The notes below the pieces were generated by a model. That model was not told the origin of the DNA and made no database searches. It saw nothing but the letters and a program-made list of their open reading frames with translations. A program made the position numbers and the translations under genes. DNA of 64,000 nt from Gloeobacterales cyanobacterium (lineage in GTDB: Bacteria > Cyanobacteriota > Cyanobacteriia > Gloeobacterales > PMM-0068). Shown one piece after another: positions 1 to 64,000 of this stretch (the first letter of the stretch is position 1; the number at the start of each line of letters is the position of its first letter). The stretch spans positions 1 to 64,000 of the forward strand of contig JBBRSB010000011.1 in NCBI GenBank assembly GCA_038245785.1, written 5' to 3'.

Positions 1-2676
1 AGATTCGCTTTCCGTGGGCTCAACCATCATCGTGCCTGCTACCGGCCAAGAAACCGTGGGGGCATGAAAGCCATAATCCATGAGGCGTTTGGCAATATCA
101 TCGACTTCAATCCCGGCACTGATTTTGAGCTGGCGCAAATCCAGGATGCATTCATGGGCAACTAAACCCTGTTTGCCTTTGTAGAGGACTGGATAGTGAG
201 GCTCCAGGCGATGGGCTATGTAATTGGCATTGAGAATAGCTACTTTGGTCGCTTCTGTTAATCCTTCTGCACCCATGAGTGTAATGTAGGTCCAGGAGAT
301 CAACAAAATACTGGAACTACCCCAGGGAGCAGCAGCAATCGCTCCAATCCCTTGTCTTCCCCCCGTTTCAATTACAGGATGTTTTGGCAAAAAGGGAACT
401 AAATGCGCTGCTACTCCAATCGGTCCCACGCCAGGACCACCTCCGCCATGGGGGATACAGAAGGTTTTGTGCAAATTCAAATGACAAACATCGGCACCCA
501 TATCTCCTGGACGGCATAGGCCAACCTGAGCGTTCATGTTGGCTCCATCCATATAGACTTGTCCACCGTGGGCATGAATAATTCCGCAGAGGTCGGTGAT
601 CGATTCCTCGAACACGCCATGCGTGGAAGGATAGGTCACCATTAGGGCAGCCAGTTCCTTACTATGCGCTTCGGCTTTTGCCTTCAGGTCAGCCACATCG
701 ATATTGCCTTGGGCATCACAAGCAACGGGGACTACGCGGAAGCCTGCCATGACTGCACTTGCAGGATTGGTCCCATGGGCAGAGGTAGGAATCAAACAAA
801 TATTGCGATGACTTTCTTGGCAATGTTGGTGATACGCCCGAATCACGAGCAGGCCCGTATATTCTCCTTGGGAACCAGCATTGGGCTGCAATGACATGCC
901 GACAAACCCCGTGATTTCAGCGAGTTGCTCTTCTAGTTGCTGGAAGAGAATTTGATATCCCCTAGTTTGTTCTATAGGGGCGAAGGGATGAATCTTGCTA
1001 AATTCCGGCCAGGTGACAGGCATCATCTCTGTGGTTGCATTCAGCTTCATCGTGCAAGAACCCAGCGGAATCATCGAAGTGGTTAATGATAAATCCTTGG
1101 ACTGCAAGCGATACATGTACCGGAGCAATTCAGTTTCAGAGTGGTAGCTGTTGAAAACGTGATGGGTCAAGTAGGGACTGGTACGAGCAAACTTTTGCTC
1201 GATGATCTCTGAGACCCTCAGGGATTCCAGTGTGAAATCTATAGGCTTACCGCCGTTGAAGACGGCTAAAAGGTCTTCTACATCCTTCTCTGAAGTGGTC
1301 TCATCCAGACTGACGCCTAGCGTGTTTTCATCGAATATCCGCAGATTGATACGCCGCTCGGCAGCGGCTTCCAAGATCTTCTTAGCCTCGCCTGCAGAAG
1401 GATTGAGCTGCAAAGTGTCAAAGAAATGCTCTGAGCTGACTTCATACCCTAGTCGCTTCAGACCTTCCGCTAAGGTAGCCGTTGCCCGATGAACCCGTTG
1501 AGCAATTTTTTTAAGCCCCTCAGGACCATGATAGACCGCATACATGCTAGCCATCACGGCTAGCAAAACTTGGGCGGTACAGATGTTGCTGGTCGCCTGG
1601 TCACGACGGATGTGCTGCTCCCGCGTCTGTAGCGCTAAACGCAGGGCAGGCTTACCGTTCACATCATGGGATACGCCAACGATACGCCCTGGAATATGTC
1701 GTTTGTACGATTCTCTGGTCGCAAAATAGGCCGCATGAGGACCGCCATAGCCTAGCGGGACACCGAAACGCTGGCTACTGCCCACAGCGATATCTGCGCC
1801 AAACTCTCCTGGTGGCTTCAGTAATGTAAGACTCAACAGATCCGCTGCAACGATAACTAAGGCTCCTGCCTGATGAGCATGGTCTACAAAAGCTTGGTAA
1901 TCATAAATAGCTCCATTGGTTCCTGGATATTGCAGCAGGGCTCCAAAAATCGGTTGGCCAAAATCAAAAGTTTCATGATCGCCCACTAAGACTTCAATGC
2001 CTAGCGGTTGGGCACGGGTAGTTACAACCTCGATCGTCTGAGGATGACAGGCTTCAGAGATGAAAAACGTCTTAGCTCCTTTTTTTGCCTGCAGACCATA
2101 GCTCATGGTCATTGCTTCAGCAGCAGCGGTAGCTTCATCAAGTAAGGAAGCATTGGCAATTTCTAAACCGGTTAGGTCCATGACCATCGTTTGGAAATTG
2201 AGGAGGGCCTCCAGTCTGCCCTGAGCGATTTCCGCTTGGTAGGGCGTGTACTGGGTATACCAGCTTGGATTTTCTAGAATATTGCGCTGAATGACGGTGG
2301 GAGTAATGCAGTCGGAGTAGCCCATGCCGATGAAAGAGCGGAAAATTTGATTTTTGGAAGCCAGAGCCTTTAGCTCACTGAGCACTTCGTATTCGCTACG
2401 GTTTTTTCCCAGTTTGAGCGGCCGTTTCAAGCGGATGTGCGCCGGGACTGTTTTCTGGATCAGGTCCTCTAGAGAAGTGAAGCCCATGCTTGAAAGCATG
2501 TCCTGAATGGAGGCTGGACTGGGGCCAATGTGCCGCTCAATGAAAGAATCTAATGCTTCAGAATCGCCCAGTGTCTTCTTAATAGGCTGCACCCCGTGGG
2601 CTGACCCATTTTTAAGCGCAAGCTCGTCGGACAACTCTTTGGTCTGTGCGGAAGTATTTATAGTTTCTGGGGTCAC
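1..2676 (-). CDS. gcvP: Glycine dehydrogenase (glycine cleavage P protein), 3' end runs off the window
   Basis: Not in the ORF track. Manual minus-strand translation from GTG 2676 gives 'FIERHIGP', '[25 protein letters not shown]', '[25 protein letters not shown]', '[18 protein letters not shown]' (PLP Lys) and '[10 protein letters not shown]' at the window edge. Confidence 0.95.
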
Positions 2677-2871
2677 AGCTCTTCCATCTTTCTTTATAGA
2701 TAATGTAAACAAATGTAGCGAAATTTTGTGAATACTTCAGTAATTTACAACACTACTAGTTGCTTGTCGTTCCAGAAAAACTCACCTTCCTCTATGTTAC
2801 TAAGTAAGAGCCGTCAACTAAGCAGGTTAAGGTTCTGGGACAATCACTAGCAATCAACACATTTTTAATAA

Positions 2872-3849
<978 letters not shown>

Positions 3850-3900
3850 AGCTGGTAGGAGCTCTGCAGGGTCGCCCTATAATCGAGGTTCTGTTCGGCC

Positions 3901-4527
3901 ATGTTTATGACCAGCTTTATCGATACGCTCCGCTTTAATGAGCAGGGATTGATTCCCGCCATTGTCCAAGATGTTCTCGATGGGACCGTTTTGATGATGG
4001 CTTGGATGAACAAAGCATCCCTAAAAAAAACCTTAGAAACCGGAGAAACCTGGTTTTGGAGCCGTTCTCGGCAAGAGCTTTGGCACAAAGGAGCCACCTC
4101 TGGACATATTCAACGGGTGGACTCGGTGCGCTATGACTGTGATGAAGATGTTTTGCTGGTAACTGTAGAGCAGGTTGGCGATATCGCCTGCCACTTGAAC
4201 GAACGTAGCTGCTTTCATCGTTTGGATGACCAAAAGAGTCTTCCTCCTGCCGATATGCTGTCTCAGGTTTATCGGGTGATCCAAGAGCGTAAGCAAACGC
4301 CTAGCGAAAAGTCCTATACCAGTCAACTGCTAGAGGCTGGCGACAATAAAATTCTCAAGAAAATTGGCGAAGAAAGCGCTGAAGTGGTCATGGCTTCCAA
4401 GGATGGTGTGCCAGAACGCATCGCCGAAGAAGTAGCAGACCTTTGGTACCACACCCTCGTGCTACTGGCCCACCACGATATGGATATTCTGGACGTCTAT
4501 CAAGTTTTAAAAAAGCGGCGGAAGTAG
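3901..4527 (+). CDS. hisIE: Bifunctional phosphoribosyl-AMP cyclohydrolase / phosphoribosyl-ATP pyrophosphatase
   Basis: '[16 protein letters not shown]', 'DCDED', 'ACH..ERSCF', '[10 protein letters not shown]', 'EVADLWYH'. Start may be 3907. Confidence 0.95.
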
Positions 4528-4692
4528 GGCTACAGGCGCATCAAGACACAAAAAAAGAGGCAGGCGACTTTCCGTGTTTCGTCTCCACCTCTTTTCCTGT
4601 TTACTCCTCACATCCACAAGAATACACACGCTAAAAAAGTTTGTCAACTATTTTCTGATTTTTCTCCATCCCCCCTAGAACGAAGTGTACTT

Positions 4693-6159
4693 TTGGGCAC
4701 GATAATGGGAGTACAGCTTCTTAAAAAGCAATTTAGGTGTATGACGAACAAATTTTCCCTTCCTTCCTTTTCTTGGATTTGGCCTGTAACAGGTGGGGGA
4801 ATTGTTGCCGGAGCCCTGGTGGCCTGGCTGAACCTACCCATTCAAGTGGAAGCCAGTGTCCAGAATGGCCAAAAAGGCGTAGACCCACGCATCCCAATTG
4901 CCGTAAATCTCGTTGGCTGGGGTGCACAGATACAACACGTAGAACTTTCCACAACCAAAGGTAAAGTGGTCAAAAAAGTTTCACAGCCCCAGAAAGCATC
5001 AGACTCAGACCGCTTGCTTATCGGTGATCTAAAGCCCAGTGAGAGTTATCAATTGAGCATGGCGGCCACCCGCGAATTCCCTCAGGAACAATTGGTCAAA
5101 ACGGTACAATTTTCCACGCTCAAGCAACCAGAGCTTGTCACTGAGCCGCCAGAAGTTTTACCCAAGGATAAAACGATCCGCCTGGAATTTTCTGCTCCCG
5201 TTACTCAGGCAGAAGTCAAAGGCATCCCTGCCCAAGTAGAGATTTCCGCCGATGGCAAGACGGTCATGCTGAAGCCACAAGCCTATAAACAGGGCGAAAA
5301 ATACAGTGTAGAAGTCACAGGACTTGGAGAGCAGAATTACCCTATCGTCCCCGTCAAATTCAAAATCAATACCCCTCCGGCTCTGACTCTGGATGCTTCG
5401 ATAGAAGATAAACGGCAAAGTCTAGGGGTAGGAATGCCCTTGGAGCTGAAGTTCAGTCAAGTTCCTGACAATCCAGAAGCCCTCACTGAAAAACTAACCC
5501 TAGAACCCCTTCTTCCAGGGAAATGGAAATGGATCAATCGAAGGACCCTCCGCTACCTCCCAGAGGATGGAGTGTGGCCAGCTAAAACCAGCTATACGCT
5601 CACCGCAGATTTACAAGGTTGGGAAACCGCCGATGGTTCCTGGATTGAAGAACCGCTGACCACCACCTTCGGTTTTGGCCCAGACCATCGATTTGAAGTA
5701 GACCTCTCTAGCCAACGGGCTATGGCTATTGAAAATGGCAAGGTAGTCCGAGCATTCAAAATCAGCAGTGGTAAGGGCGCAACCCCCACAGTGGTCGGGA
5801 CATTCTATATCTACCGTCGTGTGAAGCTTAAAACGATGACCAGTGGCGGTGACCCCCAAGGCCCAGGATTCTACAGCGTAGATAACGTCCCTTTCGTTCA
5901 ATATTTCCACAGAGGGTATGCTTTCCACGGAGCCTGGTGGCACAACAATTTTGGCCGTCCGATGAGCCATGGTTGCATCAATATGAGCACCCAAATCAAA
6001 AACGCCAGAAGCGTTAACGAGGATGCTGGCTGGCTCTGGAAATTTGGAGCAGTAGGCACCCCTGTAAAAGTCTATGGCAAAGCCCCAGGGACCGTCGCAA
6101 GGGCCACAAATTCCAGTCGTCGCGTTCGCAGCAATACCGAAAGAACCGTAAACCAATAA
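4693..6159 (+). CDS. L,D-transpeptidase family protein with N-terminal membrane anchor and Ig-like domains
   Basis: C-terminal YkuD motif 'AFHGAWW...MSHGCIN'; hydrophobic N-terminal segment. True start probably ATG 4741. Confidence 0.85.
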   Translation: MGTIMGVQLLKKQFRCMTNKFSLPSFSWIWPVTGGGIVAGALVAWLNLPIQVEASVQNGQKGVDPRIPIAVNLVGWGAQIQHVELSTTKGKVVKKVSQPQKASDSDRLLIGDLKPSESYQLSMAATREFPQEQLVKTVQFSTLKQPELVTEPPEVLPKDKTIRLEFSAPVTQAEVKGIPAQVEISADGKTVMLKPQAYKQGEKYSVEVTGLGEQNYPIVPVKFKINTPPALTLDASIEDKRQSLGVGMPLELKFSQVPDNPEALTEKLTLEPLLPGKWKWINRRTLRYLPEDGVWPAKTSYTLTADLQGWETADGSWIEEPLTTTFGFGPDHRFEVDLSSQRAMAIENGKVVRAFKISSGKGATPTVVGTFYIYRRVKLKTMTSGGDPQGPGFYSVDNVPFVQYFHRGYAFHGAWWHNNFGRPMSHGCINMSTQIKNARSVNEDAGWLWKFGAVGTPVKVYGKAPGTVARATNSSRRVRSNTERTVNQ

Positions 6160-6297
6160 ATCATCAATAGGCATTGCGCCCTTATTCATCGACAACCAAA
6201 AACCCAAAAACATTTGTATAAAATTTGATCAGATTAAGATCATCGAAATAATTAAACCAAAACACGATATTGACCGTTAAATTTATTCAGCGAGAAT

Positions 6298-6912
6298 TTA
6301 TATCAACCTTAATGCTTGATATCCAAAGTATCCAAATTTACTTTGGAGTTTCTGGGGCAAATTATTCTTTGAAATAGGAATAAAACCTAGACGAGCATAG
6401 TATTGAGTTAACGGAGGCTGACACAGTAAATAGATAGGTTTTTGCCCTTTCTGCGCACAATAATTTACCAAATCAGTTCCTATACCTTGATTCCGATAAG
6501 TAGGAAAAATAAATAGCTGATCTAGATAGGAATAGGTGTCATATTGAGTAAATTTTGCAGAACCAAAAAGTTTATTGTTATACTCAACAACCCAAATCTC
6601 CGAGTAAGAAAAAGGCTGGAACAATAAGACCCAGAATAAAACAGTTAAATATATCGCCAGCGGTATACCGACTATCAGAACAGCAATAATATCCAGCTCT
6701 GGACTTCGCCCTAGAGAAGGTAAATTTGAAACAATGTACAGTGCCGAAATCAAAGGAATCATCAATAGGATAAGGACTAACAGATTAGCCACTGGGCCTT
6801 TTGGCATTATCAGTCGCATTTTGTATAGGGCCCATCTGTCTTTAGGACGAGCAGCCCGAATCCCATAGGCAGGCGAGCGGGAAAAAGATTGAGCGGTTGA
6901 AGAAAGGGCCAA
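6298..6912 (-). CDS. GNAT-family N-acetyltransferase with an inserted two-TM hairpin
   Basis: 'FIFPTYRNQGIGTDLV' acetyl-CoA motif A and 'YYARLGF'; two hydrophobic segments. Region is AT-rich. Confidence 0.75.
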   Translation of the reverse strand: MALSSTAQSFSRSPAYGIRAARPKDRWALYKMRLIMPKGPVANLLVLILLMIPLISALYIVSNLPSLGRSPELDIIAVLIVGIPLAIYLTVLFWVLLFQPFSYSEIWVVEYNNKLFGSAKFTQYDTYSYLDQLFIFPTYRNQGIGTDLVNYCAQKGQKPIYLLCQPPLTQYYARLGFIPISKNNLPQKLQSKFGYFGYQALRLI

Positions 6913-7164
6913 TTCATATCTCCACGAAACCGAATACAGATGGCTATATTAGAAATCTAGAACTATGGGCAGGCCAAGGTTGGAATTTTGATAGATATGA
7001 GCCTAGTTCGAGTGTGCCCAAATGACCAAGCTAAATCTCTGAAATTTAGATCAATCCTACTTCTAAGTAGCCTGAAATGAAGGTTTTATCTTTCATGAGG
7101 TAAAGGTAATCCTTGTTTATATAGATTTTGTCAGTTTGCTAGAAAGAGTCTGCCCAAGTGAAAG

Positions 7165-8976
7165 CTAGTCCTCGTCCAATTTAAGAACAGCCATAAATGC
7201 CTCTTGAGGCACTTCCACAGAACCTACAGACTTCATTCGTTTTTTGCCTTCTTTTTGCTTTTCTAATAGCTTCTTCTTACGGCTGATATCCCCGCCGTAG
7301 CATTTAGCGAGAACGTTTTTACGGATGGGAGCAATATTTTCTCGGGCCACGACCTTACTGCCAATTGCCGCCTGGATAGGCACCTGGAATTGCTGGCGAG
7401 GAATCAGTTTTTTCAGTTTCTCCGTGAGCTGTCTACCAATGGTGGGGGCCTTGTCCGCATGACAAATTACAGATAGAGAATCTACGCTTTCTCCGTTCAG
7501 GACGATATCTAAGCGGACTAGTTTATCGGCTCGATAGCCAATGAACTGATACTCCATAGAGGCATAGCCACGGGAGCGCGACTTTAGTTGGTCAAAGAAG
7601 TCAGAAATCACTTCGGCCAGGGGTAACTCATAGATTAAAGTTGTTCGGTTCTGGGTGAGGTATTTCATATCTTTGAAAATCCCTCGTCGGTTCTGACATA
7701 GCTCCATCAACGTCCCGACATATTCTTGCGGGGTGATGATTTCCATCTTGACGTAGGGCTCTTCAATCATTTCGCGCAGATGGGGGTCGGGCAAGTCGGC
7801 AGGATTTTGAATCTCTCTGACCGAGCCATCCATGAACGTAATTCGATAGACTACCGAAGGAGCGGTTGTAACCAAATCCAGGTCATACTCTCGCTCCAGG
7901 CGCTCTTGCACAATCTCCATATGGAGCAACCCCAAGAATCCGCAGCGAAAGCCAAACCCTAGTGCTCCAGAACTCTCTGGCTCAAAGCTGAGGGCTGCAT
8001 CATTGAGACTGAGCTTATTAAGGGCTTCCCGCAGGTCTTCAAACTGGTCAGAGTCTGTAGGATAGAGGCCACAATAAACCATGGGCGTAGCTTTGCGATA
8101 ACCTGGCAATCCTTCTTTTGCAGGGTTCGCTGCCAAAGTGACTGTGTCTCCAACGCGGGCATCTCCGACCGTTTTAATTGAAGCTGAAAGAAAACCAACT
8201 TCCCCGGCATGAAGTTCTTTTACTTGCACCTGATAGGGCTTGAGCACACCTAGATCATCAATCTCAAATTCTTTACCGGTCGCCATAAACCGGATTTTGT
8301 CTTTAAGGCGAACGGTCCCATCCATGACGCGGAAATAGACCACTACTCCACGATAGGCATCATAGTAACTATCAAAAATCAGTGCCCGTAGAGGCTCTTG
8401 CGTCGTATCTTTGGGCGGAGGGACATCCCGGACAATCGCTTCCAGAATCTCAGTAATGCCAATTCCTTGTTTGGCAGAGGCGTGAATCGCGCCAGAAGTG
8501 TCCAAGCCAATAATTTCTTCAATCTCAGCAGCAACCCGGTCTGGCTCCGCTCCTGGTAGGTCAATCTTATTGAGGACAGGAATGATTTCTAGATCATTTT
8601 CGAGGGCTAGATAAACATTGGCTAAAGTCTGTGCTTCTACTCCCTGAGAAGCATCTACTACCAAGAGTGCCCCTTCGCAGGCGGCCAGAGAGCGAGACAC
8701 CTCATAGGTGAAATCTACGTGGCCTGGAGTGTCAATCAAGTTCAAGACATAGGCCTGACCGTCCTGAGCGGTGTAGTCCATGCGTGCGGCCTGGAGTTTG
8801 ATCGTGATACCCCGCTCCCGCTCCAAATCCATATTGTCTAAGTGTTGTGCTGTCAGGTCGCGGTCACTAACCGTCCCTGTCGCTTGTAGCAAGCGATCGG
8901 CCAGAGTCGACTTCCCATGATCAATGTGGGCAATAATGGAAAAGTTGCGAATCCGAGATACGGGCACATCGGTCAT
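7165..8976 (-). CDS. lepA: Elongation factor 4 (LepA)
   Basis: '[20 protein letters not shown]', 'ERERGITIK', '[11 protein letters not shown]', '[14 protein letters not shown]'. Confidence 0.98.
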
Positions 8977-9262
8977 GTTTTTTGAAGAAAGAATAACTAT
9001 TCTTGATCATAAAGCCCCAAACCAACATAGAGATAAACCTTTCGGACTTCTCCCTAAACCATTGTTCTCAGATCTTCCCGAAAATCATCCATGTAAAGAT
9101 ACGACTTGATTATTTAAGGGATCAAGTACGGAGATATACGGTACTTCACGATCCTTGATGTCTGCATGCACGAAGAGATCACGGATAGCTCGAACTCCAA
9201 GCCAGTGTTATATTTTGGACATCCCAGCAGATTTTTAATTACCGTTTAATCTGCCTGTCCCG

Positions 9263-9691
9263 ATGCCACGATTTCAGAGTTACCTCATGCTTGTCCAAAC
9301 CCAGTCAACCGCTAGTTTTTCTTCTGGTATGCCCTTGGCCGTTACGCCACAATCATTTTTTGAGGCGTATTGTTGGGTTATTTTTACCCGTGTGATGGGA
9401 GAAAGTAGATTGGTTGAAGCTTGGCCTGAGTTGGCTGAGGTCTATCACAATTTTGATCCGTTCAAGATTGACAAAGACGTGGCGGCTCAAGCCGAAGAGT
9501 GGGTGGATTCTGAGGCTACTCTAGGGCCTAGTCAGTGTGCCTTGATGATTCAGCTTTTCGGTTGGGAGCAATTTAGTCGGCAGTTTATCAAAACGTCTGA
9601 ACCCAAGAATACCTTGGCTCTGCTACGCGGTATGGATTGGATGAGCATTCAGCAGCTAGGACGCTTGCTCGATATGGAGTGGGCGGACTAG
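9263..9691 (+). CDS. Hypothetical protein
   Basis: 142-aa ORF filling the gap between lepA and the ABC ATPase; no motif recognised; start uncertain. Confidence 0.55.
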   Translation: MPRFQSYLMLVQTQSTASFSSGMPLAVTPQSFFEAYCWVIFTRVMGESRLVEAWPELAEVYHNFDPFKIDKDVAAQAEEWVDSEATLGPSQCALMIQLFGWEQFSRQFIKTSEPKNTLALLRGMDWMSIQQLGRLLDMEWAD

Positions 9692-9761
9692 GACCATCAC
9701 CTGTTTGAATCTGAAGGAGACTTATGCTTAAGTAAGGCTCCTTTTTACTTGTTTAATTGGC

Positions 9762-10787
9762 TTATTCTTCAGCCGCCTGCAAAAAAGGAATACCCACCGC
9801 TTTCCCATAGAGTTCTTCAGCAAAGTGACAAGCACTCCAATGTCCAGGCAAAATTTCTCGCAGACTAGTGGGCTCTTCACAGCCAGTTTTGGCATAGGGA
9901 CAGCGAGTCCGGAATCGGCAACCTGAAGGAGGATTGGCCGCAGAGGGCAGATCTCCTTGAAGCAGAATCCGTTTGCGCTGATTTCTCAGCTTAGGGTCTG
10001 GAATCGGGACGGCGGATAGCAAAGACTCAGTGTAGGGATGAAAAGCCTGCTGCTCTAAAGAGCTTGCGGGGGCAAGTTCAACGATTTCTCCCAGATACAT
10101 CACGGCCACCCGGTCACAGAAATACAACACCACCTGGAGGTCGTGGGCAATGAAAATATAGGTCAGCTTTTTCTCTGTTTTCAGTTCTGCAAGAAGATTG
10201 AGAATTTGGGCTTGAATCGATACATCCAAAGCTGAAATCGGTTCATCAGCGACGATCAAAGCTGGGTTTAAAGCGAGCGCACGAGCAATACCCACCCGTT
10301 GGCGCTGGCCACCTGAAAATTCATAGGGATAGCGGTCATAGAACTTAGGATCCAGGCCTACCTGCTCCATGAGCGTTTGGACCTTCTCTTTTTGAGCACG
10401 TCCTGAAACAACTTTATGAATGTGCAAAGGTTCGGCAATACTTTCTCCCACAGAGATCCGAGGATCTAAACAAGCTTGGGGATTCTGAAACACCATCTGC
10501 ATCTTTCGGCGCAGCGGCTTGAGCTGAGATTCACTCCAGGTCGTTATATTCTGGCCTTCGAAAATAATTTGACCACGGGTAGGCTTCAGCAATCGGAGTA
10601 GGGTCCGAGCTAGGGTCGATTTGCCACATCCTGACTCTCCGACGATTCCTAGGGTCTCTCCTTGCTGAACATCAAGACTCACCCCGTCTACCGCCCGCAC
10701 CACACCAACCTTTTTTCGGAAGAAAACGCCTTCTCGAATCGGGAAATGTTGGGTTAGGTCTTGTAGGGAGAGAAAAGCACCGGCCAT
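9762..10787 (-). CDS. Oligopeptide/dipeptide ABC transporter ATP-binding subunit (OppF/DppF type)
   Basis: Walker A 'GESGCGKS', 'FSGGQRQR', 'ADEPISALD', C-terminal '[11 protein letters not shown]'. Confidence 0.92.
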
Positions 10788-10960
10788 TCATCTAGTGTAC
10801 CGTTCCATTTGAATCTTATTGAATCGGGACTGGCTAGCTCGCGGTTCCAAGGGTTCAAGCAATACTTAAGCTTTATCAGAATTTAGACATAGATTTTAAT
10901 TCTGGATGTGAAGCCACCTATAATAAGTATAAGAAAAGTTAAGCTTGTATAGGGGTTCAC

Positions 10961-11071
10961 ATGAAACAGAAAAACTATTCCTGGAAAGGTAGCCCTAACG
11001 CTGGTCTGGTACTGGCTTTAGCAGCGGCAGCAGCAGGCATTATCATCATAGTTGCAGGATTTAGTGGTTGA
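10961..11071 (+). CDS. Putative 36-aa single-pass membrane protein
   Basis: Manual translation MKQKNYSWKGSPNAGLVLALAAAAAGIIIIVAGFSG*; AGGGG upstream of the ATG; lies in an otherwise empty intergenic gap. Confidence 0.6.
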   Translation: MKQKNYSWKGSPNAGLVLALAAAAAGIIIIVAGFSG

Positions 11072-11106
11072 AAAGCCCACAAGACAGCCTGCTGGTTACT
11101 GCATCA

Positions 11107-11658
11107 TCAATAGGCGTAGGCTCTGCTTTGAGAGGGGCTCCAGATTAAGGCGGCCATCACACGTATCTGTGCGTTGGGATGTTCTCGCACTTTTTGAAGT
11201 AAATCGCTGCACTCTTCATACTTAACAGTGCCTGACCATATGAGCCGGTCAAGGGTTTCAACCCCTAGGTACTGAATTAAGGGGTCACTATCATCTAGAA
11301 ATTCGCTGAGCCACGGAAGTACCCGACCGTCAGCAATAACATACAAAAGTTCGACTGCAGAACATCTCGTATCACTGTCACCTTTTTTAAAAAGCTCATA
11401 GCAGCGCTGCATTGCTGACCATGGACTGAGTTGCTGCAGCACCGACCGAGCAAGTTCACTCCCCAGTTTATCTTGGATGCAATAGTCAACAGCTGCTTGC
11501 AAGTGCTCTTCTCCGAGTGACACTTCAATAGCTCGTTTCGCAGCGTCAAGGTCTGTTGAGGCCTGACTTTGGCTGAGGTTATTCAGACGCTGCACCAACG
11601 CTTGCCAATCGATTGATTCGGTCACGTCGTTTGTTTCTCCACCATTCACTAACCACAA
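11107..11658 (-). CDS. HEAT-repeat-like helical protein
   Basis: 'DSDTRCSAVELL', 'LDDSDPLIQYLGVETL', 'HPNAQIRVMAA' repeat-like units; start uncertain. Confidence 0.65.
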   Translation of the reverse strand: MWLVNGGETNDVTESIDWQALVQRLNNLSQSQASTDLDAAKRAIEVSLGEEHLQAAVDYCIQDKLGSELARSVLQQLSPWSAMQRCYELFKKGDSDTRCSAVELLYVIADGRVLPWLSEFLDDSDPLIQYLGVETLDRLIWSGTVKYEECSDLLQKVREHPNAQIRVMAALIWSPSQSRAYAY

Positions 11659-11659
11659 C

Positions 11660-12205
11660 TTAGCCAGCCAGTTTTTTGCTGCCGTGAAGTGCTGATGAAG
11701 AAGGTGTGAACAATTTTCCGTCGATATCGACCACGGAAAAATCTTTCAAAGTGCTTTTGGTTAATCGTGCTCTGGTTTGCAGATTTTTCCCTTCAATTCT
11801 AGGACCTGCGCCTGGGAGTTTCTTGGCTTGGACATAGATAAGGCCCGTTTCGGTATTGAGGGCTTCTTTAATGGCGAGGGCGGTGAATTGGGAGAGCGTC
11901 GTTCCCCGCTGGGCCAAGAGAAACTTTAAAGCTTCTCGATTCCCCACTTCACGGGCTAAGCCTAAAGCTAGAAGCTTGCGTGCAACCGGAGAACGACCAA
12001 TCGTTACCGTTTTACCTGCGTCATAAGAAGATAGAGCCAGGGTTTGATTGGCCTGTAGAGCTTCAGGATCCAGGTTTTCTAGTCCCTCAATGACAGACTC
12101 AGGCAAAGTTTCTTTGGGCATCTCAGGAGTAGGAGCCTTGCAGGCAAATAGGCACAGTAATCCAAGGCATACATACCCTAGAAACCTGAGCCGCGCGCTT
12201 CGCAC
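11660..12205 (-). CDS. Hypothetical lipoprotein
   Basis: Basic N-terminus, hydrophobic stretch and lipobox-like 'LFAC'. Confidence 0.6.
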   Translation of the reverse strand: MRSARLRFLGYVCLGLLCLFACKAPTPEMPKETLPESVIEGLENLDPEALQANQTLALSSYDAGKTVTIGRSPVARKLLALGLAREVGNREALKFLLAQRGTTLSQFTALAIKEALNTETGLIYVQAKKLPGAGPRIEGKNLQTRARLTKSTLKDFSVVDIDGKLFTPSSSALHGSKKLAG

Positions 12206-12240
12206 TGATTAAATCCTTTATCCAGACTGATTTATCCTAC

Positions 12241-13299
12241 CTAGACCTTGGCCACTTCCTTCGACCAACGTCCAAATAATCCCGCCACTCTGGCAAGATC
12301 CTTGACTAGATCATCAAACTTATTGGGTGTCAAAGACTGCGGTCCATCGGAGAGTGCTTTGGCCGGAGTCGGATGGACTTCAATCATCAGACCGTCTGTC
12401 CCAGCTGCAGCAGCGGCCAAAGACATGGATTTGACATATTCTGAAACCCCGGTGCCATGACTTGGATCAATCACAATCGGGAGGTGTGTCAAGGAACGCA
12501 ACACAGGAATTACAGAAAGGTCAAGTGTATTGCGGGTGTACTGTTTGTCGAAGGTCCGAATGCCGCGTTCACAGAGAACAACATTGGGATTGCCTGCGGC
12601 CAATATGTACTCGGCGGCGGAGAGCCATTCATCGATGGTGGCATTCATACCGCGCTTCAACAGAACGGGCTTAGGCAGACCATTTTTATCTCGATAGAGG
12701 CCGACTTTCTTGAGCAGAGAAAAGTTCTGCATGTTGCGGGCACCGATCTGAATCATATCTGCCACTTCGGCGACGACCTGCAGATCTTCCGAATCCATCA
12801 GTTCGGTGACAATGCCCAAGCCTGTTTCTTCACGAGCTAAAGCTAAGAGTCCCAAAGCACTTTCTCCATGTCCCTGGAAATCATAGGGAGAAGTACGGGG
12901 CTTGTAGGCTCCTCCACGCAAAAACTGTGCCCCAGCGGCTTTGACGCGACGGGCCGTTTCCAGGATCATTTCTTCATTCTCTACAGAGCAAGGTCCTGTC
13001 ATCAAAACGATCGGATGCTCTTCTCCGATCGGTACTCCATGGACCAGCACCGTAGACGGTTCGGGATGGAATTCCCGGCTGGCCCGCTTATAACGCTTTT
13101 TTACCCTCATCACTCTGTCGATGAAGGGGCTGAGTTCTTTTACCCGGTCCTCTTCTAAGACACTGGTATCTCCGATCAGACCGAGGACTACATTTTCTTT
13201 GCCCACCATCATCTGGGTGGAAAGGCCCCACACTTCAAGGCTGGCTACAATTTCATCCACAATTTCCGACTGTGTGCCAGGTTTTATAACGATGATCAT
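12241..13299 (-). CDS. aroF: 3-deoxy-7-phosphoheptulonate (DAHP) synthase, class I-beta with N-terminal regulatory domain
   Basis: 'GPCSVE', 'RGGAYKPRTSPYDFQG', 'QIGARNMQNF', 'DPSHGTG'. Start moved to ATG 13299 ('MIIVIKPG') to avoid overlap with the upstream gene. Confidence 0.95.
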   Translation of the reverse strand: MIIVIKPGTQSEIVDEIVASLEVWGLSTQMMVGKENVVLGLIGDTSVLEEDRVKELSPFIDRVMRVKKRYKRASREFHPEPSTVLVHGVPIGEEHPIVLMTGPCSVENEEMILETARRVKAAGAQFLRGGAYKPRTSPYDFQGHGESALGLLALAREETGLGIVTELMDSEDLQVVAEVADMIQIGARNMQNFSLLKKVGLYRDKNGLPKPVLLKRGMNATIDEWLSAAEYILAAGNPNVVLCERGIRTFDKQYTRNTLDLSVIPVLRSLTHLPIVIDPSHGTGVSEYVKSMSLAAAAAGTDGLMIEVHPTPAKALSDGPQSLTPNKFDDLVKDLARVAGLFGRWSKEVAKV

Positions 13300-13303
13300 G
13301 GAC

Positions 13304-13738
13304 CTATTTCTCCAGTGTTTGAGAGGCACGACGGGTACTGCGCACCCGCTCTCCCTCATTGCCTAAACCTTCTTTGAGACGCTGAAAATTGACTTTTGCC
13401 TCTTCAAATCCCAAAAGGGAGCCTTTACTGCCTAGGTCCCAAGAGGCGGAAAGACCACCGTAGGTTATGCCTAAGACGCCCAATCCCAAAAGTCCCATGC
13501 TTACCAAAACCACAGCCACATTCGGTAGTTGCACCCCACCATATTTAATCAACGCATAGGCGCTGGGGAAAACAAGAATGCCTAAAAACGTAGGAATACC
13601 TGCAAAGACGAGCATCCGACGTCCCATGCGGTCACTGATTTCCCTGGGTAGGTCGTCTTTACCAAAAATGGGAATTGCAGGCTCAGGGGAGACCGAGGAT
13701 TGTGGAGTAGAAGGAGTTCGTTTACCTTTTTTAGCCAT
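13304..13738 (-). CDS. pam68: PAM68 family photosystem II assembly factor
   Basis: 'ISDRMGRRMLVFAGIPT', two TM helices, 'GITYGGLSASWD...GSLLGFEEAKVNF'. Confidence 0.9.
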   Translation of the reverse strand: MAKKGKRTPSTPQSSVSPEPAIPIFGKDDLPREISDRMGRRMLVFAGIPTFLGILVFPSAYALIKYGGVQLPNVAVVLVSMGLLGLGVLGITYGGLSASWDLGSKGSLLGFEEAKVNFQRLKEGLGNEGERVRSTRRASQTLEK

Positions 13739-13947
13739 AACAATATCGTATATGACTTGTATCTAGACTGTTCCTTAGGTTTTGGAAAAGCATATAAAAA
13801 TTGAGCAAGTTTCCGTGGTACCTTAAGTCGATTCTTAACCTAATTGCTCTTGGTGAATTGGTGAATAGTGATCTATCTGATCAATTTTTTCTTAACCTAG
13901 AGTAAGCCCCCTAAGGCAAATTACGCAGTATAGACTGTGGAGCATTT

Positions 13948-15132
13948 ATGCGTCCCCTCGCCAAACGTGTGGGCCATCTCACCCCCTCATCAACCCTGGC
14001 CATAACGGCGAAAGCAAAAGCCCTCCAAGCACAGGGGGTAGATGTATGTAATTTGGGAGCTGGGGAGCCTGATTTTGACACCCCAGAACATATCAAACGT
14101 GCCGCGCAAGAAGCTCTAGCGCGAGGTGAAACTAAGTATGGTCCAGTCGCTGGGCTGCCGGCCTTACGCGATGCCATTGCCCAAAAGACTTCTCCCCAAT
14201 ACCGAGCGGAGAATGTCCTGGTCACAGCAGGGGGCAAGCATTCTCTCTATAACCTGATGATGGCCCTTTTGGACCTAGGGGATGAGGTCATAATTCCTAC
14301 GCCCTATTGGGTTAGCTATCCAGAAATGGTCAAACTGGCGGGTGGAGTTCCTATCTTTGTAGAGACTCTAGAATCTGAAGGATTCCAGCTCACTCCTGAA
14401 CAATTGGAGGCCGTGATTACCCCACGCACTAAGTTGCTGGTTATAAACTCTCCTTCTAATCCTACGGGTATGGTCTATACGCCGAGGCATCTGGAAGCTT
14501 TGGCCCAAGTAGTCGTGGAGCATGACCTTTGGGTGGTGTCTGATGAAATCTATGGGGCAATTCTCTATGACGGAGCGATTCATCGCAGCATTGGCAGTCT
14601 TGGCCCAGAGATTTTTGCTCGCACTTTGATTAGCAGTGGTTTTAGCAAAGCCTATTCGATGACTGGATGGCGCATGGGATACTTACTCGGCCCCACCTCT
14701 GTTATCCAGGCCGCAGCAGCCATCCAAAGCCATAGCACTTCCAATGTCACAACCTTTGCTCAACACGGAGCACTGGCAGCGATCACAGGCGGCGATGATT
14801 GTATCGCGCCCATGCTTAGAGCTTTTAAACAACGCCGGGACTACCTATATGAGGCCCTCAGTCATCTACCCGGTATTACCTGCCTGAAGCCAGAAGGGGC
14901 TTTTTACCTGTTCCCTAATATTTCTGCCACAGGCATGAGTTCTACTGAATTCACGCTGAGGCTCTTGGAAGAAGCACGCGTAGCCGTAATCCCTGGAGAT
15001 GCCTTTGGCGCAGACCATCATATTCGTATCTCCTATGCGACGGACCTGGAAACCTTGAAGAAATCTGTGGCACGGATGGAACAGTTTCTAGGAGTAGGAC
15101 TGACGAGCTGCACAGAGCTAAAGGCTCGCTGA
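13948..15132 (+). CDS. aspC: PLP-dependent aminotransferase class I/II (aspartate aminotransferase)
   Basis: 'AGEPDFDTP', 'NSPSNPTG', 'SDEIY', 'GFSKAYSMTGWRMGY'. Confidence 0.88.
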   Translation: MRPLAKRVGHLTPSSTLAITAKAKALQAQGVDVCNLGAGEPDFDTPEHIKRAAQEALARGETKYGPVAGLPALRDAIAQKTSPQYRAENVLVTAGGKHSLYNLMMALLDLGDEVIIPTPYWVSYPEMVKLAGGVPIFVETLESEGFQLTPEQLEAVITPRTKLLVINSPSNPTGMVYTPRHLEALAQVVVEHDLWVVSDEIYGAILYDGAIHRSIGSLGPEIFARTLISSGFSKAYSMTGWRMGYLLGPTSVIQAAAAIQSHSTSNVTTFAQHGALAAITGGDDCIAPMLRAFKQRRDYLYEALSHLPGITCLKPEGAFYLFPNISATGMSSTEFTLRLLEEARVAVIPGDAFGADHHIRISYATDLETLKKSVARMEQFLGVGLTSCTELKAR

Positions 15133-15228
15133 AGGTTCTTTAGCTTAATAAAGCTGCACATTGATACAAGGAGCCTACAATATACAAAGAGACGTAACGT
15201 TTCTTAATCTGCCGTCTGCGGAGCCCTC

Positions 15229-16200
15229 ATGGTTTCAGTTGCTAGCTTTTTCGACTTGGTTGAACAAGACCTCAGTCAGCTCACAGAAAATGTAAAGAAC
15301 CTCGTTGGGGCAAAGCATGAAGTCCTTCGCATGGCCGCTGAGTATTTATTTGATGCTGGGGGCAAGCGGATCCGTCCAGCGCTTGTTTTATTAATGGCAC
15401 GGGCAACCACTCTAGACGGTGAGCCTACGGAAAAGCATCGTCGTTTGGCCGAAATAACCGAGATGATTCATACGGCTTCTCTGGTTCATGATGACGTGAT
15501 TGATGTGTCCGATGTGCGTCGGGGAGCAAAGACGGTTAATTCACTGCTCGGCAATAAAGTTGCAGTTCTAGCTGGAGATTTTCTGTTTGCTAAGTCCTCT
15601 ATTTATCTGGCTCGTCTTGGCAGTTTAGAAGTGGTAGAACTCTTGGCTACAGTGATTGACCACTTGGCTGAAGGAGAAATGCTCCAAATCAAGAGTCATT
15701 TTGATAGCTCGTTAGCCTTTGATGAATACATCGAAAAAAGCTTTTACAAAACAGCCTCTTTAATGGCGAATAGCTGTCGTGCAGCGGCGGTGCTGAGTAG
15801 TATGCCAGAAGAGCTGTGTGCAGCGGCTTATAACTATGGCCGTCACTTGGGTATCGCCTTTCAGGTAGTAGATGATCTATTAGATTTCACGAGTTCCACT
15901 GAAACCCTTGGTAAACCAGCCGCGTCTGATTTACGTCAAGGTCATATCACCGCTCCTGTCCTCTATGCACTCCATGAATTTCCAGAATTGGCCACTCTGA
16001 TTCAGAGGGAATTCGCTCAGGATGGCGATATTGAGCAAGCGCTTAGATATGTGGGAAAAAGTCAGGGGCTAATCCGGACAAAAGAGTTAGCAAATCAGCA
16101 CGCAAAACAAGCGATTGCAGCTATTGAAAAGCTTCCTCCAACCATAGCGCGTCAAGCGATGATTGATTTGACAGATTATGTTTTGAAGCGTGTCTCTTAG
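15229..16200 (+). CDS. sds: Solanesyl diphosphate synthase
   Basis: 'GGKRIRP', first and second Asp-rich motifs 'LVHDDVID' and 'FQVVDDLLD', 'RLAEITEMIHTASL'. Confidence 0.9.
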   Translation: MVSVASFFDLVEQDLSQLTENVKNLVGAKHEVLRMAAEYLFDAGGKRIRPALVLLMARATTLDGEPTEKHRRLAEITEMIHTASLVHDDVIDVSDVRRGAKTVNSLLGNKVAVLAGDFLFAKSSIYLARLGSLEVVELLATVIDHLAEGEMLQIKSHFDSSLAFDEYIEKSFYKTASLMANSCRAAAVLSSMPEELCAAAYNYGRHLGIAFQVVDDLLDFTSSTETLGKPAASDLRQGHITAPVLYALHEFPELATLIQREFAQDGDIEQALRYVGKSQGLIRTKELANQHAKQAIAAIEKLPPTIARQAMIDLTDYVLKRVS

Positions 16201-16266
16201 GTCAAGTGCGTGACTGAGATTTAGCGATAATTGTTACGAGCGAAACTCTGTGGCTCCTCTGATGTA

Positions 16267-17010
16267 TCAAACTCCTCCATACCATTCATATCCCAAATCC
16301 ACCCAATATCCAGCTTGAGTCGGAATGGTTGCTAGCAGCATAATTTCTGTTACCCATTTAATTTGTTTGTAACCCAATTTGATCGGTGAAGATAAGCGGA
16401 TAGGGGCACCGTTATCTAAAGGTAATGGCTTCTTATTCTTCTCATAGGCCAAGAGGGTTTGGGGATGGATCGAAGAAGCCATATCCCAGGTTTCATAGTA
16501 ACCATAACTTTGTCCTTGGTCATTTACAAAACCCTGAGCAGATCGGAAAAATAGATACCGAGCATCAGAAGTGGGCTGTGCTTTTTTGAGCACTTCTACA
16601 AGAGGAACGCCACCCCATTGGGTGATGGCAGCCCATCCTTCCACACAGATATGCCGGATGGTGGTGGACTTATAAGGCAAAGCCCGAATATCTTTGAGGC
16701 TTAAATTTAGGGGATTTTTAACCAATCCTTTTACTGTCAAACGGTATTGATCAAAGTCGATCTCAGGGGTATTGTCCTCTGCTGTGTTAATCAACAAGGC
16801 TTCAGGTGCTATTTCATCAGCCCTGAACTCTGGTGCTAATCTCTGAGGGCTGAAAATGAGCTGTTCAAAGGTGCGATTGAAGGGGTCAGACAAGGTGTAA
16901 AGAGTATTTTCAATATTCCCCTGAATCTCCCCTCGGCCACATCCAGCTAAGAGTAAACCCATACCACCAAGGGTCAAAAAATTACGACGGGTTCTAATTA
17001 GGCCTGACAT
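16267..17010 (-). CDS. Molybdopterin-dependent oxidoreductase (sulfite oxidase/MsrP-like), Tat-exported lipoprotein
   Basis: 'TRRNFL' Tat motif and 'LLAGC' lipobox; 'HICVEGW' Mo-ligand Cys; 'GAPIRL..PIKLGYKQIKW'. Start set at ATG 17010. Confidence 0.88.
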   Translation of the reverse strand: MSGLIRTRRNFLTLGGMGLLLAGCGRGEIQGNIENTLYTLSDPFNRTFEQLIFSPQRLAPEFRADEIAPEALLINTAEDNTPEIDFDQYRLTVKGLVKNPLNLSLKDIRALPYKSTTIRHICVEGWAAITQWGGVPLVEVLKKAQPTSDARYLFFRSAQGFVNDQGQSYGYYETWDMASSIHPQTLLAYEKNKKPLPLDNGAPIRLSSPIKLGYKQIKWVTEIMLLATIPTQAGYWVDLGYEWYGGV

Positions 17011-17018
17011 ATAAAAAC

Positions 17019-17627
17019 CTAGGTAAACATGGAACGGACCAATTTCCATTCCCCGACTTTAAGCGCCATGAGAGAGTGTAGGGTCGTTAAAGTAAGGAAG
17101 ATAGGAACAGAGACGAAATGCATGATTCTAAGGGCTTCCCAGCTCCCAAAAAGTCCGACGATCCAGCCGAACTGAACAGGTTTAAACATTCCTAGACCTG
17201 TTAACAGGGCAAGTAAAAGGATGGGAATCATGGACGTATAAACTAGCCGATGAAAAGCATAGTTCTTTCTTTTTTCATTGCTGGATTCACGGATAGCTTT
17301 TAAATCGTTACTTCCTACGTAGCGATTTTTCCAACGCTTCGTGACAAAGATATAGATTCCGTACCACAAGAGATTCAAGCCAAAGAACCACATAAAAAAG
17401 AGATGCCAATGTCTCGCTCCTCCCAACCATCCGCCAAGCAAGATTTCTGAGGGGAAGTGAAAGCCTGCGCGTCCCCCAAAGACAGGATTGGCATTATAAA
17501 TCTGCAAACCACTGCCCATCATCGCGAAGACGCTGATGATATTGACCCAGTGAAAAATCTTGGCAGCCAACGCCTGCTGAAATCCGCTGGGACGTTTTGC
17601 GGCTCTGCCCATGTTTGCAGTAGTCAT
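17019..17627 (-). CDS. Cytochrome b/b6-domain membrane partner of the molybdoenzyme
   Basis: Four TM helices with His ligands ('FHWVN', 'RHWH', 'MHF', 'LHS'); 'SGLQIYNANPVFGG'; directly upstream of the Mo enzyme. Confidence 0.85.
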   Translation of the reverse strand: MTTANMGRAAKRPSGFQQALAAKIFHWVNIISVFAMMGSGLQIYNANPVFGGRAGFHFPSEILLGGWLGGARHWHLFFMWFFGLNLLWYGIYIFVTKRWKNRYVGSNDLKAIRESSNEKRKNYAFHRLVYTSMIPILLLALLTGLGMFKPVQFGWIVGLFGSWEALRIMHFVSVPIFLTLTTLHSLMALKVGEWKLVRSMFT

Positions 17628-17789
17628 AGGGGAGTGCTTCTCTGTCTGTTTTAAAGGGCCTAGTGACTCTCATAATACGCACCCGCATAGTTTTTGGATG
17701 CAGGTCTGTGGAAAGATTGTTACCGCTCTAACCACGGGCACGCGGTAGCATGGCAAGAGTAAAAATGAACGTACTTTGGGAGAGACCTC

Positions 17790-18227
17790 ATGACCTTAGC
17801 TGTTGGCACCAAAGCTCCAACCTTTACAACACAGGACACCAGTGGCAAAATAGTTTCCTTAGAAAACTATGCTGGTAAAAACGTAGTTCTCTACTTTTAT
17901 CCCAAGGATGACACCCCAGGCTGCACCAAGGAAGCCTGTAGCTTTCGAGATAACTACAGCGCTTACCAGACCAAAGACGTTGCTGTTCTTGGAGTCAGCA
18001 TGGATGATGTAGCTTCCCACCAGAAGTTCACCGAGAAGTTCAGCCTTCCCTTCCCTTTGTTGGCTGATACCAACGGAGCCATCGCCAAAGCCTATGGTGT
18101 GGATGGTGGCGGCTATGCCAAGCGCGTTACCTTTGTAATTGATGAAAAGGGCAGCATCGCCAAGGTCTATGACTCTGTGAAAACGGATACCCATGCCAGC
18201 GATATTTTGGCAGACTTGGGGCTGTAG
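17790..18227 (+). CDS. bcp: Peroxiredoxin, BCP/PrxQ type
   Basis: 'LYFYPKDDTPGCTKEACSFRD'. Confidence 0.92.
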   Translation: MTLAVGTKAPTFTTQDTSGKIVSLENYAGKNVVLYFYPKDDTPGCTKEACSFRDNYSAYQTKDVAVLGVSMDDVASHQKFTEKFSLPFPLLADTNGAIAKAYGVDGGGYAKRVTFVIDEKGSIAKVYDSVKTDTHASDILADLGL

Positions 18228-18324
18228 AAGTAGAATAGGGGCCATCTCTAAAGAGCATAGATGTTGTGCGTTGGAAGAGATGACCCTTTATAGTGATCTA
18301 TCTAAGTGAAAAAGGGAATTGACC

Positions 18325-18882
18325 ATGGACGTCATGGAATTTTTTAAAAAAAGTGAAGGCAACTGGTTCTCTCAGCAGACCAGTAACCATATAGCCCTTC
18401 GTCAGCAAGAATCCAAAAAATTAGAGCTTTCTATTACCTGCTACGACCGAGACCATCCCAAGGTACTTGCCGTCTGTGAATTACATAATGTTGATCCTTC
18501 TAGTGTCGCTGGGGGAGCAGAAGTTGCCTGGGATGGAGCCATGGCCTTCAATGCAAAGACCTCTCAAAATATTGTGGTCCTCGTGCCTGTCATTGACCAA
18601 GAGGACGCTCAATCAGGACTGATGCTCCGTGATAAAGGCTATGGCGAAGGAGTCCCTGTCGCAGGTCGTTATCGAATGAACGCTGATGAATCCATGACGC
18701 TGGTTACGAAATATAGCGACACCGAATCAGAAGAACGCCTCTGGTTTGCCAGCTCCAATTTGCGGCTACGCACAGGGAGTGTGAAGCGCTTTGGTGATTT
18801 TAGTATGACGACTTTCTGTTCTGAAATCCGTCGTCTTCCTCCAGAACCTGTCCAGACAGAGAAGGCCGAGCAAGAAGCATAA
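18325..18882 (+). CDS. cpcS: Phycobiliprotein lyase, CpcS/CpeS family
   Basis: 'EFFKKSEGNWFSQ', 'GYGEGVPVAGRY', 'EERLWFAS.NLRLR', 'FCSEIR'. Start ATG 18325 or TTG 18319. Confidence 0.85.
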   Translation: MDVMEFFKKSEGNWFSQQTSNHIALRQQESKKLELSITCYDRDHPKVLAVCELHNVDPSSVAGGAEVAWDGAMAFNAKTSQNIVVLVPVIDQEDAQSGLMLRDKGYGEGVPVAGRYRMNADESMTLVTKYSDTESEERLWFASSNLRLRTGSVKRFGDFSMTTFCSEIRRLPPEPVQTEKAEQEA

Positions 18883-18924
18883 TCGGCCAATTAAGCTCTA
18901 GGAGACACCATCGGATGCTTGAAA

Positions 18925-19410
18925 TCAACGGCAGCCTAGTGACTTGCGGGTATCGACTTTGGTTACAGGATTAACCCCTTTTGCTCTTTTGCAAAGTGCG
19001 CTTACCTCAGAACTGTCGATGATCGCATCGGTGAAGTCTGCTCCTGTGATATCTGAGCCCGTGAAAACGGTACCAGTTGCGGTGGTCAAGCTCAGATTAA
19101 CATTGGTTAGCTTGGCATTGATAAACTTGACGCGGTCAAGCAGAGCCCCACGTAGATTAACATCTGTCAAATCAGATCCCGTCGCATCGGCCCCACTGAG
19201 CACGGACTTGCTCATATCAGCACCTTTCAGTTTCATATTCCGCATCGTCGTTTTGACGAAGCTGCCTCTGATCATCTTTTTCCCTGAAAAGTCTTTGCCT
19301 GTGATGTTCGTGGCATTGTAATTCGCAACATCAGGTTTAAAGACCGTTTGGGCTTGAGCAGGAGCTAACGAAAATAGACACAGAGCCATTCCAAAAATTA
19401 AACCTTTCAC
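18925..19410 (-). CDS. Secreted pentapeptide-repeat protein
   Basis: Signal peptide ending 'AQA', A(D/N)LXX repeats, C-terminal 'LCKRAKGVNPVT...SLGC'. Confidence 0.9.
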   Translation of the reverse strand: MKGLIFGMALCLFSLAPAQAQTVFKPDVANYNATNITGKDFSGKKMIRGSFVKTTMRNMKLKGADMSKSVLSGADATGSDLTDVNLRGALLDRVKFINAKLTNVNLSLTTATGTVFTGSDITGADFTDAIIDSSEVSALCKRAKGVNPVTKVDTRKSLGCR

Positions 19411-19433
19411 CGTTCACTGTGCTCCGTATGTTT

Positions 19434-20006
19434 TTATTTACATCCTAGGGATTTTCGCGTATCTGCCTTCGTTACAGGATTTACTCCTTTAGCTCGTTTG
19501 CAAAATTCCGCCGTTTGAAAAGTATCAAGAACCGCGTTCGTAAAATCCACTCCTGTGATGTCGGTATTCTTGAATAGAGAACCTGTTGCCAAAATATCCC
19601 GCATATCAGCGTTGGTGAGCTTTGCGTTGGTAAAGTTTGCCCGGTCTAATAAAGCTCCACGCAAGTTAGCATTGGTCAGGTCTGAATCTTCTACATTCGT
19701 CCGAGCAAAGATCGCCTTGGTCATGTTGGCACCTTTGAGATTCATCTTGCGCATGTTTGTACGCTTAAACGTGATGCCTTTGAGGTTTTTACCCGAAAAG
19801 TCTTGTTCACTCAAGCTGACACGGTCGTAAAGCTTTTGAATGGGTTGAGATTGTGGTTGAGCCTGAGCTTGCGGAGACAAGATGGCTAAAGTCGTACAGA
19901 GAACAAATACGGAGGCCCAAAATTTCACGGGATAAACTGCTCCATTTAAGAAAGTGAATTTTAAAATCTGTTTATATTTTCCCACGCTAGATGCTCTTAT
20001 TCGCAC
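19434..20006 (-). CDS. Secreted pentapeptide-repeat protein (paralog of the neighbour)
   Basis: Same architecture and near-identical C-terminus. True start probably downstream, at 'VKFWASV'. Confidence 0.88.
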   Translation of the reverse strand: MRIRASSVGKYKQILKFTFLNGAVYPVKFWASVFVLCTTLAILSPQAQAQPQSQPIQKLYDRVSLSEQDFSGKNLKGITFKRTNMRKMNLKGANMTKAIFARTNVEDSDLTNANLRGALLDRANFTNAKLTNADMRDILATGSLFKNTDITGVDFTNAVLDTFQTAEFCKRAKGVNPVTKADTRKSLGCK

Positions 20007-20055
20007 AAAGGCATCAGTAAGACGTGTACAATTGTCCCGTTAGTTAGCTTAACCC

Positions 20056-23000
20056 ATGATCCCTCTGCATCTCCGTATCGAGAATTTCTTGAGCTATCGT
20101 TCCTGTGAGCTAAGCTTCCAGGGATTACATACGGCCTGTATTTGTGGAATCAATGGAGCGGGGAAGTCCTCTTTATTAGAGTCTATGACCTGGGCTCTAT
20201 GGGGCAAGTGTCGAGCCTCTTCAGAGGATGACGTAATTCGCTCTGGCACCGAATCTGCCACCGTAGATATCACCTTTCTCTGCGAAGGGACAGTTTATCG
20301 CGTTTTGCGGAGCCGCCCCAAAAACAAAACAGGAGCCCTAGAGTTTCAAATTAGCGATAGTGAGCATAACTTTCGTTCCATTAGCCAGCGGACCCTCCAA
20401 GGGACCCAGCAGGCAATTGAACAAGTGCTAAAGATGGACTATGACACTTTTATTAATAGTGCTTATCTGCGCCAGGGGAGAGCCGATGAATTTACCCTAA
20501 AAAAGCCTACCGAACGTAAGCGTGTTTTGGCAGAAATTCTCCGTTTAAGTCAGTACGACCAACTAGCCGAACAGTCACGAGAACTAGAAAAAGAATTTAA
20601 ATTGAGCAGTAGTGCGCTCAAAGAAGAGATTGAACAGCTTGAAATAGAGTTAGGTAAGCGCCCCCAGATAGAACAGCGCAAGCTAGAGGTGGATCAGTCC
20701 TTACAGATCGGGCGTGAAAAACAGCAAGAACTGGAGCAGAGGGGAAGCGAATTATCTAAGTTGAAGCATCAGCGGGAAACGTTACTTTCTCAGCAAAAAC
20801 TGGGGCTACAGCAATTGCAGAATCTGTGTACTACCCTAGAGCGGGAAATAGCACAGCACAAACGCCAGCAAGAAAAGGTCAGCCAACACCTCAAAATTCT
20901 AGAACAGGAAGCGCCGATTACAGAAGGATGTACGGTCTATCATAAACTGCAAGAAGAAGACCAAGAACTTTACCATCGCTTTAAAAAACAACAGGACCTT
21001 CTTGAAAAGAAAAGGCATCTTGAAGAAGAAATAGAAAAGGTGCGCAGTGCTATTGCTTTTGAAGTTAGATCCTTGGAAAGCCGGACCGAAGATCTAAAAA
21101 AACAACGGGCAGAATATCAACAAATCTTGAATCAAAAGCCCAAAATTGAAGAGGCTCTGGCTCATCTGGCTGAAGCTAAAGAGAAGCTAAAACGATATGA
21201 TTCTTGCCAATCCCAAGTAGCTCCTCGAATCCGGGAGCGTCAACCGATTGAGCAAAAAATCTATGCTGAACAAACTAAGTTAGAAACACAGGCCAGCCAT
21301 CTCCGCTATGAAGGGCAGAAAATTCAAGGAGAGCTTTCTAAGATCAGTTTTTACCAACGTCAACTGGAACGGGTAACAGAACACATTACAGTTCTACAAA
21401 AAAGACAAGTCTATATACAACGGGTCACGGATAAAGGTCAGGATAGAAAGCTTTTCAAAGAGCAACTAGAATTGCGCAAGAGTCACTGTGAAAGCCAGCT
21501 AAGACAACTAGTGGATAAGAAAAATCTCCTGACTGCGCCGGATGCTCAATGTCCTCTATGCAAACAAGAACTCCATGAAGACCATTTGCTTCTCATCCAG
21601 GAAAGTCATGCCCAAGAAGAGCAGGAACTTCATGATAATTTGCTGGTTCTAACGGACCAACTAAGTGTTGTAAATCATGAAATTCGGGTTCTACGAGAAG
21701 AGTATGGCCTTGTCAAGAAAGAACTGGAAGCCCTAGAACCATCTTTACAGCAGAAAGGAACGTTGGAACAGCAGCTCCAAGCCTTAGAAGAGCGTAACCA
21801 GCAGGCTAAAGAGCTAAAAATTCAGGAAAAAAATCTCCTTATTCAGTTAGAACGCAAAGATTTTGCCCATGAACTGAGAACTCACTTAGCGCATATTGAT
21901 GAGGAACTCCAGCAACTTAACTATAACGAGAAAGATCACGCTCTAGTTCGAGATGAAGTCGAACGCTGGCGATGGGCTGATATTAAAGTTTCCGAGCTGA
22001 ATACAGCTCAAAAACAAATAGAACGGATTGAAACAGAACTTCCTGCGAGTCAGGAAAAATTGGCACAGTTAGAAGCCCAATTAGCGACCAGGACTTATGC
22101 TGAAGAAAGTCAGCAAAGATGGCAAAGACTAAACGCGCAACTCACAGAGCTTGGCTATAACCAAACCTATCATCGCCAAATCCGCCAAGAGCTTCAAGAA
22201 AAACAGCATTGGTTATTAAAACAGCAAGCTCTAGTGCAAAGTAAAGCAGAATTTCCAAAGGACCGAGAACTCCTACTTCAGCATGAAGATGGAATCCTCC
22301 GCTATCAGCAAGAACGAGAAGCACTAGGAAACCAACAGCAAGAACTATCCACCCATCTTGCTCAATTTCCTGACCCCACAGAAGAATGGGTTGCGCTTGA
22401 ACAGAAACTGAGAATGCACCGTGCATCCCAAGAACAATGGATCTCCGAGCGAGGAGCCCTAGAGCAATCCATCAGGAACTTAGAAGATTTGGCGCAAAAA
22501 ATCATCGTGAAAAAAACTCGTCTCAAACATGACCAGCATCAACAGCGGGTGTATCGTGAACTGGCTAAAGCCTTCGGTAAAGATGGGATTCAGGCCCTCA
22601 TTATCGAGAATGTACTTCCCGAATTGGAAGAAGAAACTAACCGACTTTTATCCCGCCTGACCGATAGTCAACTTCACGTGCAATTTGTTACCCAGAAAGC
22701 CGCTAAAACTATGAAGAAGATGATCGATACGCTGGATATCTTGATCGCTGATGCCCGTGGCACCCGTCCCTATGAAACCTATTCGGGGGGAGAAGCCTTC
22801 CGGATTAACTTTGCCATTCGTTTAGCCCTTTCTCGGCTACTCGCCCGTCGAGCAGGAGCAGCCCTCCAAACCTTAATTATTGACGAGGGATTTGGAACCC
22901 AAGATAGCGAAGGACGAGAACGTTTAGTGGGCGCTATCAATACGGTCGCTCGAGATTTTGCTTGTATTTTGGTCATTACGCATATTGCTGACCTGAAAGA

Positions 23001-23067
23001 AGCATTTCAGTCCAGAATTGAAGTTCTTAAAACAGACCAAGGTTCTCAATTGAGTGTGATACTATAA
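20056..23067 (+). CDS. sbcC: SbcC/Rad50 SMC-family ATPase
   Basis: Walker A 'GINGAGKSS', long coiled coil with 'CPLC' zinc hook, signature 'YSGGE', 'IIDEGFG'. Confidence 0.93.
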
Positions 23068-23101
23068 ATTCGTCTTAGTCTCTAGGCAACCATGTAAGAC
23101 C

Positions 23102-23509
23102 ATGTCAGATAACGCAAAAGACCGCCCCTTGTATGTGATCTCCGTAGCTGCAGAACTGGTTGGAATGCACCCCCAGACCCTTCGCTTATATGACCGTGAA
23201 GGCTTAGTCAGTCCTTATCATCAGCCGGGACAAGGGAAGGGCAAAAGTGGTAGAGAGCGCAAAACCCGGCTCTACTCAGAGCATGATATTGAAAAGTTGA
23301 TTTACATCAAATACCTTACCCAGGAAATGAAGGTGAGTTTGGAAGGAGTTAAGGAAATAACCAAGCTCCAGCGAGAATTAGAAACGCAGCAACTAGAATT
23401 AGACCAGCGCAAGCGAGAACTAGATCAGCAAAAGACCCGCATGCAGATGGAAATTGCTCGTCTCAGAGGTCAGATTTCTACGATGGAAGACCAGATAGAG
23501 CCCGTTTAG
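23102..23509 (+). CDS. hspR: MerR-family regulator, HspR-like
   Basis: '[28 protein letters not shown]' is characteristic of HspR; C-terminal coiled coil. Confidence 0.8.
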
Positions 23510-24414
23510 CGCCATTTTTCTAGATAAGAAGCATACAACTCAGGATCTAACGGAGATGCGCCCTGGATCTGACAGAGTGCTGCAGCAAAATCTAATGCTC
23601 GGCTCAGCGTCGTTTCTAGGGACCACCCCCGATGCAAGCCTAGGATAGTGACGGCACTAAAAGCATCTCCCGCTCCTACGGTATCTGCTATTGCCTCTAA
23701 CACAACCGCTTTGCCACGGTAGGTCTTTTCAGTATTCAGCAACCAGGCCCCTTGTGCCCCCAGCGTAAGAGCGAGTAGCTCCCAGTCCGATTCAAGACAG
23801 AGCTCATGGGCCGTCGTTTCCAAGCTGTTTTCGGAAGGATCCTCTAGCTGAGCTATTACAGCCAACTCATCCCCATTCATCTTGACCCAACGAGCGCCTT
23901 TAAGAAGATTACAGACGGTCTCCATTGCCCACCAGGGAGCGCGTAGATTGAGATCTACAAAGACAGAAGGAATTATCTGACGCAAGGCCTGTATGGCCGT
24001 GTAGGATGCTCCCCGTCCTATCAGGGTGCCGTGGTAAAGTAAAGAGCAACTTTGGCCTTTGAGGACCGCTAGAGCATCATTGGAGTCGAGAAAGTCATAG
24101 GCTTGGTCCGGCAAAATTGTAAAGTGTGGTTGCCCTTCTTCTAGCTCAACACGGACAATGCCCGTTGGGTGTGATGCATCTATCTGTATGCCAGAAGTAT
24201 CCATGTCCCAGATCTGCATGGTGCTGAGGATAGACTCTCCACGAGTGTCTTTTCCAATTCGGCTAATCAATAGGGGAGAAAGCCCAAAGCCCTTCAGATG
24301 CCAGGCGACATTAAAGGGTGCTCCCCCCAGTACTGATATGTCTGGTGGAAATAGATCAAAGAGGACTTCCCCGAGGATTACCGGTCGCCCGCGTAATGGT
24401 TCCATAAATTCCAT
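23506..24414 (-). CDS. PfkB-family carbohydrate kinase (fructokinase-like)
   Basis: 'GEVLFD', '[12 protein letters not shown]', 'DTVGAGDAF'. Confidence 0.9.
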
Positions 24415-24590
24415 AAGCTGTCCATAAAGTGATCAAGCCACAATGGCAAGAGTGTCTATTCTAAAGAGTGTTCAGGCAGAACAAAATGACCTAATTATCT
24501 ATGAGATCAATAAATTGGGTGTTTTCGCGCACAAAAGTAATACTTTTGTCGTCTATGCTCTGTATAGAACACTTTTTATATCCAAGCGTG

Positions 24591-24626
24591 CTGTACCCAA
24601 CTGTCCAGTCACTGTACCTAACTGTC
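24591..24626. repeat. Phased direct repeat in a divergent intergenic region
   Basis: CTGTACCCAACTGTC (24591-24605) and CTGTACCTAACTGTC (24612-24626): 14/15 identical, 21-bp period. Confidence 0.6.
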
Positions 24627-24831
24627 TATAAATCTTTCATGAGGTAGACAATTTGGGGTTAGTCGCCGGGCATGCTTGCTATAGCGAAGGTCAAAAACTG
24701 ATGCGATTCCTCTACGATGCCCCTGCCCCTATGCTGTCAACAATGTTCATTGTTCTGTGTTGGCGAGACCTCTAGAAGAGCTTGTAAAAAGTTCCTATCG
24801 TATTGAGATGTTCTGATTAGCTCGGTGAGGA

Positions 24832-25497
24832 GTGCTCAACATGTCCTGGTCCAACGCAGGCAATTTTTTAAAATATCTACGCATGTTTGGCTGTGCGACC
24901 CTGATGGGGCAGGCGTTGCTTATGGCACCGGCCCAGGCGGAAGGATGCGCAGACACCGGTTATGAAGCGATTCAGGCCTATACCTACCTCAACCGATTTC
25001 GGTCCGAACCCCAGGCCTATGCACAAAGACTTGGCCTCAACTTGGGCTACAACAGCCCAGCACCCCAACTTCGTTGGAATGGGCAATTGGCTGCCATTGC
25101 CCGTCAGGTAGCCGAGCGGATGGCCACAGGCAATTACTTTGCGCACCGGGACCCCGATGGTCGAGGTCCTAATCAGCGGGTTGCATACGCAGGCTATAGC
25201 CTGCCTGCTGATTATCCTCGTGATCCTGAAGCTAACAATCTTGAATCACTTGCAGCTGGAGCTCCTGACGGCATTGAAGCCATTAACCAATTAGTCCTTG
25301 ATGCTGGTGTATCTCCTCCCTCTCATCGGGTGCACATGCTAGCCCTTGATTCTTTCTATCGGGAACATTCTGAGGTCGGCATTGGTGTTGCCTGCGTACC
25401 GGAGAGTACGTACAAGTATTACTATGTAGTGCTAACGGCGCCTAAGGCAGTAAATCGCCAAATGGCCGAAGCTCCTAGTGCAAGGTCATTTCGCTAA
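24832..25497 (+). CDS. Secreted CAP/SCP-domain protein
   Basis: Signal peptide ending 'AQA'; 'LRWNGQL', 'MATGNYFAH.DPDG', 'ESLAAG', 'SHRVHML', 'EVGIGVA'. Confidence 0.85.
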   Translation: MLNMSWSNAGNFLKYLRMFGCATLMGQALLMAPAQAEGCADTGYEAIQAYTYLNRFRSEPQAYAQRLGLNLGYNSPAPQLRWNGQLAAIARQVAERMATGNYFAHRDPDGRGPNQRVAYAGYSLPADYPRDPEANNLESLAAGAPDGIEAINQLVLDAGVSPPSHRVHMLALDSFYREHSEVGIGVACVPESTYKYYYVVLTAPKAVNRQMAEAPSARSFR

Positions 25498-25501
25498 TAT
25501 C

Positions 25502-26578
25502 CTAGCGATGGCGTGACCAAGGATTTATGCGTGCGTTAACCCGTGTTTGAACATATTTAATATCCAGGCGCACACTGACAGAGAGCAATCGATGTTCTGT
25601 CGGACTCCAGAGCGCGTCTAGTCGTGACTGCAACATCTCAAAAACCGTGTTACCCACAAGGTCTTTTTGCCAGAGTCTCGTGACACAGTCAGGCAAAGAG
25701 ATTCCCCAGAGGAACTCTGCCAATCTAAGCGGTAGGGACATAGCTCTTGGATAACGAGAACTGCCTATCCTCAAAGCAATGACCTCCCAATCCCAGGTGG
25801 ATTCGTAATAATCCATCAGGCGGCCTAGCTCACCAATATATCCATAGGTGGACTTGAAGAGCAGTTCTGGACGTGGTTCGATGAATAAATGTCGAGCAAT
25901 ATGGCTGCACAGATAAACACACAAATCTTCTGGAGCGAGGACTTTAGCGCCGTATAGCCATGGTGTTGCCCGATTAAATATCGCCTCTTCGTCCCCGATA
26001 GGAAGATAGTCTGGGGCCAGGCGATAGTGTAAATCCACTACGCTCATCTGCTGGGCTCCTGGCCCTAAGCGTTGGTATGGAGGGAGTTCATGGTACCAAA
26101 AATCCAGAGAAGTGATCGGTTGCACAGGCCCCCCGCCATAACCCAGTCTCCGTAGAACGACCTCTGTTTGAGGAATGTCAACTGGTTGCACCCATAGGTC
26201 GAGGTCTCCAAAAGGACGAAGAGTCGGGTCTTCTGACCAAAGGAGTGGACCGATATGAGGACCTTTAAGCACTATAGGAAAAATTCCATCCTGAACAAGC
26301 GCTTTACAAACTTCAGCGAGCTCACGATTGAGCCATGGTACGCTAATGCCCGCTTGGACATAGGCGCGGCGCAAACGAGCTTTTAGCGTTGGTGGTAGCG
26401 TTGGCGCTTGGGCCTCTACGACAAAGCTACGATAGGCAGCAAGCGTTAGGCCGCGAGCTTCGATGTAGGCGATTAGTGCTCCCCATGCTTCCTCTGAAAG
26501 CGCTTCTAACCCTGGGAGGGTACTGCGTTGCTGAGGAGGACAACTTAGATAACGGACAAGCGATACAGCAAGATCCAT
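25502..26578 (-). CDS. Nucleotidyltransferase family protein (type found in lasso-peptide and HPr-rel cassettes)
   Basis: 'IVLKGPHI', 'RPFGDLDLWV' (DxD), 'VDLHYRL', 'CSHIARH'. Confidence 0.85.
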   Translation of the reverse strand: MDLAVSLVRYLSCPPQQRSTLPGLEALSEEAWGALIAYIEARGLTLAAYRSFVVEAQAPTLPPTLKARLRRAYVQAGISVPWLNRELAEVCKALVQDGIFPIVLKGPHIGPLLWSEDPTLRPFGDLDLWVQPVDIPQTEVVLRRLGYGGGPVQPITSLDFWYHELPPYQRLGPGAQQMSVVDLHYRLAPDYLPIGDEEAIFNRATPWLYGAKVLAPEDLCVYLCSHIARHLFIEPRPELLFKSTYGYIGELGRLMDYYESTWDWEVIALRIGSSRYPRAMSLPLRLAEFLWGISLPDCVTRLWQKDLVGNTVFEMLQSRLDALWSPTEHRLLSVSVRLDIKYVQTRVNARINPWSRHR

Positions 26579-26581
26579 AGA

Positions 26582-27439
26582 CTATGGCACTTTGTTCGAA
26601 GCAGAGGTCTCTTGAAGTAGTCGTTCCAATGCAGTAATTGTCTCATCCAAATTGCTATGGGTCATCTGGTAGGCTTGTACGCCATCTACTAGAGCGCGGA
26701 GGATACCAAATTGGGAAGAGGTCTTTTCAGCGGAAACAAGCAAATTGTTGACCAATAGCATCCAGGTCTGGGCCGGACGTAAGCGTTTTAGGCAAAGAGC
26801 CTCCCCTGGTCTATATTCTGGGAATACAACCAAACATGGAACTTTAGAAATGCCCCATTGGCGAGGCCGGTAAAATGTCTCGGACAACGTATTTTCCATC
26901 TCAAGACAGTCCAAGGAAGGTATCTCATAACCCTCCTTAGAACTTAACTGCTGAATTACCCTTATAGTTCCCGCATCTACATGAAAGCATCGAGGGAAAG
27001 GCTGTACCTCCAACGTATGCGGATCCAATAGGATGATGTCGTCTGTGTAGGAAACAAATCCACGAGCCATTAGAGCTAGAGTCAGCGTCGTTTTTCCATA
27101 TCCGGAAGGCGCCAGTAGAAGGACCACTCCATGCTCATTGGCAACAGCGCCCCCGTGAAGTTGGCATCCATCGGTATGTGCTGCCACCGCTTCAGCAAAC
27201 AACCACCATTCACAAAACTGAATAATCTCTGTACAATTTCCCCAGTGGCATAGGGTTGGGGTCTGTGCATAGTAGGTTTCTCGCTCCAGACCGATAATAA
27301 CTTCTAAGAAGTTTGGGGGCGTCTGGGAAACCCAAAAAGGATGAAGCAATCTTTCTAAAAGAGCCATGCATTCTATAGGACCTTCAATACTGAAAGAGCT
27401 ATGGAGAATTTGGAAATTTTCCCGTTTTACTGCACTCAT
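26582..27439 (-). CDS. HprK-related P-loop kinase
   Basis: 'LHGGAV', Walker A 'APSGYGKTTL', 'YTDD' acidic pair, 'PFPR'; this motif order is that of the HPr kinase fold. Confidence 0.85.
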   Translation of the reverse strand: MSAVKRENFQILHSSFSIEGPIECMALLERLLHPFWVSQTPPNFLEVIIGLERETYYAQTPTLCHWGNCTEIIQFCEWWLFAEAVAAHTDGCQLHGGAVANEHGVVLLLAPSGYGKTTLTLALMARGFVSYTDDIILLDPHTLEVQPFPRCFHVDAGTIRVIQQLSSKEGYEIPSLDCLEMENTLSETFYRPRQWGISKVPCLVVFPEYRPGEALCLKRLRPAQTWMLLVNNLLVSAEKTSSQFGILRALVDGVQAYQMTHSNLDETITALERLLQETSASNKVP

Positions 27440-27738
27440 ATCGAAAGTGGGGATACCAGTAGGTTCTTTTGCTGAAGAATCTGCAAAAAATAAGTGACAT
27501 CTTCTTCTATCTTGGCTACAGAAATCTCAGAAGCAGAAGCAAAACATTCTTCAAGTGCAGCTACAATCTTTTGGAAATCATAGCTCCCATCACAACAATC
27601 CCAAACTAGCGCAGCTGTAGCATTTAACTCATGAGCCACACTGGTGACAGGGTCAAAGATAACCACACTGCCATCGGCAAGATATTCTGTAAAAACATCG
27701 CTACGAGCAGTGGGATTGGCGGAAAGGGCAGAAGTCAT
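27436..27738 (-). CDS. PqqD-family RiPP recognition element (RRE), stand-alone
   Basis: 100 aa; 'VVIFDP...AHELNATAALVWDCCDG', 'IVAAL...F', 'IEEDVTYFLQILQQKNLL'. Confidence 0.9.
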   Translation of the reverse strand: MTSALSANPTARSDVFTEYLADGSVVIFDPVTSVAHELNATAALVWDCCDGSYDFQKIVAALEECFASASEISVAKIEEDVTYFLQILQQKNLLVSPLSI

Positions 27739-27747
27739 AGATAGCGT

Positions 27748-28290
27748 CTAATGGATAACGACGGGGGTTCCTTCTTCTAATTGATCGTACAAATATGAAA
27801 CGTCTTCATTACTCAGGCGAATGCAGCCATGGGTGATAGCTTTTCCTAGTGAATTCTGGTTTTCTGTTCCATGGATCCCATAGTCGTCTTCCCCAGCCTT
27901 CTTAAATCCAATCCAGCGGACTCCTAGAGGGTTAGCTGGATCTCCTTCTTTATAGACCACAGAAGATTTCCAAGGGTTCTGCCAGATTGGATTTTCTACC
28001 ATTTCCATGACTTCAAAATTTCCTGTTGGCGTTGGCGTTGAGGATTTACCCACAGCCACAGCCATTTCCTTAAGGATGGCTCTATCACCTTGATGTAACC
28101 GTAGAACGCGGTCTGCCAAGGATACCTCTACCCACATCAACTCATTATCTGGAGTTTGAACGGTACCGATAGAGGTAGAGAGCTCTTCAGCCCATACTCC
28201 CCCAGCAGTACCAATCCAAAATAGACATATTCCCAGAGTCACTGAAATCAGCTGCAGAAAAGTTCTGCGCTGGGGATGATACGCGTCCAC
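27748..28290 (-). CDS. L,D-transpeptidase (YkuD) with twin-arginine signal peptide
   Basis: 'QRRTFLQ' followed by a hydrophobic region ending 'VWA'; 'VAVGK..TPTPTG', 'NPLGVRWIG', 'YGIHGT', 'THGCIRL'; GGAGG upstream of the GTG start. Confidence 0.9.
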   Translation of the reverse strand: MDAYHPQRRTFLQLISVTLGICLFWIGTAGGVWAEELSTSIGTVQTPDNELMWVEVSLADRVLRLHQGDRAILKEMAVAVGKSSTPTPTGNFEVMEMVENPIWQNPWKSSVVYKEGDPANPLGVRWIGFKKAGEDDYGIHGTENQNSLGKAITHGCIRLSNEDVSYLYDQLEEGTPVVIH

Positions 28291-28302
28291 AGCGACAACC
28301 TC

Positions 28303-28830
28303 CTACCACAAACCCCGAATTGCTCTTTTTGGCCCTTCGGTGCTCTGAGGCCCTTTGCGCTTGAGTCCTCTTTTGCGTCTCAGGGGCTCAGGAGGCAAGG
28401 TAGCACGAGGTCCAGCAGGCCCCAAAGGACTTCCTGGAGTTCCAGCTGCGCCAGGGACACCCCCTTCTGCAACAGTCGTTCCTGGGGCAATGGGAGAACC
28501 GCCTCCAGCGGGAGCTTCACCAACTAAAGGAAGAAGTCCAGCCGCCGCTCCTGCACCGCCACCTCCAGCCGCCGCTAGGCCGCCCAAGACAGGAATACCA
28601 GCGAACGGTAAGAAGCCAGCACCATCGCCGCCACCGCCACCACCGCCTGCTAAGCCTGAAACAACGCCCTGAGCCCGGACCAACTCAGAATGCAAAATTT
28701 GAGGGGCTACGTAGAGAGCAGCACCGCCCACTACCGCTTTTTTGACAATTGAACGCCGCGAGAGGCGCTTTTTATCTTCAGTAAGTGCTTCTGAAGACAT
28801 GTCTTTTGACTTCTCATCCGGTTGGATCAT
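28303..28830 (-). CDS. Gly/Pro/Ala-rich protein with Tat-like leader; putative substrate of the RRE/kinase/nucleotidyltransferase cassette
   Basis: SD GAGGAG; 'LSRRSIVKK', 'YVAPQI', 'VRA/Q' cleavage-like site, poly-Gly, basic tail ending 'IRGLW'; first gene of the operon. Confidence 0.7.
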   Translation of the reverse strand: MIQPDEKSKDMSSEALTEDKKRLSRRSIVKKAVVGGAALYVAPQILHSELVRAQGVVSGLAGGGGGGGDGAGFLPFAGIPVLGGLAAAGGGGAGAAAGLLPLVGEAPAGGGSPIAPGTTVAEGGVPGAAGTPGSPLGPAGPRATLPPEPLRRKRGLKRKGPQSTEGPKRAIRGLW

Positions 28831-29107
28831 AACTAATAGCTCCTCTTTCCACCTAAAATATCAAAAAAACCAAGAGATCAAGCGGCGTACTCAAAAAGTA
28901 GTTTAGAGCACCCTTGTTTACACAATCCTAGAGTATACCGATAAAGGAAGCATCAGTAGATGCATTGATTCTGCCGTGCGGTCTACCGTAAATTTCCCCA
29001 GATAGCCTGAGGCCAGCAAAATGCGACAGAAGTCTAAATTATCAGCATTAACCTTAATTTTTGTGTATCCTTCTGTTTCCGAATTATGAAGAGAAGTCTG
29101 GCCGCTC

Positions 29108-29350
29108 CTAGACTTCCTCGTACTTGACCCACCAAAAAACCCAGAGGCCGTGGGCAAGAACTACAGCAACCCAAAGTGCAAGAAAGAAGGGAATCCAGTT
29201 CCACCCGGCATTCCAAATTTTGTTGAAAAATAAAATGCCTGAGCTAACACAGAGCGCAGAAGCCACATGCAGCGCAAAATTAATGCGGTCTCTCAAACGC
29301 AGGTAGAGGGGAGAGTTGGGATTTGGGGGCTGCGAGAGTTTAGGGGGCAT
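29108..29350 (-). CDS. Small 2TM-domain membrane protein
   Basis: 'MPPK...P..P.Y.RL.DRINFALHVA' and two TM segments, a pattern typical of cyanobacterial 2TM proteins. Confidence 0.75.
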   Translation of the reverse strand: MPPKLSQPPNPNSPLYLRLRDRINFALHVASALCVSSGILFFNKIWNAGWNWIPFFLALWVAVVLAHGLWVFWWVKYEEV

Positions 29351-29371
29351 GTTTAACGCCTTGCGGGAGCA

Positions 29372-30313
29372 TCAGTCGCGGGGTCGGTATGATTCTATCT
29401 GGCTTAGCTTCTCATAAAGTGTTTTCTCTTCTGGACTGGGATCGCGGGGAATATCGACTTTGATTCTTACTCGCTGGTCTCCCCGGCGATTGGTACCCGA
29501 TTTCGCTAATCCACGGCTTCCCAAACGCAGCATTTTGCCTGTAGTAGTTCCAGCCGGAATGGTCAAGCGCACTTTGCCGTCCAGAGTAGGAACTTCCACT
29601 TGAACACCCAATACGGCCTCGGATGGAGTGATGGGCAATTCGTAGATGAGGTCGTCTCCTTCTAAAGTGTATTTGGGATGGGGTTTGAGGTGGATGAGCA
29701 AAAGGAAGTCACCCGCAGGGCCGCCTAAAGGTCCTTCTTTTCCCTTGCCGCTGACTCGTACTTTAGACCCTGTACGGACTCCAGCAGGAATGCGCACTTC
29801 GATCACTTCTCCAGAAGGAGTTTTGATCCGCTTACGGGTACCAGAAAACGCCTCTTCCAGCGTTAATTCCACCTTGCCCTCTTGATTCTCGCCCCGAATC
29901 CCAGGACGGGAACGGCCGCCACGGGCTCTGCCACCCCCCAGCAATTCTTCGATAAATTCTTCAAAACTGCCGAAACGACCAAAGTCGAATCCAGAAGGTG
30001 GAGCTTGTCCTGTCCCCTGCCTAGGACCCGCTCCTTGACTAGAAGCTGGACTAGAACTGGGAGTGGGACCGGAACTCGGAGAGACTCGCTTGTCAAAGTA
30101 TTGGCCGAACTGGTCGTAACGGTGACGTTTATCTGGGTCTGAAAGTACTTCGTAGGCTTCGTTGATGCCTTTGAACTGTTCTTCCGCCTTGGCATTGCCA
30201 GGGTTCATATCAGGATGGTAACGACGGGCCAGTTTGCGGTAAGCAGATTTAATGGCTTTGTCATCCGCAGTGCGCGGGACTCCTAAAACTTCGTAGTAGT
30301 CGCGGTAAGCCAT
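29372..30313 (-). CDS. DnaJ class B / CbpA-like co-chaperone
   Basis: J domain with 'YHPD', G/F-rich linker, C-terminal substrate-binding domain, no zinc finger. Confidence 0.92.
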
Positions 30314-30373
30314 AGACCTGGTATATATGTTCTGCTCTTATGATATTTCCCCGTTTGCTCTAGCGGGTAGACA

Positions 30374-31141
30374 TTAGAAACCACCCTGGAACGCCTGACC
30401 TTGACCTTGGAACATTAGAAAGGAAAGTAAAAAGTTTACAACGAATACGGCTAGTAAGCAGGTCACGACTGCAGCGGTCGTAGCTCGTCCGACCCCTTTC
30501 GCGCCCCCTGTAGTGGTTAAGCCCCAGTTCGAACCGATAATCGCAATCATCGCTCCAAAAATGGCGGCTTTAATCATGGAACTCGTCAGGTCCCAAGGTT
30601 CCAAGAAACGCTGGGCTGATTCTAAATAGATACTGGAGGGCAGCTTATACATCTGCGTGCAAATAAACAAACCTCCCGCTACGCCTGTGACTTCTGAGAG
30701 GACTGTGAGCACGGGCAGCATCAGCGCACAGGCAATCACCCGAGGAATAACTAGATAGTCGACAGGGTCAGTGCGTAGGACACGTAGAGCATCAATTTGG
30801 TCCGTAACCCGCATCGTGCCAATTTCAGCAGCAAAGGCGGAGCCAACTCTCCCAGCTAAAATCACGGCTGTCAAAACGGGGGCCAACTCTCTAAAAAGAG
30901 CCAAGGCTAGGACTCCACCGATAGCAGACGCAGCCCCAAAGTAAATAAATTCCCGTGCCACCTGGATGGTGAACACCATAGCAATGGAAATAGCGGTGAT
31001 ACCTGAGACAAGAACGGATTCTGTACCCACCAAAGCTAGCTGCTCCAGGGTATTGCGCACATGGATCCGTCCTCGGAGTAAATGTATGATCACCTGCCCC
31101 CCCAAAAGGGTAGCGGAGGTCAAACGAGAGAACCATTCCAT
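30374..31141 (-). CDS. mlaE: MlaE/TGD1-family lipid ABC permease
   Basis: 'RELAPVLTAVILAGRVGSAFAAEIGTMRVTDQIDAL', 'GGAKGVGRATT'. Confidence 0.92.
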   Translation of the reverse strand: MEWFSRLTSATLLGGQVIIHLLRGRIHVRNTLEQLALVGTESVLVSGITAISIAMVFTIQVAREFIYFGAASAIGGVLALALFRELAPVLTAVILAGRVGSAFAAEIGTMRVTDQIDALRVLRTDPVDYLVIPRVIACALMLPVLTVLSEVTGVAGGLFICTQMYKLPSSIYLESAQRFLEPWDLTSSMIKAAIFGAMIAIIGSNWGLTTTGGAKGVGRATTAAVVTCLLAVFVVNFLLSFLMFQGQGQAFQGGF

Positions 31142-31237
31142 AAATTTATTTCCGGTCGATGGGGCTTTATGCCGTAATTCTAGGCTTTCTTCTCGTTCTC
31201 ATGCAGAGAACATCTGTTCTTAGCTTTTGTAACAGTG

Positions 31238-32011
31238 CTAAGCAAACATAGGTCCTTCTCCCTCTGGAGGGACATCCTGCCAGCGGGGATTGCCCACTGC
31301 CCGCAGAGCCTCTTTGAGATCGACATCTCCGGTGTAGATAGCTTTGCCCACAATCGCTCCAGTGACGCCCTCAGGTTCCAGTGTGAGCAGTTGCAGCAAA
31401 TCAGACAGACTTCCTACGCCGCCAGAAGCAATCACAGGAACTTGTACTGCTTCACTAACTTTACGCAGTTCTTCTAAATTTGGACCGCTGAGCGTACCAT
31501 CTCGGAGAATATCCGTGTAGATAACAGCAGCCACCCCGAAAGCTTCCATTTGACGAGCCAAGGTCACCGCTTCTATTGCAGAATTTTCTTGCCAACCCCG
31601 AATCGCTACTTTTCCGCCCCGCGCATCAATACCCACGGCAATTTGGCCGGGATAAAGTTCACAGGCACGGGCTACCAAATCAGGCTGTTCTACCGCCACC
31701 GTACCGAGAATGACCCGCTCCACCCCAAGGTTCAAAACCTGAGCAATATGCTCCAAGGTTCTAATGCCACCCCCTGTTTGGATAGGGCAATCTACGGCTT
31801 TGACAATCTGAGCGAGCAGTTCTCCATGAATCGGATGACCCGCTTTCGCTCCAGAAAGATCTACGACATGGAGGCGAGGAATTTTTAATAGGTTCCATGC
31901 TCGGCTCAGCGCTACGGGGTCTGCACTGTAATTTTCTGATTGCTGGTAGTCCCCCTGAAAGAGCCGGACGGCTTGGCCATCCAGGAGATCTATGGCAGGA
32001 ATTACATCCAT
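31238..32011 (-). CDS. hisA: ProFAR isomerase
   Basis: 'VIPAIDLLDGQAVRLFQGDY', 'GGGIR', 'YTDILRDGTLSGPN', 'IASGGV'. Confidence 0.95.
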   Translation of the reverse strand: MDVIPAIDLLDGQAVRLFQGDYQQSENYSADPVALSRAWNLLKIPRLHVVDLSGAKAGHPIHGELLAQIVKAVDCPIQTGGGIRTLEHIAQVLNLGVERVILGTVAVEQPDLVARACELYPGQIAVGIDARGGKVAIRGWQENSAIEAVTLARQMEAFGVAAVIYTDILRDGTLSGPNLEELRKVSEAVQVPVIASGGVGSLSDLLQLLTLEPEGVTGAIVGKAIYTGDVDLKEALRAVGNPRWQDVPPEGEGPMFA

Positions 32012-32015
32012 GAAG

Positions 32016-33080
32016 TTACCGATAGGTTGGGTCTAGATTTACGCTATCCCCTAGCTGGTTCAAACGGTCAATAAAAATGCGTAGTCGTCCAGGCCGATTG
32101 CGTTTAGGCAAGAGAATCAGACGGGGCAGATGGCCTGTGTGGGCATCTTCTTCCTGCGGCAGTGCCTGTTGGGTTTGATAGATCGGTTCAGCTAAAAAGT
32201 CATCAAATTCCCGAGAAAGCGTCTCTAACGACTCTGGAGAGAGGAAAGTATTGATCCGAACTAAGAATTTTTCACCCAGGTACCGACTGGAATGATAAAC
32301 ACTGTAAAACTGCATCACTTCTTCGCAGGCTTGGTCAAGGGTTTCTACCCGTCGATATAGGCTCAGATCTACTTCATCTACTAGGCCTCTAGAGCCTAAA
32401 AGCTTATGCAACATCCGGTCCCATTCTTGCCAGTAGTCTCCACCGGGTTCTTCCACAAGCACAATCGGCATGATCAGAGCTTTGCCTGTTTGGATCAAGG
32501 TCATGCACTCAAAGGCTTCATCCCAAGTGCCAAAACCGCCAGGGAACAAGGCTAGGGCATCGGTCTCTCGCATGAAGAAGAGCTTACGGGTAAAGAAATA
32601 CTTGAAATCAACGGCTTTGGGGTCGTCTTGAATGAAGTTATTGATGTCCTGAAAATCAGGCAGCACGATATTCAAGCCAAAAGACATATCTCGGCCTGCT
32701 CCTTCATTTCCGGCCTGCATGACGCCGCCACCGCCCCCAGTAATCGTCATAAAGCCTTTCTCGGCCATCAGGGCTGCAAACTCGCGGGCCATCTTATAGA
32801 CCTTAGACTCTGGAGCTAGTCGAGCCGAACCAAAGATACTGATTTTGCGTTTTTGGCGATAGGGTGCGAAGGCCGTAAAGCCATTGCATAGGTCTTTGAG
32901 CGCATTATTTAAAATTTTCCAGTCCAGCCGCTCTAATCCGGGATTCTGGAGCATACAGAGCAAATTTTCCAAAACTTTCTGCACGAGATCGGGTTCTGGA
33001 TGTTCGGCTGCTTCTTTCATCAATTGCTGGAAAATTTCTTGGTTTCTAGATAACACTTTGGCTCCTCGGCACCCCATCAT
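32016..33080 (-). CDS. LOG-family (SLOG) nucleotide-binding protein
   Basis: 'SIFGSAR', 'TGGGGGVMQAGNEGA', 'FKYFFTRK', 'PGGFGTWDE'. Confidence 0.88.
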   Translation of the reverse strand: MMGCRGAKVLSRNQEIFQQLMKEAAEHPEPDLVQKVLENLLCMLQNPGLERLDWKILNNALKDLCNGFTAFAPYRQKRKISIFGSARLAPESKVYKMAREFAALMAEKGFMTITGGGGGVMQAGNEGAGRDMSFGLNIVLPDFQDINNFIQDDPKAVDFKYFFTRKLFFMRETDALALFPGGFGTWDEAFECMTLIQTGKALIMPIVLVEEPGGDYWQEWDRMLHKLLGSRGLVDEVDLSLYRRVETLDQACEEVMQFYSVYHSSRYLGEKFLVRINTFLSPESLETLSREFDDFLAEPIYQTQQALPQEEDAHTGHLPRLILLPKRNRPGRLRIFIDRLNQLGDSVNLDPTYR

Positions 33081-33199
33081 TATTCCCGATAGCGTAGGGT
33101 CTACTAATTATTCTAGCGAAATAGGGATCGGGGACTCATGCCGTAGCGTGTGGTTCTATCTGCGGTACTTTGGCAGCAGCATCTATACGCGAGGTCCTG

Positions 33200-34495
33200 A
33201 TGCATCCCCAGGAATTGATTGACCAAGCTCTGAAAGAAGGGGCTCAAGCTGCAGAAGTGTATCAAGCCAGCAGTGAGAGTCGCTCTGCCATTTTTGAAGC
33301 GAATCGCCTGAAACAAATAGAGTCCTCTGAGGAAGAAGGAACCGCCCTGCGTGTCTGGAAAGAGGACAAAGTCGGCCTGGCCGTTGCCTACGGTCCAATT
33401 GATGGAAAAGCTCTGGTAGCAAAAGCGCTGGCCTTAGCTGAATTTGGAGAAATCACCCCGATTGATTTAGCCCATGAGTCTCTGCGCAACCCAGAAAAAA
33501 CCTATGAGCCCATCCCTTCTCAAACCCTGATCGATTGGGGAGAAATGGTTATTCAAGGAGTCCGGGAACGTTTTAATGAAACCATTTGTAGCGCTTCCTT
33601 TGGGTTTGAGGTGGAAGCCGCCAGCCTCACCAATTCTGAAGGGCTTGCTTCTTACCACCAAACCCGTTCTCTCGGTGGATATGTCGGGGTGGAATGGGTG
33701 CGTGGAGACGACTTTTTGGCTGTTTATGAAGGAGATTCCGATGTGGTTATCCCTGAGCCTCAGAAAATTATCCGGCGCGTCCTAGACCGCCTGGAATGGG
33801 CTAAGGAGAATGTCTCCGCTCCTATTGGCACCTATCCTGTTATTTTTACCGCCAATGCCGTTAGCACCCTGCTCGGAACCGTGCTGGCGGCTATGAATGG
33901 TCGAGCAGTCTTAGAAAAATCTTCACCCTGGACGGACAAACGAGGGGAACAGGTGCTCTCGCCACTCTTGACCATCCAGCAAGACCCGAATTTTGGTCCG
34001 TTCCCCACACCCTTCGATGATGAAGGCACCCCAACGCAGATTTTGAGCTTTCTCACCGAAGGCGTCCTGAACAATTTCTACGGAGATCGTCAAGTGTCCC
34101 GCACCTTGGGGCTGGCGCTCACAGGCAATGGAATGCGGGATGGATTGGGGGGCTTTCCCAAACCCGGCGTGATCAACGCTATCCTCACGCCAGGAACGCT
34201 GAGCTTGGAACAGCTCGTCGCCCAGGTTGACCGTGGTCTTCTGGTAGACCAAGTGCTAGGCGGTGGAGCAGGGCTTTCTGGAGAACTTTCGGTCAACATC
34301 GACCTAGGCTATGCCATCGAAAAAGGAAAAATTCTTGGTCGCGTTAAAGACACCATGATCGCAGGCAATGCCTATAAGCTCCTCAATCAAGTGATCGCCG
34401 TAGGGCAAGAGCGGTTCTGGGAAGGGGCACTCTATACCCCGGCCCTCTTAGTAGAAGGAGTCTCTATTAGCAGTAAGGAGCCAGAAGAGGATTAA
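33200..34495 (+). CDS. TldD/PmbA family protein (PmbA/TldE-like)
   Basis: 'PFDDEGTPT', 'TGNG', 'GRVKDTMIAGN'; no HExxxH seen. Start set at ATG 33200. Confidence 0.88.
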   Translation: MHPQELIDQALKEGAQAAEVYQASSESRSAIFEANRLKQIESSEEEGTALRVWKEDKVGLAVAYGPIDGKALVAKALALAEFGEITPIDLAHESLRNPEKTYEPIPSQTLIDWGEMVIQGVRERFNETICSASFGFEVEAASLTNSEGLASYHQTRSLGGYVGVEWVRGDDFLAVYEGDSDVVIPEPQKIIRRVLDRLEWAKENVSAPIGTYPVIFTANAVSTLLGTVLAAMNGRAVLEKSSPWTDKRGEQVLSPLLTIQQDPNFGPFPTPFDDEGTPTQILSFLTEGVLNNFYGDRQVSRTLGLALTGNGMRDGLGGFPKPGVINAILTPGTLSLEQLVAQVDRGLLVDQVLGGGAGLSGELSVNIDLGYAIEKGKILGRVKDTMIAGNAYKLLNQVIAVGQERFWEGALYTPALLVEGVSISSKEPEED

Positions 34496-34580
34496 AGGAA
34501 CAAGAACACAGTACGAAAAGAGCAACAGGGGATGTCAATCAACCTTCCGGCCTCATACACTGAGAAAAATAGCAATTTAG

Positions 34581-34946
34581 ATGACAAAGGTTATGACGTT
34601 CCAGCTAGATCAAATCGTCTGCCTACGAGTGGCTCCGGCAGTACTGTATTGCGTGGTCCGTGCCACCAACACAAATCCTCAAGGCGAAGTGCTGTGTTGG
34701 GCTCGGCCTTTATACATTCAGGAATGGGAAGAAGTGCACGATGTGCGTTGCTCTGTAGATATTCTGTGCCCTCTCGCTTGGTTTGAGCCGACCTATGATG
34801 TGGAAGTTTTGGACCATCTACCCCTCTTGGACTGGGAACAGGCAGCCGTCTTTGGCCTAAACGCCCAACATCGCCAACGGGTCAATCATTTCATTCGTCA
34901 TTTTGTGGCAGAAAGCACAGCCCTTCGCCCACTTCTTAACCCTTAG
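34581..34946 (+). CDS. Hypothetical protein
   Basis: 121-aa ORF with 'LCWARPL' motif, ending 5 nt before rlmH. Confidence 0.7.
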   Translation: MTKVMTFQLDQIVCLRVAPAVLYCVVRATNTNPQGEVLCWARPLYIQEWEEVHDVRCSVDILCPLAWFEPTYDVEVLDHLPLLDWEQAAVFGLNAQHRQRVNHFIRHFVAESTALRPLLNP

Positions 34947-34951
34947 ACGCA

Positions 34952-35413
34952 ATGCAAATTACGCTCCTCGCCGTCGGACGCATCAAGCAAAAGGGCTATG
35001 CCCAAGCCTGTAGCGATTATCAGACTCGGATCAGTCGCTTTTCTCCTTTTCAAGTGATCGAACTTAAAGACCAGCGGGGGGGAAAAGACTACAGCTTGAC
35101 GCGAGAAGCTCAAGACCTGCTTCATAAGATCCCAGCAGGAGCCCATGTCGTCTGCCTAGATGATCGGGGCACTACTTTTTCGAGTGAAGAGTTCGCTCAC
35201 TGGCTGGAGAAGCAGAGACTACAGGGCCCACCGATTGCCTTCATTTTGGGTTCTGGTTGGGGCCTAGATGCCAGCATCAAACAGAGAGCAAACTTCATCC
35301 TCTCCCTATCCAAAATGACCCTCCCCCACGAATTAGCAAGGGTTGTGTTTTGCGAACAACTCTACCGAGCCTTCACCATTATCCAGGGCCATCCCTACCA
35401 TCACGGTGATTAA
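34952..35413 (+). CDS. rlmH: 23S rRNA (pseudouridine-1915-N3)-methyltransferase
   Basis: 'ITLLAVGR', 'LSLSKMTLPHELARV...EQLYRA..I..GHPYH'. Confidence 0.95.
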   Translation: MQITLLAVGRIKQKGYAQACSDYQTRISRFSPFQVIELKDQRGGKDYSLTREAQDLLHKIPAGAHVVCLDDRGTTFSSEEFAHWLEKQRLQGPPIAFILGSGWGLDASIKQRANFILSLSKMTLPHELARVVFCEQLYRAFTIIQGHPYHHGD

Positions 35414-35428
35414 TTTAAAGTGGACATA

Positions 35429-35495
35429 ACCCCCGGCTATCGCCGTCCCCCACTCTCCGGGAAGGCCACGCTTAGTGCCAAGGGGGACTATAGGG
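35429..35495. repeat. GC-rich palindromic intergenic element between convergent genes
   Basis: GTCCCCC (35445-51) pairs with GGGGGAC (35482-88), with outer CCCC/GGG arms; resembles small dispersed cyanobacterial repeats. Confidence 0.45.
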
Positions 35496-35527
35496 AGTCT
35501 TCTATTTAAGCTACTTAGTCCGTTAGG

Positions 35528-37471
35528 TTAGTAATCGGTCAAATAAGTATAGCCATTCAAACTATGCTCATAGTTTTGCAAAAGCAGTCGTGCTTCAGAC
35601 ATCGTGATCTTCTTCTCTTGCAGAGCCCGCTCTGTTTCCCGACGCATACGTTCCAGGAGATCATCTCGGTCGAATTGCACATACTGCAAGACTTCTGTCA
35701 TCGTGTCCCCTTTGACCACATGTTCAATCGCATACCCTTCTGGAGTTAGGTGAATATGCACGGCATTTGTATCGCCAAACAAATTGTGTAGATCGCCAAG
35801 AATTTCTTGATAAGCTCCATTCAAGAAGATACCCAGATAGTAGGTTTCTCCCTGATTTAGTGGATGCAATTCTAGTACTGGCTTTACATCTCTGAGGTCA
35901 ATAAACTCATCGATTTTGCCATCGCTATCACAAGTCACATCCGCGATAGTCCCACGCTCCGTAGGCTTTTCGTTCAATCGGTGAATGGGCATGATTGGAA
36001 ACAGCTGATCAATAGCCCAATGGTCAGGAATAGACTGAAAAACAGAAAAGTTACAGTAATATGTCGAAGCGAGAATTTTCTCTAAATCTTCTAAGTCATC
36101 AGGCACATAATCTAACTCTCGAATAATATTCAGAATCTTGTTGCAAGAGCCCCAGAAAAGCTGCTCTATCTTCGCTCGTTCTTTCAGTTTCAAATAGCCT
36201 AAACTAAACAGACTATCGGCCTCTTCCTTACACTGAATCGCATCATGGTAGGCTTCTTGGAAATTACTAGGATTTATATTTTCATAAGTTTCATAGAGAT
36301 TGCGAATCGTTGAATGCTCACTTTCTTCAGTCGCTGCGATTTCTCGACAATGGGTTTTATTGACTCCCAAAACATCAAAAACCAGCACGGATTGATGAGA
36401 GGCAATAGCTCGGCCACTCTCACTGACCAATACAGGGACAGGTATATTTCTTGAGGTGCAAGCTTCTTTTATTTCAGCTACTACGTCATAGGCATAGCTC
36501 TGCGTATTGTAGTTTTTAGAGGAAGGAAAAGTCGTTTTGGAACCATCATAATCTACGCCCAATCCACCCCCGACATCAACATAGCCCATCTGAGCACCCA
36601 GCTCAGCTAGTTCTACATAGATTTTGCCAGCTTCTCGCAAAGCATCTTTGATGACACTAATCGAACTAATTTGAGAACCAATATGGAAGTGTAAAAGTTG
36701 TAGACAGCTAAGCATCTCTTCTTGTCTTAGCCGCTCAACTACTTCTAGAATTTCAGTCACTGTCAGCCCGAACTTTGCGCGGTCTCCAGCAGAACTGCCC
36801 CAGCGACCAATACCCTTAGAAGTCAGCTTAGCCCGAACGCCCAAAATTGGGCTGATTTTGAGTTTCTTCGCCGCTTGAATAACTACTTCTAGTTCTTCAA
36901 ATTGTTCTAAAACAATAATAGGGGTCTGTCCCAATCGCTGAGAGATTAAGGCCGTTTCGATATATTCTCGGTCTTTATAGCCGTTGCAAATTAACAAAGC
37001 TCCTGGTGTTTTCAAGAGGGCCAAAGCAATCAATAATTCTGGTTTAGAACCCGCTTCCAAACCAAACTGAAAAGACTTTCCATATTTAACAATTTCTTCT
37101 ACGACATGACGCTGCTGATTAACTTTGACGGGGTAGACGCCTCTGTAAACATTGGCATAGTCATAGCGGGATATGGCTTTGGAAAAACAACCATTTAAAC
37201 GTTCTATGCGGTCTGCCAAGATGTCTGAAAATCTAATCAATAGAGGAGTATTCAATCCTCTAAGTTTCAGGTCTGAGACCAAACTATATAGGTCAACACA
37301 TCCGCCTCGGTCACCTCTGGGTGAAACTGTAATATGGCCTGCCTGGTTGATACCAAAGTAGGGCTCACCCCACGTTTGGATACGATACAGTTCTTCGCTA
37401 TCCTGCACGGTCCATGCGGATTTTCCAAGTAGCGGGGAACGGGGAACGGGAACCTTGAGTTCTTGCATCAA
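35528..37471 (-). CDS. speA: Biosynthetic arginine decarboxylase
   Basis: 'VYPVKVNQ', 'GLEAGSKPEL', 'HFHIGSQI', 'DVGGGLGVDYDG', 'DVTCDSDG', 'GAYQEILGDLHNLFG'. Confidence 0.97.
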   Translation of the reverse strand: MMQELKVPVPRSPLLGKSAWTVQDSEELYRIQTWGEPYFGINQAGHITVSPRGDRGGCVDLYSLVSDLKLRGLNTPLLIRFSDILADRIERLNGCFSKAISRYDYANVYRGVYPVKVNQQRHVVEEIVKYGKSFQFGLEAGSKPELLIALALLKTPGALLICNGYKDREYIETALISQRLGQTPIIVLEQFEELEVVIQAAKKLKISPILGVRAKLTSKGIGRWGSSAGDRAKFGLTVTEILEVVERLRQEEMLSCLQLLHFHIGSQISSISVIKDALREAGKIYVELAELGAQMGYVDVGGGLGVDYDGSKTTFPSSKNYNTQSYAYDVVAEIKEACTSRNIPVPVLVSESGRAIASHQSVLVFDVLGVNKTHCREIAATEESEHSTIRNLYETYENINPSNFQEAYHDAIQCKEEADSLFSLGYLKLKERAKIEQLFWGSCNKILNIIRELDYVPDDLEDLEKILASTYYCNFSVFQSIPDHWAIDQLFPIMPIHRLNEKPTERGTIADVTCDSDGKIDEFIDLRDVKPVLELHPLNQGETYYLGIFLNGAYQEILGDLHNLFGDTNAVHIHLTPEGYAIEHVVKGDTMTEVLQYVQFDRDDLLERMRRETERALQEKKITMSEARLLLQNYEHSLNGYTYLTDY

Positions 37472-37574
37472 ATATTGACCTTGCTATCTAAAGCTTACAG
37501 TCCGCTAGTGTACCCTATCCAGATTGGGAACTCTCAGGCATTCTCAGGGTATCAGACCGCATAGTCTCGCTTTA

Positions 37575-38576
37575 TCAAGCTTGTTTGATTAAATAGCGTA
37601 TTTCGTCCAAACTTAGCCCTGATTTTTTGGAAGCTAGTGCGACATCCTTGAATTCAACGAGGGCGCTGATAAATTTTGACAACTTTTTGCGGTAGAGGCC
37701 ATGATTCAACTTCCAGACCTGAGGATCTACTTTTAGGAGGGTGTCAGCGAGAACAGCGCTGCCGTCTTCCATCAAAATCGGAATGGTGCTGAGAATGGCT
37801 TCTGGCGAAGAGTTAACCTTGATTGGAGGAGCCTTGGTAGGTTTTAGTTTTGAAGCTAGGGGGCTCTGGGCTGTTTTTGTTTGTGCAAGAACTGAAGACT
37901 TGCGAACGGTAAACCTTTTAGAAACGCTTTTAACTCGCTTCCCTGAGGCAGAACGAAAACTTTTTACGGCTATCGGTTTTTGGAGTGAGGAAGAGTCAAA
38001 CACTTCTGTACTGGGAACTAAGGAAAGAGGGCGCTTTCTGTCCATTACCAAAGTGGCGGAAATCGGGATTTTTACAGAATTTTGTTTAACAGGATCTACA
38101 GAGCCGATAGAACTGATAGGTGGAGGAGGCGCATCTTTGATCAGCTCAAGCGCTTTTTCTAAAACTTTACGTTCTATAACCCCAGGGTCTGGCTCTTTAG
38201 GAGACACCACGGCAATCGGTTCGGGCTTAGTCTGGATAAAGGTAAAGGTAAGGCTATACCCAAGGCTAGTACTCAGAGCAGCGGTGACGGCACAAGCAGC
38301 CGCAACAGATTTCAACGGATAAAGTTTGGACGTGCGTTCTAGAGGATTAGGGTCAGACCCCATAATCGCTAAGTTATAGGCAGCACGGGATTCATCGTCA
38401 GACAAGATGCCATAAGCCTGATTGACTTCTTTCAACTGTTCATCGTTTTCCATACCCTGATTGACGTCCGGATGGTACTTACGGGCGAGACCAAGATAAG
38501 CGTTTCTAATCTGTTCCTTCGTGGCGCTTCGAGGAACTCCTAAAATGCGATAGAAGTCTTGGGACATAGGTTGCAC
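37575..38576 (-). CDS. J-domain protein with TM segment (DnaJ class C)
   Basis: N-terminal J domain 'YHPD', then a hydrophobic segment and a low-complexity basic region. Confidence 0.8.
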   Translation of the reverse strand: MQPMSQDFYRILGVPRSATKEQIRNAYLGLARKYHPDVNQGMENDEQLKEVNQAYGILSDDESRAAYNLAIMGSDPNPLERTSKLYPLKSVAAACAVTAALSTSLGYSLTFTFIQTKPEPIAVVSPKEPDPGVIERKVLEKALELIKDAPPPPISSIGSVDPVKQNSVKIPISATLVMDRKRPLSLVPSTEVFDSSSLQKPIAVKSFRSASGKRVKSVSKRFTVRKSSVLAQTKTAQSPLASKLKPTKAPPIKVNSSPEAILSTIPILMEDGSAVLADTLLKVDPQVWKLNHGLYRKKLSKFISALVEFKDVALASKKSGLSLDEIRYLIKQA

Positions 38577-38715
38577 GTACTTTAAGAAAAAAAAGTCATA
38601 CCAATCTAGAACTATGTAGCCGATTTAACTAATTCGCATAAGATTAGCAGCTTTTGTTCCTATCTAGAAGTTTTGACGAATACAGGATTATGAAGAATCT
38701 GAAAGATCCGACTCA

Positions 38716-39501
38716 TCAGCTATAGCGCACTAACTCTATTCGATAGCGACCTTTTTTTGTTTCTTCTACTTTGCCGACTTCCAAACGACCTTTTCCAGAC
38801 ATCGTGATCCGGTCTCCTTCTGCGACCAACTGACTAGATTTCAGCGCAGTCTTCCAGTTCACGCGCACATCTCCAGTTTCGATCGAGTCGGCCATTTTGG
38901 CGCGCGAAAGTCCAAATCCAGCAGAAGCCACCGCGTCCAGGCGCATGGAAGCTTCTACAGTCGTCATTGCTTTGGAGCGCGGAGGACGAATTTCCAGGTT
39001 TTCTAAGGCTAGCGGTTCAACGGTAACCGATACGGAGCGCACACTTTTGAGAGATTGCTGGATGAATTCTACCAACTCAGGAACTATAAGAATCTGAGCG
39101 CCTCGGTCTTTGAGAATCAGAATATCGCCCACTTTTTCCCGGACAATCCCTGTGTTCAGCACCGCTCCTAAAAAATCTCGATGGGAAGCAGGATCAAACA
39201 GAAAGTTTCCGCGCACCTCCACCGCTGCTATTGCAATCTCTGTGCGCTCGATAGGCACTTCTATCCGGGCAAAAGCAACCCGGACGCGCTCTGCTTGCTC
39301 ATAGCCTCCCCAGACCAAGCTCTGAATTTCGGTCAGGGAAGCAAAAGCAGCGAGTGTCTCCTGGGCTTCAGGAGGAGAACAAAAATCTGAAACCACTACG
39401 GTCCACTCTTTAATCGCTTTTTCTGCGAGGTCTACCATACGCGCTAGCGTGTCACGGTAGTCACGACTACGGGCAAGAATTTCTTCGCGGGGTAAATTCA
39501 T
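38716..39501 (-). CDS. Photosystem II S4-domain RNA-binding protein (YlmH/Sll1252 family)
   Basis: 'GGYEQAERVR', 'GNFLFDPASHRDFLGA', 'EASMRLDAVASAGF', C-terminal S4 domain. Confidence 0.92.
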   Translation of the reverse strand: MNLPREEILARSRDYRDTLARMVDLAEKAIKEWTVVVSDFCSPPEAQETLAAFASLTEIQSLVWGGYEQAERVRVAFARIEVPIERTEIAIAAVEVRGNFLFDPASHRDFLGAVLNTGIVREKVGDILILKDRGAQILIVPELVEFIQQSLKSVRSVSVTVEPLALENLEIRPPRSKAMTTVEASMRLDAVASAGFGLSRAKMADSIETGDVRVNWKTALKSSQLVAEGDRITMSGKGRLEVGKVEETKKGRYRIELVRYS

Positions 39502-39601
39502 AGATGAGGCTTTTTCTCTTTTGATTAGCAGTATTTCTACTCAATATAGGTAGAAATACTCTGCAGAGCCGTTACTATAGGGATAAGTCAAGGGTGGGCT
39601 A

Positions 39602-39826
39602 GTGCATCTATTAAGTTTATTGCTTCTTGTGATGGCTGCAGCAGGATGGGTTTTTGCACCGCGAGGCCTCGTGAATCGGACACAACAGGTTTTGGCATGG
39701 GCGGCCATTCAACAAAGAGGGCTGAGCGTAGTCAGATTGGGAGTTTTTACGGCTCTCTCTTTCGCTTTTATTCACATCTTGAACTCGATGCCATCGGATC
39801 TGTTAGCTAATGTCCTCCCTCGCTAA
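39602..39826 (+). CDS. Small hypothetical membrane protein
   Basis: Two hydrophobic segments; ends 6 nt before gcvT. Confidence 0.55.
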   Translation: MHLLSLLLLVMAAAGWVFAPRGLVNRTQQVLAWAAIQQRGLSVVRLGVFTALSFAFIHILNSMPSDLLANVLPR

Positions 39827-39832
39827 GTTTCT

Positions 39833-40903
39833 ATGGATTTAAAACGCACCCCTCTCTTCGACCTCCATCTTGCACAAAAAGCCCGTATGGTAGCGTTTGG
39901 AGGCTGGGAGATGCCCGTCCAGTATGAGGGAATCCTGGCGGAACATCGGGCTGTGCGCGGGGACGTAGGACTTTTCGACATTTCCCACATGGGGAAATTT
40001 ATCCTCAAGGGAAACTTGGAGCAGATCCAACCCTTGGTCCCTTCTGATCTCTCGCGCCTACAGGCTGGACAGGGGCAGTACAGCGTCTTACTGAATGAAC
40101 AGGGCGGAGTGGTGGATGACGTAATCTTCTATTGCCATAGCCCAGAGCACTGGACGGTGATTGTAAATGCCAGTACAACCGAAAAGGACAAAACCTGGAT
40201 TCAAACCCATGCTCCTAGCGTTAATCTGCAAGACCTGAGCCAAGAACGACTTTTACTGGCTATTCAAGGCCCCAACGCCCAAACTAAGCTTCAGCCCTAT
40301 ACAACTGTAGATCTCAGCTCCATTCCACGTTTCGGTCACGAAACCGGAGAACTTCTAGGAGCCGAAAGTTTTATCGCCCGCTCAGGTTATACCGGGGAAG
40401 ACGGTTTTGAAGTGATGATCCCCTTCGAAGAAGGCCGTGCGCTTTGGACAAAGCTCCTAGAAGATGGCGTATTCCCCTGTGGTCTGGGTTGCCGAGATAC
40501 CCTGCGTCTGGAAGCCGGGATGCATCTCTATGGACAGGACATGAATGATGAAACTACGCCTCTGGAAGCTTCTTTGGGCTGGGTAGTCCACTGGGATAAA
40601 GGACCATTCATCGGCCGAGAAGTTTTAGAGAATCAGAAATCTAAGCTCACCCGCAAACTCGTCGGCCTAGAGATCACAGAACGGGGCATTCCTCGTCATG
40701 ATTATCCTGTTCTTTTCCAAGGGGCTCCCATTGGCACCGTAACCAGCGGCGCTTTGTCTCCCCAGTTCAATAAAGGTATTGCTCTCGCCTATGTCCCTAC
40801 AGAATTGTCAGCCCTAGGTACCCATCTGGAAGTGGATATTCGCGGAAAGTCTGTGGCTGCAACTGTTGTTAAACGGCCTTTTTACCGTAGACCTGCAGTA
40901 TGA
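39833..40903 (+). CDS. gcvT: Glycine cleavage system aminomethyltransferase T
   Basis: 'FGGWEMPVQY', 'FDISHMG', 'RSGYTGEDGFE', 'GLGCRDTLRLEAG'. Confidence 0.97.
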   Translation: MDLKRTPLFDLHLAQKARMVAFGGWEMPVQYEGILAEHRAVRGDVGLFDISHMGKFILKGNLEQIQPLVPSDLSRLQAGQGQYSVLLNEQGGVVDDVIFYCHSPEHWTVIVNASTTEKDKTWIQTHAPSVNLQDLSQERLLLAIQGPNAQTKLQPYTTVDLSSIPRFGHETGELLGAESFIARSGYTGEDGFEVMIPFEEGRALWTKLLEDGVFPCGLGCRDTLRLEAGMHLYGQDMNDETTPLEASLGWVVHWDKGPFIGREVLENQKSKLTRKLVGLEITERGIPRHDYPVLFQGAPIGTVTSGALSPQFNKGIALAYVPTELSALGTHLEVDIRGKSVAATVVKRPFYRRPAV

Positions 40904-40928
40904 AGTTGTTACCTCTACTCAATCCTTC

Positions 40929-41720
40929 ATGACTGCTCAGACTCCAGGCATTCTTGCCCTCGACTTTGATGGTGTTCTCTGTGATGGCCTGCTGGAATAT
41001 TTCCAGGTGGCGTGGCGCACCTATGCTCAACTCTGGCAACCGAACAGTTCAGCAGTACCCGAGGAGCTAGCTCCAGCTTTTTATCGTCTACGTCCGGTGA
41101 TTGAGACGGGTTGGGAGATGCCTATCCTGATTCAAGCCTTGCGCCAAGGCATTCCTGAAACCCAGATTCTTCAGGGTTGGTTGATTATCGCTTCGCAAAT
41201 TCTGGCCGATAGCCACTTAGATGCCAAGACTATAGGCATAGCCTTGGACCATCAACGCGACCAATGGATTACAACAGACCTTGACGGCTGGCTAGCTCTT
41301 CATCATCTCTATCCAGGCATCTTAGAGCGGTTAAAATCCACCCTTGCAAGTGCCGTCTATCCCGTCATTATTTCCACAAAAGAAGGTCGTTTTATAGATC
41401 AGCTTTTGAGACAGCAAGGGATTGAATTGTCAGAGGCCCAAATCATCGGCAAAGAATCGCAGCGCCCTAAACATCAGGTCTTACGCGAGCTGGTTGCAGA
41501 CAACGACTACTCCACTATTTGGTTTATTGAAGACCGTTTCAAAACCCTCATCTCTATTCAGAACCACGTAGATTTGACAGCGATCAGACTTTATTTAGCA
41601 GATTGGGGCTACAACACGAAGCAAGAACGAGAGGCTGCGCAGCAGAATAGCAAAATCGAACTGCTCTCCCTATCAGAATTTACCCAGGACTTTTCTGAAT
41701 GGCCCGCTATAATTGGCTAA
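40929..41720 (+). CDS. HAD-like hydrolase
   Basis: 'LALDFDGVLCDG', 'RPVIETGWE', 'FIEDR', 'LADWGYNT'. Start set at ATG 40929. Confidence 0.88.
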   Translation: MTAQTPGILALDFDGVLCDGLLEYFQVAWRTYAQLWQPNSSAVPEELAPAFYRLRPVIETGWEMPILIQALRQGIPETQILQGWLIIASQILADSHLDAKTIGIALDHQRDQWITTDLDGWLALHHLYPGILERLKSTLASAVYPVIISTKEGRFIDQLLRQQGIELSEAQIIGKESQRPKHQVLRELVADNDYSTIWFIEDRFKTLISIQNHVDLTAIRLYLADWGYNTKQEREAAQQNSKIELLSLSEFTQDFSEWPAIIG

Positions 41721-41750
41721 TCGACGAGTGGAGCCAACCCCTATATGACA

Positions 41751-42167
41751 TCACAGCAAAAATAGAGATGGTGAAATGTTAAAGCGTTCTCCTAATTTCT
41801 TGGCTTGAGCTTTGCTGATCTCACGTTTACCATTGATGACTTCTGAGGCAATTCCACTTGAACCAAAAACATCCAGCACATCTGTCTGCTTCAAATTATT
41901 CGACTCCAGAAGGTGTAGTAACCGACTAAGAGAGGTAGAAAGATTCGATGGCAGGTAGTTTCCTTCCTCAAACTTCTCAATCGATAAGATTAACAAGTCA
42001 TATAGCCGATCTTCTTCAGGAGTTAATTCTGCCTTGTGCATCAGAGCTTCAACATGAACTAATGCCCGGTCGTTCTCTTCTTCAGTCTTGATTGCTTGGG
42101 GTAAGACTTCAGATAAGAGATTTGCGTAGACTTCCCGATTAAAAGTAAGGGTCATTTTTCCAGTCAT
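41751..42167 (-). CDS. higA: HigA-type antitoxin (HTH)
   Basis: 'IKTEEENDRAL', 'LIL.IEKFEE', C-terminal HTH 'LKQTD...FGSSGIASEVINGKREISK'. Confidence 0.88.
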   Translation of the reverse strand: MTGKMTLTFNREVYANLLSEVLPQAIKTEEENDRALVHVEALMHKAELTPEEDRLYDLLILSIEKFEEGNYLPSNLSTSLSRLLHLLESNNLKQTDVLDVFGSSGIASEVINGKREISKAQAKKLGERFNISPSLFLL

Positions 42168-42291
42168 CCTTGTCGTATTCAGCGTGGGTTAAAAAATATT
42201 TGAAATAAATGGTTTGCTTTCTATAGTTCATGGCAACTATCAGCCGATAGCGGTTTCCTTTGACATTGAAGACTGTGAAGTTTCCAACTGC
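42139..42291 (-). pseudogene. higB: 5'-truncated HigB toxin remnant
   Basis: Manual translation AVGNFTVFNVKGNRYRLIVAMNYRKQTIYFKYFLTHAEYDKDDWKNDPYF*, the C-terminal half of HigB, overlapping the higA start. In-frame TAG two codons upstream and no N-terminal half. Confidence 0.85.
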
Positions 42292-42294
42292 TAT

Positions 42295-43095
42295 AGCCTA
42301 TTTTACCGAATTTTTCAGACGCTCCCAGAGAGTTTCTTCTCTCTTATTGGCCAGCCGCCAGAACAAGCACAGGGATATCAATTCCGGTCCGTGGAAGTCA
42401 AGCAGACGGCATTCCGTATTGATGGAGTATTTCTGCCGAGTAGCCCTGTTCAGCCCGTTTACTTCGCAGAAGTCCAGTTTCAAGATGGTCCTCAATTTTA
42501 TGCTCGTTTCTTTTCCGAGATTTTTTTGTATTTGAAACAGTACGATGAGCCCGATGACTGGCAATCCGTAGTCATCTTTCCTCGTCGAGGCACCGAGCCG
42601 GATAATTCCCTACGCTATCGAGCCCTATTGAACAGCGACCAAGTGCAGCGGGTTTACTTGGATGAAATAGACGAAGAAGAAACATCCATAAGCCTCGGAA
42701 TTATCAAGCTAGTTGTTGAACCAGAAACAGTTGCTGTCGAGAGAGTAGGACGCCTGCTGACACAGGTTCAAACTGAGCTGAGTGATACTATTCGAAGGGA
42801 TATGATAGAGCTAATAGAGACGGTAGTTTCCTATAAATTTGCCAGTATGAGCAAGGAGGAGATAGAGGCGATGCTAGTCACTACGGAAAGTGAGTTCAAG
42901 CAATCCAGACTTTACCGAGAGATAAAAGAAGAGGGTCTAGAAGAGGGCAAAGCAGAGGGCGAGCGTGAAGGCAAGCTGAAAACCGTGCCTGAATTTCTCA
43001 AACTGGGCCTTAGCCTGGAACAGATAGCCCAAGCTCTGCATCTATCCATAGAAGAAATTGAGGCCACAGCTACCCCGAATCCTGAAAACTCATGA
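42295..43095 (+). CDS. Rpn-family (DUF2887, PD-(D/E)XK) protein, apparently lacking its native start codon
   Basis: 'SLFYRIFQ', 'SVEVKQTAFRIDGVFLP', 'FAEVQFQ', 'EEGLEEGKAEGEREGK' repeats. The ORF-track extension 42214-42294 is antisense higB sequence. Confidence 0.8.
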   Translation, partial: SLFYRIFQTLPESFFSLIGQPPEQAQGYQFRSVEVKQTAFRIDGVFLPSSPVQPVYFAEVQFQDGPQFYARFFSEIFLYLKQYDEPDDWQSVVIFPRRGTEPDNSLRYRALLNSDQVQRVYLDEIDEEETSISLGIIKLVVEPETVAVERVGRLLTQVQTELSDTIRRDMIELIETVVSYKFASMSKEEIEAMLVTTESEFKQSRLYREIKEEGLEEGKAEGEREGKLKTVPEFLKLGLSLEQIAQALHLSIEEIEATATPNPENS

Positions 43096-43380
43096 AAATA
43101 CCTTCAACCTCACCTACAAAAATTAGGCAAAGCTAAGCTCACGGGCAATGAGATGAATGGGATTATTGAAGCAGTGCATAAGAGTGCACTACACACCTTA
43201 AAAAAGGATATACAGTCGGGTATCCAGCTTCTCGCCGGATTGGGTGTTGAGAGCGACGTACACATGGGCGTTAAGGTGCCGCCAGAACCACACCACCCAC
43301 TGGATCGGGTCTGATCTGATTGATTACTCTACTGGCTAAAATAAGAGCAGGTCAACGCTAAACTAGAATCGTCCCTGCGC

Positions 43381-43758
43381 ATGACTCCTGTGAATAGCTT
43401 TAATTTCTGGCCCCTCTTAGCGGGTTCTTTAGGGATTCCCCTTTACCTATGGTTTAAGTTCACGCTTTCCAATGTGACAAGAGACTGGAACGCTCTGCTC
43501 AAAGACGGGCTGGCCTCAGCGACTGGTTTTTCCTGGTTGGGCCTTTGGCTATTTTTAGGCTATGACAACTGGCTGCATTGGGCTGGTTTAGCTATCTTCG
43601 TCTGGAGTCTAACCTTTTGGCTTTCTACAGGAGTTGCCTGGCAAAGAGTACAGTCCGAAAAAAAAGGGGGGAAACCAGCCGCCCCATTTACAAAATCATC
43701 CGCTCCTGCCAGCCCAAACCCTAATCGCCAACAGCGTCGCGCTCGCCGCAAGAGTTAA
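43381..43758 (+). CDS. Hypothetical membrane protein
   Basis: About three TM segments and a basic tail 'NRQQRRARRKS'. Confidence 0.7.
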   Translation: MTPVNSFNFWPLLAGSLGIPLYLWFKFTLSNVTRDWNALLKDGLASATGFSWLGLWLFLGYDNWLHWAGLAIFVWSLTFWLSTGVAWQRVQSEKKGGKPAAPFTKSSAPASPNPNRQQRRARRKS

Positions 43759-44666
43759 CTGTTAAGGGCTTGAAGCACCGTCATAATCTGCCGATAAGAT
43801 TCTAACTGGCCCTGACTTTGAAGGAATTGCGCCGCCTTTTGCAAATCTTCTTTTGCTCCTTGCTTGTCTCCTAGGCCAACGCGGGCTGCCCCTCGATTTT
43901 GATAGGCTTGTTGCAAATTAGGATCGAGTTCCAAGGCTAGATTGGAATCCTCAAGTGCAGCTTTATATTCCTTCAAATGTAGATAGGTAAATCCCCTATT
44001 GATATAGACTAAGGCCATCCTAGGATTTAGTTTCAAAGCTTGATCACAGTCTTTCAAAGCCTCTTGATCCTGTCCCAATTGAGCGTAGACAGCTCCACGA
44101 TTGCTGTAGGCTTGAGGGAGGTTAGGATTGAGCTTGAGGGCATAGCCAAAATCATCAATAGCTTTCTGCCATGCATTTGCGTTCATGTAGGCAAGTCCAC
44201 GGTTTAAATAAGCTAAATCCAAGCTCGAATTGATATTCAGAGCACGACTACAATCTTCAATAGCTCCTTGAGTGTCGCCCAATTTTGTACGAGCAAGCCC
44301 ACGATTACTATAGGCTAAAGCAATACTGGGATTCATTTTTAAGACTTGACTATAATCTTGAATAGCGCCTTGATAATCTGCCGCATTATATTTAGCAAGA
44401 CCTTGATTATAGTATTTTACAACTTCCTGATCAGAGGTGTTAAGTAGATGATTTTTGGCGTTATCTACAGGTAACGCAGGGCTACTATTAGGGGCATATT
44501 TTTGCCTACTTTGATTGAGTTGAATGGCATCTTTACGGGTTAGGGTCCCCGCTTTTACCTGCTCTTCTAACCAGTCAGGCATCTCTTGAGCAGAGGCACT
44601 CAATCCCCCAAGAGCTAAAACTTCACAAAGAATTATAAAAATAGCGAAAGCTTTTATCTTATTCAT
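43755..44666 (-). CDS. Secreted tetratricopeptide-repeat protein
   Basis: Signal peptide ending 'ASA'; about six 34-aa 'AY.NRG...A..D...AL.LNP' repeats. Confidence 0.92.
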   Translation of the reverse strand: MNKIKAFAIFIILCEVLALGGLSASAQEMPDWLEEQVKAGTLTRKDAIQLNQSRQKYAPNSSPALPVDNAKNHLLNTSDQEVVKYYNQGLAKYNAADYQGAIQDYSQVLKMNPSIALAYSNRGLARTKLGDTQGAIEDCSRALNINSSLDLAYLNRGLAYMNANAWQKAIDDFGYALKLNPNLPQAYSNRGAVYAQLGQDQEALKDCDQALKLNPRMALVYINRGFTYLHLKEYKAALEDSNLALELDPNLQQAYQNRGAARVGLGDKQGAKEDLQKAAQFLQSQGQLESYRQIMTVLQALNS

Positions 44667-44768
44667 ACAGCTAAGTATTGTCTGCTATAAGATTTAGATT
44701 TCCCTATTTAGGGTAGGGGTCTAAGAAGTTTTGATGAAGTGCAAAAGCTAATGCTCATACTGCTCAAT

Positions 44769-44799
44769 AAAAAAATCCCTTTAAACACAGTAAGGGATT
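44769..44799 (-). terminator. Intrinsic terminator
   Basis: AATCCCTT/AAGGGATT stem; the A-run on its left gives a U-tail on the minus strand, about 30 nt after the 44829 stop. Confidence 0.55.
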
Positions 44800-44828
44800 G
44801 AAATAATAGAAGTGATAAAGGCTAACTA

Positions 44829-45425
44829 CTATTTGGTACTGAAAGGCTGTGCTACGACAGAACCATCTTGCTCTAAAGGTCCGTCTATTTCAAAGTCATA
44901 AACGCCTGGCTTACCTTCATCGATATGGAGCATAGCCCATAACTTCTGTGTCTTAGGAGGTACGATCAGGGTTACTGCTAAGTTGGTATACTCTCCCACT
45001 TTCAGAGGAACTTTTCCCAAAATAGGACCGGGGTGCCCTGCCACATCTCCATGTATGACCAACCATCCTCGCTTCGAGACGAGCACCCGAGAAACCACCA
45101 CTTTATTTTCTATAAGCGCTTGGTCCGTCACTTCTAGGAGAGACGTAGCTTTTTTCTCTGTGGTACTGCCTTTATCTTTGAAGCCGGTTTGGTCGTTAGC
45201 GCTACTCTTCTTCTGAACTTTTTCTATAGAGCTCGGTGATGTTGGTGGAGTCTCTGGAGTACTTAGGGGGGAGGGCTTGGCAATTTCTCCTTTTTCTTCT
45301 TTCTGACCCGTCGGCAGTTCAACAGGCAGTTGACGGGGAAAATTGGGGGAAGATGGAGCGCTGTTTTGAGCAGCTACAGGTAAAGCGATAAGGAACACAA
45401 CGAGAGTGGCTACTATTCTCTTCAT
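44829..45425 (-). CDS. Secreted protein with Pro/Ser linker and C-terminal beta domain
   Basis: Signal 'MKRIVATLVVFLIALPVAA'; domain with 'GWLVIH', 'LWAMLHID', 'YDF..DGP'. Confidence 0.75.
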   Translation of the reverse strand: MKRIVATLVVFLIALPVAAQNSAPSSPNFPRQLPVELPTGQKEEKGEIAKPSPLSTPETPPTSPSSIEKVQKKSSANDQTGFKDKGSTTEKKATSLLEVTDQALIENKVVVSRVLVSKRGWLVIHGDVAGHPGPILGKVPLKVGEYTNLAVTLIVPPKTQKLWAMLHIDEGKPGVYDFEIDGPLEQDGSVVAQPFSTK

Positions 45426-45524
45426 AAAATTTTTGCCGTGAGAGAGCATTTGGGTTAGAGCAGAAGATACAGGATCGGCTAGGTCCTAGAATTGAGTCAT
45501 AGAAGTAATCTTGTCTATTTAGAT

Positions 45525-45563
45525 AAAAAATAACTGCTTAAGGTTCCCAGTCCCTAAGCAGTT
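45525..45563 (-). terminator. Intrinsic terminator
   Basis: AACTGCTTA/TAAGCAGTT stem with A-run 45525-30, downstream of the 45601 stop. Confidence 0.6.
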
Positions 45564-45600
45564 CTGCCAATTATTTAACGCACAGACAAAGTGCCTCTAA

Positions 45601-46116
45601 CTACGAAGAGGGTGCCGCTGGCGCAGGGGGAGCCGTTGGAACTTGACGGGCTCTGTACTGCTTACCAGAGGGTTTCTCTCCATCAGACGCTTCACCCGTG
45701 GTCTGTGTCTTCTCTTCAGGCTTTGTCATCGTTCCTGCGCTGTCAGAGCTAGAGCTGGCAGGCTTATCGGAGGACGTAGATCCAGAAGGACTGGAAGACT
45801 TATCAGAAGAGGTGGTAGACCCAGCTCCAGAAGGACTAGAAGGAGTCGAGGTAACACTTGGATCTGCTGGGGTTGCAGGCTTATCAGAAGACGTAGTCCC
45901 AGAAGAATTGGAAGGACTAGAAGGGCTGGGATTGTAAGGGCTAGAAGAAGGACTGGAAGAGGGGCTAGAAGGACTTACAGGAGCTGTAGTGCCTCCTGAG
46001 CTTGGAGCATCTGCAGGACTAGAGCTGGGCTTTCCATAGGGGTCTTGGGGAAGTGTCTGAGCTGTGGCAGGAAGGGCCATAGCTAACACAGCAAGCAATG
46101 CTAATGCTTTCTTCAT
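45601..46116 (-). CDS. Secreted Ser/Pro/Thr-rich low-complexity protein
   Basis: AGGAG SD, signal 'MKKALALLAVLAMALPATA', repeated 'SSPS' and 'TSSDK' units. Confidence 0.8.
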   Translation of the reverse strand: MKKALALLAVLAMALPATAQTLPQDPYGKPSSSPADAPSSGGTTAPVSPSSPSSSPSSSPYNPSPSSPSNSSGTTSSDKPATPADPSVTSTPSSPSGAGSTTSSDKSSSPSGSTSSDKPASSSSDSAGTMTKPEEKTQTTGEASDGEKPSGKQYRARQVPTAPPAPAAPSS

Positions 46117-46307
46117 TAGATTTTCTCCTTGAGTAAGTAGTGGATAGTCACGATAGAGGGCATTTTGCCCAGAGAACTCTCCACGGGGCAGGCGAGTATA
46201 TAGACGTGCCCTCGCAACAGCACTTGCCTTTAGACAGATATGAATCTTCTGGGGTTCCCCAAATTGGTGGTCTAGGCTACCAAATAAGGTTTAGCTTCAG
46301 TGAAGCA

Positions 46308-47150
46308 TCACGTATGCAGGTCTAGGCTTATATCTAACCAGGATGAGCGCGTAATCGGCGCACTGGTAGAAATAAAATCCACCCCGACCTTGCCAACGGC
46401 CCGGATATTTTCGAGGGTGATATTACCTGAAGCCTCTATGGTGACCGTTCCTGCAATCAGTTTCACCGCTTCCTGCATCGCTTCTGTACCCATGTTGTCA
46501 AGCATGATCGTATCCACCTGGGCTTCCAAGGCCGCCTTGACCTGTTCTAAGGATTCACACTCCACTTCAATCGTTACAGGATAAGGAATAACATTACGGA
46601 TCTGGGCCACAGCTTTCTGAATATTGCCAGCTGCCTCGATATGGTTGTCTTTGATCATGACAGCGTCATCTAGACCCATGCGATGGTTGACGGCTCCACC
46701 CACCCGTGAGGCATATTTCTCTAAAATTCTTAGGCCAGGGGTAGTCTTGCGCGTATCGGTCAGTTTGGCCGTGGTTCCTGCCAGCGCTTCGCTATACCGC
46801 CTTGTAGCCGTAGCAATGCCACTAAGACGCTGAACAAGATTCAACGCTACACGTTCAGCCATCAGTATTCCAGCCACAGGACCCTCCACTAAGGCAATCG
46901 GAGTTCCAGAGGAATGGGCAGTTCCCTCTGCAACCATGGGCTGAAGCATAATCGCAGGATCTGTTAGTTGGAAAATGCGGGCAGCAATGGGCAAGCCAGC
47001 AATGACCCCCTGCTCTTTAAGCAGTACCGTCCCCTTCGTAAAAAGATTCGATTCAGAAAAAAGCGCCATCGTGGTCAGGTCTCCTCTCCCCCAATCTTCT
47101 TGAAGCCATTGACGCAGCAGAGGGTCTAAAAGGAGAGGGTGGGGGAGCAT
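46308..47150 (-). CDS. nadC: Quinolinate phosphoribosyltransferase
   Basis: 'ERVALNL..RLSGIAT', 'DTRKTTPGLR', 'NHRMGLDDAVMIKDNHI', 'EASGNIT'. Confidence 0.97.
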   Translation of the reverse strand: MLPHPLLLDPLLRQWLQEDWGRGDLTTMALFSESNLFTKGTVLLKEQGVIAGLPIAARIFQLTDPAIMLQPMVAEGTAHSSGTPIALVEGPVAGILMAERVALNLVQRLSGIATATRRYSEALAGTTAKLTDTRKTTPGLRILEKYASRVGGAVNHRMGLDDAVMIKDNHIEAAGNIQKAVAQIRNVIPYPVTIEVECESLEQVKAALEAQVDTIMLDNMGTEAMQEAVKLIAGTVTIEASGNITLENIRAVGKVGVDFISTSAPITRSSWLDISLDLHT

Positions 47151-47230
47151 GGATAGTTATTGTGAGTGGCTTTTGTCAGCCTACCGTGAGTCTGCAAAAA
47201 GAAGAACCCCACGCACTTGTCTTTAGTCTA

Positions 47231-47254
47231 TTAGACTCACTATAATGAGTCTAA
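47231..47254. promoter_or_regulatory. Perfect 9-bp inverted repeat overlapping a TATAAT box (operator/promoter)
   Basis: TTAGACTCA-CTATAA-TGAGTCTAA; TATAAT at 47241-47246. Confidence 0.6.
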
Positions 47255-47388
47255 GCAACGCAGTTTACCTATACAAGGAGACGGCCATATTTAGTCAGCT
47301 CCATAGAATCAGAAAGAACATCTGACTGATCAAATAGGCTGCTCTTGCTTTGCGGAAGGCAAGAGCGGCTGTGAGACTAGAAGAATAC

Positions 47389-47429
47389 AAAAGGGCACGA
47401 TGGATGGAACCTTGTGCCCTTATTTATTT
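47389..47429. terminator. Possible bidirectional intrinsic terminator
   Basis: AAGGGCACGA / TTGTGCCCTT stem flanked by an A-run and a T-rich run. Confidence 0.55.
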
Positions 47430-47468
47430 CAGCTCTAGCATCGCTCTTACTCTCTAGCGAATCGCGAA

Positions 47469-48689
47469 TCATACATAGACCTCCCGCAAGGAAGTTTCTT
47501 TCAAAGGAAGTTCAACGTTGATTCGACAGCCAGCTCCTGGCTCTGTAGAAAGCTGCAAGTTACCTTTCAAAGCGGCTACCCGTTCTCGCATACTTTGGAG
47601 ACCAAATCCTGTCGGTTTTGAATCCAACTGGAATCCTCTGCCGTTGTCCTTAACAGTGAGGCTTACCTTGTTCGGGCTAGCGCTAAGTTGAATCATTACC
47701 GTAGTTGCGTGAGCGTGTTTGCAAATGTTGGTTAAGGACTCTTGCACAATCCGGTAAAGGACCTTGCCCACCTGGGGTGAGGGCGCTGTATTCAGCGTCA
47801 TCTGGGTAGTAATAGATATACCCGTACCTTGCCGAAAATCTTCTACTAAAGATTCAAGGGCTGCTTCTAGGGGTTCTTCTTCCCTGGTATCCGCCCGTAG
47901 CGCTCCCACCGATTGACGCACTTCCTTGATCGCCAGTTCTCCCAACCGTTGAGCCTGGGTTAAAAATGACCGGGACTGATTAAGGTCGTTATGCCAGAGT
48001 TTGCCCGCTGTTTGCAATTGAATATTGAGCGCAGTCAATGCATGGCCAAGAGAATCATGGATCTCTCGGGCAATACGGTTACGCTCTCGCACGGCAGCGA
48101 GGTCTTCCACCTGCAGGGCGTATTGCTGCAATTGCTCGTTGGTCTCTACTAGTTTTTCTTGTATCTTGCGATCCGTCAGGGATGTTTTCACCAAGCGCAC
48201 CACAAAGAATAGAGCCAAACCGAAGGTCAAGGTTTCGCCCAGTTGGTGCATCCACAGGTTTTGCTGTTTGGTCATGGTCAGCATGAGCGCGTCCATGCCT
48301 TGCAGATACTGTGCCTGATTTTTCACGTACAGAACAAAAGCCAAACTGCCCACGATCCAGGGGCCAAAAGCCTCAAATAAGAAGCAGCTACGGATGACCA
48401 CCAACAGGTACAACGAAGGCATGATATGAAGATAGCCTAACGATGTTCCATAGAAAATCAAGCCAAATTCAACAGCGGTGTACAACACCTTGATCAACAT
48501 GCTGCCACTCGGCAACCGCAAACCCATCACACCGAGGAGGACAAGAATGAGAAAGTGCTGAATGGGCGGATGGTTGGGTTGCGCTAAGGTTTCCATTAAG
48601 GCGAACATGCCGCAACAGGCCAGCATCAACCACTCGGTGTAAAGCAAAAAGGGAAAAGGATTGGGTTGGAGTTTGAACGAGAAATTCAT
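47469..48689 (-). CDS. Membrane sensor histidine kinase, HisKA_3 (NarX/DesK) type
   Basis: About five TM helices; H-box 'ERNRIAREIHDSLGH', 'QESLTNICKHA', 'DNGRGF', 'GFGLQSMRER'. Confidence 0.93.
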   Translation of the reverse strand: MNFSFKLQPNPFPFLLYTEWLMLACCGMFALMETLAQPNHPPIQHFLILVLLGVMGLRLPSGSMLIKVLYTAVEFGLIFYGTSLGYLHIMPSLYLLVVIRSCFLFEAFGPWIVGSLAFVLYVKNQAQYLQGMDALMLTMTKQQNLWMHQLGETLTFGLALFFVVRLVKTSLTDRKIQEKLVETNEQLQQYALQVEDLAAVRERNRIAREIHDSLGHALTALNIQLQTAGKLWHNDLNQSRSFLTQAQRLGELAIKEVRQSVGALRADTREEEPLEAALESLVEDFRQGTGISITTQMTLNTAPSPQVGKVLYRIVQESLTNICKHAHATTVMIQLSASPNKVSLTVKDNGRGFQLDSKPTGFGLQSMRERVAALKGNLQLSTEPGAGCRINVELPLKETSLREVYV

Positions 48690-48952
48690 GGCAGTAGAAC
48701 TTTCTTTTATTAATACTCTTCATTTCTCAAATAAGCTGTGCCAGGCTGCACATTTATAACTTTCGTCGAAAAACCAGGGGGCGGACTCAACGAAAGTCGT
48801 AGGAGCTATATCCTTTCAGACAGCAAAAGTTAGAGAAAGTTAGTTATTTCGTTGAGGAAGTCTCAAGACGTTTTTCAGATGTTTATTGCATCTTGCCTCT
48901 CTACGATGAGAGCAACTCACATCTAGAGTAATCATCTAAAGAGAGCACTTCA

Positions 48953-49573
48953 ATGACATTCCCAATTCAAGTAGGCACAGACGGTAACGACACCTTAAAC
49001 GGCACCGCTGGCCCTGATATCCTTGTCGGTCTCAAGGGCAATGATGTCCTAAATGGTGGATATGGCAGAGATATTCTGGCGGGGGGTGAAGGCGTGGATA
49101 CCCTTACGGGTGGTTATGGGAAAGACATCTTCTTCTTTGCTGATAATCCTTTCTCTGGGGGAACCCCAACCCCCGCAGCCAATGGAATTCAAGCCTTGAA
49201 TAAACCCGATATTATCAAGGACTACCAAATCGGAGAAGATAAGTTGGTCTTCAGTCACCAACAGCTTGGCGTTAACCACCTCAATTTCGAAAAAGGCGTT
49301 AGCTCCCAACTAAGTGGTTCTAATAATCTTTTGGTATTGCAAGATGCATTTCCTAATGCCGCTGCCGCTGCTAAGGCGATTGCTGATAACAATGCGCTCA
49401 CAGCAGATGCAGGTCTATTTGTCTATTTCAATACGACATTGGGTATTTCCCGAGTTGTATTCTCCCAAGATTTGGGAGATGGTGGACCGATCAGCGTTCT
49501 TGCCAATTTGGACAATCTAAAAGATCCCGCTGGCCAGGCTAATTTCTCTGCGAAAGACTTCGCACTGGTTTAA
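48953..49573 (+). CDS. RTX (hemolysin-type Ca-binding) repeat protein, likely type I secretion substrate
   Basis: Six nonapeptide repeats (GTDGNDTLN, GTAGPDILV, GLKGNDVLN, GGYGRDILA, GGEGVDTLT, GGYGKDIFF); C-terminal 'DFALV'; no Sec signal. Confidence 0.9.
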   Translation: MTFPIQVGTDGNDTLNGTAGPDILVGLKGNDVLNGGYGRDILAGGEGVDTLTGGYGKDIFFFADNPFSGGTPTPAANGIQALNKPDIIKDYQIGEDKLVFSHQQLGVNHLNFEKGVSSQLSGSNNLLVLQDAFPNAAAAAKAIADNNALTADAGLFVYFNTTLGISRVVFSQDLGDGGPISVLANLDNLKDPAGQANFSAKDFALV

Positions 49574-49576
49574 TAC

Positions 49577-49644
49577 GCCCCCTAAATCCCCCAATACTGG
49601 GGGACTTTGAGTCAGAACCCCCCAGTATTGGGGGGCAGGGGGGC
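49577..49644. repeat. Nested palindromic intergenic element
   Basis: CCCCCAATACTGGGGG (49588-49603) is the exact reverse complement of CCCCCAGTATTGGGGG (49619-49634); outer GCCCCC/GGGGGC arms. Confidence 0.75.
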
Positions 49645-49681
49645 TTTCAATTCACCGTTGTGTTTAGAGAGATTACTAAGG

Positions 49682-50410
49682 ATGAATACAACAGTTTTGC
49701 AGTCTGGTGAAGATGTAATTTCATCACCTGAAGTGCTATCCCTTTTGCAGCGGTATCAACTAATACCGCACCTATTGAGAGGAATAGCGATTAACCGGGC
49801 TATTGCTCCTTTCTCTTGCACGGAGACAGAACGAAAAGCGGCCATCGAGCAGTTCTGTGAGCATCATCAACTTACTGATCTCACAATTTTTAATACCTGG
49901 CTTAGAAGGCATCAGTTAACTAAGGCGGGGATGGAGGAACTGGCTATACGTCATGTTCTGATTGAAAAGTTTAAGTGGGCAACCTGGGGCAACAAACTAG
50001 AGTCCTACTTCTTGAAACGCAAGGCAGACCTGGACCAGGTAGTGTATTCTCTGATTCGCACCCAAGACGGGGAACTCGCCCATGAACTTTATTTTCGCCT
50101 GCGTGAGGGTGAACAATCCTTTGCTCAATTAGTGCCGCGATACTCTCAAGGCCCGGAAATTCATACGGGTGGGCTGTTAGGACCGCTCCCCCTGAGTCAA
50201 CCTCACCCAAGCATTCGTAATCTCCTCTCCGTCAGCCAACCAGGCCAACTCTGGCCCCCCTGTGTTGTTGCCGATTGGTTTGTGATTATGCGTCTGGAAA
50301 AATTGTTGCCTGCCCAGTTTGATGCCTCCATGCAGCAACACCTGCTGAATGAACTATTTGAGACCTGGGTTCAAGAACAGGTTCAATCACTTGGGGAGAT
50401 GGTGGCATGA
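49682..50410 (+). CDS. PpiC/parvulin-type peptidylprolyl isomerase associated with type I secretion
   Basis: 'LDQVVYSLIRT', 'ELYFRL.EGEQSF', 'YSQGPE..TGGLLGP'. Start moved to ATG 49682 because the upstream extension runs through the repeat. Confidence 0.88.
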   Translation: MNTTVLQSGEDVISSPEVLSLLQRYQLIPHLLRGIAINRAIAPFSCTETERKAAIEQFCEHHQLTDLTIFNTWLRRHQLTKAGMEELAIRHVLIEKFKWATWGNKLESYFLKRKADLDQVVYSLIRTQDGELAHELYFRLREGEQSFAQLVPRYSQGPEIHTGGLLGPLPLSQPHPSIRNLLSVSQPGQLWPPCVVADWFVIMRLEKLLPAQFDASMQQHLLNELFETWVQEQVQSLGEMVA

Positions 50411-53361
50411 CTTTAGTGCGCATTCCTGTCTCTATTCTTGAGTCTCTAAGAGAGATTCCCCTTTTTAATCAGCTCACTTCAGAGCAATTGCACACCATCG
50501 CAGCAAAATGCCAACGGGTCCGTTATCGCATGGGCCAGTTCATGATGGTCCGTGGAAAAATGCCTGCTCAGGTCATGATTATCTGTGAAGGGCAGGCTCG
50601 ACTTTTGGGGTATGACCAACGCACAGAAACTTTAGAGAGCCTGGAAATCGTCGGTGCCGGAGCAATTTTGGGTTGGTTGAGCTTGCTGCGCAGCGTACCC
50701 TGTGAAACAGCCATTGCTTCTACGGAAGTCTCCTCTATTACTCTTTCCGCAGAAGACTTCTGGTCCTTATTCGCTGCGGAACCTTCGTTCAAGCGTCTCG
50801 ATGAGTGCACGACGCTGACAGAAGTGTTTGAGCTATTGAGTATCTCATTGCAGCAACAAGCCCATAGCCCTACGAATCTAAAAGACCTGGCTCTCCAAGC
50901 CGAGCAGGATGCTATTGTCCTGAATTTGTCCAAAGGTCAAGTAGCTTCTACACAGCTAGACCCCAATCGCCTTTGGCTGGTGAGTGCGGGAGTGGTAGAA
51001 GGCTTTCCCGTGGGGAGCCGCTTACCGCTTGAACACACACCTCAACGATGGCGCGCTGTTGGGATGCAAGGTGTTCGCTTACTTGGTTTGCGCATTAAAG
51101 AACGTCAAGAGCCTGTCCAAATAGACAATATTCTTCCTTTTCCTCGCCTGCAAACTGCGGATATTCCCTACGCATCTGAGCCACCCTCTGCCCCCATCGA
51201 AGATCAATCTATCCTCAAAACTCCCTTTGTGCGGGGACGAGGGGCTATGAATGGATCTTTGGCCTGTTTTCAAATGCTTAGTCAGTCCTTAGGCATTCCC
51301 TTCCGGAAAGATTCGGTCCGACGGGTTTTAGAAAATCAATTGCAAAATAGTGAGCGAATCTCGCTGCCGGTGGGTGGAGCGATTGCAGAAATGATCGGTT
51401 TGCGGGCTCAGGTGGTGAATGTCTCTACCACAGCCATCCCGCGACTGAAAATGCCTGCCCTGATTCACTGGCAGGATAGCTTGGCCGTTTTGTATCAAGC
51501 GAGCGCAGAGGAATTCTTGATTGCTGACCCAGAGCGTGGAATCCGTCGTCACTCGTCTCAGGAATTTGCAACGCTTTGGGGAGATACAGGTTCGCTGTTA
51601 CTGGTGGAGGCTCCTCTAGGGGAGCGCTCGGAGAAATTCAGCTTGCGCTGGTTTCTTCCTGCTATTCGCAAGTATCGCCGTGTGTTAACGGAAGTCCTGG
51701 TGGCTTCATTTTTTATCCAATTGTTTGGTCTGGCCAACCCTTTGATTACCCAAGTGATCATTGATAAGGTTTTAGTCCAACACAGCCTCGATACGCTGGA
51801 TGTGTTGGGCATCTTTTTGCTGGGTGTGGCTGTATTTGAAGCCCTGCTCACCAGTTTGCGCACCTATTTATTCACCGACACCACCAATCGTATCGACCTG
51901 AGCCTTGGTTCGGAGGTAATGGCTCATCTTCTCCGATTACCCCTAAGCTTCTTCGATCGCCGTCGCATCGGAGAACTGGCGGGTCGGTTTAATGAACTGG
52001 AAAATATTCGCCAATTTCTGACGGGAACAGCTCTCACTGTTGTGATGGATGCGGTATTTTCAGTGATTTATATCGCGGTCATGCTGATTTATAGCTGGCA
52101 GTTGAGCTTGGTAACCCTGGCAACGGTGCCTTTGTTTGGGCTGCTGACCGTTTGTGTTTCGCCGATTGTGCGTCGGCAACTGCAGACCAAGGCAGAACGC
52201 TATGCCGATGCTCAAGCCTATTTGGTAGAAATCCTTTCAGGGATGCAAACCGTCAAGGCTCAGAATATCGAACTGAAATCGCGCTGGCAGTGGCAAGAAC
52301 GCTATGCCCGCTATATCAACGATGGCTTCCAGAGTGTCTTGACCTTTAGCAATGCCAGTTCGATCAGTGGTTTTTTAAATAAGCTATCGGGCTTGCTCCT
52401 GCTCTGGGTTGGAGCGCACTTGGTCCTGGCCAATCAACTCACCTTGGGCCAACTGATCGCCTTTCGGATTATTGCCAGCTATGTCACAAGTCCTCTACTG
52501 CGTCTAATCCAGCTCTGGCAGAACTTTCAGGAAACAGCGCTATCCATTGAACGGCTTGGCGATATCCTTGATACCCCGCAAGAGGTAGATGAAAATGACC
52601 GCAACAACATCGCCTTGCCTGAGATTCAAGGAGCGGTTAGCTATAGCGGGATTTCCTTTGGCTTCAATCCCAAGGGTAATTTGCAACTGCTCAATATTAA
52701 TCTGGAGTTTCCGGCTGGCACCTTTGTTGGCATTGTTGGTCAAAGCGGTTCGGGCAAGAGTACCCTGGCAAAATTGCTGCCTCGTCTCTATGAGCCGACT
52801 TCTGGTCAGATTCAGATCGATGGCTATGACATTAGTAAAGTCGAACTGAACTCACTGCGTCGTCAGATCGGCATGGTGCTCCAAGATACGCTGCTATTCA
52901 ACGGCACGATTCAAGAAAATATCGCTCTAAACGACCCAGATGCCAGCACGGAAGAAGTGATTGCCGCCGCAAAAGCGGCAGCGGCCCATGATTTCATCAT
53001 GACCTTGTCCCATGGCTACAACACGCTCGTCGGAGAGCGCGGGTCTACCTTGTCGGGTGGTCAACGCCAGCGGATTGCCATCGCCCGCGCAGTGCTTCAA
53101 AACCCCAGGCTTCTGATTCTTGATGAAGCCACCAGTGCTTTGGACTATGACACAGAGCAGCATGTATGCCAGAACCTGGCGAGCCTGTTTCGGGGCCGCA
53201 CACTCTTTTTCATTACCCATCGTCTTAACACCGTCAAAAATGCAGACGTGATTTTGGTGATGGATAAAGGTGCAGTGGTGGAGCAAGGAACCCATGCTGA
53301 ATTGATGGCCTTAAGAGGTCGCTATTACTGCCTTTATCAACAGCAGGAGTCACAGCTATGA
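50407..53361 (+). CDS. Type I secretion ABC transporter (HlyB family; cNMP-binding + C39-like + TMD + NBD)
   Basis: N-terminal cNMP-like domain; 'LITQVIIDKV'; Walker A 'GQSGSGKST', 'LSGGQRQR', 'LDEATSALD'. Confidence 0.93.
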   Translation: MTLVRIPVSILESLREIPLFNQLTSEQLHTIAAKCQRVRYRMGQFMMVRGKMPAQVMIICEGQARLLGYDQRTETLESLEIVGAGAILGWLSLLRSVPCETAIASTEVSSITLSAEDFWSLFAAEPSFKRLDECTTLTEVFELLSISLQQQAHSPTNLKDLALQAEQDAIVLNLSKGQVASTQLDPNRLWLVSAGVVEGFPVGSRLPLEHTPQRWRAVGMQGVRLLGLRIKERQEPVQIDNILPFPRLQTADIPYASEPPSAPIEDQSILKTPFVRGRGAMNGSLACFQMLSQSLGIPFRKDSVRRVLENQLQNSERISLPVGGAIAEMIGLRAQVVNVSTTAIPRLKMPALIHWQDSLAVLYQASAEEFLIADPERGIRRHSSQEFATLWGDTGSLLLVEAPLGERSEKFSLRWFLPAIRKYRRVLTEVLVASFFIQLFGLANPLITQVIIDKVLVQHSLDTLDVLGIFLLGVAVFEALLTSLRTYLFTDTTNRIDLSLGSEVMAHLLRLPLSFFDRRRIGELAGRFNELENIRQFLTGTALTVVMDAVFSVIYIAVMLIYSWQLSLVTLATVPLFGLLTVCVSPIVRRQLQTKAERYADAQAYLVEILSGMQTVKAQNIELKSRWQWQERYARYINDGFQSVLTFSNASSISGFLNKLSGLLLLWVGAHLVLANQLTLGQLIAFRIIASYVTSPLLRLIQLWQNFQETALSIERLGDILDTPQEVDENDRNNIALPEIQGAVSYSGISFGFNPKGNLQLLNINLEFPAGTFVGIVGQSGSGKSTLAKLLPRLYEPTSGQIQIDGYDISKVELNSLRRQIGMVLQDTLLFNGTIQENIALNDPDASTEEVIAAAKAAAAHDFIMTLSHGYNTLVGERGSTLSGGQRQRIAIARAVLQNPRLLILDEATSALDYDTEQHVCQNLASLFRGRTLFFITHRLNTVKNADVILVMDKGAVVEQGTHAELMALRGRYYCLYQQQESQL

Positions 53362-54806
53362 AAGCGGGAATAACCCTAGAACAACCCGTAATTTTGGAGC
53401 GTCCCCAAATTTGGTCCCGTATCTATATTTGGTTGATCATCGGGATTGTGACTTCCAGTCTTGTCTGGGCAGCCTTAGCAGAGCTGGAACAGGCCGTGCC
53501 TGCCACGGGGAAGTTGGAACCCCAAGGTTCTGTGCAAGAGATTAAAGCTCCGGCAGGAGGCGTAGTGCAAACTATTGAGGTCCAAGATGGACAGCGGGTG
53601 AAAAAAGGCCAACGTTTGTTGAGCTTTGATCCGACAACAGCAAAAGCTGAACTAGAATCCCTGATTAAACTTAGAGCATCCCTGATCGGAGAAAATAAAT
53701 TTTATCAGTCTTATCCGACCGCTACTGACAACAGTGCATCTATTACCGCTAGAAACGATTTGCAACCTTTAATGCAACTCCGAGCGACCCTTATTGCGGA
53801 GAACCAATCTTATAGGACTGAGCTAGCAGGTCAAAATGTACCTGATAGAAGTGGAGAATTCAATGCCAATCAGCAAAAGCTGGTAACCGCCAGTCAGTCC
53901 GAAAATCGATCTCGGCTCGTTACAGCCCAACTGCAAATTCAGGAGTTGCAAAAACAGCTCATTCAAAACCAGGCTCAGTTGGCCAATGCCAAAAAGATAT
54001 TTAGCCTCAATCAAAATATTTCCCAGCGGATGCGTTCTATCGTCGCGGAAGGAGCGATTTCTGAGGTGCAGGTTCAAAAGCAAGAGCAAGAAGCTTTGAG
54101 CCGCCTGTCAGAAGTGGAACGACTCCAAGGCGAGCAGCAGCGTTTAAGTGTGAGCATCACACGAGCACGAGAACAGGTCCAACAAGTACTTGCCACTGCG
54201 GACAAAGAGGTTTTAACTAAAATTGCTGATAATCAAAAACGCATGGCCGAAATAGATACGCAGCTTAGTCGGACGCAACTGGAAAATCAAAAAAAGATTA
54301 CCGAGATTGACAGTCAAATCAGCAAGGCAAAAGTAGCCCTTCAATATCAGGAGCTGCGTTCTCCCGTGGAGGGTGTGGTGTTCAATCTTCAGGCTCACGC
54401 GTCAGGATTTGTCGCCAATACCACTCAGCCTATTCTCAGCATCGTTCCCAGCGATCATCTTGTTGCTTCGGTAGAACTTGCCAACAAAGACATTGGCTCT
54501 ATCCAACCTGGAATGCCTGTCGATATCAAGATTGAGTCCTTTCCTGAAAGTGAATTTGGCAGCCTCAAGGGCAAATTAATTTGGCTCGGTTCCGATGCCT
54601 TACCTCCTACCCAAAGCCGCCCTTTCTATGCCTTCCCTGCCAAAATTGAGTTAGAACGTCAGTCCATGTCAAACAACGGAAAAATTCTTCCCCTGCAATC
54701 GGGTATGGCCGTGAATTGCAGTATCAAACTGCGAAAGCGCACTTTCCTCAGCCTTTTCCTCAATATGTTTGATAAGAAAGTGAAGAGCTTAGAATCTGTT
54801 CGATAA
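53358..54806 (+). CDS. HlyD-family membrane fusion protein
   Basis: N-terminal TM, 'ATGKLEPQG', coiled coil, 'LRSPVEGVV', 'LQSGM'; 4-nt overlap with the ABC gene. Confidence 0.93.
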   Translation: MKAGITLEQPVILERPQIWSRIYIWLIIGIVTSSLVWAALAELEQAVPATGKLEPQGSVQEIKAPAGGVVQTIEVQDGQRVKKGQRLLSFDPTTAKAELESLIKLRASLIGENKFYQSYPTATDNSASITARNDLQPLMQLRATLIAENQSYRTELAGQNVPDRSGEFNANQQKLVTASQSENRSRLVTAQLQIQELQKQLIQNQAQLANAKKIFSLNQNISQRMRSIVAEGAISEVQVQKQEQEALSRLSEVERLQGEQQRLSVSITRAREQVQQVLATADKEVLTKIADNQKRMAEIDTQLSRTQLENQKKITEIDSQISKAKVALQYQELRSPVEGVVFNLQAHASGFVANTTQPILSIVPSDHLVASVELANKDIGSIQPGMPVDIKIESFPESEFGSLKGKLIWLGSDALPPTQSRPFYAFPAKIELERQSMSNNGKILPLQSGMAVNCSIKLRKRTFLSLFLNMFDKKVKSLESVR

Positions 54807-54879
54807 AAATCTGGAAATATTTGACATTTATTCCTGCTGTGTGTGAATCGCAAAGATGGTTATCCAAAATATTATCGGT

Positions 54880-54945
54880 ATGGTTATTTGGATGAATGGA
54901 TAATCATGCCCAACCCGGTGCACAGGATTGTGGCATTAAACCACC
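54880..54945 (+). pseudogene. Fragment of a REP-associated tyrosine transposase (RAYT/Y1)
   Basis: 'YLDEWIIMPNPVHRIV' resembles the RAYT 'LDExxxMPNHxHxI' motif with the first HUH His replaced by Pro; adjacent to a REP-like palindrome. Confidence 0.6.
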
Positions 54946-54950
54946 AACGT

Positions 54951-54980
54951 CGCAGGGGCGATTTGCAAATCGCCCCTGCG
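54951..54980. repeat. REP-like perfect 30-bp palindrome
   Basis: CGCAGGGGCGATTTG-CAAATCGCCCCTGCG. Confidence 0.8.
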
Positions 54981-55115
54981 AACGCCGAAAATGCAACCAC
55001 ACCATCTAAAAAAATGTCCCACCAAAATGTTCCAATGGTTTGTGTTTTGACATGCAAAACCATGGGTATTACCTTTCGGGATTCATGCAGGAACTCTATT
55101 GAATAAATTCAAACC

Positions 55116-55565
55116 CTAGAGCCTCTGAGCCTCTATTAAAACCTTAAAACGATTGAGGTCGGCCACAAGATTTTCATCAATCCAGCGGGCTACACCAACC
55201 TGTTCCAGAAAAGTGCCTACCACGCCCCCAGGGATTTCAAAAGCGAGGGCTAACTTGAGACGACAGCCTGAATCCTCTGGAAAAAATTCAATCTGTCCCC
55301 GATTTTTCAGACCCGAAATTGACTCCCAGGCAATCAGGCGCAAGGGGATTTTTCGAGTGGTGCGGGAAGTCCAAGTGACCGATAGAGGACCTGTACCGAA
55401 GCGCCAACGAGATATTTCAGTCTCGTGCGGCTGGCTGATAATTTTGACATCTTTGACAAACTCCATCCATTGGGGGAGATTTTCCATGTCTGCCCAGAGC
55501 TGATAAACCAGCTCTAGAGAACGGTCTACTCTCATCTCGACCGTTCGCTCTAGCATCAACGGCAA
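55116..55565 (-). CDS. SRPBCC/START-family (polyketide cyclase-like) protein
   Basis: 'VYQLWADMENLPQWM', 'IAWESISGLKNRG', 'ADLNRFK..IE'. Confidence 0.88.
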   Translation of the reverse strand: MPLMLERTVEMRVDRSLELVYQLWADMENLPQWMEFVKDVKIISQPHETEISRWRFGTGPLSVTWTSRTTRKIPLRLIAWESISGLKNRGQIEFFPEDSGCRLKLALAFEIPGGVVGTFLEQVGVARWIDENLVADLNRFKVLIEAQRL

Positions 55566-56173
55566 GCACCACTGAGCAAGATGGACCCCAACAAATATTG
55601 ATGGCCTTTAGACTGTAGCCCAGCAAAACCCATCAGCATTTCCCGTTCTCGATGGGAGAAAAGCTGTACATCGCCAGCTCCCAGGGCTTGAAAAGTCCAA
55701 TTGCTCACTGCTTCTAAAGGCTCTGAGCCAGCGATATCTGCCCAATAGAACCAACCACCCGGCTTGAGAACACGATGTATTTCTTCACAAACTTTGAGCG
55801 GATCAGCAAAGTGCAAAAAACTTAACATGCATACGACTTGGTCAAAACTGCGATCTTCGAAGGGAAGCAGCATGGCGTCCCCTTGCTTGAAAGAAGTACG
55901 CTTTGGGCAACCATGAACTTGATGAGCGCGGCTGATCATCTGCCAAGAAAGGTCTAACCCCACGGAGCCAATATCCGGTCTTTGACGGCCGAGTTGAATC
56001 AGTGCTTGCCCTGTACCGCAGCCTAAATCCAGGACCTGAGCGCCAAAAGGGACTTTGGCCATTTCCCAAAAACGACGATGAACACTCCCCATGAACACCC
56101 GATTTATCATCAGGTCATACTGGCCAGCCCAATTATCAAAGAAAGTTTGCTTTGTATTAGAAGTCGCGACCAT
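55556..56173 (-). CDS. Class I SAM-dependent methyltransferase
   Basis: 'VLDLGCGTG', 'GLDLS..M', 'GDA..LPFEDRSFD', 'RVLKPGG'. Confidence 0.9.
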   Translation of the reverse strand: MVATSNTKQTFFDNWAGQYDLMINRVFMGSVHRRFWEMAKVPFGAQVLDLGCGTGQALIQLGRQRPDIGSVGLDLSWQMISRAHQVHGCPKRTSFKQGDAMLLPFEDRSFDQVVCMLSFLHFADPLKVCEEIHRVLKPGGWFYWADIAGSEPLEAVSNWTFQALGAGDVQLFSHREREMLMGFAGLQSKGHQYLLGSILLSGACR

Positions 56174-56297
56174 GCTGCTCAGCCTTAAGTTTTGAAGCCT
56201 ATGGAGTTAGGGAAGCGGACCCAACTGTCCATACCCGTATTAAACGACGGTCTTCAAAGAATTGAACTAGACTCAAGAGCAGGTTACTGTAGCATGT

Positions 56298-57362
56298 ATG
56301 TCGAAAACGCATGGAGGGAAGCTTTTCCAGCCTGCGGCCGCTACACAAAACGCAACACTTTTATATCGGTATAAAACGCTTGTGATTAATAAACCCATCG
56401 ATAACCTGGACCGCTACCTTGAAGAGATTGGCCGTTACCCGCTTCTCTCCAAAGAGCGGGAGGTTGATTTGTCGCGCCAAGTCCAGCAGAGACTGGCTCT
56501 TGTAGCACTAACGGAAGGCAGCGAAATCCAGCCGGACCTCTGGGCCAAAAAAGCTGGAGTCAGTACCGAAGAACTCCAGCAAACCTTGAAGACGGGCGAA
56601 CGGGCCAAAGAAGTCCTAGTCCGCCATAATCTACGCCTCGTGGTCTCTATCGCCAAGAAATATCGGGACCAGGGACTCTCCTTGGAGGACTTGATCCAAG
56701 AAGGGAATGTGGGGCTGATGCAGGCCGCCGAACGCTTCGATCCCGAAAAAGGCTACCGATTCAGTACCTATGCCACTTGGTGGATCCGCCGGGATGTATC
56801 TCAAGCCGTGGCCAATCAAGGCCGAACGATTCGCGTGTCGGTCTATATGCAAAAGAAGATGAGCCAGTATCGCCAAACGATGCGGGAACTCTCGATCCAA
56901 CTGGGACGCCGTCCCACCCACCGAGAAATCACCGCTCAATTGGGTCTGAGCGATACCAACGAAGAATTGCTGGTGCAGCACAGTCGTCCTCTCATCTCGC
57001 TCAATGAATTGTCGGGAGAACATGAAGACCAAGAGCGCATGGAACGTCTGGTGGATCCGATGGCAACTCCGATCCAAAACTTGGAAGAGCGGGATACCAA
57101 GCAATTGCTTTGGTCCTCCCTCAGCCGTCTAGAACCTCTAGAGAAGAAAGTAATTACCGCTCGTTTTGGTTTAGACCACCAGGGTGCGCGGTCCTACGGA
57201 GAAATTGAAAAAGAATTAGAGCTTACCACCCGCCAAGTCCGCCGCCTTCTGAATACGGCTTTAGAAAAATTGCAGAAGGGGCTGATTCAAAACTCTTCTG
57301 CCGGACTTTCCCTCTTCGTGATGGCAAAGTCGATTGTGGGAGCCCATCCATGGCATTTTTAG
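56298..57362 (+). CDS. Sigma-70 family RNA polymerase sigma factor (group 2-like, divergent)
   Basis: Region 1.2 'YLEEIGRYPLLS', region 2 'NLRLVVSIAKKY', 'DLIQEGNVGL', 'FDPEKGYRFSTYATWWIR'. Start may be GTG 56382. Confidence 0.9.
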   Translation: MSKTHGGKLFQPAAATQNATLLYRYKTLVINKPIDNLDRYLEEIGRYPLLSKEREVDLSRQVQQRLALVALTEGSEIQPDLWAKKAGVSTEELQQTLKTGERAKEVLVRHNLRLVVSIAKKYRDQGLSLEDLIQEGNVGLMQAAERFDPEKGYRFSTYATWWIRRDVSQAVANQGRTIRVSVYMQKKMSQYRQTMRELSIQLGRRPTHREITAQLGLSDTNEELLVQHSRPLISLNELSGEHEDQERMERLVDPMATPIQNLEERDTKQLLWSSLSRLEPLEKKVITARFGLDHQGARSYGEIEKELELTTRQVRRLLNTALEKLQKGLIQNSSAGLSLFVMAKSIVGAHPWHF

Positions 57363-57378
57363 GTACTTCATAGAGCCT

Positions 57379-58032
57379 ATGGCTGTGAATGAAAGCCGCG
57401 AAAGCCCCTTGCCCAAGTTCTTACTCCTCCTATTACTTTTGGGAACTGGGGTGATCCTCTTTCGGTGGAGCCCTTTGTCTGCTTTATTTCATCCAGACCA
57501 GCTCTCTCAGCTCGGGGGATGGACAGCGCCTGCCTATATCTTGCTTTTTGCCCTGGCCTTGACAAGCGGGCTGCCCGCTGGAATCTTTGCGCTGTCGGCT
57601 GGTGCATTATTTGGTCCTTGGTGGGGAACCCTGTGGGCCCTCTGCGGAGGTATGCTCGGAGCGACCCTCGCTTTTTTATTGGCTCGCCGCTTAGGCCGCG
57701 AACAGGTGGAGCGTTGGGTGAAGCAAAAACGCTGGGACCGATGGGATGAACTCATCGAAACTCGGGGTTTTGAAGGAATGGTTTATGCCCGCCTTTTGCC
57801 TACTCCCTATGCTTTGGTCAGCTTTGCAGCGGGCTTGAGTAAGGTGCGCTTCCGAGATTATTGGTGGGGTTCCCTGCTTGGAAACTTGCCTGGCATGGCC
57901 GCTTTTGTTTGGATGGGGCATGCTGGCCTCGCTTTTGGAACAAATCAGGGCGGATGGTCAACCGTCCTTCTTATTGCCGGAGCAGGATGCTTGATTATTG
58001 GGCCTGCCCTTTGGGTAAAGCGTCGTATCTAA
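57379..58032 (+). CDS. TVP38/TMEM64 (VTT/DedA) family membrane protein
   Basis: 'GALFGPWWG', 'GATLAFLLARRLGR', 'ARLLP', 'SFAAGLSKVRFRDY'. Start set at ATG 57379. Confidence 0.88.
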   Translation: MAVNESRESPLPKFLLLLLLLGTGVILFRWSPLSALFHPDQLSQLGGWTAPAYILLFALALTSGLPAGIFALSAGALFGPWWGTLWALCGGMLGATLAFLLARRLGREQVERWVKQKRWDRWDELIETRGFEGMVYARLLPTPYALVSFAAGLSKVRFRDYWWGSLLGNLPGMAAFVWMGHAGLAFGTNQGGWSTVLLIAGAGCLIIGPALWVKRRI

Positions 58033-58679
58033 TTAAGTGTTTGTAGTGTATTTATTTATACATTAGTACTCAGTAATGCTCAGTATTTAATCAACTAGGT
58101 TGATGCGTGATTACTAGCAACTGATCAGCTTATAAGCATTATGTTTAGTTGTTAAAGCACTATAGTTCCTAGTAGGAAATACTGCATAAAAGTAGAAAAT
58201 GCCAATCATAAAAGAAAGCTAAAGTTATCCCTAATATCCGTATAACCGCTGACAACACACCTGCAATCATTGCCATAGTATGAGGCGCAACACCAATGTC
58301 AGTGGAACAGATTTATCTGATTCCCAACTGCCTTGTGTTGCATATAGCTAATGGTTTTCCAATGTATTTGGTTAAGGCCAACGTTTTCATTGGGATGAAA
58401 ACTATACATAAAGGAGTGAGCGTGAAATGTCATCTAGCCATGAAGAAAAGCTGTAACGGGGAGTTGGCCTCTGGCTTGCTAATTATGCCTGCAATCTATA
58501 GCTAGATCTGCCCCAATGTCAGCTAAAAGCGCGAGAACTGAGCCCATCACTGCAGGGACGAACGTTCTTCTTAAATTGTTTCATCCTTCTTCCTCTTAGA
58601 ACCTAGATCGCGGCATACCTCCCACTCAGTTCCTGTCACCGATAGACAAATTTTTCTTTTCTTGACGTAGCTTCTTGCC

Positions 58680-60290
58680 ATGAAAGCTGGAAGCGCAAAG
58701 AGGTACGAACTTCACAAAATCTCGACAATAATTCACGGAGTGATCATGAGACAACCTATCAATAACCACACAAAGCACGCACCACATAGCCTACTTGAGC
58801 AGTCTAAGTATGGTCGCCTGTGGTTCCTAGCACAGTTTGCGATGGTGGCTGTTCTGTTGCCCTTTGCCGCTCAAGCGCTTCCCTTAGACGCTCGCCCACA
58901 GCCGTTGCTATTAGCTCAGGCCACGGCACCCGCCGAGCCCAACCCCAACTGCACCCTGATTGTGCCCGCTAGCCCCCTTACAGCTAAAGGACTCGCAACG
59001 CCCTATCAATTGACCGCGACGGATCCTGCGGCTGGTCCCTGTAGTGAATCCGTCAAGGTTCAAGCATCGTTTGTTGAAGCTGCGATTATTGACCCAGCTA
59101 ATGGGCAGATTGTGATTTATCATCCCTTGATCGTTGACAAGGGGCAGCAGCCAGCAAAACCTCCTGTCGTCCCTTATCTGCCACCCAACGCAAAAGTGGG
59201 CATCTGGTTTGGTGGCAACGGTGGAACTCTAACCCTCCAGGGTACGGACGACTTAGCGCTTAGTAAGTGTGTTAACGGCCTACCTGGTGGTGACAACTTC
59301 GGACAGGTCGCCTACTGCAATGCACCAGCCTTCTTCCGTGCTGCTCACCGCGCTATCCGCTATGGGCAGTTACAAGTTCCAGCCTTAGGGGTGGCCAAGG
59401 ATGGTCAGACATGTCCCACTGTCAGGGATTTTTCGATCGTGGACATGGACCAAAGCGACAATGTCCTCGCAACCTATTTGGTGACCGCAGATGGAAAACT
59501 GGCCCAGGAGACTCAGGCTAATAAACAGGCACTGCCGGGAGCAAAGCAGCTCAAAAATGCCAGTGATAACCGCCTCGTTGCCATTGCCGTCAATGGTGCC
59601 TTAGGTTGCTCCCCGTGGAAAGCACCCAACCTCACCGATCCTGGTCAAACCGTGGCAGCCCTTGCTCTTAATGAAATACAAGCGAGACTTTACCAGTCCC
59701 GACCCATTGCCAGGGTTCCGGCTGGTCATGCCATGGTTCTAACTAACGGCCAGCCCAACTTGGAGAAGCTGAACGCCTATCGTCGAGGCGTTTTCCAAAG
59801 ACCTGTGTATTCCCTGGAGTTTGCAGACACCAAGCGCTACTGCCGTCGTCTCTTCCGAATAGCACCCGCCAGATTTAGTCTGGATGAAGTCTACACCAGG
59901 CCTGCAGCCTCACCGGATCCTGACGCCTCGAATTCTTTATTTACGTTTCTGGCACAGCGGTTTGTGGCCACAAATGAAGCTCTAGGCTGTTCGACCGCAC
60001 TGGGCGTAGAAAACCCAGTGACCGTGATCACTAATGCTGACGGTGTCGCCATCGATGCCAAGATCAGTCTTCCTGCCGATGCCAGCAACCAGGCCAAGTT
60101 GGCTCCTGCCGCCCCTGCTGATAACCAACAGGCAGCAACAGAGGCCGCTGTGGAAGCACCCGCCGCGACTGCACCAGCCGCAGAAACACCCGCAACAGAA
60201 GCCGCACCTGTCGCACAACCAACAACAGCAGCACCCGCGACCGTACCTGCTGCACAACCAACAACAGCGGATGTACCTCCAGGCCAATAA
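58680..60290 (+). CDS. Secreted Cys-containing hypothetical protein with Ala/Pro/Thr-rich tail
   Basis: Signal-like 'VAVLLPFAAQA'; globular core starting 'NPNCTLIVP' with 8 Cys; tail with a duplicated 'AQPTTA'. Start probably ATG 58746. Confidence 0.8.
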   Translation: MKAGSAKRYELHKISTIIHGVIMRQPINNHTKHAPHSLLEQSKYGRLWFLAQFAMVAVLLPFAAQALPLDARPQPLLLAQATAPAEPNPNCTLIVPASPLTAKGLATPYQLTATDPAAGPCSESVKVQASFVEAAIIDPANGQIVIYHPLIVDKGQQPAKPPVVPYLPPNAKVGIWFGGNGGTLTLQGTDDLALSKCVNGLPGGDNFGQVAYCNAPAFFRAAHRAIRYGQLQVPALGVAKDGQTCPTVRDFSIVDMDQSDNVLATYLVTADGKLAQETQANKQALPGAKQLKNASDNRLVAIAVNGALGCSPWKAPNLTDPGQTVAALALNEIQARLYQSRPIARVPAGHAMVLTNGQPNLEKLNAYRRGVFQRPVYSLEFADTKRYCRRLFRIAPARFSLDEVYTRPAASPDPDASNSLFTFLAQRFVATNEALGCSTALGVENPVTVITNADGVAIDAKISLPADASNQAKLAPAAPADNQQAATEAAVEAPAATAPAAETPATEAAPVAQPTTAAPATVPAAQPTTADVPPGQ

Positions 60291-60361
60291 TCGGTGTTCT
60301 TGGAGTGTGACCTGACGGCCTTTGCTGTTGCAGGAAACACTCCCAAGAACTGGCTAACGCT

Positions 60362-60399
60362 AAAATTCGAGTGCTAGGTTCCCTTAGCGCTCGAAATTT
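60362..60399 (+). terminator. Stem-loop downstream of the secreted-protein gene
   Basis: TTCGAGTGCTAGG pairs with CTTAGCGCTCGAA (two G-U pairs). Confidence 0.5.
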
Positions 60400-60530
60400 G
60401 TCAAAAAACGTCTTATTTATTTGATTAATGAGTAAATTTCTGACTTATGAGCAGCTACGCACAACTTTTCAATCTCTAAAAGGAAGATGCTTGCTTCTCA
60501 ATGAAAACCTAATCTGGGGAAATTATTCTA

Positions 60531-62420
60531 ATGATTAATCAAATTCCAGAAAAGCAAATGCACTATGTGCGCTGGCTTTTAACGGTTGCCTGGGCTGTCT
60601 TAATCGGCTCCCTCTTCTATGACCCCATTTCTACTCAATTAACCGATTTCCATACTCTCTGGAGCCCCTTCCATCTCCAGGATGCCTGCATCCCTTTCCA
60701 AGGAAACTGCATGCAGCCTTTGCCCTATTCCATGGGGCCAAGAATTTTCTGGGGGATGGTCCTTCCCAGTGCCATCCTCTTGCTTCTCTTCTTTGGTCAT
60801 GAAGTCTGGAGACGGATCTGCCCTCTCTCGTTCATTGCCCAACTTCCTCGGGCTCTGGGATTGCAGCACAAACGTTTAACGATTAAACCTTTGACTGGAG
60901 AGTTTGCCTATGAACCTGTCAAAGTCAGCAAAGACTCTTGGCTCGGTCGCAACTATCTCTATCTACAGTTTTCTCTTCTATTCCTTGGCCTCAATGTCCG
61001 ACTGCTCTTCGTAAACTCAGACTGTTTAGCCTTAGGCCTCTATTTGGTCGCTACTATCTTATTAGCGATGGGGGTCAACTACTGGTACGGCGGCAAGAGC
61101 TGGTGTCATTACGTTTGCCCTATGGCTCCCGTGCAGATGGTCTATACCGGCCCTAGAGGCTTACTAGGGAGCAAAGCACACCAGGACAAGAAGAATATTA
61201 CCCAATCGATGTGTCGTATCGTGGATGAAAAAGGTAAAGAGAAAAGTGCCTGTGTCGGGTGCAAAGCGACGTGTTTGGATATTGACATTGAGAAGTCCTA
61301 CTGGGAGGACCTGCATCAGCCCGACCGCAAGTTTTTGTACTACGGCTATCTGGGCTTGGTGATTGGTTTCTATCTCTATTTTTTCTTGTATTCCGGCGAT
61401 GCGAACTTTTTTGCGACCGGGGCCTGGAGCGAGATGAACCAGACGGCGACGCTCTTTCAACCTGGCTTTTACATAGCAGGTCATCTGCTGCCGATCCCGA
61501 AATTAATTGCGGTCCCTTTAACGCTATCGGTGTGCACGGGCTTGAGCTATGGCCTGGGCTTGTGGATAGAGACGGTGTACAAAGGGATGACGAAATCTTC
61601 CTCTCAGCAGAAAGCGCAGCGACAAATATTTAGTACTTTTACGCAGGTGCAGCATCGGATTCTGACGACGTTTACGTTTTTGTCATTTCATGTTCTGTAC
61701 TTCTTGGGCATTTATCCCTCCTTAAGTTGGATCTCCTTACCGTTGCAAGAAGCGGTGACCTGGCTAGTGATGATTGCCAGTGCGGCTTGGTTTTATCGGA
61801 CGTTGAAGCGCAGTGCCGAGCAGTACAAGCGGGAGAGTCGGGTGAGCAGTTTGCGACGGAGTTTAGACCAGTTGGCGATAGACTTTCCGCAGGTGTTGGA
61901 GGGCCGCACGCTAGAAGAGCTGGCAGCGGATGAGGTATATATTTTGGGCAAGATTCTGCCGGATTTGATGCGGGATAAGGAATTGCTGGAGGAGGCGTTA
62001 GCGCAAAAGGATGCAGATTTTTCAGCTCAGCGAGAGACTTTAGAAAAAATTAAGCAGGCAGTAGCAAGTAAGCCGTCACAGGTTGTTACTCCTCGGCCTA
62101 CGGCTATCATGTCTCAGGCTAGTGCGCCTCCATCATCTGGCCCCAGTGCCGTTCAATCAGAGCTTTACTCCGCGTTGAACTTAGAAATCGTCCAAGAGGA
62201 ATATTTGTACTTGGATGCTTTGTTGACAGATCTGTTAGGTTCGATAGGTCCGCTGCTATTGCGTCATACGGTTCTGCAGGTATCAAACACTCAAGAGCTA
62301 GTGCAGAAACTAAATCCGCATATCCCCCTGCATCGTTTAGCAGAGTTTCAAGCCAGAACCATGCCCCTTCTCCAAAAAACAACAGTTCAACCCCAAGAGC
62401 ACACCTATTCAAAAACTTAG
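60531..62420 (+). CDS. Polytopic membrane protein with 4Fe-4S-binding (NapH/NosR-like) Cys motifs
   Basis: 'WRRICP', 'WCHYVCP', 'CVGCKATC'; many TM helices; soluble C-terminal tail. Confidence 0.8.
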   Translation: MINQIPEKQMHYVRWLLTVAWAVLIGSLFYDPISTQLTDFHTLWSPFHLQDACIPFQGNCMQPLPYSMGPRIFWGMVLPSAILLLLFFGHEVWRRICPLSFIAQLPRALGLQHKRLTIKPLTGEFAYEPVKVSKDSWLGRNYLYLQFSLLFLGLNVRLLFVNSDCLALGLYLVATILLAMGVNYWYGGKSWCHYVCPMAPVQMVYTGPRGLLGSKAHQDKKNITQSMCRIVDEKGKEKSACVGCKATCLDIDIEKSYWEDLHQPDRKFLYYGYLGLVIGFYLYFFLYSGDANFFATGAWSEMNQTATLFQPGFYIAGHLLPIPKLIAVPLTLSVCTGLSYGLGLWIETVYKGMTKSSSQQKAQRQIFSTFTQVQHRILTTFTFLSFHVLYFLGIYPSLSWISLPLQEAVTWLVMIASAAWFYRTLKRSAEQYKRESRVSSLRRSLDQLAIDFPQVLEGRTLEELAADEVYILGKILPDLMRDKELLEEALAQKDADFSAQRETLEKIKQAVASKPSQVVTPRPTAIMSQASAPPSSGPSAVQSELYSALNLEIVQEEYLYLDALLTDLLGSIGPLLLRHTVLQVSNTQELVQKLNPHIPLHRLAEFQARTMPLLQKTTVQPQEHTYSKT

Positions 62421-62531
62421 GTCGTCTGCCAAGGCTTCTGTATTTTTCTCTAAACTCATTAAGAGTCTCGTAACATTACACCCTAGGCTTTGCCATGCTA
62501 TGCCTTAGAGATATACAGAAGGAATGCTCCT

Positions 62532-63983
62532 ATGGTCTTACCTATCCTCGTTGCCAAAGGCGAACAAGAATGCTTTTTGCTACCTAAGTTAGCAAATCGC
62601 CATGGCCTGATTGCAGGAGCAACTGGGACGGGTAAAACAGTCTCTATTCAGGTATTGGCCGAAAAATTTAGCCGGATGGGTGTACCTGTATTTATGTCTG
62701 ATGTGAAAGGAGACTTTTCGGGGATTAGTCAAGCAGGGAGCGAGAACCCGAAGATTCAAGAGCGCATAGAACAATTAGGACTTGATGATTTCGAGTTTAC
62801 GGCCAGCCCTGTGACCTTTTGGGATGTCTTTGGAGCGCAGGGACATCCCATGCGCGCCACTATCTCAGATATGGGACCCCTACTCCTCAGCCGCCTCCTA
62901 AATCTGAACGATACCCAAACAGGTGTACTGAGCTTGGTTTTTAAGATTGCTGATGATGATGGGTTGTTGCTGATAGACCTGAAAGACCTGCGTTCTATGC
63001 TTAAGTACGTGGGGGACAATGCCAAGGAATTCCAGACTGAGTATGGGACTGTCTCTACCGCTAGTGTTGGCGCTATTCGGCGTGGACTTTTGGCCCTGGA
63101 AGAACAGGGGGGAGACCAATTTTTTGGAGCACCCGCCCTCAATCTTGATGACTTGATCCAGAACGATAGTCAAGGACGGGGCATGATCAATGTCTTGGCG
63201 GCAGACAAACTGATGCACGTTCCCAAGTTGTATTCCACGTTCCTCCTATGGCTGCTCGCTGAACTCTTCGAACGCTTGCCGGAAGTGGGAGATTTGGCAA
63301 AGCCCAAACTCATATTCTTCTTCGATGAAGCCCATTTGCTTTTTGACCAAGCTCCCGAGGCGCTTCAGGAAAAAATCGAACAGGTTGTCCGCCTAATTCG
63401 TTCTAAAGGCGTTGGCGTCTACTTTATTAGTCAAAATCCAACCGATATTCCAGATACCGTATTGGGACAATTGGGTAACCGCATCCAACACGCGCTACGA
63501 GCCTTTAACCCCCGCGACCAGAAGGCGATCAAGGCCGCAGCGCAAACCTTCCGCAGCAACCCGAAGTTGAAGGTAGAAACAGCAATCACAGAACTTGAAG
63601 TCGGGGAAGCGCTGGTTTCTTTTCTCGATGACAAGGGTACGCCAGGAGTGGTGGAACGCGCTTTTATCTGTCCGCCCCAAGGGAAAATTGGTGCGATTAC
63701 TCCGGAACAACGCCAGCAAATTATTCAACAGTCCTTAGTCTATGGACATTACGAAAAAGAGGTCGACCGCGAGTCAGCCTACGAGCTGCTGAAGGTGCGC
63801 GCTGAACAAACGGCTCAAGCGGAGGCAGCAGCGGAAACTGTTAACCAGAAGCAATCGAAGAGCCGTCAACCGGATGATATCTGGGCATCAATGGCCAAGA
63901 GTGCAGCCCGTGCAGCCAGCAGTCAAGCGGGCCGCCAGATTGTTCGGGGCATTTTGGGTTCTATCTTTTGGGGCCGTCGTTAG
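62532..63983 (+). CDS. DUF853 / HerA-like ATPase (YjgR family)
   Basis: '[16 protein letters not shown]', 'DVKGD', '[10 protein letters not shown]', '[12 protein letters not shown]', '[13 protein letters not shown]'. Start set at ATG 62532. Confidence 0.92.
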
Positions 63984-64000
63984 CAAACGCTATTTGGCTA

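Follow-up and report, generated by a model that had tools for sequence, protein, structure and literature searches.

The leader of a 175-residue precursor (P0001), encoded at 28303..28830 on the minus strand of the window, as we call the whole 64,000-nucleotide stretch of Gloeobacterales DNA analyzed here, combines a Tat-like signal with a YxxP motif of the type bound by RREs, a co-occurrence that exceeds chance. On balance we favor a reading in which this single leader jointly serves RRE binding, modification of Ser58 and Tat export. The same precursor ends in a variant of P-V-R-G-L-W-stop, which we take to be a cyanobacterial C-terminal tag, and it is encoded beside a dedicated L,D-transpeptidase. 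This pairing is new here, and both tag and cassette transpeptidase are features beyond the earlier note on this DNA, which had proposed the dual leader.

The precursor runs from its leader through a Gly/Ala/Pro-rich mature part (58% G+A+P) to a basic tail and an RGLW end, matches no Pfam or NCBIfam family above cut-off, and is preceded by a ribosome-binding site, GAGGAG (28840..28845, minus strand), 9 nt 5' of its ATG. It heads an operon of five genes on the minus strand, spaced by 13, 9, -4 and 3 bases: the precursor; a secreted, cassette-specific YkuD-family L,D-transpeptidase (27748..28290; PF03734, 91.7 bits); a discrete RRE of the PqqD family (27436..27738); an HprK-like kinase (26582..27439) whose His95, GxGKT loop and Asp133-Asp134 are invariant; and an NTP_transf_5 nucleotidyltransferase (25502..26578; 97.2 bits) with its KG...D-L/I-D motif intact in 6/6 genomes. 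The RRE scored 53.8 bits against PF05402, where the cut-off is 23.4, and is thus a genuine RRE. The best NCBIfam match of the kinase, TIGR04352, fell below its cut-off (84 bits vs 200), as did the match of the RRE to TIGR04353 (16.8 bits vs 35). These two profiles describe the kinase and PqqD protein of the HPr-rel-A system, with which the operon shares the adjacency of RRE and kinase and for which the literature searched held no paper under these names. Scanning for promoters and terminators gave matches at chance level only.

Among 14 genomes of the order Gloeobacterales, the precursor was found in six, and the kinase and a close orthologue of the cassette transpeptidase (E 2.5e-49 or better) occur in the same six; nine of the 14 have a transpeptidase match when a distant paralogue is counted. 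The five-gene order, with few bases between genes, is kept in these six genomes from two families, being intact in the source genome (G000), G002, G008, G012 and G013 and split over two contigs in G001. The kinase had no match in 400 other genomes of the phylum (E 1e-8), and neither a precursor search of genome contigs nor a leader search of metagenome contigs gave a confirmed match. Four of the ten genome matches in the precursor search were dropped as low-complexity sequence with stops, and three of the seven matches in a homologue search (P0013, P0014, P0016) were dropped as unrelated. A gene for a secreted CAP-domain protein lies convergent with the operon at 24832-25497 on the plus strand of the window; it holds the same place in G002, G008 and G012 and was not seen in G013.

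Conservation of the leader and its export signal

Translation of 28303-28830 (minus strand) confirmed that residues 23-59 had been read exactly and placed at the correct coordinates. The twin-arginine motif S24-R-R-S-I-V-K30 (28741..28761, minus strand, as are all leader features) is followed by an uncharged h-region of 17 residues, A32-S48 (28687..28737; mean hydropathy 1.22), which encloses the predicted RRE-binding motif Y40-V-A-P43-Q-I45 (28696..28713), of the form [YW]xxPx[LVI] according to PMC13381572. By the (-3,-1) rule, two candidate signal-peptidase sites then fall within 28666..28680: V51-R-A53/Q54, with Ala53/Gln54 at 28669-28674, and A53-Q-G55/V56, which is in the register of the linear polyphosphorylated peptides (LPP). 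Ser58 (28657..28659), the predicted phosphorylation site at Tyr+18, is the first Ser, Thr or Tyr past Ala53, as had been claimed.

The distances between these elements are fixed, with 15 residues from RR to Tyr and 18 from Tyr to Ser in 6/6 genomes and in 25/25 homologous proteins; searches with either the leader or the full-length precursor had found these 25, which come from about five lineages. The homologue alignment that the earlier note had proposed as a check came out in its favor for YxxP and Ser58, both kept at fixed spacing throughout, and YVAPQI, named there as a YxxPx(L/I)-type motif, is conserved beside identical cassettes. The Ser at Tyr+18 was outside the pattern used to select the 25 homologues. 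Across the seven rows of a leader alignment, RR, K, G, L, Y, P, S, V, A and the Ser at Tyr+18 never change, while the residues flanking this Ser vary among homologues. When 39 Tat-like N-termini of the genome were picked by a TATFIND-type rule, some of them false frames, only the precursor had [YW]xxPx[hydrophobic] 6-30 residues after RR.

Two kinds of relative vary in what follows the leader. At L016, L022, L017 and P0012 the stretch right after the conserved Ser has grown into PG or PGTP repeats, expansions which imply that the N-terminal mature part tolerates length change like a spacer. P0015, a 70-residue protein on a JGI contig of 5946 bases, has the same leader register including Ser at Tyr+18, without the G/A/P body and without the C-terminal tag.

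Support for a Tat signal is divided. TATFIND-type rules require an RR motif, a stretch of 13 or more uncharged residues and an AxA site, and six of six cassette leaders pass, with 13-17 uncharged residues after RR. The curated Tat profiles gave a different answer: TIGR01409 matched one of seven leaders, at E 0.13, and PF10518 matched none. The precursor copy here has Ile-Val where the Tat consensus has Phe-Leu. The suggestion that SRRSIVK is Tat-like thus holds by the rule and by the invariant RR and K, but not by the curated profiles. Named language-model neighbors are mostly Tat-signal families (0.85-0.87), which we treat as a lead only, and the single match of a leader profile to the PDB, the CueO Tat signal, came at E 0.77, too weak to count. 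TatC and two S26 signal peptidases are encoded in the genome, away from the operon. We consider the precursor likely to be exported by Tat.

VRA/Q had been put forward as a signal peptidase I site. Its coordinates are right and its V and A are invariant, but the second AxA-type site, A53-Q-G55/V56, exists as well, and its -1 residue is G, S or A in all homologues. A cut after Ala53 is favored because most of the wider leaders finish with A-x-A, after which comes Q, S or A, and because the second site would put Pro at +2 in two lineages. We consider cleavage after Ala53 the better supported prediction and cleavage after Gly55 a rather unlikely one. Further along, the middle hydrophobic stretch of the precursor reaches a 19-residue hydropathy of 1.55 (1.2-1.8 in seven homologues) and is followed by the basic tail. 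Together they could form a membrane anchor with the tail inside, for which the stretch scores poorly on an insertion scale.

Modification genes and their kinship with the LPP pathway

LPP clusters, exemplified by lppA-K-B-S-D-N of Paenibacillus alginolyticus, encode an SpI-like peptidase, an RRE, an HprK kinase, an NTP transferase and an exporter of the MsbA type (Popov et al. 2026, PMC13381572). According to the same paper, the LPP leader consensus is YxxPxVLxHQxIxFETxxS, with Tyr at -16 and the phosphorylated Ser, the sole phosphorylation site in LPP, at +3. Tyr40-Ser58 (YVAPQILHSELVRAQGVVS) aligns to this consensus by eye and without gaps; Y, P, [VI], L and S are in register, HQ is replaced by SE, and FET by AQG. 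This gap-free alignment makes Ser58 the equivalent of Ser3 in LppA, so the residue singled out earlier as a candidate modification site sits at the position phosphorylated in LppA. By this analogy, Ser58 is probably phosphorylated.

The pocket of the RRE points the same way. In the LppB crystal structure, Asn33, Asp70 and Phe74 bind the Pro kink and the Tyr (PMC13381572), and a HMMER alignment to 9x8z, numbered from the residues given in that paper, matches them to Asn39, Asp80 and Phe84 of the RRE, which are invariant across the six cassette RREs. Asn33 and Asp70 matter for binding by LppB and are also common in PQQ and lasso RREs (PMC13381572), so they mark a working pocket and not LPP membership. 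Complex prediction of the RRE with the leader gave 0.54 vs 0.01 for the best of three controls, with runs agreeing in at least 90% of contacts and a partner pLDDT of at least 56. In calibration, 116 of 157 solved pairs attained the mark for this prediction, as did 2 of 215 mismatched ones; 18 of the 157 solved pairs and both mismatched pairs lay at the mark but at 0.60 or under, and since like complexes are already solved, a pass may reflect structures that the predictor had already learned. The expectation that a complex model would show Y40 and P43 in the RRE cleft was thus answered in part, by a score weakly in its favor, but no interface was returned in which these residues could be seen in the cleft. 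We consider it very likely that the RRE binds the leader.

Catalytic motifs are intact in both the kinase and the transferase. BsfB1, which raises phosphorylation of Ser3 by BsfK (PMC10368454), is a precedent for an RRE serving a kinase, and the pseudomycoidin transferase adds hexoses onto the phosphate (PMC8498205). LppN was inactive in a heterologous LPP system in B. subtilis (PMC13381572), which makes the nucleotidyltransferase step unsure.

Compared with LPP as described in PMC13381572, the operon shares a discrete RRE with the Asn/Asp/Phe pocket, an HprK-like kinase, an NTP transferase and the absence of a cyclase, as well as a precursor in the range of 35-200 aa with a conserved N-terminus, a variable C-terminus, YxxPx[VI]L and Ser at Tyr+18, and, as predicted here, a cut of the SPase-I type. 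Unlike LPP, it has neither a dedicated SpI-like LppS (of archaeal type in LPP) nor an MsbA-like LppD, its leader is extended by a twin-arginine n-region and an h-region, and it has a transpeptidase in the operon, a C-terminal tag and a cyanobacterial host. PMC13381572 describes LPP as confined to Bacillota, and the terms 'twin-arginine', 'Tat' and 'transpeptidase' are absent from its main text. With the dedicated peptidase and exporter both missing, we regard the operon as a variant of LPP and not as a member. The LPP pathway is still a closer model than lasso peptides, as there is no cyclase here. The phosphorylated and phosphoglycosylated lasso systems (BsfK/BsfB1, the paeninodin kinase, pseudomycoidin K/N) resemble the operon in their YxxPxL leader, RRE, HprK-type Ser kinase and nucleotidyltransferase, whereas B2, macrolactam cyclase, ABC exporter and Thr(-2) are absent here and the mature part is unstructured and 120 aa long.

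The absence of B2 had been explained by signal peptidase taking the place of a dedicated leader peptidase. No B2, cyclase, ABC exporter or SipW-like match was found in the cassette loci, and no S26 match near the operon, but B2 is present elsewhere in the genome, in a lasso cluster on contig C3 that is complete with RRE, B2, cyclase, kinase, exporter and transferase of its own. B2 occurs in 3/14 genomes of the order and in 2/6 cassette genomes. In the other four (G001, G002, G012, G013) it was not found, which at 93-97% completeness makes its absence likely rather than proven, and the cassette RRE is their only PqqD match. Supply of B2 in trans from the C3 cluster was therefore rejected as a general need. 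Replacement of B2 by a signal peptidase has published precedent in LPP, where an SPase-I-like enzyme removes the YxxP leader (PMC13381572).

The C3 lasso cluster (G000:C3, about 125.8-133.4 kb; L004:9866-17419) lies next to glycosyltransferases and encodes two precursors of 48 aa each with identical YLKPEL leaders. Having two RREs that read YxxP, the genome invites the question of cross-talk posed in the LPP paper (PMC13381572). Other RRE clusters in the order are L121 (G011:C146), where a short acidic precursor is accompanied by radical-SAM-like and ABC genes, and the lasso-like L122 (G008:C1:2.27-2.29 Mb), which encodes two kinases together with a methyltransferase-like protein and a nucleotidyltransferase.

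Leaders of related architecture were also found in other phyla. Ten of the at least 45 loci with related kinases (among the matches listed) have, on the kinase strand and no more than 3 kb away, an RR + [YW]xxP leader, compared with 0 on the other strand and a mean of 0.175 in 200 shuffles, for a pattern written after leaders had been inspected. These ten loci come from Acidobacteriota, Chloroflexota, Actinomycetota and Latescibacterota. Ser at Tyr+18 was present in 0/12 leaders from other phyla, so among the matches listed the LPP register is seen only in Gloeobacterales and P0015. At two of the ten loci (L047, L048) a SipW-like S26 peptidase is encoded 2-4 kb from the kinase, which means that an RR leader is not always paired with loss of a local peptidase. 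A Pfam scan covered 59 ORFs from 11 wider loci, many of them wrong frames in GC-rich DNA. Actinomycetota leaders at L057 (three copies), L061, L047, L048 and L052 read RRRFL...W[AG]xP[AV][IV], precede Cys-rich mature parts and adjoin RRE/kinase/transferase and polysaccharide genes. At L033 and L037, directly upstream of the RRE, a leader of the same type is joined to folded domains (carboxypeptidase-regulatory-like, IPT/TIG).

The C-terminal tag and the transpeptidase

The basic tail of the precursor (28303..28377, minus strand) ends P-K-R-A-I-R-G-L-W-stop. An [IV][RK]GL[WG] end after a basic stretch is present in 24/25 homologues, the exception being P0015, and three lineages end in GLG. As a DNA pattern, PVRGLW-stop occurs at 70 places in 40 of 61 cyanobacterial genomes, compared with 21 for the reversed control. 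Thirty tag loci were read, yielding 14 that we judge to be real tagged proteins, 11 loci without a C-terminal match and 5 short or antisense frames. Nearly all of the 14 have signal peptides, and the tagged proteins are mutually unrelated (fasciclin, DUF1400, NPCBM, unknown). In a set of 151 genomes, 99 of 114 tag matches end in a stop codon.

Most tags and most transpeptidases are not neighbors, but those that are exceed expectation. Among the matches listed, 6 of 79 tags have a transpeptidase no more than 2.5 kb away vs 0.16 expected, where the 79 are the tags in genomes with a listed transpeptidase and the listing covers about 150 of some 250 enzyme matches, plus part of the other 100 from a second search; the six are spread over four genomes and three families. 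This excess suggests that the transpeptidase may be the enzyme that reads the tag. With a looser tag, 4/35 non-cassette transpeptidase loci have a tagged neighbor and 31/35 have none within about 1.5 kb. Two more neighbor cases are L150/L156 and L186, and at L160, L183, L184 and L185 the tagged gene is directly upstream of the transpeptidase on the same strand, as in the operon. Adjacency of tag and enzyme is seen again in six or more other families, where the tagged proteins are unrelated. Tags are found in 57/127 genomes with the enzyme and in 3/24 without it, those three being 62-79% complete; four of the 24 were deduced from tallies by family, and related genomes do not count as independent. 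The cassette transpeptidases form their own clade (100/100), apart from the other paralogue of the order, and tag-adjacent transpeptidases are scattered in the tree and do not form one clade.

The best fold match of the transpeptidase is B. subtilis YkuD, and its catalytic His140 and Cys156 are invariant. Anchoring by L,D-transpeptidases (LDT) is known for E. coli Lpp (LdtA/B/C), Dickeya OutB, and Coxiella and Brucella OMPs, and the known protein substrates give an amine, from Lys or an N-terminal Gly/Ala (PMC12729407). The operon resembles these systems in its secreted YkuD enzyme with His/Cys intact and in a short terminal motif on an envelope protein, and departs from the Lpp type, whose substrates donate that amine, in a tag that ends GLW/GLG. 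No Lys occurs in the last 15 residues of 10/10 tagged proteins beside other cyanobacterial transpeptidases. Anchoring through a Lys acceptor was rejected, since the tag ends GLW/GLG without a fixed Lys and the mature part of the homologue P0019 contains no Lys at all. If the enzyme reads the tag, the tag would then be an acyl donor, as it is in sortase substrates, or a non-covalent ligand. We see about an even chance that the transpeptidase acts on or binds the precursor, and covalent anchoring through the tag is a tentative prediction. Equally speculative is the wider idea that small secreted cyanobacterial YkuD enzymes are sortase-like, recognizing a PVRGLW-type tag, trimming its end residue(s) and joining the protein to peptidoglycan.

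A link between the GLG ending and a TNGC active-site variant was dropped, as it follows lineage and the Asn variant is also present in unrelated clades. The N-terminus of the transpeptidase has a Tat-like QRRTFLQ in the source genome only; it is not conserved in the five orthologues, and we make no Tat claim for this enzyme. Outside the window, G000:C11:77654-78376 (L140) encodes a secreted NPCBM-domain protein ending PVKALW, an ending kept in the G001 and G002 orthologues, and this protein is a second possible substrate of the tag system. At L186 (G033:C1:3250-3254 kb), two genes ending [IV]QGMW lie divergent to one for a transpeptidase that belongs to the same family. The window also encodes, at about 4528-6156 on the plus strand, a third YkuD-domain protein, which is long and has Ig-like repeats. 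The literature covered, mostly non-subscription papers and the LPP work without its supplements, has no description of a Tat/YxxP leader, of the tag or of a cyanobacterial tag-LDT link.

A proposed sequence of events and competing explanations

In the mechanism we propose, the RRE would bind Y40-x-x-P43-x-I45 in the cytoplasm and help the HprK-like kinase phosphorylate Ser58 with one or more phosphates, after which the nucleotidyltransferase would probably add a sugar or nucleotide to the Ser58 phosphate. RRE-YxxP binding, Ser phosphorylation, kinase stimulation by an RRE and phosphoglycosylation are taken from published relatives; the export route, cut site, order of events and role of the transpeptidase are what we infer. 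A bound RRE would cover the h-region and so would retain the precursor until it is modified, much as Tat proofreading chaperones hold back their cargo. Once released, the precursor would leave via Tat and housekeeping signal peptidase I would cut off the leader, most likely after Ala53, which would explain an operon without B2, LppS or an ABC exporter. The product would be a roughly 120-aa, unstructured periplasmic phospho(glyco)protein and not a small lasso or LPP peptide. Its RGLW tag would probably be handled by the co-encoded transpeptidase, so that the product is held at the cell wall. The dual leader at the center of this scheme is supported by motif conservation, the RRE pocket and the register of Ser58, against which stand the weak complex prediction and the unmatched Tat profiles.

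The same leader could instead be a RiPP leader only, its RR and hydrophobic stretch forming a kinase recognition helix or a membrane tether and its product staying in the cytoplasm or at the inner membrane. LPP and lasso leaders function without export signals (PMC13381572), the basic tail would fit the cytoplasm, and the curated Tat profiles are not matched. We nevertheless find this improbable given the invariant RR, the K five residues on, the run of at least 13 uncharged residues and the AxA site in six of six genomes, an operon without exporter or leader peptidase, a C-terminal tag otherwise found on signal-peptide proteins, and a neighboring enzyme that is secreted. The opposite simplification, that the precursor is an ordinary Tat protein with an incidental YxxP and that RRE, kinase and transferase act on something else, for instance lasso precursors from another part of the genome, draws on the full C3 lasso cluster with its two YLKPEL precursors and on a plain Tat signal in the genome (C2:190659) that also has a PQIL stretch. 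It is made very improbable by the RRE, kinase and transferase that the lasso cluster has of its own, by four cassette genomes in which no second RRE or B2 was found, by the single YxxP among 39 Tat-like N-termini, and by the invariance of Tyr, Pro and Ser(Tyr+18).

A further possibility accepts the dual leader and disputes only the transpeptidase, which would remodel peptidoglycan under shared control and never touch the precursor, leaving the tag to be read by a protease, a PDZ-type domain or a wall-binding protein. In its favor, 73 of the 79 tags have no listed transpeptidase nearby, 31 of 35 non-cassette loci have no tagged neighbor, the tag-adjacent enzymes are not one clade, none of the 45 listed wider kinase loci has the cassette-type enzyme, and known LDT substrates give an amine (PMC12729407) where the tag has no fixed Lys. 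The enzyme is, however, encoded between precursor and RRE in 6/6 cassettes and forms its own clade (100/100), and tag-enzyme adjacency recurs in those other families. We rank this the most probable of the three rivals and still unlikely.

For the trio of RRE, kinase and nucleotidyltransferase, which is catalogued but has lacked an explanation, the dual-leader mechanism offers a substrate and, in Ser58, a site that can be tested. It also suggests that one sequence can be both RiPP leader and Tat signal, the RRE then being the gatekeeper of export. Should the more speculative sortase-like scheme also be true, the operon would be a complete assembly line in which the leader directs both phospho(glyco)sylation and export by Tat, and the tail directs covalent anchoring to the wall. 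It would then be a RiPP-like pathway with a structural envelope protein as its product, and part of a general cyanobacterial protein-to-wall sorting system. For a C-terminal tag that is widespread in cyanobacteria, the link between tag and transpeptidase points to a candidate enzyme. The discussion of PMC13381572 describes the function of LPPs and phosphorylated lasso peptides as unknown, and an envelope-fixed version of an LPP-like product would point to a surface role.
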